Shown: positions 1 through 64,000 of the stretch, in pieces
Layout of the letters: each line of letters opens with the position of its first letter
How positions within the stretch are numbered: the first letter of the stretch is position 1
NCBI GenBank assembly: GCA_044892525.1
Contig: CM097886.1
Coordinates: forward strand, 39,432,001-39,496,000
Direction of reading: 5' to 3'
Length of the DNA stretch: 64,000 bases
From: Schmidtea polychroa
Taxonomy: Eukaryota
Notes under the pieces: model-generated
What the model saw: only the letters and a program-made list of their open reading frames with translations
Database searches by the model: none
What the model was told of the DNA's origin: nothing
Made by a program: the position numbers and the translations under genes

Positions 1-431
1 TATAAATTTTATTTATCTTAACAATATAAATATTATATTATTTTTAAAGAAGCGTTTAAAATAAAGAATTAGTTAATTCATCAGCGGTTTTTGAAAAAAA
101 ACTCCTAATTTTGGCTGTTGATGTATTTTTATATCTGTTACAATTCTCTGCCTTAGAACTTTGGAATCCATCAAATTTTAATATTTAAAAATCTTCAAAT
201 ACAGTCGATTCCGCTTAATTGGGACAAATCTCAAAGAACCGAAACCAAACCAAGAAACCAATAGTAAATTTATATGTTTAATTGGGACAACATTCCGCTT
301 AATTGGGACAGTAAATTTAAGATCACAGTACATATTATGTTACATATATTCTCAAGAAAAAATATGTACAAAGAATTTGATATGATGCGATGTCTCACAG
401 CTGATTGGCGCGGCGCTAAGCCGCGCCGATC

Positions 432-570
432 TTATTCAGTTACCAATACACCTGGTTCGTGACAACTGTCTCATTTGTTGTTTATTTTTCAGTCACGAAT
501 ACACCTCGCGCGTGACAACTGTCTCTTTTGTTGCTTATTTTTCAGTCACCAATACACCTCGCTCGTGAAC
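432..570. repeat. 53-bp tandem repeat (about 2.5 copies) in the Tigger 5' region
   Basis: CGTGAC/CGTGAAC anchors at 458, 511 and 564 with shared TTCAGTCACCAATACACCTCG flanks. Confidence 0.85.
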
Positions 571-627
571 AGCGCGTGAACTTATTTTTTGTCAATTTTA
601 TTTTTTAAAAATTTGACCCTTGCTAAA

Positions 628-2130
628 ATGCCAAGAAATGATTTGACACTTTCTAGTAAAATTGCTTTGCTAGATAAAATAAAAAGCCAGCCACTTAATA
701 CAAGTTATCGTCGTCTCGCTGAGATAACTGGTGTACCAAAATCTATCATATCGCGTGTCTTACGACAAGAAAGTCAACTGCGTGAGGAATTTCTATTACA
801 AGAAGGACAAGCAGGAACATCCAAAAGAAGACGCGAGGGAAGGATCCAGACGTCGAAGAAGCACTAGATCAATGGTTTTCTATTGTTAGTGGCAGAGGCG
901 TAAATATCAACGGCCCAATATTGAAGTCGAAGTCAGAGGAGTTAGCAAAAAAACTGGGCTGCAACGATTTCAAAGCAACTGATGGTTGGTTATCGCGATA
1001 GAAAGCAAAACACAATATTAAATTTAAAAAAGCGCAGGTGAAAAGGGCAGTGCCGAACAGTGGAAAACTACGAAAATTCCTACTATTTTTAGAAAATTTT
1101 TGTGCTGATGACATTTACAATGCTGATGAAACCGGCCTCTATTATCGTGCTACGCCAGATCGTTCCTTATGCTATAAACACATTGCACTGTCGGGTTATA
1201 AAAAGGCAATCTATCGCATTATTGTGTTATGCTGTACAAATATGTCAGGTACTGACAAACGACAGCTACTGATCATAGGAAAAAGTGCTAGACCTCGATG
1301 TTTTAAGGGGTTAAGAATGGAGGGTTTACCAGTGGAGTACCATGCAAATAAAAATGCATAGATGACTTCTGACATTTTTCGAAATTGGCTTACTAGTTGG
1401 GACAAAAATTTACAACTTAAACAAAGAAATATTTTGCTGCTTGTTGACAATTGTGCGGCACACCCTCATTTAGACAATCTATAAAATATACAGCTGGAAT
1501 TTCTTACTCATAATACCACATCGTTAGTGCAACCAATGGACATGGGGGTAATAAAAAATTTAAGACTTTGCATCGTGGAAAATTGGTTAATTACATATCC
1601 ATTGATAAAAATTTATTAACAAGTTCCACAACAGTCAGAAAGATTAGTTCAAAAATTTCCCTTTTGCAAGCAATACAGTTTGTCGCTGACAGTTGGAGAG
1701 CTATAAAAATCACTAAAATACAGAACTGTTTTACTAATTGCGGCTTTAAACCCTTAGATATTTGGGAAATTTTAAGCAAATGAGGATACGTTGCAAGTTG
1801 CTATTATTAATTATGAAGAATTTTCAACAATAAATAACAATTTACCATGTTACGATGATAAAGAAGACTGTGAGGATTCAATTGTAAAAGGTATTAAATC
1901 AAAACATGAAAAATTAGACGAAGATGATGATGATGATGAGTCAGTCACCTGTGCCTGTGACTAACCAGGAGGCAAAAAAATATATGGTCGTGTTACAGCG
2001 TTATTTTATGCAGGAAGAAAATTAAGGGAGGCCTACGTCCGCACTGAATATCTGTGCTGATTTTGTACAAGTGAAATGTTACAAAAACAAAAGACAGGCT
2101 ACACATGACTCATTTATGCATTGAATTAAA
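628..2130 (+). pseudogene. Tigger/pogo transposase (psq HTH, CENP-B HTH, DDE_1), with stops and frameshifts
   Basis: MPRNDLTLSSKIALLDKIK..., EEALDQWF...NGPILKSKSEELAKKLG..FKATDGWLSR, DDIYNADETGLYY, LLLVDNCAAH, PMDMGVIK. Split across several ORFs. Confidence 0.9.
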
Positions 2131-2607
2131 TTGTATGTACCTACCCATTTATTATTTTAATTAGGAAATATTTTTTTCTTAAAAGTTTATTTGTAATTTA
2201 TATGATAATTTATATTACCTATATGTAATTTACAGTTTCCAAGAGTTTATAAAATGAAATTATTGAAAAAAATGCATTGTTTAATTTTATTTGTGTATTA
2301 CTGGTTAATGGCCTTAGTTGCCAAAACCAAATCAATGAATTTAAAAAAATGTCCAAGTCCTGATGTGTCTCAATTAAGCGGAATCGACTGTATTTGGAGT
2401 TTATCAAAAATATTATGCTTTTGATGAAATTTGTTTTACTAAATTAATTTTCTTTGCGCAAAATTCAATTCTGTCATTTATTTTAACGTTTAACGAGTAA
2501 TTTCAAATTTCACTACTGATTTCTTTTTCATTGACCTTGTATTTATTAAAAATGCTTGCCAATGAATCAGTAAATATATCAAAAACATCCATATATTTAC
2601 TGGTCCA

Positions 2608-3151
2608 TCTAATATATAAAGATGAAAGTGTGTTTGTTTGTTTTCTATACAATTCCCCACCGTTGGACCTAGGGTGCTGAAATTTTGCACGTGACCTTCA
2701 TCTGACTCGGGGCAGGTCATAGGCTATGTTCCATTCCAGGTGACCACCCCTAGGGTACCATAAGTCGGTTTCTTTGTCTGTCCGGCCAGCAATTTACCAT
2801 ATAAATAATAATTTATTATATGCTTCCTACTTGCAGTTGAAAGTAATATAATTTAGTCAAAAGTTTTCAAAGCAGAATTCGAACATGGAGAATTTGAATT
2901 TTATTTGATTAGTGAACCAGTTTGCAATTTGAAAAATATTGCCTGTTATTTTTCGAAATAAATTGGAGTACGTTTTCGATTTTACAAATTGAAATTTATT
3001 TTGAAAGCTTTTCTTATTGTGAATTAAACATGTAATTGAATATGTTATAAAATTAATACTGGAACGTAATAACATCATTAAACAAAAAAATTAATTTAAA
3101 TGAATCATTATAATACATGTAAACTCGGGCGAAGCCGAGTAGAACAGCTAG
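2608..3151 (+). mobile_element. Non-autonomous Helitron (544 bp)
   Basis: 5' end A|TC (TCTAATATATAAAGATGAAAGTG). 3' hairpin ACTCGG-gcgaag-CCGAGT (3123-3140), then CTAG|T at 3148-3152. No TSD. Confidence 0.8.
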
Positions 3152-3689
3152 TAGTCTATATATATATATATATATATAGCTTAATGTCAGCTTGATTGGC
3201 TAATAAATAAAATTGGGCTAATCAAATTTTATATTGGGTGATCATTCAAATTAGATCTATTGTCGTACGAGCAGAAAACTGGACAGCGCCTGTTTAACCA
3301 TCGAATTAATACTGGAATTTATATATAAAGGCAGGTGAAAGAACCTAAAATGCTAGTTGGTCGAATAACGTGAAAGTGAATTAATTCTAGTTAAAAAGCG
3401 GAGTCAAAGTTGCGAAGCTAAAGTAAACAAAGAAATTAAAGCCGATTGTATTTTGATATTCATCGGGTGTCTGCGTTATGAATAATGAAATGTGAAATCA
3501 AGTGTTTCTAGTTTGGTTTGAAATGAAGCTGCTTTGCTAGGATTTAAATTTTATTTGGTAAATTATTGAACACGAGGAGTCAGATTGAGAGTTAATTCAC
3601 CTCGAAAAAATCAATAATATCCCAACAATTGAATGAAGAAACTAATGAATATATATAAAATAGTCTTGGCTGTACAGTCACAAAATTGC

Positions 3690-4015
3690 ACCATCACAAT
3701 AGATCTTATGCGAGATTTCTTTGAATCACGTACTAAAATTCAATACTAGTCAACAAGTAAAGCAGGTGAAGGGTTTACTTTAAAATGGCTTTCCATTTCA
3801 TTGATTTCTTGATGAAATCGTTCACCATACATCAGATACATCACATATGTTTTCATGAAAACATGGTGAGAATCCATAAAATGAAATTTAAGTGACATAT
3901 TATAACCTAGGATATAACAAAGTTCCTCATCATATTCTTGATCGAAGATTCAAAATTTATATCTTTATGTGATCCAAAAAAGAAGCATTTTGAAAAGACT
4001 ACCATGCTGCTTTTT
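3690..4015 (-). pseudogene. C-terminal transposase fragment, probably Chapaev3/CMC type
   Basis: Minus-strand translation AAW*SF...FGSHK...LGYNMSLKFHFMDSH...(ENICDVSD)...GERFHQEINEME...VD*Y*ILVRD resembles the family motif LGCNMSLKIHFLDSHLDFFPENLG.VSDEHGERFHQDI...LADYCW.L.RD. The Chapaev3 label is from recall. Confidence 0.6.
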
Positions 4016-7000
4016 AAACTGATGTGAGAATGTCATAAAAGGGCCGACATTGAAGCAGCGGCCTACGGTCTAATGAAAACACCTTCTGTTACTTTCACAG
4101 AACTCAGTTTAGTGAATTTAATGTTTTCCTGCGTGTGTGTATGTTATTATATGTCTAAAACATGTCTCATATTTCATGTTCATTATTACCTAACAGTCTT
4201 CGATCCTAAAGAGATAAATAATTGAACTGTTATGTCATAAAATAGATTTTAGAATTTTCCAGACTTTGGATTATTTAATATGACGACCACAAAAAGCTTA
4301 GGAATATCCGAATTGCTGAAGATTATTCCGCAACAAAAAATGTTGAAGATCTTGAAGAATTTGTCATTGTCAATAAAAAGCTATTTTGATATGATCAAAC
4401 TAGATGAACTGCAAAGAAATGTCGTTGTTCGGGCATATTTAGACGAGAGAACCAGAAAGAAATATGATGAAATTCCATTTGAAAACAATTTGAAAGAAAG
4501 ATTAAGAAAGACCTTTGAAGCACAAGCAAATCTAGTGAAAGATTTACAAAACGATTTGAGATATCGAAAAGCCAATTCAACTGTCGACGACTACATTAAG
4601 ACTAGGGAAAATGTTGAGCGTTTAATGAGGCACAAAATTACAAGAACTAAATTAACAGTATTTTTTATTAAAATATTATTTGGATTGTGAAGAAGACAGA
4701 AGAGAAATTCAGCTTTACGAAATTGCAGAGGACTTAATTAAAGCGAAACTCTACAAAGAAGAAAGGAAAGTTGACAATGAATTTTGAAAAAAGTGGAAGA
4801 ATCGAAACTCAATGAAAATGTAGCTGCAATGAATAAAATGAGCTATTGTAGAAGTGGTTCATAATAATTACAATCCAATGAAGTTTAAACCTTTGTATAA
4901 AAATAATAATTTCCAAAATAGAAAAAATGAAATTTTCAGTAGACCCAATTCATTTTTTCTACGCTAAATTCAATGTTATGCTTGCAAAGAAGGTCATATC
5001 AGACGAAAATGTCCAAATATTAAATGTTTCCATTGCAATGGGCATTTAAAATCTCACTGTTTTGACAGGCATGCTGGGTGATACCAATCACATAGATTTC
5101 AAAGACCCAGCAATAGCAGAGGCAGCGAGAATTTTATAAATTTCAATAAAAAAACATTACGACAATAAACTTATAGAAATAATGTAAAAATTTGGGAATA
5201 ATGGAATTATAAAAAAAATATGAATCCACTTGGAATTCACTGATTTTCTGTGTTGCGAAGAAAAATACAAATGATATTCGAATGTCCTTAGACTTAAGAT
5301 TATTAGATTTTTAGGCCGACATTTTCAATTCCTAATATTGATGAAATGTTGTACTCATTATATAGGTATATGTATTTTAGTTCAATCGATTTAGGAAACG
5401 CGTCCTATCAAGTTGAACTTGAAGAAGAATCAAAATAAATAACGGGTTTTTCAACAAAATATGGACAGTTTTGTTTTAATAGAATGCCGTTTGGCATAGC
5501 AGCAGATTCATCAATATTCCAAAAACAAATGTCTATCATAGTTGGAGATATGATGTGGAAGAAAGAATTGGTATATTTTCAAGACGATTGATAAGAAACG
5601 TTTTGAAAAATAATTTGAAAGAATTAGCGATTCAGGATTGAAAATCAATTTCGATAAATGTAAATTTTTAGTAACATACTTAAAATTTATGGAACACGTG
5701 ATAAATAGAGGTGTTAAAACTGACCCTGAGAAAATTAGCACTATGATTAATTTTAGAAAATCTTATTGTGTAAAACACCGCAGTTTTTTAAGATTGATAA
5801 ATTAATACCGTAAAATTTATTTAAAATTATTCAAGTATATCCTAACCTTTAGAAAAATTAATTACGTCTACTAATAAAAAGATTCAATGGTCTGATGAAT
5901 GCAAAAACTTTTTTGACAAACTTAAATATCAAATGGTCAACGCACCGATATTTGCACATCCGGATTTTGGAAAAGAATTTATTCTTGAGACAGATGCTAG
6001 TTTCGACACCATTTATTTGCCATATTATCACAAAGGATTAGTTCCAATAATGAATACGTTATAGCTTATGGTTTTAAGAGTTTGAATACTCGCGAGATTA
6101 GTTATTGCATAACAAGAAAATAATTGTGGTCTGTATTTCAATTTACACAACATTTCTAACATTACCTTTATGGAAGAAAATTCACATTACGCACTGATCA
6201 TAAAGCTATAACATTTTTAATGACAACAAAGAAACCAATAACATTCCAATTTCAAAATTTTATCACATTTTTGAGTAGTTTGAATATGAAATTAGAATAT
6301 CACAAAGACGAATTACATTTCAACGTAGATGCTTTATCTAGAACGAATATTAAACAGTGGTCACAGTGCAACATCAATCATCCAGATGCAAAAGTGAAGA
6401 AAATGGGAACTCGAATTTTGGCAATGACCGACAATGGAGGCATATTAAAATGGCAAAATTAGGTCGATGAAATCGAAAAGATTAAATATGAAAGTAAAAT
6501 GTATATTCCGAAAGGAAAGAGTAAAACTTCTAAAAAAGAAATTCACAAAGAACTTTGTTACGTGGTTATTGAAAAGAATAAAGAGTACATTAGAAATATA
6601 TTTTTGTTCCGTTAGTAGATGGAATCACTAAAATTGTGATTATTGCTTCTGAAAGAAAGGTTTTTACATGAAAAACATGTGAACTAGTTAATAGATTGAG
6701 TTTTCATTGATTTTTGTGGTCCACTACAGATAATATTAGTGGGAAAAGGTATATTATGGTCATGATTGACCAATTTAGTAAATATGTTGTTTTAGAACCT
6801 GCTAAAACCGATTATGAGAGGACGGTCTGTAACATTCTATTAAATAAATGGATATTAAAATTTGGTTCACAAAAGTAATCTACGTAGATATAGGGAAATG
6901 TTTTGAATCAAAAGAATTTCAACTACTGGCAACTGAATATATCGAGTCCATATCATCACCATACAAATGGCCAGGTGGAAAGAAATTTCGAACAATACGA

Positions 7001-7059
7001 AATTGGATAGTGTTGTATTAATTATCAGTTGTACAAAAACTGGGAAGATGCATTACCAC

Positions 7060-9296
7060 TAGGGTTTCTAACAGCTGTTTAAACTTGAACAAGAAACCGC
7101 TGTTTTGTTGTCCAAAAATCAAAAACAGGAAACAGCTGTTTTTTTAGAACTGTTTTTTTCAAAGCCTAAATGTATTTAGAAACTTTTTAATAAAAAGCCA
7201 TTACAACTATTTTCAAATAATCTTGTGAAGGGTAAAACGTTCGAGGTATCAGAAGAAATTTTCTTAATTTATTTTAACGCGAAAATACATAAAATAGTAA
7301 GTATATATAAATGTTAAGTGAATTAATAATTATTGACTTGCAATATTTAATGCTGAGTTCGATTTTAGTAATGTCAGTGTAAGAATATGCAACAAAACGT
7401 AAAAATCCAAACACAAAAGAACTTGAAGGACAGTGCCACTGGTGCAACAAAATTATAAAATGTTCTGGCGATTCAACGACTATATTGAAGAATCACTTAA
7501 AAACTCGCGGAATAGTCTTCAATAAACCAATTCATCCAAAGGAATCCAGGCAGCAAGCAGTGAGTAAGAAACAATCGATGACAAAGGATATGTTTGTAAA
7601 GAAAATGACTTTGAAAAAGATTATTAGCGACCTTGCAACCGACACCATATCAATACATGCTATTACAAGTAGTAAATACATTCGTCAATCAATATCTTGT
7701 GGTGGATTCACACTTCCGAAAAATGAAAGCTATGTGATGAAATTGCTCCACGAAAAATTTGATGAGAAAAAAGCTTTGATGATTGAAAATATTCGCAAGT
7801 TGGTTGAACATGAAGCAAAATTCAGTCTTTCTATTGATGAATGGACAAGTATAAGAGGTCGAAAATATTTTGGAATTAATCTACATAACATCATCAACAA
7901 GACTACTGATTCGCATCTTAGGCTCATGTTCTGCTCTGGACATGATTGATATTGTCAAAGATCATTTAAATAATTCTAAATTATCGCTAGAAAAGGATAT
8001 AGTGGGCTCAACATTTGATGGTGCAGCGGTCAACAAAAAGTTTATTCGTCATGATGAAATAATTGGACAGTTGTGCCTTAATCATAGCATTCATCTGGGA
8101 GTTTGCGACACTATACAAAAAGAAGAATTTAGAGCGAGATGTTAGTGACACTTCTCTTTTCGACACCGATGATGCTTTTGAAACGGATGAGTTTGAAGAA
8201 AATGCTGATATTCTATTCATCGAAGAAAATTATTCTGACGCAGAGACTGACTACAAAGAACTTCTTTTGAAATCTCGAAAACTTGTTAAATTCATCAAGC
8301 GATCTTCCGTAAAAAATCAAGCTTTCCAATGGTATGTTGCTGAGTTAGGTCATGAGAAAGAACTCCTCTTGGACGTTAAAACACGACGGAATTCTATTCC
8401 GACAATGTTGGAATTACTGGTAAAAACTGAAAACTCAATTCGCCTAACTCTTGCCGATTTCAACTCTTCTCACCTCATCGACGACGTTAATTTCGATGAT
8501 CTTAAAAATCTTCTCATCGCATTGGAGCCGGTTAAGCTGGCAGTAGAGAATTTAAGTCGAGAAGATGCTACGTTAGTGACAGCTGATATAATCATTACGT
8601 TTATGCTCAATAAACTCGCTGAAATGAATGATGATATCAGTCAAACATTATGAAAATTTGAAGCGTCGAATCAATGAGCGATGGAATACTGGTATAATGA
8701 ACCTTTTGAGAAGTCTCAGGGATTGTTCAATAGCACCTACAAAAAATGCACTCGATTTTGCTGGCAAGCTTGCATCCCGAATTTTTCGAGTCGTTGATGT
8801 CCAAACGTCTGAGCCAGAAGTTGATAACGCTCAAGAGGAACATTTTTCACTTCAAGACCAATTAAATTTTCTACTGCAGAAAGATGAAATATCAAAACCA
8901 ATTGTACGACGAATTTAAATGGCTCAAGAGTGAATTTATTCTCTTTAAGAATACTGGTCAACGAACAGAACATCTTCAAAAAATGATGCCTTGTTATCAG
9001 TTAAGCCTACTTCCACTGATGTTGAACGTGTTTTCTCATTAGGCGCTCATTACTGTACAAAGATAAGATCTCGCCTATTAGAAAAACCTTATAATACGCT
9101 TGTTTTCCTAAAATATTATTATAATAAGTCACGCATAAAGAAAAATTTCATTTAGGTAATAATAAACTATTAGTTGAATAAAAATCTAGCTGTGGTTTTA
9201 TGACTTTTTTTAAAAAAACAGTAAAAACAGCTGTTTTTTGAAAATAAAAAACAGAGAACAGCTATTTTTTTAAAGTACTGTTTTTAAGAAACCCTA
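7060..9296 (+). mobile_element. hAT DNA transposon, Ac family, full length, defective
   Basis: TIR TAGGGTTTCT...AGAAACCCTA. 8-bp TSD ATTACCAC (7052-7059) / ATTAGCAC (9297-9304), fitting nTnnnnAn. Subterminal AACAGCTGTTT repeats at both ends. Confidence 0.95.
7371..9155 (+). pseudogene. hAT transposase (BED zinc finger, DDE, dimerisation domain), disrupted
   Basis: MSV*EYA...CHWCNKIIKCSGDSTTILKNHLK (BED finger). FSLSIDEWTS, STFDGAAVN, CLNHSIHL, DVKTRRNS, PTSTDVERVFS. Multiple frameshifts. Confidence 0.92.
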
Positions 9297-9615
9297 ATTA
9301 GCACAAACAAAATATACATTAAATGTCACAGTTCAGAAGACTACTAAACATTTCCCAGTAGAAATTATATTTGGCAAACGCATAAACAAACATTGTTAAG
9401 TGCAACGAGACATAACAACAGATGAAAACATACCGTACTATATCGAAAATATCAATAGGAAGCAGCAGTGAGTAATGCAAGAAATGTATTCTTTCTCTTA
9501 AGCCATTCTACATTTTTTGTTATTATTTTATCATTTGACATTCTTATTTCAGAGCTCATGTCATGTTGGTTATTACACCTCGACTGTCGAGGCTCGACAT
9601 TTGTCTTCTTTATAG

Positions 9616-10406
9616 CAGTGTTTCCCAAACTTTTGGTACTGCGTCATTTGACTGATCATTTTCATTATATAATGTACTACTTTGCTTTAAAATTTTATAT
9701 GATTAAATTTTTTTATAATATCTTTTTTAAAATATACGACCTTTAAATTAATAGCATTAATGAAAAATTAAATACGTTTATAACTGAAATATTGTAAAAT
9801 AAAAATACTATACTTAATTTATTGCAATTAATGAGAAGGATAAAATTGCTTATGTCGAGATAATAATTCATCATAATTTGGTTCTCTGTTGGTTAATTTT
9901 AATCTTAGATGAGATTCAACATCTAAAAGCCTATTTATAAAAGCCTAAAAAATATTCGGCGTCACTATCAAAATCAATAAGACTTAAAAATCTAAAAACA
10001 AATTTTTTCTGGTTAATAGAAAAAATTAAAGTTCAATAGGAATTATTATGAAACAGTTGGTTTAAATTTAAATAAAGATTAAATTTATAAAATAATTCTA
10101 AAAATAAATTTAAAACGAAGCGATTTACATTTTAATTACATTTATATAAAAGATTTTTTTTTACTTTATTTACTTTATGCTTTGATTTTTAAACTTATTT
10201 TATTTTTAAAAATATATTATTGATTCGAAAATATAAACAATAAATAAAAAACAAGATTATATTTATATTTTTCTGTATTAATAAAATTTTAATAAGACAT
10301 TTTAATCTAATTAAATTTTTTTTATTTATCTTTTAATATTTAGATAATAGAAGATTAAAAAGGCCACCAAAAAAATCCATCGCGTACCCCGGTTTGGGAA
10401 ACACTA
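9616..10406. mobile_element. Buster/Charlie-type hAT MITE (791 bp)
   Basis: TIR CAGTGTTTCCCAAAC / GTTTGGGAAACACTA. Perfect 8-bp TSD CTTTATAG (9608-9615, 10407-10414). Confidence 0.93.
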
Positions 10407-11675
10407 CTTTATAGCATAAATCTTTTCTAAATAACACATCTTTAAAATTTCTATATTCATTCTATTCGAACAATTTTGATTTTACTTAACTTTATTTTGA
10501 ATATCTAATCATTCGTGATATGTAATGATATATAATTCGCGCTGCTTCAAATTTTAATATCCAGTGATTCTTTATGGTCATTAAAGTAATTTTCATCTTG
10601 GGCATTCACTGTATGATAGATATTTGACACATATTTTCTTTGCTGATCAATTATAACTTGTTTTTTTTTTATTTTTGGCCTTAATTTTAAATTAATTTGA
10701 AATATAGATGTTAAATTAAAATATAATAATTGGAAATAATTGGCACTTAGCATCAATAATAGCTAGCCAACAAGATATTCAAAGCTATATCGTGAATATT
10801 GTATAAATAAACAAACTTACTGTAAAATTACATTAGTCATATAGTAATGAAACGTTTTAATGAGCTTTTAGTTTACAAACCATGGAATTCAAACTTAAAG
10901 GAACCAATTTTAACATTCTTATTTGTTTCTTTTTTATAGAACCAAGTATGGTACAAATTAAAACTAGTAAAAACCATGATCATTAGAAAAAAAATATTCT
11001 TCATGATCAAAAATTAAGTTTTTGAAGACGATTTAAGATGTTCTTTCGAGAGATTAACCCTTGAACATAATCTTTCGGTTAAGATGTAACTTAATTGTTT
11101 AAATAAATAATTTTCTGTTTTTTAAGATTAATTTTTTATACAAACTTTAAATCTATTCAATGTATAAGATAATTTTCGATTTTGTTCAAAGTAAAATTGG
11201 TCGTTTTCATTTTTAGTCACTGTTTTAAATTAAATAGCTAAATATCTTCAAAAAAATTGTACAGATTTGTAATCTTTTGCAAATTGTCGTTAGATATAAT
11301 TTATTTTGTTTTTATTTAAGTACTTTTTTTACATCTTTTTTTATTTAATATAAAAAAACTGAACGTTGTGAAATGAAATATTTAAACAACTTTCATCTCG
11401 ACGAGTTTTATTATTTTCTTTAACATTACTGAATTGATATAAATATTTTTACTAAATTAAATTACTAACATGATTTTAAATATTTAATTTATTTTAAATA
11501 TCACAAACAATTCAGTGACAATTAATTTAATATTAAACATCTTTATACCATATATCTAGGTTAATTACTAACACTAATAAATCAGTATTTCGTTTTCTAC
11601 TTTATTGAAAATTAAATATTTTATTATGCACAAAATATAAATAATATTTTTATATTGTATTGTATTTGTATTTAG

Positions 11676-13958
11676 ACTACAAAGAAACTACACAAATTGA
11701 TTGACCTTCGAGATTATGATGTTGAAGAATTATTTTCAAAGTCAATTCTTACAGCATCTAAAAATGGCAGTAGGGATAATCTAGATTTAATAGGAAGTAG
11801 ATTGAATGAAACTCAATCATTTTTACATTTTCGATCTTCAACAAGAAATAATAGAATTGATTTAGAAAAAAAATATTTTGAAGTAAGATTTTGTGTAAAA
11901 TATATTTGATAATCTAATTTCATTGAATATAATTAATTCTCATCAATTCAATAAACTAACTAATTCATTATAGTTTCAAGTCACAAAAAATGGCTTTAAT
12001 ATAATGTTTCCTTGACATTTGAAAATTATACTACTAAATTCAAACTTTTTAAAAGTCCATTATTTCAGTGAGAATATAATCTACAAAGAACTATAACTAT
12101 AATGATTATAATTATAATATACATTTTATTTTTATTAAAAAATTTATGGCTTCACATATACTCAATTTTGCAGTTGCGAATATTTCATCTGTGCTAGGTG
12201 TGTGTAGCACTCTAAATGAAAAGTTGAAAAGTTTTACTTTCTCATTTAGTTTCATATTTAAATTCTATATCAATTTTTGTTAGTGTTTATAAACAGGCAA
12301 TTCAGAGTTTGACAGTAGTGAATTTGTGCCAATTTTATACCACATGTGTGCTCTTTTACACCGCACTGCAATTGATAACGACCACCAATAGTATAAAAAA
12401 TAATCAATAAATTATATTATAAGATACATACATACTCACTCGTGTGTTGAAAATTACACCTGCCAATTTATTATACAATTCCAGAAAGGTTATTATGAAA
12501 CAAGCGATAAAATACACTACCTAAAAAAGACACATCCATTGTTAATAAAATATTTTTTTAATGAAATTGAAAGTATTTAAGAGGCTATTAGCCCAAATAT
12601 ATTTTCATTTTAGGAAAAATGAAGAAAGAAATTCATGGGTTTTATTTGTTCTTTGTATGTAAAATCCTGCAAAAACACCATAAAGTTTTTTATCAAATGC
12701 AACGCGGTGTTATTTGCGATTAATACAAATAGAGTATAGTTCAACGTTTACACTTATTTAATATGTTACTTATTTTATACTATCTATTTTTAAAATAGAT
12801 AACTTTTTGTAAAAAAACCTTATTTTCAATTGTTAATTACTATTTAACATGTACTAAATATATTTTATTGCCCTCTGAATTTTATAATACACCTCTTATC
12901 TGCGTAAAATTATATAATAAGATAATGCTTCCTGATAAATTGAGATATCGGATGAATACTGAATTGTTATTTTGATTTTTCACATACATTTTTACCAATC
13001 ATTTAAATGAAAATAATTAAAAATGAGTTTATTAACAGGAATAACCATTTTTCAAGTAGTCAGTCAGATATGTAAATTGCTTAAAACTTGATGATGAGCA
13101 CAAAATATCTCACCCTAATATAAGATGGACTATTATTATATGATATTAGAATTTTTTTAATTATAGTAAAGTAAGACATTTGTTAGGTATTGTAAATCAA
13201 GTTTATTGAATAAACAAGCGATTAGACAAAACCAATTTAGATATTGTTAAGTTTTATTTCAAAAAATGAAAAACAGTCAGTGTCTGACTCTGTGTTCTTT
13301 CATAAAAAAGAAAAATTTTAACTTGATAGAATATATAAATTGATTATGTTGAACTGATTGACTTTATTGTTGGATGTTAAGTCTGCTTATTCAAAAGTAA
13401 TAGTCACATTTAAAAATTTCCAACTATATTTTTCTAATCAGTTGCCTTCTTTTTATAAATTCACTCTCCTAATATCATTTTCCTTTCTTTTCTTTCAACA
13501 TTCCCTAATCTTTTGTTTATTTAACTATCATTAATCATTTTGTCATGAAAATCCATTTTGTTGACTTTTCTGTATGTTACTCAACTCGAATTTTTAGTTT
13601 TTATTAATCAATTACCAATTTTGTCGTTTTCCAAATATTTCCTGCTTTTTATTATATGGTAGTATTATGTGAGTCTTCGTCATTGATTATATTTCTTGAC
13701 CATTTTCCAGATTTTATAATTATAATTTATTGATTCTTCGTAAATTCACATTTATATGCTTTTGACGTCTATACACTTTTCGAATGTTTCCATAACTCAT
13801 TTTTGTCATATTTCCCTTGCTCTCATTATTTTCTTTGCTTTGCTTTTATATCTTTAGCTTCTGTTCTATTTTTAAAAAAAATTAAAATTTTTACAATTCA
13901 TTCAGAGTGAAGACAATGATAAATACAACTTTTAAATTGAACGTAAAAATGCAAGATA

Positions 13959-14029
<71 letters not shown>

Positions 14030-16235
14030 CGCGCGTATGTGTGTGTCATTATTGTTTGGAGCGAGGATAGAACAAGTAGAGTGTTACAAAATTTGAAAGA
14101 ACAAAAAACTTTAGGAGATTGTTATGCAACTTTTATAAATAGAGAATCTAATTATTCTGTAAAACTACTTAAACCCTACCATATGCTAACTGGAATAGAA
14201 AACCAGAAAAGTAAAAATCAAACCAATTTTTGAATGCTCATTCGAAAAAATGAAAGTTAAAGTGATTTTCGAGATTGTAACAGATTTGAATGTTATTAAT
14301 GAAGAATTATGTTCAGAACTAAAATATTGTATTTATTAAAAAATTGACTATGAATCAGTAGAGAAATCGATGTTTTAAATCTCTACTGATTCATAGTCAA
14401 TTTTTTGATAAATACAATGTCAATTGAAAAGAAATCAGAGGTGAAAATTGGAAAAATTTCTTCTAGAATTAAAATACACAATAATGCTATTAGAATATAT
14501 GATAGCAAGATGAAAATTAAATGTGCAAACGGAAGTAAAGCAAAACATTTTGGAATATTATAATAATGCGTTACAATAGGGTCGATTATTAGAAATTATG
14601 TATTTGACATTGTGGCATAACTGTTAATTTGTATATTGTATGAAAAAAATTGAAATTAATGTAATAACTACTAATTATTGTATTGAGATCGAATGAATCC
14701 AAGCCCAATTTTTGTTGAAGATAATTATGTCGTCGTCTTTATTACATTCACTGCGACGAAGTACCATTTTTGTGACTCGGTGTTGATAACTAATATATAG
14801 CATGTTAGTAGATTTCAGTAAAAGTTAGGTTCAAAGAATAAGTTATTGTAATTTATCTTGGCAGGAAATAAAAAAATTAATTATATTTGTTAAAACCTAT
14901 AACATTCATCAAATAAATTACTAAGACTAAATAAATCCAAAATTATATTTCATTAAATCTGCTTATTCTTGGGACATTTTCTTTTTATAAATTTTAATTT
15001 CAACCAAATATTAACATACCACATTCATACTTGAATTGCAATTTTATTTAAAATTATTTTATTTCAAAATTAAAATTAAAATATTCATTTTAATCTAATA
15101 TATTTCAGATAATTTAAGTTTCACTTTTAATTATACAAAATTTAATCATGAAATATATTTAATTTAAAATTTTAATTTTAACTCCTCACAATATTGATGG
15201 GTATTTTGTTAAGCCCGTAATACTAAGTTGTTTAAAATGACTAAAATAAGAAAATAAGTAAGAAACCCAATACTAAAACAATGAAAAGGAATTTGAAAGA
15301 AAAATATATGCTAAGAATAAATAATTCAGAATAAGTAGTTAAAATTAGTTATTATAATTAGTTGTATTATATTGTTATTTATTAGAAATATATTATTCAA
15401 ATATTTTTCATTTTCTTTAGATATACATATATAACTTTTCATTATTTTTAAGCAATTTTCTGCTTTCATAGTTGAAAATCATCACTTTCATGTGCTGAGT
15501 ACCAAACTTGAATGTTTAAAACAAGCACTGGGAGAAGGTAAAAGTATCACAAATATAAACCCAAGCAAACCACTCAGAGAATCTCGAAGCATTGCCTCAG
15601 TAGAAAATGAAAATTTAATTAAAATATTTGGTGGTACTTTACAAGAATATGTAACTTTGAGTCAACAGGCAATTCCTCCTTTAATACACAATACTATTAA
15701 CATTATCAATTTATATGGTAATTAATTTTAATTGGAATTCATTTTACAATTTAATTATTCCAGGAATGCATAATCAAGGAATATTTAGAATTTCAGGAAG
15801 CCAAGCAGAAATAAATGAACTGAAAGAGATGTATGACAATTGTCAAGATCCATTTATCAACAACAGCCAAATTCCAGATGTTAATGTAGCTGCTGGACTT
15901 TTGAAAATGTATTTTAGAGAATTAAAAGAGCCAGTATTTTCTGGTACTTTGTTTCATCAAATTGTTGAGACGTTTGAAACAGGTATGATATGCACCCAAA
16001 TTATATATTTTTTTGTTTAATTGTATAACGTTCGTTTAATTCATTTTTCAATAAATTTAAAACAACCTTTAGATAGAGGAAAAGAATTCTATTATTTGAA
16101 ATTTCTGTCTTATATAAATTAGAACCCAATCGGAATTAAAGATAATTTTGTAAAAAACACCTAATAGCTATTCCAATTATATTTCGATTTACAGTAATTG
16201 AAGATGTTCTTACAATAATAATACAATAAAAATAA

Positions 16236-16285
<50 letters not shown>

Positions 16286-19200
16286 CTAAATTCATTATTA
16301 ATAATAAATTCATTAATATTTAGAAAGAGAGAAGAAAAGTTTTATAAACAAAGCCAGGGAAATAATGAATGGTATTCCTACTGAAATTTATGTGATCTTG
16401 AGATATTTATTCGCCTTTTTGAAATAGTAATTAATTTCTCCTTAAAAAATGTTTATGAAAATTTTAGTGTGTCTGAATTGAAAGAGGATAATATGATGGA
16501 TTCGTATAATTTAGCAATATGTTTTGGCCCGTGTTTAATGCCTATACCAAATGAATTCAATAAAGTTTTATTTCACATGCAAGCTATTGTGAATGAAATC
16601 GTTCGCCTATTTATTGAAAATCACAATTCAATATTCAATAATCCTTCAATTGATGGACCGTTATATGTTCCTCAAAGATACTCTCCCCCAATTAATCATG
16701 CTATGGAAACGTCAATTTTTTCTACAAATGATTACGCTGAATGTGATGATGCAAATAGTACCTTGCGAAGTCAGCGTACCAAATTTTCTATAGACGGAAG
16801 GTTTTAATTTTTTAATCAGTAATGTACATTTAAATGTCTTAGTGATACACTTGAAGGTTCTGGTGCCAGTGATTCATCTTCAAGCCATAATGAAATGAAA
16901 CAAATGGGTACTTGCTTATTATTTTTTTACATATTATTTTAAAAGATGTTTATGGGATTAATCTTACAAAATTTTCTAGATTCACCTCCCTATACAGCAA
17001 TCGCTATCGCTGATTTTAATGGTCAAACTAATTCAGAATTATCTTTTCAAAAAAACGATCGTCTAGTATTGGAAGAGTTTATAAGTGATCACTGGTGGCA
17101 CGGAAGACTTATGGATGGATTAGGTGAAGGTTTAATACCCTTAACATATGTTCAAATTGTTAGTCATCCAGGAACTGCAGGTAAGAATACTGGTGATAGT
17201 AAGTTTAAAATTTTTATTTTCAGATGAAACACTTACTATTGTTTTAGCTTGTAGGTCAACTACTCCAATTGCAATCTTACAAGTTAATCACGATATAGAC
17301 TCTCATTATCTTCATATTGGTCCGTCGCAAATAACAACATCTTCTTCAAATGATCCTGTAATTATTAATCGATCAAAGTCCCCGTCACCTATTATTCAAC
17401 CCCCTGGTAATTTCTCTGATTCCATATCTACTGTAAATAACTTGGAATTAGTCAATATGTCATCGTTTTCTCAACAATCAGTATCTCCAGGTGTAATGAC
17501 GTCATTTTCAAGAAATGTTCATGGTTATAGTCCAGGATTTGATCCAAATATTTTATGGAATGTAGCAGAGCATCCTCTGTCCAACTCAATGCAAATGTTG
17601 TCTTCATTTGGTCACATAACACCAATCTCTAATACACCATTTAGTGAAAAGTTTCACGATCCTTTCCGTAGTGATTCTTCGTCTCTTACCAGCAATTCTA
17701 AATCAGAATCAATTAACATTATAAGAAATAAATCCATCAAAGAAGGAAGTAATTAATAAAATAATAACAAATTATATATATTTATAAATATTTATCCTAT
17801 TTGATTATAGTGTTTGATCAAACTCCGAACCGAGCTTTCTTTTTTATTCTTTCACTTTTAGGTTGTTCTTAATTCTTTCACTTTTGTTCATTATTACTAA
17901 TTTGTATTTAACTTCACTTGTTTGTAAGTTAGGATCACATTTTATTATTTAATTTTGACTCATTTCTACATATTGGATTGACTAGAAAATTTACATACTA
18001 AAGTATTTCCAATTACAGTTCCTATGACAATGCAATAATTTAATCTTATTCCGTATTAAAATAAAATAAAATTTTGTAAAATTTTACATCGTAGATTTAC
18101 ACACGTTTTATTACATATGCGATCTCTGTATAGTTTGATACATTTAAAAATTACGTACAAATTATTAGTTATAGGTCTTTTTAAAAAGCCCCATTTTATT
18201 TTGTTGCGGTGTTATTTTGTTCCCAATTTTACATTAAATTACCGTTGGTAACGTGCCTTTTTGTGGAGCATCGTTTATTTTAGAAATAATTTGTCTCAAA
18301 CTCATTTTTTGTTTTTTTTTAAATTTTATGTTAAAAATGGAGGGTTTTAATTGTTTTAAAAATATTTGTATGAAACATATTACGTTTTTCAATATTTTTT
18401 CTATTATATATTAGTGGACCAACTGAACGGATTGATGACTGACTTTGGTGATAAAATGTTAAAGTTTCTATTAATGGTGAGAATTTTACAAAAATGTGTA
18501 GGTTATTAAGATTTTTGAAAAATGCGCTAGAAGTAAAAATGTTCTGTATGAATATGCGTATGAGTCCCTCCAACTTATTTTTAATCTCTTGTTGAGGTTC
18601 ATCTTTAGCACCTCTTTCCGTAAGACATCAATTTCTATAATAGCTAAGATCTTCCGTCTAGAAGTGTATAAATACATCGAAAAATGATTTTATGTAATCA
18701 AAAGAGATATTAGTGGGGAAAAGTGAAATCTAGGAAAAATTTCATTTGAAAAAAATGGGTTGATATATTTACATATTTTTAAATCTACTGACATTTCATG
18801 TACATGCATTCTATCAGTTGCTGAATATGCGTTATGATTATCATGTCAGACTGAACGTGTTCTTCCTTATAAACAAGTTGTGGATATTTGAAAAAGTTTG
18901 TTTAAGTGTTGAAACTACAAAGTTTATATTGGAGTGTGAAATAGCTCGGCTTATTAGAGATAAGAATTTTACAAATTTTTTCAATGAAAACTTCAAAATC
19001 TAGAAAAAAATTCATTAGAAATGTAGACATGTTAATATTCATTCATTTTTGTTAAACAGTTATATATTTATTTGATTGTATTCTTCATTTAGTAATTTTT
19101 ATTATCTTGAAAAAATATATTATTATCTTGAAAATTTAAATTAAATGAAAAATTTAATTTTAATAATATATTTGTAAGTAATGCAAGTTTTGCAGTAGAG

Positions 19201-19834
19201 AGGTATACTTTCAAAATCTGATGAGCTTTAGTTAAAATGACACTATTTTAAAGAAATTGAAAATAACATTATTTTTTCAGTTGATGAAGAAATACAGTCT
19301 GTCAAAAATCAGCCTACTAAATGTTTTGGCGAAGTTGGTATAGGGGTTAACAAGGACAACCGATCAGTTTCCAGTGTTCCAAACTATTCGGCCTCGCAAA
19401 ATAACAATTCTGAAACAGACATTGATGAAGCATTAGCAAAAGTTGATTATTTTTTTTGTAAATAATAACTAAAACTTTGGTAGGTTCTTAAGGGCTTAGC
19501 TTCTATTCAAAACCAAAACAAACCTCTCTATCGTAGTGATCTCTTCATGACTCCTTTAATGGACCGCCCTGTCATGAGCATGTTTAGGCCAGAGTTGGGG
19601 TTAAACGATGAAAAAGATCCTAATAATCAATGTAGCACAGTACCGAATTCAGATATCTCAAAGGAAACTGATCGCAGCAAGTGCTCATCCGGGTCGATTA
19701 ATGGAATTAAAAACATAAATTCTTCAATTTCAACATCATCAATAAATGAGATTTCAGTTGAAGGCTCTATGGCATTTGTAGAGCAGAACAACTGTACAAT
19801 GCGTCGAAAAAGTACCGATGCTCAAAGTTTTTAA
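11676..19834 (+). CDS. SRGAP: SLIT-ROBO Rho GTPase-activating protein (srGAP), 3' part; F-BAR exons lie upstream of the window or were not recognised
   Basis: Phase-consistent GT-AG exons: 11676-11882, 15453-15717, 15764-15982, 16324-16426, 16468-16800, 16843-16907, 16980-17180, 17224-17748, 19281-19441, 19484-19834 (TAA). F-BAR extension (DYDVEELF). RhoGAP (QAIPPLI, GIFRISGSQAEI, LLKMYFREL, LRYLFAFL, NMMDSYNLAICFGP). SH3 (AIADF..ELSFQK..WWHG..GLIPLTYV). C-terminal DIDEAL coiled-coil motif. Confidence 0.93.
13961..14047. repeat. Compound (TA)n(TG)n microsatellite
   Basis: Directly visible. Confidence 0.97.
14326..14418. repeat. Inverted repeat: 39-bp arms, 15-nt spacer
   Basis: 14326-14364 matches the reverse complement of 14380-14418 with 1 mismatch. 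Confidence 0.95.
16228..16285. repeat. (TAT)n microsatellite in an srGAP intron
   Basis: Directly visible. Confidence 0.9.
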
Positions 19835-20750
19835 TACTTTTGTATATTTATAAAAAGATACCAAGAGTTATATAAATCAAACTATGATCTTTGATTTATT
19901 TGAAGAATTGATGACTGACATGCCTAATTGCTGTTAATTATTTTTAATTGAAAATTGAATTTATTTGGAATTATATTTAAAGCATTTCAACTCTAATGAA
20001 AATAAATATAGTTGTTTAAGTTTATAAAAATTCTTCAAAATGTTATAAAATATTCTTCAGTTTTTTGTGTTTTTAAAGTCTAAATTTTATTCACTATTTT
20101 CATTAGATAGTTTGATATAAATGATTGAAAGAGTGATTTTTTTCGGTTCTCTTAGGCATTTTTATAACTAGAGAGCTGCTTCCAAGTTCGGAATTTTTAA
20201 CTCTTTCAGTTTGAATTTTTTATATTGAAAATAAATTTATTTTGCAATTTATTACTGATTGGAAATTCGTGACTGACAATCTCACTTCCAAATTTGATAT
20301 TTGGTTATTGATGTCAAAGGTACAGCTTAGATAGGTTGTTTGAGCCATTTAAATGGTATAGTGGCAAATGCCACTGACTCAACTAAAAGTTTTGAAAAAA
20401 TTACCTATTTGTCTGTAAATCTTTGTCATTATGATAGTTCATGTAGGACTGATATTTATTGTCAGAAAATAATTGGTAGATAGATATAAATATTGACTAA
20501 GTAAATAGGCTTGGCTTGTAGCGTGTTCAAAGTGTGCACTGCACACATGCACCGAAATTGAAAATCCACCTATACACCAAACACCGTTGAGGATCGTTTC
20601 CTATAATATAAGAAAAAATCAATAATCTTACATTATAGAAACATACATACTTTGATTTCACGCCCGACGTGATCTACAAAAAAGTCGGAGGACAGGAAAT
20701 TAAGTTTTCAAAATCGCTTTAGCAACCAGTTCAAAAATTAATTTAACTCA

Positions 20751-21610
20751 ACAAATGGCCGAGGAAATGTGAATTTATTTGGAAGGTTAATTGCTAAGAC
20801 AGTTAAGGCGTTTAGCGGTGATCCTGGAGAGTATTATCAAACCTGTTAAGCATATTCGTATCCGGATAATATAATGATGCAGAGATTACAAATTTATCTA
20901 AAAGGTTTAGGAAGAGAGAAATACAATGATATTATGGCAACAGCACCAGCGCCAAAGAATTGGACAGAATTAAGAGAGGCTCTCACAGGTAGAATATTGC
21001 CTGGGGATGTAGGTAGATTATTCAGACAACAATTATATAATAATTATATGCATTTATATGCAAAGGAACATCTCGGAAAGTTTTCGTATCGATTATCATT
21101 GATCGCGGAAAGGACATTCGGTCTAAAATTTGCTTGGACGAACCCAGGACAACTATTGGTCAAAGATCAATTTTGGGCAGGACCTACACTTGTGATGAGA
21201 AGCACACTAATTTTACACGAAGATGTGTACAAGTAGCTGATCAGAAAGCCGTTGTTATAGAAAACAGCTTAGATAAATCCGCTATATTTATGGCAAATAG
21301 TGAAAAGCCTCCCGTGTAATGTTTCAATTTTCATAAGAAGGGGCATATGACCAGTGATTTTAATAGTTGAAAATTGACGACTGATGGAAAAAATGTAAAA
21401 TCTACGAGATTTAGTAGGAAGAACTACACAGCAGATGTAGAGCTACAAATTTACAATGTAACAAGTGCCAACGAAAAGGGCATGTTGCGTTAGTTTATAG
21501 GGCTGGAACTCAGCGGCTAACTAGCAATAATTATATCACGGTTAAAAGAAATGACATAAACTCAAGTGGTAAAGTAAAATGTCATGGGTGTCAGGAATTC
21601 GGATATACAC
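20751..21610 (+). pseudogene. Ty3/Gypsy gag remnant with three degenerate CCHC knuckles
   Basis: VKAFSGDPGE. Capsid-like NWTELREALTGRILP (ORF 20874-21236). Knuckles CFNFHKKGHMTSDF, CNKCQRKGHVALV and CHGCQEFGY. Confidence 0.7.
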
Positions 21611-22499
21611 CAAACACCACTGAGATACGTTCTCTATAGTGGTGGTTGGCGTGTAAAATCACTCACCGATTTATTTATCATCATCATCAGCAAATCAAGC
21701 AACAATTTATCATATACTGAATTATGTTTTTTTAATCAATGTTTTTAAAATCAATTATGTTTTTTGGAAATTTATTTTAGCAATTTTACAAATGGCTTAC
21801 AAGTAATTTTTTTTATTTAAAGTAAATTTTAAGATTTGAATTTTGATCCATATGGATATGAGATCATTATTCAAGTTCTTAAATATTACTTTTAATCAAC
21901 ATTATAAATTATTTTTAATTAATTTTCAGGCTTTTTTAGGAATTTTATGTCTTTTATTAAAGTATTTTGGAATTATTTCGAAAAAATGTGAGTCCGATAT
22001 ATTTTTAATTATAATTAATTAATTAAATAAATCAATCAATGTATTTTTTTAAAACATTTTGGGAAAAATCGCTGATTAGAATAATTTTTTTAATTTTTGT
22101 AGTTTTTTCTCTGAGCTCAATATGAGGGGATTCTTAAAGGAAATCAAATCTGGAGTAAAAATATTTTGAACCAAATTCATCTGCTCTTGATATTTTCATT
22201 AAAAATATAATTTAAAAAATTTTCAACGATCTTTTTTTTCTAAAAATTGTCTAAAATAGAATTATTATAGAAACGTATCTCATCGTTACAATTTTACGAA
22301 TCAAAAGTTTGTATGTATTTTTTATTATGTGTTGTGCTTGTGTGCATTTTTTAATTTTCCTTCCACTTTTCAGATTTCTATAATATAAGATGTATCTCAT
22401 TGAGCTATAAATGAGAACATCAACGTGAAATCAAAGTAAGTATGTATGTTTCTATAATGTAAGATTATTGATTTTTTTGTTATATTATAGGAAATGCAT

Positions 22500-22990
22500 C
22501 TCAGTGGTGTTTGGTGTATGCAGAGTTTATGTCCTCAGAATCAAGCACCAATGTAGTAATAACAATAAGAAGAAGAATATTGCCAGTGGAAGTACAAATA
22601 AAACGGCATTTATGGTCAACCAGGAACATGGAATGACATACTTGCAGCAAATGAAATGGAGATTCAGGCTGGCATGGCTAGTAGAGCATGATTGTTCAGT
22701 TTATGTTGTATCAGCGAAATTAGGCACTCAAGAATAAGAGCTCAGCGTTATACCGCAGATCCCAGCATTGAGGACTGTGAGGAGACATAAATAGGCAATT
22801 CCGAGATAGAACCTGGTATGTGAAATATACTTACGATTCCCACCAGAAATATCAGAGATAAAGGACAATAAAGGGTCGGATACCCTAGCGAATTGTTTTA
22901 AGTTGGTAGATACGAGTATCAGATATGAGTATCAGTGGAAAATGACTCAGCAAATGGAGGAATTGTCAGAGAGATATTAAAGTCAATGAG
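22500..22990 (+). pseudogene. Highly decayed retroelement RT/RNase H-like remnant
   Basis: Only weak motifs, such as PPEISEIKDNKGSDTLA resembling the RNase H C-terminal N..ADALS motif. Many stops. Confidence 0.3.
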
Positions 22991-23841
22991 ATTGGTCAAG
23001 TATTATGACTGTTACCACATGTAGAAGAAGAGTAAAGATACCACCCGCGCGTATACAAAATGTTAAGAAGCTTGGGATCAGTAATTGGACAGTACTGGGA
23101 TCCTTGGCTATGAACCTGTAAATTTTTTTTTATTATTAGATTAGAATTATTAGATTGAATCGTTAAACTATCGAAATACACTTGATTTAGTTGTTTTTAT
23201 GTGTTTTGATGCCTTTAAACACATTTTATAATGTTTATTTTATTTTTATTTATTTCTAATTTTAATTAGTTTCGATTACATTTTTGAAAAATAATTAACC
23301 TTAATTTAACCTTTTCATATTTACGATTTTACTTTTCTCCAATTTCACTATTTGTTGTATTCTCATATTTCATTAAATTATTTTAATTTTTACTAGATTC
23401 TATTTCTTTGTACAATTTGATCCCTATTGTTCTGTTGAGGTCTCGATTTTACTTCAAACTTCAACTTTATCACTGGTGATTACTATGGTGGGTTATTGGG
23501 TTGGTGATAATATTTTTGTAAAGTTCTCTTACTCTGAACTGACCCACAAATAACACTTGACAACAGAAATCTTTATTGATAATCACAAATAATTTTCACT
23601 TTACACTGACAATCAATTCAACACTCCGCTTGGTGACTATACAATGCTTATTGCAATACTCAGTGAGAAATAGCACTTGTGTACAACACCGGATTGACAG
23701 ATCATTAACTACTGGTTGGTTTATCAACTACGACTTTTAGTTGGTTGTTTTCTTTGACCTTCTTCGACAACTTTATTCAAACATTCAATCAACATTTTTT
23801 CGTTTATTTCTCAACTAATTCTTTTCAAAAAATCTTCTCCA

Positions 23842-23893
23842 ACAATTATTCTTCACAATTATTCTTCACAATTATTCTTCACAATTATTCTCC
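23842..23893. repeat. 13-bp tandem repeat ACAATTATTCTTC x4
   Basis: Units start at 23842, 23855, 23868 and 23881. Confidence 0.95.
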
Positions 23894-24079
23894 AACAAAT
23901 CGTTTTCCAATAAATACTCGTCTCAATGACTTCTATAAAATTTCTCCCACAATTTCTCCGTTAGTTTATCTCACCTTTCCGGCGACTCTTGACTCATTTT
24001 CCGCTTCGTTCTACAATAAATTTTCGTCTGATATTTTGTCTAATTCGTTGTCTCAATTTTTGTCTGATTTTTCGGCCAA

Positions 24080-24470
24080 CAGTTCCTCTTTATTTGTGGC
24101 ACTAGAGATAATCAAATGTTTCCCACTTCTCTTTCTCCCACATTTTCTTACTGTTCCCTTTTTATCTCTAACAGATGTCGAGATATGTTTTACTTTTTCC
24201 TTTTTTGTTAGACCGACTTCTCCCGGAAATTCCGATATCTTTGAAAAGCTATCCCTTTTTCCTCTTGTTCTGTTTTTGGAATTTGAAATTCCTATTCTCC
24301 TTTGTACTAATTAATTAATAATGACCTTTGTTTTGCTTTCTTGTTTGTTTTCTTTTGTTAGGTTTCTTTTTCTCATTTTTTTTCATTTCTTTTTACTTTT
24401 GTTTCCTTCTCCAAGTTCCCATTAATCGTCCCATTTGTCATGACGATTTTCCCATATGTAATTTACCTAT
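24080..24470 (-). repeat. Dispersed repeat, probably LTR-retrotransposon leader/gag start; diverged copy at 49850-50240 (+)
   Basis: Shared anchors ATCGTCATGACAAA, AATTAGTACAAAA, GGAATT.CCGGGAGAAG and ACATTTGATT.TCT..AGTGCCACAAATAAAG in opposite orientations. Confidence 0.8.
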
Positions 24471-25376
24471 TTATTATATTATTTGCTATTTAGGTATCCT
24501 CAACTACTATATAAATACAAATGAAGATTGTTTTTTAAATATTTATTAAAGAATAAAATTCACCTCAAAAAATTCACACTAGTACAATACTTTTCAAAAC
24601 TTCAATTATCTTTTCGACTAAATTTACCAAATCGTGTGTCCTGTATATATTGTATATGTTGTATTGTACGTGCTATATAATTCCATGCAAAAATTCGTGT
24701 GAAGCATTTTTATTCGCCTTATTTACTTTGCCAGACTAAGGACTTAGTTACTGATTTTTGGGCGGCTAATAATTATTTTACGCTACTATTTTTATCATTT
24801 CTAAATTCGCTATTAGGGAAATTATATTATTTTTTGTTGGGTATTTTGTGTAAGTCGGTATTACTGTCTGACTCCTTCATGTTCTTTTCAAAATAAATAA
24901 ACGACCCAAAACAAATTCTTTATTTAAGATCGATATAGTTACACTTTTTATTAATTCAACCACACTTGATATAACCCTTTTGTTCTGCACTTTTCAATAG
25001 ACTATCAATCTCACGCAGGGATAAATCTTCCAACGGGAGATGTCTCTTTCTGGGAAGTTCGATTTAAATTACTTATTTGTTACTAACTTTAACGTTTTCT
25101 GATCGCTCTCGCTGAACTTCTTTTTTTCTTTTTCTTCGACCAACTGGCAATTTTGTTTTCTTGCCAGTTGCTTTTATATCCACTTGGTAATTGATTTTAT
25201 TTTGACAAATTAGTCTGGATCTAACTTTCTCACTGGCTTTCACTTGTAGCTCTAATTCGCTTTAAGGAAACTGTCCTTTCCCTTTGACGGCTCGCCCCAA
25301 TTTGATTTTATTCGGCAAATTTAATTGGCTTCCCAAAATTGGATTGCTAATTCAGGTTCTTTCAATTTTCCATTGT

Positions 25377-25427
25377 CTCGGGTTCTCCATTAGCTCGGGT
25401 TTCCCATTAGCTCGAGTTCTCCATTAG
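25377..25427. repeat. 17-bp tandem repeat CTCGGGTTCTCCATTAG x3
   Basis: Units start at 25377, 25394 and 25411. Confidence 0.93.
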
Positions 25428-26933
25428 TTAATTAATTTTTTGTAATTTATTCCTTCTAGGAACCCCCAATTGATTTTATTTTATTATTATTGAACTCGTC
25501 TCATTATTTAGCATCCGCCAATACCAGTTCCCCCAGAAAATATTCATCTGAAAAAATTTTTAATTAATATTTTGTACTTAAAATTTTTATTTTGAATTTG
25601 GTGTTTTTATCGATTTTCACCTGATTTTTGTGCCTCTCCTGTTGAACCCCAACATTTTTATGAGTCATTAATGTCATGTTATTACTAGATCTATTAACAA
25701 AGAGTTGAGGGTTAATAATTTATATTTTTATACAAGCTATTATTATATCTATAATTTTTATCATTCTTATTATTTTTAATTATTTACAAAGACAATGTCT
25801 CTTAAGAATTATTTTTCTTAATTATTTATAAGGATTATTAAGACTAATTTTTGTCAATAACTAAACAGCTGATTTTTGTTAATTTAACTGGTTTAATTAA
25901 TTAACCATTTTTTCTTTACCCTTATTCTCCCAATTTATATAATTAAGATTTGATGTAAAACCATAAAATAAAAATGACAATTTATAAAGTTCCAATTATT
26001 TACATAACAGCAATAAAATAAGATAGAGATAACAATAAATGAATAAAATCCCAATGAAATATCATAAACAAGTCATCAGTTCATATCTGCTTTATGATCG
26101 TCTCATTGGAATGTCGCTGTTCTCGGGGAATTGTTCTATCACTGACGCTCTTTGGCATATACATTTACTCGATATTTACCTGGCCCCGTTTTATAGTACT
26201 TGTTCAGGATAAATCTAGTGATGGGCCTACCTTCATCATCCAACGGTTCTTTTGTATTAATTTCATATCATTTGATGTTTTTCAGTTCACTTTACAATAA
26301 CTTTTTGTTTTTTCCTCAACATTACTATAACTCCAATAAAATAACTGGCACAATATTTCCTAAATCCTGATATTTTAAAATTAAGAGTTTTTCTATTTAA
26401 ATTACCCAGTAGATTTTCTCATGTGACTTAAGAATTAATAAATAAATTACCGATTTCAATAGCTACTTATAATAAAATGCAAAAATTTGTCCAAATCTGA
26501 AACTCTTACAAGTTTTACTCATTTTTAAACAATTATTTAGTTTGAATATAAATTAACAATATCTGATTTGCAAAAACAAATGTCATAAATATATAATTTA
26601 TGATAATATTAATTAATATATAACTAGAATACTCTATTATAATACTAAATAACAAATAACTTTCGAAACTTATAATTGCTGAATACAATTGATCGCAAAA
26701 TCGAATTTTAGAATTTATATTATAAATATCAACATAAATTAAATAATCTAAATTAAAAAATTATGTAACATTCGCATTCAAAAACAAAATATTTACTTTT
26801 AAAAATAAATAAAACAGGAGTATTATATTGCCTAATTAATTTTTATATTACTAATTTTGATTATTTATTTGCTTAATAGTATATCAATCCAAAAATTGTT
26901 TGTTTTCCTTAATGTTATTTTTAAATTTAATAA

Positions 26934-29900
26934 ATGACGACAAATAGGTAAATATTTTATATTAAATTCTATTTTTATGTTTCTTTTAAAATTTATGCTT
27001 TGGCCATTGTAGAAATAGGCATATATTTGTAATTTGCAATTTTTATATTTTTATGAAGCTGTATTTGATATCATTTAAAATTTAATTTACTTAGATGGTT
27101 TCATCATCTTTCTGGAGTTGATTCAGAGAAATTATTATTAGAAAGAGGAACTAATGGTAGTTTCTTAGCTCGTCCTAGTTATAGTTCTCCAGGAAGTTTT
27201 ACATTATCTGTGCGAAGAGGAAATGAAGTCACTCACATTAAAATTCAAAATACAGATGACTTTTTAGATCTTTATGGAGGAGAAAAATTTGCAACATTAC
27301 CTGAATTGGTTGCATATTATATGCAAGATGGGAAAGAACTGAAGGAAAAAAATGGACAAATTATTGAATTGAAATATCCATTTTCGTCTGTGGATCCCAC
27401 AACGGAAAGGTATCAAGCTATAATCAATAACATAACTGCCATTAAACATTTATAGATGGTTTCATGGTGATATTAATGGCAAAGAAGCTGAAAAGATGCT
27501 GGTTGAAAAAGGTAGAAATGGAAGCTTTTTAGTTAGAGAATCTATGCGCAATATTGGATCATATGTAGTCTCAGTACTAACCGGTGATCATGTTGATCAT
27601 GTAATGATTTATTTTCGCGATAATAAAAAATTTGATATTGGTGGTGGTCGTCAATTCGACACTCTTAAAGATCTAATTGACTTTTACGTTACAACACCAA
27701 TGGTTGAAAAATCTGGCACCCTAGTTTCCTTAATTCACGTGAGTTTTTTAAATATATAAATGTTGTAAATGTAAAATAGTCTGTTCTTATGATATTTTTA
27801 CCACAATATACTTAACAAAATATATTGTGCATTCTTTATTTAACTTTAAAATTAGAAATTCATTTTTGAAATTATTTATTATTTTTAAATCAATAATAAT
27901 ATAAGTTAATATAAATATCAATTATGATAAATTTTCAAAATCTCAAAGCCTGGAGTTAGACATGCTTGAAAAATTAATGGAAAGATTTGTTGACTGTCTA
28001 AAATTATAAAAAATTTATTAAAAATGTTTTTATAACTTTTCCAATACTAACCAGAAATATATTTTGTAAATTAAAAATTGAGGGTTAATTAAATAAATAT
28101 ATTTATTTATTAAATTAATTAATTCAAAATATAAATATTTTTATATATCATAAATACAATACTTTAAATTATTAAATTTATTTATTAAATTTATTTCAAA
28201 TAAATACATTTCAATATAAATATTTTATTTAAAATTATTAAGTTAATTAAGTTAATAATCTAAAATTTAATATATTTTTATTTTATAAATAAAATATTGA
28301 AAATTATTAATTGCCTGTCCTTTTAAATTTTTAAATACTATTAAATATTTATCTACACGGATTAATAAAAATTAATTATATCCAAAATTATACCCGAAAA
28401 CTCTTGGTTGGATTAATGTATATTTGGCGAGCACGAGTTCAGTACACAAAATTTTCCTCAGAAATTCACACTAAAGCGATTTCTCGTTTTAATGAAATGT
28501 GTAATTGGAGTCGTTATATTTTTTTCCGTCGCCGACTCTGACTCTAAGCCTTGCCGAAGACAAACCTGTATTGCATAGTTTTGCTACTTTTCCGACTAAT
28601 TTGAATTATTACAACACTAACAACTAATAATGAGTCGTTATAATTGTATAAACAATAAAATATTTAGTAATATTATCCGTTTTAAAGGTTTAATACTATC
28701 TGTATTAACGCGTCACTCAAAGAGGGGGTTAAAAAAGCTTGCCAGGAATTAATATCAGCTATATGTTACGTTTTAAATGTGACAGTTCAGAAAACTAATG
28801 AAGTAAGTACAGCAGAAATTATATTAGGTTGCAATATGGAATAGTGATAATAGAGGTCGAATAGAAATTATGCTGAGATCAGAAGCTAAAGACAGCAAGC
28901 GAAAGAAATCATCACAAACCGAAACCTAGAAGTGTGGACAAAGCATTGCAGAAACATGAAGTTAAAAGTAAAGATCACGAGAGATATATAGGTCTCTTTA
29001 CATTAATAAAACGAAATCATGAAAGAAGTCACTTATTAATAGACAAAAACAGGAGAACAATAACAAGAAATATTGAAAAGATAAAGCGTTTTAAAATAGG
29101 TTAGATTTAAGAAATTTCAAAACTCCTATTTAAAAATAATATAATTTAAATGTTACAAGTGTGATCAGTTAGTTGATATAAATTTGTATATTATAATCGA
29201 TATTAAATTATAGTATGTTAAATTAAAGTTATGATTATATTTGTGACCAATAATTACATCAATATTATTTATTACTACGACTCAGTTTTTCAAATTGTCA
29301 GAAAAACGAGATAATTTAAAATTGTAATTAATAAATAAATATTGAGAGAAAACCTAAATTTAATTGCGTCTAACAAAATTTATGATGAGGTTTTTCTCAT
29401 GAATATGCACATAAGACCATATTTTTTCCAATAAATATTGTCTCGAACTGAGTAGATTAAAGACTGTTGAGGTTGAAAAACTGCCCGAACTTACGAATCG
29501 AGAAACTTTCGAGTTACCCTGCGTATTATCTGGGTATAACTTCTTTAGAAAACTATATTTCTCGTTGATCACAGAATAGTTTAAAAGGTAAGGACTTTAT
29601 ATCTTTAGAAGTCATAAAAAATTACGTCGATAATTTCTTTAATAAGAAGCGCATACAATTCTTTAAGGATGGAATTATAAAAAAGATTAAATAATATTAT
29701 TGAAAATTTTTCATAAATTCCAAAATATTGAAATTTACTTTTCTCGGAAAAAACCAAACGAAAATATTTTTGTTTATCACAATTTATTTTCGGTCGTTTT
29801 AATGTTAAAATTGTAACTGAAAATGATATGGTAATAGAATTAATGAATCTAAATTTTTAGCATTAGTCATTATTTTTTCCGTATGATGCAAATTTAAAAA

Positions 29901-32900
29901 TGTCAGTTCTAAAATATTTTCATTTCTAGTTAGAGAAAATTTACAAAAGTGATTAAACAACCCCAATTTCAAGTTAATATTCTTTCTATTTGAATTAACT
30001 AAGATTAATATTAATACTGAAAATATTATTATATCCAACAATTAAAAAGTTATTTAAGAAAATTATACTTAACACATTGAAGACTAAACATTTTTTTAAC
30101 TTTCCGCAGTGGCCAGGTATTTTTTGCAACTAGGTCGATTTACTGATGTTAACAACTGAATCGATGAAATAGTTCAAATAAATTGCTGTGCAGAAAACAC
30201 GAGCTATCTGCTATATGTTGAGAGTTCTCGTAATTGCGAAAAGGATAAGTTAAATTCTCATACGCTTAATTATATCTGTGAATTTATCATATACGAATTT
30301 ATCTTAAAAGAATACATTTAAAATCTCATTAAAATTAACCATTTGAGTGCTAAGAAGCGCGGTGGCGCTCCTGTACCTGCACGACTTAATACGATTTCTA
30401 TTTCATACTTGACAATGCTTTGAAATTATTTAAGAAATATATTTTTAAATTTCTATTTTCCACTAGTAGTGTGGCATTTTTATGTAATTGTCACAAAATC
30501 ATGAGTTAATATTTTAATTTAAATTTCATTAGTTTTAGAATTTTATTTGAAAATATATTTTTAAATATTTTATTTAATAACATTTAATTTTTGAATAATT
30601 TAATTTTTAAAACTACATCCCCACCAATACTTACAAAGCTTTTACAGTAAAAAATGATTGATACTTGTAATTTTTTAATTCTTTATATTTACTTCGCCGG
30701 CAATGAATGAATGCGACAGACAAATCTTGCGATGGCTCATTAGTTCACTTTTCGAGTTAAAACTTGGCGAATAGACTCATTATCGATGACAATGCATTTT
30801 GGTACTTACACACTAATACATCGAAGTTGTGTTTACAACGCTAAAGCTTAAAATTTTAATAGCTTTTTGAATTTTGAAAAAATGATGAATTTGAAAATGA
30901 TTTGAAACCAAAGAGATTTCACATAAAAAGAATTTATACTAAAAACTGGTTTTATTGGTTGAATTTTTTATAAATATATTAAAAATAATGGAATTATTTG
31001 ATTGGTTTATTATTTCTGAAATTAATTATAATCACAGTTAACTTCAGTGGAACCATACATTTTATGTAATGTAAACATGATATATTAGTTATTTAAAATT
31101 TTGTTATAGCTTCATATTAGATAAATTTAACTTTAAAATTTAAAAATTTTATTTTAGCCATTTAATGCTACCCGTGTTAATGTTTTAAGTATCAAAGACA
31201 GAATGAATCAGCTTGAAAAAAATTATGGTCGGGGACCAAATTGTCAGCCGGGTTTTTTGGAAGAATTTGATGAACTGCAACAAGATGCTCGTAGTAAAAA
31301 TTTAACACGAGACGAAGGATTTAAGCCATATAATGCTGACAAAAATCGTTATCGAAACATTCTTCCATTCGATGTAAATCGTGTCAAATTAAAAGATGGG
31401 GATCCAAACATACCGGGCTCAGACTATATCAACGCTAATTATATAAGATGGCCGGTATACTTTAAATATTTTTTATTAACAATATTTTATCAGTTAACTG
31501 AAAAACTTAAAATATTTAAAATAAACACGTGCACCATGTAATTTCTTATTGCAAGCCGTGCCTTGAATTAGAAATTTTGCAAAGAATGTGACACTGCTTG
31601 TAATTAGGCACTATATTCTATTCGAATATTTAAAAAAATAAACATTTAAATGTCAATTCTAACTATAATACATCATTATATTTTATTCACAATGAATTTT
31701 AATTTTAATGTGTTTAGTAATTTTAATTTATATAATGATATCCATAAACTAAAAAGACTTCGTCATTTTCTGGTAAATTGATATTATTGTTATCAGCGTC
31801 AAAGCGGTTTTCTTTTAGAGCATCGATACTGATTTTTCATGCTTCATTATAAAAGATTCATTCTAAAAACATCCAAGATTTAAATATGACGCAATCAGAG
31901 AATTTGTTACAACACCTTAAGGACTTTCTTTTATTCAATGAACAACTTCATTTACTTTTAACTTGATGGTGTTATGGCGCGCATTTCTTTCTATTCAGTT
32001 TGCGAAATAATCATTAATTTCATTCCTGAGAAATATTTAAATAGTTTGTTAATGACTAAACCAAGGCTTTGTAGACCTAGATCTTTACCACTTCAGTTTC
32101 AATCCATCGACTTTGAAAGGAAGTGTTTCTTCAATTGTGCTCAGTAAGTCGAATATTGAGTTTGTATTTTTTAAAAATAGTAAAATTGATGATTCAAGTT
32201 CATTAACAATTACTCATTTGTATCATAATTCATAAAATTTTCCCTTTAAGCATGTAATTCAACGTAAATCAACTTCATTAAATTATTTATCAATTAATAT
32301 TTAATCAATATATAAATTAATACAGTCAATCCTCCTACAACGAGACGGATATGTTTTTAGGAATCGTCGCGTTGTAGGAAATCGCGTTGTAAGAGACATG
32401 AACTCCATAGATAAAAAGGGGTTAGGTTCCAAGTATAAAAAAACTGCATTTAAATTAATAAAATAGATTTAACAGAATTAAAACAAAAAGAACACCTGTT
32501 TCAACATACACATGCATAGAAAATAAAATATGTATGTATGTACATATACTAAAATTTCTTTTCATCCTAAATTTACTTTAACTGTAAAATACACACACAT
32601 TTCTGTATTTATTCACTGTGATTTTTTTAAAACGTACATTTTTTTAAATCGCGCTGTAGGAAAAAACTCGTGTTGTGAGAAAAATTGCCGTAATTTATGA
32701 ATCGCGTTGTAGCGAAAACGTGTTGTTGGAGGCTTTACTGTATATTCATTTAACCATTTTGTTTTAGAAATAATTAAATTTTTATTAAATATATTAAAAA
32801 AATAAACTATCTTTAATTGTGCGAATAGGGCGAATGCAGTAAAAATTTAATATAATGAATACTTATTTGACAAATTCATTAAATATTGATTGATTCTCTT

Positions 32901-35900
32901 ATTCTCCATATTTTAGAATTACGCAAATCGCAAAAAAAGAAATTCAAAATTTTAATCTCATGCAAATATTCCAAAATATTGAAATAATTGATTGTATAAA
33001 TAATTGTTTATATTATTTATGACAACACTATTGTTCTTAATTAAATATTTACTAGAATAAATTTATCAAACACAATAAACCAAACAGTGCTTAAGAAATG
33101 ATTTCTGAAGTAATCACTTTACAGGTCGAAAATAGTGACACGATAAACAATTTTTCAGCTAAATGACAGGATGAAAAGATGAGTATAAACAGTTAGAATG
33201 GCAACTAATTATATGAGCTAAATAGCATTAAATTTCAAACAGTTTCAGACTGGGTCTTAAATTTAAAGGACATTGGACATATGTTAGGAAAAGGGGTGAA
33301 ATTAAAGAAGATAAAATAATGTGACAGACTGAGAAGAAAAATGATCAATCAGATGACTCAAGAAAAAGTGAAAAATTGAATTTTATTAAAAGAGAAGCTA
33401 GAGTCGAAGTGAAAACAAAGTGTTATCTAAACCAGATTGTGTCGTGATAGTACCAAGCAAATTGTCAAGTGTATTCGGCTTTGTTTGGAATAAACTTATT
33501 TTGTTGAGTCTCAAGTTTTATTTACTTATTCATTGAACACGATGACCCAGATTGAAAGCTAATTCCAATCGACAAAACTATTAACTTCCCAACAAAATTT
33601 ACGATAATGCCAGCTAGGAGAACATTTGAAATAATTCGAGAGTCTCGGTCCTTCAGCTAAATCACTGCACTCGAAAAATTAAAATTAAATTACAGTTAAA
33701 ACTAACGATTATCATCAGTGGATGATTGAAACATTGAAAACAAAGGCATTATGGATCATCATTAAAAATAGTTTTCCAAATTCATTAAACAAAGAAATTG
33801 GCACGATGCCAAATCAAAACAAAGACTTCATTTTAATTCTCTACAACTTTGTTTTTGACGATTTTTCAATCGGACAATTTGGTCATAACGAAAAACTCAC
33901 TGAAAGTTTTGTTTTGACACTTGATCAGAGCATCAAATTCAAAAAATTGAAATGGCTATCTTATAAAAGAATAAAAATATTTGAGTATGAAAAATACAAA
34001 ATTAATTTTTAAAATCTAAAAGCAATTTTTTGAAGCAGGATTTGTTTTTATTTGAATATGTTCTTTTTCTTGTGACTACTTACCCATCTTTACTTGTAAT
34101 TTATTTTCCAAGTATGTAGTTAAAAAATGTGATCTATTTGGCACTGAGAAGGCCAGATTTCATAATTTTGTTTTGGCGGAAATATAAATAAGACATTTTT
34201 ATTTTTCTAGGGTCATACTATTTCTCCAAATTCATTGACTTTTCCTGGAATTTATTTTTATTGCTCTTTTTGTGACTATATCCCATAACTAAGTAATTCT
34301 TTCATAAAACCTTATTTGCTTCTACAGTTTGTAATAGTCTTATCTTTCTCATCATTTTAAATGCCCATATTGTAACCTTTCATTATCTGTTATATTTTGA
34401 CCTAATTTAGTTTCAATTTCTTATATAATTTCATTATGTATTCTTTGGTCAACATCAGTTTTATTTCAAGATTTTTTTGTAGTTTAACTGGATTCTACAA
34501 TAATATTTCCTACTACCACAAACAATAATTTTTTCTAGCCTCTACATCAGTGGTTCTCAATTAATATAAAAGCGCGGAACACCATTCACATTATTTTTTT
34601 TACGCCGAACACTGACAAAAAAATACTTGCCCACAATGAGTGACCAATCACAATTTACTATAAATCTGTCGTAAACGTAAATAATGCCTTCTTATAAGCA
34701 AAGAAAATACCACGCGCAACAATAACAAGCAATAAAACACTTTTATATTTGCATGTTTATATATCCGTGTAACGGCTTTTTTATTGAGTCATCTTATAAA
34801 AAAAATTAATTGAGGTTTTTGATGATATGTATCTTAAATGCAAATTTAAAGATAAAATGTCTTTTTTTCGTGGAACACTGATGTTCCGTGGAACACGGGT
34901 TGAGAACCACTGCTCTAAATTAACATCTATATATTTCATATGATGTTTACTTTCAGATGCACATTTTAGTAATTCCATTATTCTTGAATTTCTAGTCTTT
35001 TTTCCAATCAAATTCACTCGATTGAGACAAACGCAATCTATACTCGCTATTCTCGAAATTACATAATGAATTGTTCCAACAACTATGGAGTTTCTCGTTT
35101 TGGAATCGCGCCTTTTCATATTCCTCATATTATCTGTGAATCTCGTTGGGGTATCTTTTCGATTTTCTCAAATGCTGTTATAGATTTTCCGTTTTATCAT
35201 GAAATGTCGTTTCTGTAATATTGCCGATAGCTTTAAATCAACTGCCTTTCCTTCTGTTACTTCGTATTACTCTATTATTTCTCTGCTTTACATAGTCGTA
35301 ACTAATATAAAATGATTTCTGCCGGTATTTCTGTCATCTCAAAAAAAAACAACACATTATCTGGTTTATGTCTAAAATTATAAAAACAGTAATTACTTTT
35401 TATGTTCTCATAATTTTAATTAATTATCCATATGCAATCTCATTTTTTGCCTTTCAATTCCGTCACTAATTGAATATAAATATGAGCGAACAATTTAAAT
35501 TTTCTAATTGTTCTAAGTCTACAGGATCAGTGATGAATTCAAAAAAAAAATTAATAACTTACTAACATTTTAAATTTCGTTATACATTCTGTGAACTACT
35601 TATTTTAGAGCATTTGGTTTATATAATTTCTTTCTACTATACCATGAAGTTAGTTTTACATTATTGTCTGAATGTACTAATGCTATGTTATTTATATTGT
35701 ATCACTGTTATTAACCATCTAATGTACATATTTATTTTGAAATTTGATCAAAAAGTAATCGAGTTTAAAAAAAATGGAAACTATTCATGTGCATTTATCT
35801 GTAGGAATATTAGGTCTCAGTCACTTCGGGAACAAGCAAGTAAATATAATTGTCTCTCGTGGCTCACCCGAGCGTGTGCAAAATTTCCAGTAAGCTGCGC

Positions 35901-38341
35901 TCGTGTCAGTCATGAGTACATACGTTAAGTGGTTAAAGAACGAATACTTCGATAGTTCTTTATATTTAAAAAGGATTTAGATTTCATATCAATTTTGAGT
36001 AATTTAGTTTTTTTTCAGTATGATACTGATAATAATGACTATCCATATGAAAATAATCCTGTTCAATTGCGATATATTGCAACTCAAGGAACTTTAGAGA
36101 ACACTGTGGTTGATTTCTGGAGAATGATATGGCAAGAAAAGAGTAATGTAATTGTCATGATTACTAAAGAAATTGAAAAAGGAAAAGTATTTTCTAATTC
36201 TAATTATTGAATTTTTTTGATAAGAATAGTGTAGAATAAATGTGTTCGTTATTGGCCAACCAAAGAAGAGGGAAAGATATTTTTTGATACTTATCAAGCA
36301 CGACTAATTGTTACTCATATTTCTGAATCTGCAAACGATACTTTCATTTTAAGAGAATTGGTTGTAACAAAAATAAGTACTAAAGATGGATGTACAGATA
36401 AAAATCAAGAAAATCTTAAAGTTTATCATTACCACTTCATGGTTTGGCCAGATCATGGAACTCCTAAAGATCCGTCTTCTTTGTTAAGCTTCATGGAAGA
36501 CTGTAGTTANNNNNNNNNNNNNNNNNNNNNNNNNNNNNNNNNNNNNNNNNNNNNNNNNNNNNNNNNNNNNNNNNNNNNNNNNNNNNNNNNNNNNNNNNNN
36601 NNNNNNNNNNNNNNNNNNNNNNNNNNNNNNNNNNNNNNNNNNNNNNNNNNNNNNNNNNNNNNNNNNNNNNNNNNNNNNNNNNNNNNNNNNNNNNNNNNNN
36701 NNNNNNNNNNNNNNNNNNNNNNNNNNNNNNNNNNNNNNNNNNNNNNNNNNNNNNNTTATAGATAAAAAATAACCCATAAGTTATTTCATATTTTTCTATA
36801 TTTAGCTTTAAATCTGAAATTTGTATCGCATGAAATTTGTATTCTTGTATATTATTGAATATTTATTACTTATTGTGTTAATTGTGTGAATAATATTGGA
36901 ATTCATTCAGATTTAGGTTTGATCATTTAATATTTTTATATGCAAACCAACATCTTGTATATTTTTAACTAAAAATTCTATTTTTAAATACACTTATTTT
37001 AGGTCAAAGGCAATTTATATAGAAAACCATTTTGTATGTATTGTTGAATTGAGGAAACATTTCATTTTATTTATTTTTAATATATGATATTTTCTGCACT
37101 AAAAATTCTTTTCAATTTTCTATGACTAAAATAGCAAAATTGAGTTAGTGTTATCTTTTAAATAGGTTTTAATTCGATATTTCCTGAATACAATAAATTT
37201 CTAATTTTACAGAAAAATTTATAACAGTGAAATTATGCAATCAACAACAGTACATAATTATTTGCAAGATTTTCTTGAATAGCGGATGAAGTTCTTTGAA
37301 ATTGTTGTTATTTGCTTTTTTGTTGAGATGACCACAGATAAATTGCTCTCTAAATCTAACGTATCAGAAAATAAACACTTAGGTACAAGATAAATTATTT
37401 TACATCATTCCCGCATTATGCAGTTTATTATGTCTAACGAGAAACACATAATTTGCAAAAAATAAGAAAAAAATAAGAAAAATAAAAAAAATATTTTCTT
37501 TAAGAGACTTGACTGTATATAAAATGTATATTGCTATTATTAAAAGGTTGACCAGTCCTTTTTAGAGCAAGCTTTATTATATAATAATCGATAGTTTATT
37601 TATGTATTCGTTTTTGCACATGAAATTTAAATAAACCAGTTTAGTCATATGGCATCTGATATACATTGTTTATAATGAAGTTTTATCACAAATAGGTATT
37701 ATATTTACATAATAATTTTATTTCAATTTTAGGAAATAATTATATTTTTAAAAAGTTTTAAATTTTAAATTCAGAGAATATTGGGAGATTGCGGACCGAT
37801 TATTGTTCACTGTAGTGCGGGTATTGGAAGATCTGGAACTTTTATTGCAATAGATATTCTTATTAATCAAATAAGAGGTGATCTCAACAAAGATATTGAC
37901 ATACTAAGAACTGTGCAAATAATTAGAGACCAGCGTTCAGGCATGGTTCAAACCGAGACTCAATATAGATTCGTTTATATGGCAGTCAAAGAATTTATTT
38001 ATTTAGAAAAGAATAGATTGCAAAATTCTAATGTAAGTTAATCGAGAAATTGGTGAGGTTATGCTATTCTTTAGGATGCTAAAAGATCCGGTAGAGAGTA
38101 CACAAATCTAAAACGATTTCCTGATGTTGTTAATAATATTTCAAATTTATCTAATCATTTAAATATTATGAATATAAATACTGGTGAAACTAATTTATCA
38201 GATTTTCAAACTCATCCACCTTCTACTCTTCCCAGAAATTTAGCTATTCATTCAGCTGATGATAGTAGGCGTAATGGAAATTTCTTTTCAACAATGAGAA
38301 ATTGTCCTCCATTACCTCTGAGGAAAGGAGAATGTGAATAG
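26934..38341 (+). CDS. PTPN11: SH2-domain tyrosine phosphatase SHP2/corkscrew (SH2-SH2-PTP)
   Basis: Exons: 26934-26947 (MTTNR|), 27095-27409, 27456-27738, 31158-31454, 36019-36186, 36235 to at least 36509 (end in N gap), 37775-38032, 38075-38341 (TAG). N-SH2 [23 protein letters not shown]2 WFHG..FLVRES. PTP motifs [53 protein letters not shown]. Tail motif EYTN. Confidence 0.96.
31750..32200 (-). pseudogene. Decayed LINE-like (CR1/L2-type) ORF2 linker remnant
   Basis: Minus-strand ...RSTKPWF... and NEINDYFAN resemble the endonuclease-RT linker. Many stops. Confidence 0.35.
32323..32740. mobile_element. Tigger/pogo-type MITE (418 bp) in an SHP2 intron
   Basis: Left TIR CAGTCAATCCTCCTACAAC vs right-end reverse complement CAGTAAAGCCTCCAACAAC. 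TA TSD. Internal ATCGCGTTGTAG repeats. Confidence 0.85.
33320..33594 (+). repeat. Diverged LTR (solo-like) related to 3261-3627
   Basis: TG...CA ends. The 3' 65 bp (TTGAACACGA..CAGATTGA.AG.TAATTC...CCCAACA) align with 3566-3627. No TSD found. Confidence 0.65.
34548..34912. mobile_element. Buster/Charlie-type hAT MITE (365 bp)
   Basis: TIR CAGTGGTTCTCAA / TTGAGAACCACTG. TSD CTCTACAT / CTCTAAAT. Confidence 0.92.
35715..35932. mobile_element. Probable piggyBac-type MITE (218 bp)
   Basis: TTAA on both sides. Imperfect TIRs CCATCTAATGTAC vs CCACTTAACGTAT (9/13). Confidence 0.5.
36510..36755. other. Assembly gap (N) hiding the end of an SHP2 PTP exon; other gaps at 38385-38580, 46211-46455, 58396-58875, 61814-61978
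   Basis: Runs of N. Confidence 0.99.
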
Positions 38342-39639
38342 AACATAACTTATTCATAGAAAATTTTATTTGTATCTATCTAAANNNNNNNNNNNNNNNN
38401 NNNNNNNNNNNNNNNNNNNNNNNNNNNNNNNNNNNNNNNNNNNNNNNNNNNNNNNNNNNNNNNNNNNNNNNNNNNNNNNNNNNNNNNNNNNNNNNNNNNN
38501 NNNNNNNNNNNNNNNNNNNNNNNNNNNNNNNNNNNNNNNNNNNNNNNNNNNNNNNNNNNNNNNNNNNNNNNNNNNNNNNNAACTTTAAAATATATTGTCG
38601 ATAGCGAAATCATTTATAAATATATAATTCAAATAAATAACTATGTAAGCCACTTCAGCAGTGATTATTCATAAAATGAAATAATTTCTGATCACTCAAA
38701 TACAAAAATTAAATTTTTTAACGGTACGGGACGATTTCAGAAGTCCAAATGTGTTTTATAAGCTTTTAAACTATTTTGTTTCCATATTATTGGCCCCTAA
38801 AATTAATGGAATCTTTAGTTTTTCAATGTATGTTTTATTTTTTTATTCAATGTTGATAGTCATAATATAAACAATTCATTACAATATTAGTAATCAAAAT
38901 TATAATAATTTTACATAACTTTCTAAAATAATATGACAAATATAAACACAAGCATATTTAGCAAAATAAAATTTTTATTCTTGGTATGATATTTCCTAAA
39001 ACATGGAGCTACGAGGAAAATATATCTCCTTATATTATAAGAATTTTTTCGATTTTCACCTCTGATTTCTTTTCAATTGATATTATATTTATTAAAAAAT
39101 TGCCTATAAATCAGTAATGATATCGATGTTTTTTTTTATATTCGCGAATTTTCGCCGCAGTCTTTGTCAATTGATTTTAATACTCTCCTTGTCAGTAGAA
39201 TATCAGTATTTAAATTCTCATCGTCTGCTATATCTTTCATTTTTCTCCTAGACTTATTCAACGAATAAATAAATAAAAATAAATCTTCCTTTTTGATTGA
39301 ATAATTTTTCTCACTTCATGTTTTAAAAAATCCAAAAATTATAATACTTTTAAAAATCAAACTCAAAATAAAATTTAATTTCTCAATATTAAAATCTGAA
39401 TAAATTTAAACAATTTTAAAATTTAATTTGCTTTTTAAATTTGTTAATTTTTGGTTATTTGACATTAAGTCTTGCTCTTTAAAATAACTTGTTGGTGGTG
39501 AAATAATAAACAGTGTTAAAATTTCCTATTTTGATTTCAAGAAATAATAGATTATTAATATTTATTAATCCATATAGTAATACAAAAATCTTATACTAAG
39601 ACTTTAATAGTGAACACTAATACATAGTATTTAACAACA

Positions 39640-39830
39640 ATTCATTTTAAAAATTTTACTTTCCTAGCTTTCATTGCTAAAAATTTTAGTCGCACATCAT
39701 CAATATTTATTTTATTGACAATTTTATTTTTGATAGAAATTATTGCAAAACTTTCTTGGGTAATATTCGATCTCAAATGAGCTTTAGGTTCAAAAACTTT
39801 CTTCCTGTCTATATTAGGGTAATAGACAAT
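39640..39830 (-). pseudogene. hAT dimerisation-domain remnant
   Basis: GRKFLNLKLI / AHLRSNITQESFAIISI...INIDDVRLKFLAMKARKVKF* resembles the hAT C-terminus. Confidence 0.65.
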
Positions 39831-39869
39831 ATCAGTAAGACTCTTAATACAATAACAGCATTTGCTTAA

Positions 39870-40083
39870 CCCATTAATGCCCGTAATACAAAAAGAGAAT
39901 GAAATGCTTATATTTATCCAGTTTTTGAATATATTGATGAAAAAAATAAAATATCTTTTTGGTAACTTTTATTCTAAAATTATACAAAATATCTGAGAAG
40001 AAAAATCATTCATTAATTTTAAATTAATATTTTTCTATACAAGAGTAAGTCGTATGATAAATCATACGCTGGGCATTAATGGG
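39870..40083. mobile_element. piggyBac-type MITE (214 bp)
   Basis: Perfect 13-bp TIR CCCATTAATGCCC / GGGCATTAATGGG. TTAA TSD (39866-39869, 40084-40087). Confidence 0.93.
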
Positions 40084-40725
40084 TTAAATTTTATTTAAAT
40101 TGTTTTTTATTATTGTGAGGCTAAATATTATTAATTGCAATTCTACTCCGAAATATTCTTTTTCATTTCTTTGATCATTTTGGTTTCCTGATTTTTACAA
40201 TACATTTCGTCTCATATTAAAATAATTATAAATAAGTAAAAATACAAAACATTCGCACATTCTACTCACCTTCCGCCAGCCCGATATATATTTCAACATT
40301 TTTTTTCAATAATAATAAAAATTTATTTAGATTTACAAAAAAATTTTAAAAAACGTCAAAAACTTTTTGTGGTGAGAGAAAATTTATTTCCCTTATCAAG
40401 TTTGAATATCTTTTAATAAAAGTGTTATTAAGCGTAGTAAGATTTTCAACACATGGGTAAGTTGATGTGTAACTTATATTATACAATTTATTGACTTTTT
40501 TTAATTATATAAAATGTTATCTGGTTGAACCGGTGTAATTCAAAAAATTTTGCTATAAAGGTAATTGTTATAATTTAATCATTTAATGGTCAATATACCA
40601 GACTTTCCTTATTAAAGTGGTGTTATTTTTTATTTATTGATAAAAATAAATTGGATAGAATAGAAATTAAAAATCTATAAATTTAATTATAGCAGCATAA
40701 ATTTATTAAAAATATTACTATAAAT

Positions 40726-40930
40726 TAGAGGTTCCCAACCGGTGCTCTCCGATAATGTTACAAATATGAAATATTGACTATTTTATAATGATTTTTTTTA
40801 TTGTTTCTTTCGTAACCTCTTAATAAAGGCAATATTTACACATATTTTATTATTAGATCAGATTTTTATGATTTCGTAATTATGGTGCTGTGCAAATTTT
40901 TCCTATAATCAAAGAGGTTAGAAACCACTG
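40726..40930. mobile_element. Old hAT MITE
   Basis: Degenerate TIRs TAGAGGTTCCCAACC / GGTTAGAAACCACTG. TSD not clean. Confidence 0.55.
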
Positions 40931-40999
40931 TAAATAAATATAACCACGAATACAAGATCTCTTCTGAAGTATAAATGCATATATCAATTTTTGAAGCTC

Positions 41000-41830
41000 C
41001 ATCCATTGCCATAGAAATTATCCAGTTATTAAATCTTCTCAATTAATTTTCCTAAACTCGAAACCCAGCTACATCTCTTTTTCATATACTAATAGATATG
41101 ACACTTCTTAAGTTGTGCATGCATGATTTAGAGTAATTTGGAGTATTTTGACAAATAAATTCTGATCAAAGGCCAGTATTTTTTTAACTAAAAATTTACC
41201 GAAGGCAGTTAACAGAAAAAAAATCCGATGTATAATAATTTACTTGAACTATATTGGTTAAAAGACTAACAATTATTTTTCAACATAATTTTTATATAGA
41301 ATATTTTGAGAACAATAAAGCGCATAACAATGTAATGAAAGCGATTGGCATTTATAGACCATGTATAACAACAAAACATTGATTAACGGTTGGGGTGACT
41401 CTGGCAGAGTCATCAATTTACTAAATAGATCTTGATTTGCATCTGTTGAAACCGTTTTCACGAGGATTTGTGATGGAACTCTACTGTTCATTAAAATATC
41501 ACATATTTTCAGAAAAAGTCCACTCGTAAGAATGTCATTTTTACATGCAATCATATATTTATTTTTGTTATGACGGAAAACCATATTTTTCAAAATTTCA
41601 AGTAACAATTGTACATTAGCTAGTTTCTTTTGCAGCAATCCATTCTCAGATTCATCAACTTCTTCATCTTTTTTGTTATCAACAATCTAAGATCTCTTCT
41701 GAATTATCATCAGATTAATTTGGAATTTTAACATTAAAATAGACATTTCTCACGGACTTTCACCTTCGCAAAACATATCAAATTTTCGATCCATATAATC
41801 ATAAAAAAATATTTCTAAATCATTAGTAGT
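41000..41830 (-). pseudogene. USO1: Decayed USO1/p115 vesicle-tethering factor fragment (armadillo head)
   Basis: ORF 41273-41638: GLFLKICDILMNSRVPSQILVKT..NQDLF..PQPLINVLLLYMV..QSLSLHCYALYCSQNILYKN aligns with p115 GLLQQLCTILMATGVPADILTET..NQDYF..PRPAIVVLLMSMV..QPFVLRCAVLYCFQCFLYKN. Short internal deletion, stops on both sides. Confidence 0.75.
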
Positions 41831-44400
41831 ATGATATTTCCGAAAAAAATAGTAAAATCATTTATATTTTTCTTCATCTTTGATCTAATTTCGTTTTTGA
41901 GTTCGTTTAGTTTTTTATTTAAAATTTTAGAAATTCGGAAGAATTAAAATGATTAGGGTTGTATCAATTTTTATTTATACTCTGAAATCGCTGCAACAAA
42001 ATATTTTCCATTCGAGACTCACCAAGCTCCTTTTTCACACTTATGTTTGAACCAGACAGCTAAGTGTTATTGAGGCAGATCCATTTTTAGTGTATTACAT
42101 TAAGACTAATTCAGTAGCTATTAGACACAGTTTGGCATTGAAATTCCATTAATTAACTTGGGAAAGCCAATTCATTAGGTTTACAGTTTCGAAAAATATA
42201 TTGATTCTAAGATAGTAACTCATGAGTGATGAGATAATCAGACTTCACGTAACTCACAGCACTCATTTAGAATTCGTACGTTTATTTAATCTTTAATTAG
42301 TTTTATTTTATTACACGTCTGACCATTCCACATCTTTTGACATTCTGTCAACATACTCCTAAAAATAACCATGTAACATAACTTATTGCCTTAACAAGCA
42401 AGTATATAAAATATTAGTGGTGGAAAGTGAACAGTGTCTCCCAAGCCAAAAAACGATTATTGATGAAATACTCGCTAACTATTATTTTTGGTGAAAAAAA
42501 ATTTAATAACATTTCAATGGAGAAATTTTCAACATTGAAAAATTTTGAATAGTCTCATTAATCAATAAAGATGGTTTGAATGGTATAATCATTTTAAAAT
42601 GTACAGTAAAGCATGGTCTGAGTATGAATTATGTAATTGGACTAATAGTTTGAAATACATAAATTTGAGTAGACTATAAAACAACTAGTTAAAATTATAT
42701 ATCAATGACATTTTTAAAAATTAATCATGGCAGATCTCATAAAGTCAAGAATTGAAATAATAATTGAATTTTTGACAAAAGATAATTAAGTTAAATTTAT
42801 AAAAATCTCTTCAAAAATGAAATAGTTATTAAATGTTTTAGTAAAATAAGATAAAACTTGAACTAAATTTTAATATGAAATAAGCGTGATTTAAATCGCA
42901 TAATTATTTAAGATGTACCAAAATTAGGCAAACGCAGTGTTTTAATGATATTTTTAAAAAGGTGCAAATAAGTAAGTATGGATGACATAATTTGTAATTT
43001 TTTTAAATAAAGCAAGCCAGATCTCATTAAGTCAATAATTGACATAAAATATATAATAAAAAATATTTTAAATATTAATCAAATTTAAATAATTAATAAA
43101 ATTGAATGATAAATGGAGCAATGATTTTTAAATAAATGCTTGAAGCTATAATTTTAAAGAATCATTTTTTGAAAGTATAATTTTAATAATAATAAATCCA
43201 AAAACATTCAAGCTGTAAGTTTAAAATATTAGTGATATACGCAACTTATTTTGTTGTCATTAATCATAGTAAAAACCATCCAACCAACTAGCAAAAATGG
43301 GACTCTGTCCAGAAAATAAACAATCTATGGAAGGCAGAAGAGCTGAGTAACGAAATAAAAATGAAAGATAATAGAAGTGAATTGGATACATTTTTAATTA
43401 AATTGTTACCAGTAATTGGAACAGATTTTGTTTGATTAAGAAATATGATGTCACTAAGAAGTCTAAAACGAACAAACCCATAATCTGCGATGGACTGGAT
43501 TAAGTAATTTGATTCAGAGTAAGTAATTTAATTCGGATTAAGTAAATTGATCTACAATCAGTATTGCATAATATGAAATAATTTTTTTGACCTAATGGAC
43601 AATTAAAAGCCTAAATAAGTCTTATTAAATGGTGAAATTCATACATCATTAGAAAGAAATTGAAAAAGGACAATTCCTTCAGTTAAAGTATTTAATAAAT
43701 AAGGATTCTTTGTATGAAAAGAAATAATATATCCAATTATATTATAAAAGAGAGGATTATCAAAAACCAAAAATGCATAAAGTTAACTCAATTCCTATCA
43801 AGTCTCACAGGAAAAATTCAATGTAACTATTTTCTGAAAAATACAGGTCATTTAAAAAAATAATTAAAAGTATTCAATCAATAGAGAAATAATTACCAAA
43901 TTAAAAATTTAGTAACAATAATTATTTATCAGGTGGTTGGGCCTTTTGAGATATGAATGGGTATCACAATTAAAACAATCAAAAACATATTAGTATTTGA
44001 ACGACATATGTATCTAATGCAAAAATGAAGAGGGAATGCAAAACCAGAAAATAGTAAATATACTAAGGGTATCTGTTTCGGCCCATTTCTAGTTCGCGCC
44101 TTGTTGTTAAAATGGTTATGTTGTGATGTGTGCGCACACAGACGCGGACAGGGTTATTTTTATGAAGACGAAAAAATCGAATGATGAATAGAAAGTATAT
44201 CACTGACTTTATGGAACAAAAAGAGAGCAAGTTATATAATTATAATGGTTCTGAAGAAACAGATAGTTTTTTTAGTGGATAAGGATATCAATCACTACTT
44301 AAAGAATGTCATTACCTTTTGATAATGTTGCAATACGGTGCTTGCTAAGCAGCCAATTAATGGAAAATCCCTTTATCGAAAAAGAAAGGGGCCGATGATT

Positions 44401-44506
44401 ATTGGTAAATCTGAAGCTGGTATTTCAAAACAAGGTCAAATCCGAGAGCATTCTTTGTTGTATTATACACTTGGAGTCCAGCAAATCATAGTTGATGTAA
44501 ATAAAA
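44401..44506 (+). pseudogene. EEF1A: Elongation factor 1-alpha fragment (about 35 codons)
   Basis: [34 protein letters not shown] vs eEF1A [34 protein letters not shown]. No flanking EF1A sequence or splice context. Confidence 0.85.
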
Positions 44507-44950
44507 CCTTGATTTAGACTTCATTTGGATTTGATTTGTTCAGTGTACAACCCTAACCCTATATTTTCAAGAATTAGTTTGTTAATACATGTTCTGAAAA
44601 AGAAATATGAATGATTTAGAAAACAAGTGTGTGATTGATGTAAAATATTGGGCTTTTGTAATAATGTATCATCATTGAATTATTATTTGATAAAATTAAA
44701 ATAGAGTAGGTCAAAATTAAGTAAGTTGCTAAGAGTGAATTATTAAATAAATTTGTTAGATCTTAAAATAAATTTAATATATCATTGATATAAATTAGTT
44801 CTTTAAATAAAAAAATGAATGTAATTGTTTAATTTGTAAAGAAAACCTTCAGTTTTTAAAGAAGTGTTTGAACAATTGCTAAAAACGTTTAGTGATTGAT
44901 TGAATTTAAGGGTAACAGTAATTGTAGTATCGTCAAATATATATGAAATT

Positions 44951-45560
44951 AAAATCGCCATTCTTACATAGTTTTCACTATATATTTCGATAGCATCACT
45001 ATCATCATCATTAAAATCTTATCAAAAAATTTTGATAATTGTTTTGAGCGTGTGATATGTGAAGCATTATTGATATGAACTTTTAATCCTAAAATCAATG
45101 TGCAGAATGCAGTGAATACGTGTGTGTTGAATGTTTTTAATTAATTTTTTGTTGATGTATATTGAATAATATAAAGTGATGATTTCTTAGTAGCAGTATT
45201 TATTATTTAAAACAATAAAGTGATAATTTAAGCCTTTTTCATTAAATACATTATTCGCAGCAAAAGGTTTAAATTATCACTTTATTATATTGAATAATAG
45301 TTATGTTAAATAATTAAAATAATATTTTTTTTAAAAAATTTTTATAAGTGAAAAATAATGTTTGTTGAAAATTATTTTTGAAAATAATTATTTAAAATTG
45401 TTATTTATAATTTAAAAATTTATAGATTTAATAATTTGTTTATAAAATATCAATATTGTATAGTTATTCATCCCTAGTGAATGTAGGTAACCTGATGATG
45501 ATATTGATGCCATCGAAATATATAGTGAAAAAGATGTACGAATGGCGATTTTTATTAATA
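44951..45560. mobile_element. Penelope-like remnant with inverted pseudo-LTRs
   Basis: 44951-45010 (-) and 45493-45552 (+) match at 55/60 and point outward. The right copy carries CTGATGA...TCGAAATATATA and is followed by AATAAA. Internal foldback at 45206-45280. Confidence 0.65.
45488..45528 (+). ncRNA. Minimal type I hammerhead-ribozyme-like motif (Penelope type), probably degenerate
   Basis: CTGATGA (45492-45498), short stem II, GAAA (45515-45518), palindromic TATA, UA, then GTGA able to pair partly with the upstream TAAC. Confidence 0.5.
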
Positions 45561-45659
45561 AAGTCTTTACCGTATATATGTAATAATTAGCAAATTTAAT
45601 TTTAAGGATAAAGAAAAAGATTGTAAAAATGTAAATATTTAAATTATTCATAACAATAT

Positions 45660-45755
45660 TGAGATTGACAAGGACTATCTTATAGTCGAAAATTTTTTCA
45701 TTAAATACATTATTTGCAGCAAAAGGCTTAAATTATCATTTTATTGTTTTAAATA
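45660..45755 (+). repeat. About 95-bp dispersed repeat; inverted copy at 59598-59697, partial copies at 45206-45280
   Basis: Shared TATCTTATAGTCGAAAATTTTTTCATT...ATTATT.GCA.CAA..GGCTTAAATTATCATTT.ATTGTTTTAAA. Confidence 0.85.
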
Positions 45756-47440
45756 TCATTTAACATCACAAAATTATATTTAATGAGAAAAATGTACAAA
45801 TAAAGAATTTAAAATTCTATTCTTTAATAATCAAGTATTTATTTAGCCTAAATATGAATCATTAGATTTCATTTGAATACATTTTTCTGTAAAAAAGTAT
45901 TTGTTCAAAAAATCGCCATAAAAATTAATTACTTGTTTTTAATGCGACAACAAAATCTTACACAAATATTATTATATCTAAATTCTCTAAACAAAAGTCA
46001 TAAGATGGAAATTCCCTGTTCAATTTTTCATGCAAATTTGGGTTTACTTAAATATGTTAACAAACCTTTTCTGTTATAAATAATAGACAGATTAAATATT
46101 AACGGGTGAGCATTTAAATAATCTAATTTTTTTCATACTCTAATACTTTTATGAAATAATGGACAGTACTCTGACTTCTCATAAAAGCATTTTGTTTTCA
46201 TTTAAATTTCNNNNNNNNNNNNNNNNNNNNNNNNNNNNNNNNNNNNNNNNNNNNNNNNNNNNNNNNNNNNNNNNNNNNNNNNNNNNNNNNNNNNNNNNNN
46301 NNNNNNNNNNNNNNNNNNNNNNNNNNNNNNNNNNNNNNNNNNNNNNNNNNNNNNNNNNNNNNNNNNNNNNNNNNNNNNNNNNNNNNNNNNNNNNNNNNNN
46401 NNNNNNNNNNNNNNNNNNNNNNNNNNNNNNNNNNNNNNNNNNNNNNNNNNNNNNNGGACCACCGCTAATCTATTTTAAGCTCAACAATTTTTTTATATTA
46501 ATTACATTTACATTCAAAATTAAATTGGTGATCGAAAATACACAAAACTTTGATCTCTGTCTAACTCTAGATACCGAATACTAAAACGGCATAAAATAAA
46601 AATATATTTTGCGGGTATGATTAATAAATCAATAAATAAATTAATGAGATTCATTTATACAAAAAAATAAGTAATACAGAATCAGTTACTTAAAAATTTT
46701 CTAAGTTCCAAGGCTGATCCTAAATAATACACCAACAGCTCATTTTAGGTAAATGGATAAAAATGAGGGGTTCCTTGAATAATTTCATGAGATAAAAAAT
46801 ATCACTGCTAGGAAATATATAAATTAAAACATAGGATAAATATAAAATTTAATTAGAATAAGAATGATTTCAATCCGAGATTGAATACAATTCAGTTATT
46901 CGACAAATTATTGGTTACAAAAATTCTGAACGTGATAAGATGTTAATAATCTAACTTTGACTAGCTCCATAATTTATATCAATTTTTGAGATTTAGTTCT
47001 AAATTCGATATTTGAGTCGTCTGCTTAGACGAACAAGTTATCAATTTTATTCACTTAGTAGTAAAATATGTTCACTCCTGGTTAAGTCATCTCACCATAT
47101 ATATTGTTATTATTTATTTTTACTATCATTATTAAAATTACCATTGTTATACAGGGTGTCAATTAGGTCCATTTGCAATTAAAAATAATTGCGACTTTGT
47201 ATGTATGTAATAGAAAGAATCTGTATAAAAGACTTTGATGTATCTAGTTTTTAGGTCTTTAAAAATAGCATTTAGTATTTGTTGACAAAATAACTGATTG
47301 TGAGTATTTCTATTTATCAGATCGTAAATGTTTGCAGAGAATTCAGAATCGAATTTTCTTTGTATTAGTAATGATAGTGTTTCTTCTTTCTTCTAAAACA
47401 TAGTGATATGTATTTTAATTGTACACGGATTTTATGGGTA

Positions 47441-47760
47441 CCGTATATAAAAAAAATTATTCACCCCTACACTTATTTTTGGTCAATTTTCATCAAATAT
47501 CCAAAAATACTTTATTGTAATGAAAGAATACTGCACGACACGGCTTATTACTGTATGAATCAAGTAATGATACAAGGAGAATGGCAATATAGTACACAAA
47601 AAATACACAAAAAGCACAACGCAGAAATAAGAATTTTGTTGGACTTTCTTTATTTTTGATGACTGCCTTAATGCGAGCCGGAATGGGTTCTATCAGCATA
47701 CTAAGGTAAGAATGTGAAATATTAAACCAGGCATCCTGAATAACATTTCTCATCATAGCC
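47441..47760 (-). mobile_element. Tc1-like element, 3' fragment
   Basis: Transposase C-terminus VIQDAWFNISHSYLSMLIEPIPARIKAVIKNK (47640-47756). TIR-like GGGGTGAATAATTTT...ATACGG|TA at the left end. Confidence 0.7.
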
Positions 47761-49609
47761 CTTGGTGCTCATCAAGCCGTTATTTTAAATAAGCCCACAT
47801 TTTATATATTGTTGAATTAAATTTTTTGTGTGCTCATCATTATAATCATCAACATCATCTTTATATAAATCAATAACAACAAAAAGAAGAAAAAGTTTTC
47901 TATTTTAATTTGATTGTGTATGTGCTAAATACATCATCATTTTCATAATTTAGTGATTTGACATACTGAAAGTTTTACTTCAATAAAGGTAAATAAAATT
48001 CACATACATACACGCAAGAATTACCCCCGATTACAAAGAAAACAGCAAAAAATTTATTATTAAATAATCATTTCTGGAAAAAAATCGGTAGTTAACGGGT
48101 TATTCGAATAATAAAAACGATTAATAAAAAAACGATTAATGATGCATATTACAAATAACGTATAAATAAAAAAGAATTTAAAAACAAACTTATTAAAATG
48201 TGGTTTAAAGTAAAATGATCTTTCTGCAGCGCGGCCTTTTCTAGAAACGTATCAACTGCATTTTATGAGGTTTTCCTATACTGAGTTATCTATTTAATAT
48301 AAATATTTATATTGCTCTAATATTTTGATACATACGTATTAATCTACTTTATTTTACTTTATTATTTCCTTTTCAGTACATTTCATTGAGTTTAAGAAAT
48401 ATTTTATCTTTTTAGTCTTTTGCTAATGTGTAACCCTTATTACTTTAAACTAAAATATTATGATGTAAGAATACTATTAAGTAAAATCTTACAACTATAC
48501 AATGTTAAAAGAAATTTACTTTCTTACTGTGGAATATAATTTAACATCGAAACTCAGTATTTATGCAAGGTTTCAAGTCAATCGAACCGGAAGTACATAA
48601 ATGAGTAAAAATAAAATGCCAAAATTTGGTCATAACAATTAAAAGAAGTTAAATAAAAATTTGAAATAGAAAAATTCATTTTGTTGTTATTTTGATGTTG
48701 CAATAAAACTTTTTTTTATTGATTTGATTATTTAATTATTATTTTAGGAAACTTCATTTATTCTCATTTTGATTGTTAAAATTGTAAATGGATATTTTGA
48801 TTAACAGTTGGATTATTTACGTTAATTTCAATAATATTTACATTGATGTAATAGTAATTGTAACAGATGCAATTGATTACATTTTATGAAATTTACGTTT
48901 TTGAGAATCGATGTGCTTATTTAAGTTTTTCAATATTGCATTGATTTTACTTTTATCTTTTACTGTTATGATTCTATTTCGATTATGTACAATGATATGT
49001 TTTGTTGTATATTGTGTAGATAAGGTAAATTATTAAATAAATAAATTGATCTTTCATTAATCCGGCCTATGTTTGTTTTATAAATTATATATTATCTTAT
49101 ATAAATGAATGTAAATCATATTTAAAAGTGCAAAATTTGAATATCAAATTCAATTTAAAATATAAAAGTCAATATTCTTGGGAAAGGATGTGGATTTGAT
49201 GCAATTACAAAGTTAAAGATATGTTCATTTATAATCGATGAACATTTCCTAGCAATGCAATTGCAAAATTACAAACTAATTGAAATGTCGTGAATAATAG
49301 TGAACGTTGATATTGCAGTTAAGCATATATATTAATCATTATTTTTATTAAGAAATCTGGGAGGGAATCGCATTGATGTTTATTGGAGCAACAGCGCATT
49401 AAAGAGAAGTTTACTTAATGGTGTAGTTGAAGATAAAATTTACCAAACCAAATTTGTAAAGTGCGTTGCAAGTTTTAGTCAGCTACTTCGTAGTCACATT
49501 TGTAATTGTAATTGTCATAATATCGTTGCATAAGGAATGTATTTGAATTTCTTACTCATAGTATCAATCTGTTGCTTCTGAATTGAACTGACAACTTATT
49601 GGATTAATC

Positions 49610-49778
49610 CAGTGCTACTCAACACAAACGTACTGCGGACCAAATATCTATCTATTCTTTGTACGTGAACCAATTTTAATTTTTCGCGGTTCAAAATATA
49701 ATTTTTAATATTTTGTTCAACAGATAAAAAAATTATATTTGTAGTACTCTTACGCGGAACAGCGGTTGAGAAACACTG
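49610..49778. mobile_element. Buster/Charlie-type hAT MITE (169 bp)
   Basis: TIR CAGTGCTACTCAAC / GTTGAGAAACACTG. Perfect TSD GATTAATC (49602-49609, 49779-49786). Confidence 0.92.
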
Positions 49779-50504
49779 GATTAATCATTTGTATTGTGAA
49801 ATATTTTTGTTGCAAAACAATTGTTAAGGATACATAAATTACAAATTTATGAATAAAATTACCTGTTGGAAGATCGTCATGACAAACGAGACGATCTACG
49901 GGAACTCAGAAAAGATAACGGAAGCAAAAAGAAATGAGAAAGAGGAATGAAACAAAAGAAATCAAACTTGAGAACAAAAACAAAGGTCAGTATTAATTAA
50001 TTAGTACAAAAAGGAAAATGAATTTCGAAATCGGGAAACTAGAAAAAACAACACTATTCTTATCTTGACAGCTTGTCAAAGATGGCGGAATTGCCGGGAG
50101 AAGGGGGTTGAACAAAAAAAGGGAAAGGGGAAAATATCTTGACAGCCGTCAGAAATAAAATTGGTACAGTCAGGAATAGGCAGGAGAAAAATTGGAAATA
50201 CATTTGATTGTCTTGAGTGCCACAAATAAAGCAAACTATAGTAGGATGAAGTGTGCTCCATGACTCATCGTTTCATTTTTTGCACTACCCCCGATGACTC
50301 ATTAAGGTCATATTTTTAGAAACTAGGTCAAGATCATTCTGTTTTCAGTAACAATGTCATATGACTCATCATCTCTTTTTATACATATATGGTGGAACAA
50401 TAACCTTCAAAGAGTGTCATAAATTAAATATTTTTCAAACCATTTTTCATTTTCAATATATATATATATATATATATATCATTCAAAGGGATTTTTGATT
50501 GTGA

Positions 50505-50850
50505 GTTCGAAGGTCCAAGAGTCGAAGGTTCAAAAATTTTAAAACTTTATAATATACATATCAACCAAGAGGGATTTGAAATGGTCATACTTTCAAAGAT
50601 TTATTATTGGTCCTGAGCCTTCAAAGGGTCCAAGGTTCAAATTTTTAAAACCTTATAATATACGTAACAAACAAAAGGTAATACAAAGACAAATATGATG
50701 GTCATGTCCTTGAAGGTCCAAGGTTCAAAATTTTAAAATCTTATAATATATATATCAAACAAAATGAAGTAGAATGGTGGATATAATGGTCATAACATCA
50801 AAGGTCATACCCTCGAAGGGTCCAAGGTTTAAATTTTTAAAAGTTTATAA
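50505..50850. repeat. Degenerate tandem repeat of about 90-105 bp (4 copies)
   Basis: Core GAAGGTCCAAGGTTCAAAATTTTAAAA.CTTATAAT near 50521, 50624, 50711 and 50816. Confidence 0.8.
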
Positions 50851-51563
50851 TTTTATTATTATTATTAATAATTTATTATTAATATTATTATTATTATTAT
50901 CAAAATTATTATTGCAAATATTAGTGAAAAACCTAAAATATTTACACACACAATTTATGGGGTAGAGACAGTGGCGTAGCTATGGTGGGGCGGGGGGGCG
51001 GGACGCCCCGGGCGGCACTTGCTCTGGGCGGCATTTTCGCGATGAGATCGTCTGTATGGTTCTTAAACCTGAATGCACTAAAATAAATATATACGTATAT
51101 ATTTGTTGCATGTACCAATCATACCCTGAATTTGTCCAGTCTACACGCAGCTTCAATGGCTATCAATTCGGTAACTTTTTTGGAGTTTTGGATCGCCTTT
51201 ACGTATTTTTTTCTTCCTCTACTCGTCGATGGAACATTCTGACATCGGCGACTTCTCAAAGTCTCAAACGCGTATTAGAAACTCGATGGAGTGCAAGGGC
51301 TAAAGCTGTGAGTGTCTTAAAAAATAATTTCTCAAACATTTTAAATTCTTTATAAGATTTGACTAGCGAAGAAGAAAACACATGCACCAGATCAGAAGCT
51401 GGCTTACTACTTGGTGCGTTGCAATCATTTTCATTTTTGTGTTTTCTTGGTCTATGGGAATCAGTTCTGGTAGAAATTAATGAAACACAGAATTACCTCC
51501 AAACTAAAGGGATAAATATACAAAATTGTGATATAAAACTTAAGGCTTTAAAGTCATTTTTAA

Positions 51564-54221
51564 CCTTTTAATGCATGGAATTGTATGTTGAGATTTTTTC
51601 AAGTTTTTTGACTTAAATCTTATTCCTCGGAGTATCCTCATGGACAATTGTGCCTCGATGAGTAAATAGAACGCATTTGAGTACACTTATTCGTTGGACT
51701 TTAATGTAAGTCAGCATGCATTAAGGGTAGCAATAACAACAAGTAAAGGGAAACACTTAACAATGCATCCAGAAAAGTCTGTGAGTGTAGTAGAACATAA
51801 ACAACAGTCAATTAATGTGATAGTCATAAAAGCAGTTGCGATCATGAGTCAAGCAGAGGTTAACGTCGCATTTCGAGCATTTCACCATAGTGCGTCCAAC
51901 TTTTTCTTTCCTGAGATCCATACATAGTCGACACTTTTGCTGGTTAGAAAGATAAATTGGCCAATGTCCAATTCCATCGTGTCTGGTGTCTTCAACTGGC
52001 GTGAAGGATCTTTTTCTCTTATTTTGAGACACAGTTTTCACAGTTTTACCCACAGAGAGGAAGCAATCGGCAACCTCTGTTACGAATTTCAACACAGTGT
52101 ATCGCTTCTTCTTGGATGTTTTCAATCGCTTTTCTTGATCTCGGTGAAGAATCCAAGCGTTTACTACCATCACATTTAATGTGTAAAAAAAGAGATGAAG
52201 ATACCACTTGTGAGTTTTTAAAGTCACCCGATACAACGATACCAACATATCATGCAAATCCACTCCACCCATGTGTTTGTTGTACACTTGTACAATTTTG
52301 GGGCAGTCGACTTTCACACGCTCTTTCTTTTCTGCGTTGTATCGGTCACATTGTTCTCCCAAATCCGCATTCAGGTAATTGCTGGCCAGCTGAACGACAC
52401 CAGAATCCATCCACCGCAATACCAGAACGTTGGAATTTTCTTCTACTCGCCAATCAATACTCCCTCTTCCACGTTTTTTAAGAGCAGTCTCTTTCTCCAA
52501 AAACTTGTCACAACCTTTTGTGCGGTTCTTTCGAATAGTGCACACCGTCCATAGGTTCAATTGACGCAGTTGTATTAGAAGAGGTATACTGCTGAAGTAA
52601 TTATCAAAGTATAACTTGTAATTTGTCGCGCTTGTTGGAAGGGTGTTACAAAGTTTTAACACAACATCTATACCAATCCCAAAAGCGCTGTGGTGGGCAT
52701 TTGCCTTCCCTGTGTAAATTTCAAAATCGAATAACAATCCGTTTACACCACAGCGAGCCCAAACCTTAATTCCCCACTTGGAAGGCTTATTAGGAAGGTA
52801 TTGCCTCACCGGATTACGTGACTTTGTTGGTATCATCTGCTCGTCAATAGCCTGATGTTCCGTGTTTCGCAAACTGAGGCATACTTTACGAATGTAATCA
52901 AGGAGGGGTCGTGCTTTATACAGTTTATCATAATGTGGGTTTTCACGGTTAGGTAACAGGGCGTTGTCGTTGAAATGCAAAAATCTTTTGATTTCGTCAA
53001 AGCGGTTATTAGTCATTGAATTGGCAATTCGGGGAACGAATGTACTCGGACTCCAATACATACGGTTTTGAGGCAGTCTGAATACCCCATCAGCAGAAGT
53101 ATCCCTGAAATGCGATAAGAAATACATTGCACGAGTCAATGAATATAAACAATCTGCAGTCCGCTTACCTATAAATCTTTCCACTTCATCATTGGTAATA
53201 TACGCAGATTTGCCAGTCTGCTGAACAGAGTACATGTTTGATTGTGCCACAATCAAACTGATAAGCTCGTTGGTGAAAAATTTTTTGGCAAAGTCGTAAG
53301 GAGAGTACATGTCATTATCTTCTTCATGATCATCATTCTGCATTTCCTCAAACATCGTATTCTGCTCAGCTGGAGCATGCTTCTTCCATCTATATTCCTC
53401 ACGCAGTGTTTCATATAGATCTTCTTCAGGCGCCTCTTCATTTTCATCTTCATCTATATCCACCAACTCGTACTCAGCAAGGTGTTGTGCCTCAATATCT
53501 ATCAGCTCTTCCTCCTCTTCATCGCCACTAATGTCACTTATTTCAGCTGTTGGTAATACCAAATGCGTATCAGCAACTCGTTTCTTCTTTTCGAATCGCA
53601 TTTGAGCTATACTTTTAGCTTTACGTTGTGGAGGTTTCATTTGCCTGCAATAAGTAAAAGTAATTCGTAAAATTTAATTTGAAATATGCAAATAGTATGT
53701 AAACAATAAAATATGAATGGTCCGAAATTATTTTTAGGGTTGGGTTTGGGGGTTAGGGGACTCCCTACCACCCACCCCCTAATGTATGAGTTTATGTAAA
53801 AGATAAAGAAAGTATGAATTACTGGTTTTTAATTACCCCTTAATGCATGCTGACTTATATTAAAGTCCATCAGTAAAACATTGCATTCCAACAAATTCGC
53901 CATTTAATTTTTTTGGAATTACTTTAATTTGTCTTACAGCAGCTTTAGAATTCATAATAACATGACAATAAATCATTCCTACCTATACAAATCCACGTAA
54001 ACAGCGTTTTAAAATTTTCCAAAATTTTACATTAATTAAACAAATGTTAATCATAAAATATTATATAAAAAATGATTATCTGTCCTACATATCGTTACTT
54101 CATGTTGTACTATCCCCATACTTAATATACAACACATTTTCTGCTTTGTTACATCATCATGGATATGTTTTACGAGTCATTTCTTCATGGACTTTTATTT
54201 AAGTCCATATGCATTAAAGGG
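51564..54221 (-). mobile_element. piggyBac DNA transposon, full length (2658 bp)
   Basis: TTAA TSD (51560-51563, 54222-54225). TIR CCTTTTAATGCAT / ATGCATTAAAGGG (12/13). 32-bp internal inverted repeats at 51696-51727 and 53837-53868. Excision restores the host hAT frame (KSFL|IDNKNK). Confidence 0.96.
51808..53640 (-). CDS. piggyBac (PGBD-like) DDD transposase; 610-aa ORF that reads through a 64-nt intron-like segment
   Basis: Acidic N-terminus. AIDEQM, QYLPNKPSKWGIK, YFDNYF, YNKHMGGVDLHD. C-terminal Cys-rich domain CRLC..CSKCDVNLC..NCFYDYH. GT-AG segment at 53168-53105; probable 5'UTR intron at 53836-53645. Confidence 0.9.
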   Translation of the reverse strand: MKPPQRKAKSIAQMRFEKKKRVADTHLVLPTAEISDISGDEEEEELIDIEAQHLAEYELVDIDEDENEEAPEEDLYETLREEYRWKKHAPAEQNTMFEEMQNDDHEEDNDMYSPYDFAKKFFTNELISLIVAQSNMYSVQQTGKSAYITNDEVERFIGKRTADCLYSLTRAMYFLSHFRDTSADGVFRLPQNRMYWSPSTFVPRIANSMTNNRFDEIKRFLHFNDNALLPNRENPHYDKLYKARPLLDYIRKVCLSLRNTEHQAIDEQMIPTKSRNPVRQYLPNKPSKWGIKVWARCGVNGLLFDFEIYTGKANAHHSAFGIGIDVVLKLCNTLPTSATNYKLYFDNYFSSIPLLIQLRQLNLWTVCTIRKNRTKGCDKFLEKETALKKRGRGSIDWRVEENSNVLVLRWMDSGVVQLASNYLNADLGEQCDRYNAEKKERVKVDCPKIVQVYNKHMGGVDLHDMLVSLYRVTLKTHKWYLHLFFYTLNVMVVNAWILHRDQEKRLKTSKKKRYTVLKFVTEVADCFLSVGKTVKTVSQNKRKRSFTPVEDTRHDGIGHWPIYLSNQQKCRLCMDLRKEKVGRTMVKCSKCDVNLCLTHDRNCFYDYHIN

Positions 54222-55973
54222 TTAATAGATAATAAGAATAAGCTAGTGGAAAATTCAATAATATATGCCAAGGAAATTTGTGTTGATTTAGGAATTATCA
54301 TCGAGCATCAGCGTCGGTGCAAAAAAAAAAGAATGTTTGATGAAGGATCCAATGATGCTGAATTGCCGTATGAAACTGAATTGCAAAGAAAAATGTTTTC
54401 TTCTCTAGATAGGGTTATTCAAGAAATAAATACGAGATTTAAACAGATTCATGTTCTTGCTGAAAAATATGGATTTCTTGCCCATCTAATCTTTTAAACG
54501 AAGATTATAATTGTCAGATAAGTGATGATCATTACGATATTAATAAGGAAGAATTCTTTATTGAAAGAAAAAGATTAATAAGTTTCGTCGCTGCCGCAGC
54601 TATGCGAGATGAAACAGACATATTGAAAGAAAACCCCTTTGAGCTTTTACAGTTCATTCAAAAATATAATCTTGGAAATTCCGTACCCAATATTGTCATT
54701 TTATTACGAATTTTCCTGACAATTGCTGTAAGTGTGGATAGCTGTGAGAGAAGTTTTTCAAAATTAAAATTAATTAAGAATTACTTAAGATCTTCTATGC
54801 ACAGTTTACGGTTGAGAAATCTTGCCATATTATCAATAGAACATCAATTATCGGAGGAAGCAGACTTCGATGATGTTATTGATGACTTTGCTGGACGAAA
54901 AGCAAGAAGAGTAATTATGTAGATTGTAGAATATAGTTTATGGGTATTAATATTCTAAGACAATTAAAAAGTATCAGTTGATGATTGTCATATTATATTG
55001 TGTTTATTGTTATATTACATTAGTGTCCTTTTTTATTTTAATACCAATTTATATAAACAACTTTTGTATACAATATTTTTAGTTGTTGGCTAATTTTATA
55101 ATTAATTTATTTTGTGTTATTTACTCTGTAATGATATGTTAATTTTGTCTTGTTTTATACTATTTGATAATATTGCATTCTATTGTATTATTTAAAAATT
55201 AAATATAATGATAATTTGACAATGCGTAATTTATTATATGTTTTAATGTATTATAAAACACTTTGTTTAAATAAGAAAAAAATATTTCATACAAGAATAA
55301 ATAGTATGTATATGTGAAGGGTATGTAGCGTATTTGGAAAGGGAGGCAAAATGGGCCGTTTGTTTTGGAAAGTTTTTATTTTAAAAAATGTACAGGGGGG
55401 CGGCAATTTTAAGGATCGCCCCGGGCACATACCCTAGCTACTTTTTTTGATTCATTTTTTGTTTTAATTTTGTGTTTGTTATTTTTGTGTTGAGTGAATT
55501 TTATTTAGTGGTTTAATTGATGTTTGGAAGTGTTTCAGTTTGACCTGACTTGATGTTATGTCTGCGTGCTATGTTCCCACGTCTTTCAGTCACGTTTCAA
55601 CTACTTGGGCTCAAAATCAGTTCTAACCCAAAAAATACAGTTGTAAACATGTTATTGATTTATTAACTTGTCTAAATTATGTCAAGCCATCACCTGAAGC
55701 CAGACAAATACTTATAGGAGAGAAAGGAAAAAGAGGCTCTGATTACTGATTAAATAGTTTATTAATAACATTATATATTTATTTATGACTTGAGAATTTA
55801 AATACTCATCATTCCAATTTAAATATTGATTATTTAAATAAAAGTATAGATCATTTCTAATAAAATACTAATCAAAATAATTTAACTTACTAAACATTTA
55901 ATTAAAAAAATACTGATCATTTCATTTAAAATACTTATTATTTAATTAATCGTAATTATATCAGTAATTTATG

Positions 55974-57678
55974 CAGTGACGTCGCTAGGCGGGTGCAGGT
56001 GGGGGCGGACCGCACCGGGTGACATTAAATGAAAAATTGCTAATTTTACAAAGAAGACGTTGCTCGGTCCAATCGTATTTAATAAGCCGATAACCGATCA
56101 TAAAATACATGACTAAAAGGCAGAACTGGGTCAGGGTGCCACCATGCAGTCTGTAGAGCATCTGGGGCTCATTTTAATGAGATTCAGAGCTGGTAGGATA
56201 AAAATTTGGAGTTATTTACGAACGCGATAATTAATGATGTAGAATAGATCAATAGATTTAAAGGCGTTTTCGTAGGTCGAGTGATTCATGCGCACGAGGT
56301 ACTATCTCTGGCTTGACGCTGTTATGACGTGGTATGACGTAGATGTACAGACGTTTACATACTCGCTTTTTTATCAAAACAGTAAGCCATTTTTAATGGG
56401 TGCGTGAACCATTCACTGAACTTGTGTGGACAATACTCTTTTGCCAAAAATGCTTCACGTTTTACATTTTCTAGTACTCTTGAAGGAATATTTTCATTCT
56501 TTGCTGCTTCCACTCATCGATGAGACGTTTTGATTGAACACATTTGGATTTCGGTGAAAAGGTTATCAATAACACGTTGGAGTGCACATTATACTGCTGT
56601 TAAGCCAGTGAAAGATAAGTTTTATGAATGTATAGTGGCGATTGATCCTAGTGAAAATTTGGACACAAGGGGTACAACACAAGGTCTTTTACATGCTGTC
56701 AGTGATTTTACGTTTTTCTGCTACCTTTACCCCTGGGCTGATCTACTTGAGGAAGTCAATCTTATCCAGCAGTACCTGCAGACTAAATGCTTAACTATTG
56801 ACAAAGTTGTGATTAAGTTGAGCATGCAATTGAACAGGCACTTTCAAAATCAGGCCAATATGGAATTTTGGTAGAATGAAGATTAAGGTTCAAGAAAAGA
56901 ATGGTGGAGGAACAACTGAAAGACGCTGGACTCTCTTTGCGAAAAGAAAACAGTAGGGAGATGCTGGAATGTATTGATCGTTTTCATTCTGAACTTTAAA
57001 TGAGATCAAAAGCGATCAAGGAAGTAGCAGATATGTTTACGGCTGTTCAACCCAAGTCTACTATCGGCAAGTCAAGAAGAGTTACTGGTATCCGTTCCCA
57101 AATTGACCTCTTTCTATGACGAGTTATCTGAAGATGAGCTTTTAAAAGAAATATTAAGGTTTAGAAGGCACCTGAAAGCAGCTGATATTGATCTCCACAA
57201 AGCCATGGACTGGAAATTGTTTGATGTTTTGCAATTTATAGTAGAATGGTACTTCATTGACTCTCACTCAATACTGTCTCTAAACCTTCAATTATTTCTC
57301 ACAATTTTTGTGTCTGTGCCTTCATGTGAGCGGAGTTTTTCAAAACTAAAGCTGATAGGACAGTCAAGACTTTCTGATCGGGATCTATTATCAATTGAAA
57401 GTGAGACCTTGAAGGACGTAGACTTTGATGAAGTGATTGACAGGTTTGCAGTTCTGAAGACCATGAAATTAAAATTTTAAAGAATGTATTAATATCTATA
57501 ACTTAACGTTGTTACAGTTCTTTAATACTTGTGCACGCTGACCTTCAGTTAACTTGTTTTTTGTTTTTGTTGACTTATTACATGTTGAATAAATAAGAAT
57601 AAATATGTGGTTGAAATCTGGAGGGGTGACACCGTGAGTTTACCGCACTGGGTGACACATACCTTAGCGACGCCACTG
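55974..57678 (+). mobile_element. hAT (Tip100/ZMYM1-like) element, internally deleted (1705 bp)
   Basis: TIR CAGTGACGTCGCTAGG / CCTTAGCGACGCCACTG. Perfect TSD AATTTATG (55966-55973, 57679-57686). Transposase C-terminal remnant (SITRWSAH, SCERSFSKLKLI) 56400-57480. Confidence 0.95.
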
Positions 57679-60003
57679 AATTTATGGCCCATTTCATTAA
57701 CATATTTTACACTGGGTGAGCATTTTAATGTATATCAAAATAAAAAACATCATTACCAAAAGATGTAAAAGTTGGTTAAAATATTTCACGATTTCTATTA
57801 TAAATTTTTTTTACCTAAATAATAGTTTTGTATTAATTTTACAATGGGAAGCTTAAATTAATGATATAGAAAAGAGTTATTTTGGAGATGTTTTCAAATT
57901 CAATAAAAGTTGTTCATGTATTTATGAAAGTGCGAAAAGAATAATAAATGAAACTTGTTAAAATATTTCTTGATTTGAGATAAATAACCCAATTTTAACT
58001 CGCTAATAAAAACTTATAGAAGATGATTAGAAAAAGTCATCCGGAAGTTATAATCATTGTTTCATGATTCGATCTTAAATAAACAGTTGTTTAGGTAAAT
58101 AATTTCAGGTTGCTTCTTGAGGTGAAATTTAACAAATAAATCCTACCCGCAACATGTCTTTCAGACTTTATTGGCAATCTAAACGCATCCTGACTTGGCT
58201 CATCAGCATTGTTATTCAACATATTAATGCAAGTTGTTGCATATATTTTCAAAAAATATATCATCGCTTTATAATAAAAATTATATTAATTGGCAATTGC
58301 TTTTAAAAAATTAAATAAATCCAAAATTAAATTATATCATATCACTCTATGTGATAAATGCTTTCATTACGATTATTTAATCTTAATACTATATCNNNNN
58401 NNNNNNNNNNNNNNNNNNNNNNNNNNNNNNNNNNNNNNNNNNNNNNNNNNNNNNNNNNNNNNNNNNNNNNNNNNNNNNNNNNNNNNNNNNNNNNNNNNNN
58501 NNNNNNNNNNNNNNNNNNNNNNNNNNNNNNNNNNNNNNNNNNNNNNNNNNNNNNNNNNNNNNNNNNNNNNNNNNNNNNNNNNNNNNNNNNNNNNNNNNNN
58601 NNNNNNNNNNNNNNNNNNNNNNNNNNNNNNNNNNNNNNNNNNNNNNNNNNNNNNNNNNNNNNNNNNNNNNNNNNNNNNNNNNNNNNNNNNNNNNNNNNNN
58701 NNNNNNNNNNNNNNNNNNNNNNNNNNNNNNNNNNNNNNNNNNNNNNNNNNNNNNNNNNNNNNNNNNNNNNNNNNNNNNNNNNNNNNNNNNNNNNNNNNNN
58801 NNNNNNNNNNNNNNNNNNNNNNNNNNNNNNNNNNNNNNNNNNNNNNNNNNNNNNNNNNNNNNNNNNNNNNNNNNNTCAACAATTAATTCTTCGAAAAATA
58901 ATAAATTTCGTCAGTTACAAATCCAAATTTAAACAATAAAAAGTACACTTATAAACTGAAGCATTTAGACTATGTGACTTAGTCTGCCATGTTTCTTGGA
59001 TTATTTGTTTGTTTATTGTGACAGAAGATATTCAAGCAGATTGTTTTTCACTGAACCGGACTCGTCGTTGTCCAGATTCGATGTCACCGAAGGAGTACAG
59101 GCACTTGATAAGATGAGGAATAGCTCGCTCTCAATTCATGTGTAATCGAATAGATGTTCTGATAATGTGAAGATTGTTTGCTCAGTCGGTCTAGTCAACG
59201 GAGAGGTGGGACATCTTGTTTGACTGCCAATTCATCACCGTGCTATCTTATCTTAAATTCGAACTTGGCACAAGTGGCAGCATCAACAATCATTAATAAT
59301 TGAGACTCAATTTCATTTCATAATGGCTCTTATTCTCTTCATAAATGACTTGTTTAAATTTATTTAATAATCATTGTTGCCTCTTCATTGTGAGCTGATC
59401 TGTAAATTTGTTTACCTCAGCCTGTATTATTTTCCAACATACTTTACCTAAATAAATATTTCAATATGGAAACTTTTGTTACATATATCATTAAAGTGTA
59501 TTTTATATTAATTTTTGTTGAGAATTCAATCGTGAGACTCTAAATAATATTTTAATAGTATAAAGTGATGATTACTTGGTAGCAGAATTAATTAAATTTT
59601 AAAACAATTAAATGATAATTTAAGCCTTGATGCGAATAATAGATTTAATACAAATGAAAAAATTTTCGACTATAAGATAACTCTTTTCAATTTCATGGAA
59701 TTTAGCTTCTTCTATTTTCAAAATGCTCTTTGATCTTCTCTTTTATCTCCTCTTTCTTACTTCTCATTGGTTAAAAATAATAATAATCATAAACTTTTTT
59801 TTTGAAGAAATCTAAAATATTTATAAAATACAGTTTTTAATAACTATTTATATACGCAATTAAAATATTTAAAAAAATGTTTCTATTTTGATTTTTAAAT
59901 CCTAATGATCTTTTTAAATTATATTTTATCTATTTTTCTATATTATTTTAAATTATTATTTTTTAATTTAATTTTTAAAAGCTATTGTCAAGGTCAAAAG
60001 CAA

Positions 60004-60300
60004 CGAATGAAACTGATGATTTCATTGATCTCTTCATTAGTGTTGATTTTTGGCCGTCTGTTTATGATGAGAATTGCCTCCTTAAATCTGACATTTTTTT
60101 TGGATATTTCTATTGGCTAAGATTTTGATTGAAATATTTCTTTGCATACATTGCACATGATGCAATAGACAATGCTTTTTCTAGAGCACATATCATTCGG
60201 TGTCTGACAGTTTTCTATTGAGCAATTGTTTTCTATTTTTGTGTTGTTTTCAGAGGTTTTCGAACACACGGATTCGAACGCATGCAATAAGATTCACGTG
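60004..60300 (-). pseudogene. Penelope-like GIY-YIG endonuclease remnant, internally deleted
   Basis: CSIENCQTPNDMCSRKSIVYCIMCNVCKEI...VRFKEAILIINRRPKIN resembles the PLE pattern C...KNVVY.I.C..C and RKI.EA..I....P.LN. Confidence 0.7.
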
Positions 60301-60311
60301 AAGGACTTGGG

Positions 60312-60605
60312 ACAAACCTAGTAATACATGACAACGATTTTTAATTAACTTTGAAAAATGCAAATTAACTATGAACAAATTGCAAATAACTGTGTAAATT
60401 CCAGTAATGTTATATAATAATTACTATTTCTGATGTCCATCTAAGAATATCTTTAAATTAAGAATATATAGAAAACTGATAATAAAACTGACTGTATTAT
60501 TATATAACATTACTGGAATTTACACAGTTATTTGCAATTTGTTCATAGTTAATTTGCATTTTTCAAAGTTAATTAAAAATCGTTGTCATGTATTACTAGG
60601 TTTGT
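60312..60605. repeat. Perfect 110-bp inverted repeat with a 74-bp spacer
   Basis: 60312-60421 is the exact reverse complement of 60496-60605. No TSD. Confidence 0.97.
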
Positions 60606-61065
60606 TATTTACAGCAGTTTTAATCAGATTTATTTCTAATTGAATTCTAGGACCATCACTGATTTCTTCGTTTGATATCGATGTTTCACAATTATAAAAT
60701 GTTTTTCTTAAAAGAAGAAATCGTTATGAAATTAGTAAATCCCATCAAACTGTACCAAACTCAATTCCAATTGCTATCAGACATTAAAGTTTTCTAAAAG
60801 ATGAATTCAAATCTAAAATGCAATCAAAATGTATTCTTCAACAATCGGTATGCCAGATATTATGATGCCTTTGCAGAAATAAGCTTTAAGGAACATGAAA
60901 ACTGGTATTTTACAATTACTATTCAAGGATATAAAGTCGATATTAATGATGTATTTTCTCCGATTTGGAAAATACAACGGCTAGAATTTCACAATTATTT
61001 AAAAAAAATGTTTAGTGAATGTTAATAAATGTAATTAATTAGATGTGTTTGCTTTTTTGTTTTGA

Positions 61066-61067
<2 letters not shown>

Positions 61068-61135
<68 letters not shown>
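61068..61135. repeat. (AAT)n microsatellite
   Basis: Directly visible. Confidence 0.95.
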
Positions 61136-61139
<4 letters not shown>

Positions 61140-62290
61140 TAAAAATAAAAATTATAATAATAATATGACAATTTAATATGAATGCAATAAGAATGCAATA
61201 AGAATGCAAACATTAACAAAAGCATGCTATAAACAAAGTTAAAATTTAATTTTAAAATGTTAAGAAAGGTCTCTGAAAGAGGTAAAATGTGAATATTTAA
61301 TCATCTATTATTTTTCTTTTAAAATATTTAATGAACTTTTTGATTGAGAAATTAAAGGAAATAACTAGTGTAAGAATTCGAGATATAATGATCGTTTCAG
61401 AAGTCTTGAATCAAGAATGGGGTTCTTCTGATGAAGATTCAGGAATTAATGAGGAAATTTTGTCGGATGTTGATGAAACTGTAAATGAACCTATATATGA
61501 AGACATTGAACAACACAAATTCAATGATTTTCAGTATTGTACTGATCGTGTTGTATAAAATATAATGAAAGCAACATGTGAAGATGAAAACTGTACATAT
61601 ATTAATCAATAAATCTTAAACTTAATTTTATTATATTTATTTGAAGTAAAACAACAACAAAGCCATATATACATTTTTAAGAGATTATGATAAACTTATT
61701 TACAGGCATATACGACAAATAATTCAGTAGCGAGTGTTAATAAGTTTGTTATTTTGCACGATTTTCATGAAACCTTTTCGCATTTGTAGCGAGATTGATC
61801 ACCCACAGAGCAANNNNNNNNNNNNNNNNNNNNNNNNNNNNNNNNNNNNNNNNNNNNNNNNNNNNNNNNNNNNNNNNNNNNNNNNNNNNNNNNNNNNNNN
61901 NNNNNNNNNNNNNNNNNNNNNNNNNNNNNNNNNNNNNNNNNNNNNNNNNNNNNNNNNNNNNNNNNNNNNNNNNNNNNNTAGTTTTCATAGTCCGAGCCAG
62001 ATTTCTTCATAATTTGCTTCATAAACATACGATTATCCGAATCCATTTAATTGTGTTATCAAACAATTCATCAAATATTCCTTTGAAAGAATTTTTCTTT
62101 TGGTCGACTGTCTCCAAATTTAGAATGTTAGAATATTCCATAGGAGTGTCTTCGACTATTCTCTCTATCCAATTGATGAGTAGGTTATTGATGCAGTCAT
62201 TATTTTCATTATTAGTAACCAATTCATTCAACATATTTATGTAAAATTCAGTTTGTGACATATTTATAATAAAGTTTTGAAAGGTTAGAC

Positions 62291-62763
62291 CAGGGGTGGG
62301 GAACCTGCAGCCTTTAGGCTGCATGTGGCCTCCCGGGGCTTCATGTGCGGCCTCCGGAGCCTTATCGAAATAAATCTTAATTTATATAAAAAACCTTGAA
62401 TTTTGAGGATTTACAAATAAAAATAATTGTAACTACTGAACTGTATATATATCATATTGTACAAGCATCCCGCCGAGTCACAGAACGAAATATAAAAGTC
62501 AATCATTCACACCCATAAATACAAGACGTATGTAGAAGAATAAATAAGATTATTGAACGCCCATTTGTGAAATTATGACTTATTTGCATCATTTTTTCGA
62601 TTCAGAAATAATAAAAAATTTCCAGAATATTTCGTACAGCTGCATGTAAAGAAAAGATTTTAAATGAAATTAATTAATGTTAAAATACTTTTTGACTGCG
62701 GCCTCATTTGGAGGCGACAAATTTCAATGTGGCCTATGGAAATAAAAAGGTTCCCTACCCTTG
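62291..62763. mobile_element. Buster/Charlie-type hAT MITE (473 bp)
   Basis: TIR CAGGGGTGGGGAACCT / AGGTTCCCTACCCTTG. Perfect TSD GGTTAGAC (62283-62290, 62764-62771). Confidence 0.94.
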
Positions 62764-64000
62764 GGTTAGACTATTTATACAACCTTTGACAAATCAGAAT
62801 AAAGTATTCGTACTGTAATATCTTTGCTAATCATGCTCTAATCATACATATCTTTGTTAATCAAAAAAAATAATATCAATACATTTATTTTAATTATAAA
62901 ATAATTCAAAATAAATAATGGAAATTTAAATATTGATGATATGTTTGCAGAGTTTGACGATTTTAATTTCGGTTGTATGATTTTTTTTTTGTATGATTGA
63001 TTTTTCAAATTTTTTTCATTGTAATATTGAACTGATTTTTTGAAGATCATCATTTGATTTACCATTAATTTTACTTATTTCATTTAATGCAAGTATTGCT
63101 TTTTTAAATCAGTTTTCATAATACCAATGGTTCATTGAAATACTGAATATCTTCATATATTTTAGTAGATAGATGTGAGTGTACTGGCTCAATTGGGTAT
63201 GCCTCATCGGTGAAGCAATAAGTCACCACGATGACTCATTGATCTAGTTGGACGAGAGTGAAGCCACAAGATGATTTATCATACTCTTTATTATGACTCA
63301 TGCTCTTTGTTTGACAGCTTGTCAAACACATGTCTAAATCCTTGTGTGAATTGTGTAAATTGAAATAACTTTTTGATGGAAATATCTATGATAATCAATA
63401 TAAATTCATACAACAGAGCGTGAATCAGAGAATATAACATCTTGAATGCTTCTGTGGACTCAATTGTCGCGACTGGACAAGGGCACAGAGTCAAATTCAT
63501 GAAAGTTTCGCAAATTTTGTCCATAACCCTCCTTGTAGATTGAGTACCAAATTATTTTTAGTGCTTTGAATTTGAAAGAATATTTTTTAGGACTTTTGTT
63601 TGAGTATGTTCAAAAGTATGTCCACATTACTTATAAAAGGGATAAAATATGATTAAAGAAAAGCAGAGTTGTTTCCAGTATTTTAGTTTCATTTTTAATC
63701 CTATCACGGTTTGGCATTCTCAAAATATGGTCACCTTTGTTAATGATATCTCCCAATTCATATTTTTAAAAAATTACATTACAAAACTATTAAAATGATA
63801 TTTAATATATTTTTCAAGCAAATATTATGCAAACAAAATTAATAAACAGAAATTATTATAAAATTAATAAATAAAATTAATTAAATTGTATAAATAAAAT
63901 TTATTTAGAAATTCGTTAATTCCTTCAGATCTGAATTGTTAATATTGAAAAAAATATATTTTTGTTATCAGTTATTATCTGACACTCCAAAACAACTTCT

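What the first reader, a model, noticed from the sequence alone, without database searches (positions are those of the whole stretch)
53085..53168. piggyBac transposase whose full-length ORF exists only if its intron is retained
Seen: on the minus strand the 610-aa ORF contains a canonical intron (ATAG|GTAAGCGG...TTTCTTATCGCATTTCAG|GG; 53168-53105; 64 nt = 3n+1). Splicing gives FIG-ILLLMG, the conserved piggyBac-family helix (EI..F.GILLLMG), but the frame then shifts (YSDCLK...) and stops about 20 codons later. The family reading ILLLMG-VFRLPQNRMYWS would need G5 in ATGGGGTA, where this copy has G4. Without splicing, the stop-free intron and the missing G cancel out (net +63 nt), restoring all three catalytic Asp residues and the Cys-rich domain but replacing ILLLM with 26 foreign residues. 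Inference: either a splicing-controlled on/off switch (a reversed P-element IVS3 logic), or a one-base deletion or homopolymer error with chance read-through. A stop-free 21-codon stretch is not rare enough to exclude chance.
Basis: partly seen in the sequence, partly recalled or inferred. Interest (0 to 1): 0.75.

Follow-up and report, generated by a model that had tools for sequence, protein, structure and literature searches.

The report
Decayed piggyBac copy, chance read-through ORF
One copy of a piggyBac-type jumping gene has lost a single G next to its short intron, which by luck makes the unspliced gene read as one long ORF; every other copy examined keeps the G and needs ordinary splicing, so this is a broken copy, not a splicing switch.

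Summary
On the minus strand a 610-aa piggyBac ORF (51808-53640) reads through a 64-nt GT..AG intron (53168-53105). The intron is followed by a G4 run (53088-53085).

Every other copy I could find has G5 and keeps the intron:
- three metagenome contigs, L001, L002 and L003;
- the contigs of three sequencing runs from three separate studies, X6, X1 and X7.

With G5, removing the intron gives the family motif FIG-ILLLMG-VFRLPQNRMYWS and an open frame of 590 codons including the stop. Leaving the intron in splits the gene into 211-aa and 414-aa ORFs.

The window copy is a private, decaying insertion:
- 12 private substitutions in 2658 bp;
- 7 nonsynonymous against 2 synonymous coding changes;
- a conserved Gly changed to Ile;
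- the 3' terminal GGG changed to AGG.

A stop-free read-through of such an intron is expected by chance about one time in four. The G4 is therefore either a real 1-bp deletion or a homopolymer miscall; I could not tell which.

No RNA data were obtainable, so splicing is inferred, not shown. What remains is an ordinary intron-bearing piggyBac-like element, comparable to Daphnia Pokey, nested in a hAT element. Low interest.

The parts
51564..54221 (-). Complete piggyBac-like element, 2658 bp, transposase gene on the minus strand
   Evidence: Similarity to independent copies L001/L003/L002 (97.8-98.8% identity) starts and stops exactly at the flanking TTAAs. Contigs in runs X1 and X6 show the empty site as a joint 51559->54222 with a 4-nt overlap.
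51560..51563 (.). TTAA target-site duplication, low-coordinate side
   Evidence: the empty-site joint.
54222..54225 (.). TTAA target-site duplication, high-coordinate side
   Evidence: the empty-site joint.
51808..53640 (-). 610-aa read-through ORF: exon 1, retained intron, 20 nt of exon 2 read out of frame, then the rest of exon 2
   Evidence: PF13843, E 1.3e-69. One search shows the 21-aa insertion relative to 16 relatives.
53169..53640 (-). Exon 1, 472 nt, ending ..GAA AGA TTT ATA G
   Evidence: It is open in L001 and L003 as the first part of their 211-aa ORF.
53105..53168 (-). 64-nt spliceosomal-type intron: GTAAGC donor, TTGAC branch-like site about 31 nt from the 3' end, pyrimidine tract and CAG acceptor
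   Evidence: It is kept with 0-1 substitutions in L001, L003 and L002. Its removal restores the family motif and, with G5, the frame.
53085..53088 (-). G4 run. All other copies have G5, so this is a private 1-nt deletion or a homopolymer miscall.
   Evidence: for L001, L002 and L003. In one search, table 4, runs X6, X1 and X7 all 'put in C behind 53084' at full contig depth.
51808..53104 (-). Exon 2: DDBD, catalytic DDD core and Cys-rich domain. Its true frame is the one used from GTA TTC AGA (VFR) onward.
   Evidence: P0001 and P0122 (414 aa) and P0121 (424 aa, length as expected for a start 10 codons upstream) are this exon's ORF in G5 copies.
51564..51566 (-). 3' terminal triplet. It reads AGG on the element strand, where L001, L002 and L003 have GGG.
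   Evidence: …GCATTAAAAGG|TTAA against …GCATTAAAGGG|TTAA; position 51566.
52039..52047 (-). 9-nt (3-aa, VKT) indel. It is present here and not reported as missing from the X6, X1 or X7 contigs, and absent from L001, L002 and L003.
   Evidence: table 4, lists no deletion at this place.
51695..51727 (.). Subterminal inverted copy of the terminal repeat, 3' side. It pairs with 53837-53869 at 97%.
   Evidence: I2. It is also present in L001 and L003.
53837..53869 (.). Subterminal inverted copy of the terminal repeat, 5' side
   Evidence: I1, I2.
51056..51559 (+). Host hAT-like element, the part before the insertion
   Evidence: Contigs joining 51559 to 54222 without the piggyBac element.
54226..54922 (+). 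Host hAT-like element, the part after the insertion, including the hAT dimerisation domain
   Evidence: (PF05699, E 8e-12, for 54602-54922).

Best explanation
[quoted passage not shown] In the family's normal state (G5), the gene has two exons. Splicing gives FIG-ILLLMG-VFRLPQ and an open frame of 590 codons including the stop (about 589 aa). Leaving the intron in breaks the frame. The window copy has one G fewer in that run, either from a real deletion or from a homopolymer miscall in the assembly. The intron is 3n+1 long and happens to be stop-free in the exon-1 phase, so the -1 cancels the +64 and an uninterrupted 610-aa ORF appears. That ORF is an accident of decay. Its conserved hydrophobic helix is replaced by 26 unrelated residues, and the correctly spliced mRNA of this copy is frameshifted. 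This copy therefore most likely makes no working transposase. Shown here: the anatomy, G5 in all other copies, the private mutations and the chance level. Inferred: that the intron is spliced in vivo, and that the read-through protein is inactive.
For: (1) G5 is found everywhere else. L001 (ENA), L003 and L002 (two JGI samples) read ATGGGGGTATTC. Contigs of runs X6, X1 and X7, from three studies, all insert one C behind 53084 at full depth. (2) These copies lie at other loci, because their flanks differ. The intron-bearing structure therefore spread by transposition. (3) In G5 copies, gene callers give split, overlapping ORFs of 211 aa and 414/424 aa. Exon lengths of 472 + 1298 nt = 1770 = 590 codons are in frame once the intron is removed. 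(4) The family alignment shows the 21-aa insertion only in the window ORF, exactly at I-G-[IM]-L-x-x-M. (5) Apart from the P0001 cluster (98% identity, 4 members), the closest protein in the 5.8-billion-cluster collection is only 49% identical. No second read-through ORF close to this one was found. (6) The copy is decaying. It has 12 private substitutions against the run consensus. Seven coding changes are nonsynonymous and two synonymous, including Gly324 to Ile in the conserved G-x-G-G motif. Its terminal GGG has become AGG. (7) A stop-free read-through has a chance probability of 0.24-0.30. (8) In the AF2 model of the 610-aa ORF, pLDDT is below 50 over residues 170-203, and the insert is 159-184. 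(9) There is a precedent: the piggyBac-family element Pokey of Daphnia has a 68-84 bp intron whose splicing was confirmed by RT-PCR (PMC3849761).
Against: No RNA evidence was obtained. The only raw RNA run offered (X23) laid no reads, and the run guessed to be RNA (X6) holds an unspliced full-length contig that may simply be DNA. Contigs drop rare variants, so G4 copies at low frequency cannot be excluded. Only one 64-kb window of the source genome was visible, so its other copies were not counted. The AF2 model rests on a 17-sequence alignment and is weak evidence for loss of function.
Confidence: 0.85

Rival explanations
1. Assembly artefact. This locus really has G5, and the G4 is a homopolymer undercall of the long-read assembly. 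The copy would then be an ordinary two-exon copy with both exons open.
For: A 1-nt error in a G5 run is the typical long-read mistake. The window comes from a scaffolded assembly with N gaps. Every contig laid on this place shows G5.
Against: The copy carries 12 private base substitutions, which are not the typical long-read error, so it is a truly distinct and mutating copy. One indel among 13 private differences is a normal proportion. None of the laid contigs carries this copy's own private letters, so they say nothing about this locus itself.
Confidence: 0.28
2. Splicing-controlled switch. Intron retention yields an active full-length transposase and splicing yields a truncated product, with the choice regulated by tissue.
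For: The ORF is complete, with all three catalytic Asp residues and the Cys-rich domain. A 21/26 complementary pair between the start of the ORF and the 3' splice site appears in the predicted pre-mRNA fold and could mask the acceptor.
Against: G4 is private to this copy, and the family state is G5, where retention truncates the protein. The retained stretch destroys a conserved helix. The copy shows neutral decay and a mutated terminus. The stop-free read-through is at chance level.
Confidence: 0.03
3. The 64 nt are not an intron but an unspliced insertion, for example a templated repair insertion. All copies carrying it are dead and were moved in trans by another transposase.
For: No RNA evidence of splicing was obtained. 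Relatives, including the closest one (P0002, 49% identity), are intronless single ORFs. The 3' end of the 64 nt is complementary to a stretch near the start of the ORF (I4), as a templated insertion might be.
Against: The stretch begins AG|GTAAGC and ends with a pyrimidine tract plus CAG|G, with a branch-like TTGAC about 31 nt upstream. Its exact removal recreates the family motif and, with G5, the frame. That combination is very unlikely for a random insertion. Both exons are otherwise open in L001 and L003.
Confidence: 0.07

Closest known systems
Pokey, the piggyBac-superfamily element of Daphnia (Elliott et al. 2013, PMC3849761)
   Same: An autonomous piggyBac-type element whose transposase gene is interrupted by one short intron. 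The intron is 68-84 bp in Pokey and 64 nt here. In both, reading without splicing gives a shorter or wrong ORF.
   Different: Pokey's splicing was confirmed by RT-PCR, whereas here it is only inferred. The proteins are only distantly related. Whether the intron sits at the same position was not compared.
Canonical piggyBac-like elements: T. ni piggyBac (PDB 6x67/6x68) and piggyBat (PDB 9c0f)
   Same: The DDE_Tnp_1_7 core, the DDD triad, the C-terminal Cys-rich domain, TTAA target duplication and CCC..GGG termini.
   Different: Those elements, and most described piggyBac-like elements, have a single uninterrupted ORF (PMC5381638). This family has an intron and long subterminal inverted copies of its terminal repeat.
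Drosophila P element IVS3 retention (established knowledge, not tested here)
   Same: In the G5 family state, intron retention would give an N-terminal truncated protein of 211 aa. This is formally like the P-element 66-kDa repressor made when IVS3 is retained.
   Different: There is no evidence of regulated retention, of a splicing repressor site or of a function for the truncated product. The 'reversed' logic proposed for the window copy rests on a private mutation.

Membership tests
piggyBac superfamily transposon | Transposase with the DDE_Tnp_1_7 (PF13843) core | tested here: met
   E 1.3e-69, 235.6 bits against a cutoff of 22.4; matches to piggyBat 9c0f and piggyBac 6x67.
piggyBac superfamily transposon | Catalytic Asp triad and C-terminal Cys-rich domain | tested here: met
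   D266, D346, D461 and C570, C588, C591, C596, C603, H608 are invariant across 17 sequences.
piggyBac superfamily transposon | TTAA target-site duplication and precise empty site | tested here: met
   the joint 51559->54222 with 4 shared letters in contigs of X1 and X6.
piggyBac superfamily transposon | Terminal inverted repeats starting CCC and ending GGG | tested here: met
   Met for the family (L001, L002, L003). In the window copy the 3' end reads AGG, a private change.
Intron-bearing autonomous piggyBac (Pokey-like organisation) | Short spliceosomal intron whose removal restores the full transposase frame | tested here: met
   Met at the sequence level in G5 copies (frame arithmetic 472 + 1298 = 1770 nt).
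Intron-bearing autonomous piggyBac (Pokey-like organisation) | Spliced transcript observed | not testable with these tools
   X23 raw RNA reads: 0 laid.
Splicing-controlled transposase switch (P-element IVS3 type) | Both isoforms encoded by the family's normal or active copies | tested here: not met
   The retained-intron full-length ORF exists only in the window copy. All other copies have G5.
Splicing-controlled transposase switch (P-element IVS3 type) | Tissue-specific intron retention | not testable with these tools
   No RNA data were available.

The most novel reading that the evidence does not exclude
In the normal G5 family, retention of the 64-nt intron is regulated and yields the 211-aa N-terminal protein as a transposition inhibitor, in the way P-element IVS3 works. 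The regulation might involve the long-range pairing between 53589-53614 and the 3' splice site at 53097-53122. The window's G4 copy would be irrelevant to this.
Probability: 0.07. Interest if true: 0.5.

Novelty: new member of a known kind. Interest (0 to 1): 0.15.

Why it matters
The result matters little beyond annotation. It shows that the long, intact-looking ORF in this copy is misleading. Automatic callers would report a 610-aa 'complete' transposase, whereas the family's real product comes from a two-exon gene. The useful residue is a young (98-99% identical copies), apparently intact, intron-bearing piggyBac-like family. An earlier scan note calls the genome planarian-like, which I did not verify. 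Such a family could interest people looking for native transposon tools or studying intron gain in DNA transposons.

Tried and rejected
- **RNA reads.** The one raw RNA run offered (X23, another organism label) laid 0 reads, so neither expression nor splicing could be tested.
- **Metagenome scan.** It returned only one close copy (L005, the same contig as L003). The other 17 loci are relatives at 29-38% identity.
- **Rescue of the G4 frame by another canonical splice site.** I read the sequence by eye. Shifting the donor or acceptor by the one base needed gives TA or CA ends. The next AG (..GGGGTATTCAG|A) leaves the wrong phase. Rejected.
- **Long-range pairing of the 3' splice site with the ORF start.** It is 21/26 complementary. 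One of 40 shuffles reaches this. It appears in the MFE and centroid fold, and the whole-fold z-score is -1.78. In L001 and L003 one more pair is lost (53595). This is too weak to build on and is kept only as a note.
- **AF2 model of the read-through ORF.** Confidence over the insert is low, but the alignment is shallow.
- **Organism.** I did not establish it. Run labels are coded, and I ran no further search on it.
- **Other copies in the same genome.** The tools showed me only this 64-kb window, so I could not examine them.

Full report
**Observation**

The minus strand of 51808-53640 is a 610-aa ORF. It matches the piggyBac transposase family PF13843 at E 1.3e-69.

Within it, 53168-53105 is a 64-nt stretch with the look of an intron. 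It has an AG|GTAAGC donor, a TTGAC branch-like site about 31 nt from the 3' end, and a pyrimidine tract ending CAG|G. Twenty nucleotides further on lies the G4 run at 53088-53085.

- **Spliced:** the message reads FIG-ILLLMG and then runs out of frame, reaching a stop after 23 codons.
- **Unspliced:** the ORF stays open, but residues 159-184 (26 residues) replace the five residues ILLLM.

In an alignment with 16 relatives, this is a 21-column insertion found in the window sequence alone. It sits exactly inside the conserved I-G-[IM]-L-x-x-M-x-[IV]-x-x-L-P-Q-x-R-M-Y-W-S block.

**The element and its setting**

The gene lies in a complete 2658-bp element (51564-54221) flanked by TTAA on both sides.

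- **Boundaries.** Similarity to independent copies begins and ends exactly at these TTAAs.
- **Host element.** The element sits inside a hAT-like transposon, whose dimerisation domain is at 54602-54922 (PF05699).
- **Empty site.** Contigs of two runs join 51559 directly to 54222 with four shared letters. This is the hAT sequence without the insertion.
- **Subterminal repeats.** The ends carry subterminal inverted copies of the terminal repeat at 51695-51727 and 53837-53869. These are also present in the other copies.

**The decisive comparison**

The protein search found one near-identical cluster, P0001, at 98% identity. Its members are 414 or 424 aa and cover exon 2 only.

The contigs that encode them were fetched:

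| Contig | Source | Identity to the window element |
|---|---|---|
| L001 | ENA assembly | 98.8% |
| L003 | JGI sample | 98.8% |
| L002 | a second JGI sample | 97.8% |

All three contigs share these features:
- They keep the 64-nt intron with at most one substitution.
- They read ATGGGGGTATTC, that is G5.
- Their flanks differ from the window's, so they are other insertions.

I also laid the contigs of three public runs from three studies on the stretch. In each run, at full contig depth, there is one extra C behind 53084, which is again G5 (table 4). One of these contigs spans the whole element with yet another pair of flanks.

With G5 the arithmetic is simple. Exon 1 (472 nt) plus exon 2 (1298 nt) is 1770 nt, or 590 codons. 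The junction reads FIG-ILLLMG-VFRLPQNRMYWS, which is the family motif. Without splicing, G5 copies break into overlapping 211-aa and 414-aa ORFs, as the gene callers recorded.

The closest more distant relative, P0002 (49% identity), is an intronless 594-aa ORF. The intron is therefore a trait of this family, not of piggyBac in general.

**State of the window copy**

Against the consensus of the three runs, the window copy has 12 private substitutions in the element as well as the missing G (table 3).

- **Coding changes.** Seven are nonsynonymous and two synonymous. This is what neutral decay after insertion gives. One of them turns a Gly of the conserved G-x-G-G stretch into Ile.
- **Terminus.** The 3' terminal GGG is AGG in this copy only.
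- **No other read-through ORF.** Apart from the P0001 cluster, the nearest protein in the collection is only 49% identical, so no second near-identical read-through ORF turned up.
- **Chance level.** A stop-free read-through of such an intron is not rare. It occurs in 0.30 of shuffles and in 61 of 253 natural 64-nt GT..AG stretches of the window in the same phase.
- **Structure.** The AF2 model of the 610-aa ORF has pLDDT below 50 from residue 170 to 203, covering much of the insert and the conserved segment after it. This is weak evidence, given the 17-row alignment.

**Conclusion on mechanism**

The family has a genuine short intron. The window copy lost one G, or the assembler miscalled a G5 run. 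Because the intron is 3n+1 long and open in the exon-1 phase, the two frame errors cancel.

- **Real deletion or assembly error.** I could not decide this. None of the laid contigs carries this copy's private letters, so they do not report on this locus. The many private substitutions make a real deletion somewhat more likely.
- **Splicing.** Splicing is inferred from sequence only. The single raw RNA run offered laid no reads.

**Comparison with what is known**

Described piggyBac-like elements are mostly single-ORF. Introns are noted chiefly in domesticated genes (PMC5381638). Daphnia Pokey, however, has a 68-84 bp intron whose splicing was confirmed by RT-PCR (PMC3849761). That makes this family another case of a known arrangement. 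The P-element analogy holds only formally, and only for G5 copies, where retention gives a 211-aa N-terminal product. Nothing here shows regulation.

**Side observation**

A 21/26 complementary pair links 53589-53614, near the start of the ORF, with 53097-53122, which covers the end of the intron, the acceptor and the first 8 nt of exon 2.

- Only 1 of 40 dinucleotide shuffles of the element reaches that level.
- The pair is present in the predicted MFE and centroid folds of the first 601 nt of the pre-mRNA.
- It loses one pair in L001 and L003 (53595), and no covariation test is possible.

I record it as a lead only.

Exons were handled separately by reference.

Noticed in passing
window 53589-53614 and 53097-53122: A 26-nt inverted repeat (21/26) lies between the start of the ORF and the intron 3' end, acceptor and first 8 nt of exon 2. 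Only 1 of 40 shuffles reaches this level, and the pair appears in the predicted pre-mRNA fold. It could mask the 3' splice site, be a relic of how the intron arose, or be chance.
   Followed up: partly
window 51695-51727 and 53837-53869: Each end of the element carries an inward subterminal inverted copy of the terminal repeat. Each end is therefore itself a long palindrome-like unit, 51564-51727 and 53837-54221. The inner copies are not flanked by TTAA and are present in L001 and L003, so this is a family trait and not nested MITEs.
   Followed up: partly
window 53737-53790: A G-rich then C-rich stretch (GGGTTGGGTTTGGGGGTTAGGGGACTCCCTACCACCCACCCCCTAA) lies in the 5' leader of the element.
   Followed up: no
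window 51056-51559 and 54226-54922: A hAT-like element is split by the piggyBac insertion. Public runs hold copies of it without the insertion, so the hAT family is multi-copy and the piggyBac insertion is the younger event.
   Followed up: partly
window 52039-52047: A 9-nt (VKT) indel separates two sublineages of the family. It is present in the window and not reported as missing from the three organism-A run contigs. It is absent from the three metagenome contigs.
   Followed up: no
element as a whole: Near-identical sequence is held by runs filed under eight different coded organism labels and by sediment and other metagenomes. This could reflect related species, contamination of samples by the host animal, or horizontal spread.
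   Followed up: no
L002:140-150: Copy L002 has an in-frame TGA in exon 1 (CAA TGA AAC where the others have CAA TCA AAC). The family therefore also contains other dead copies, broken in different ways.
   Followed up: no
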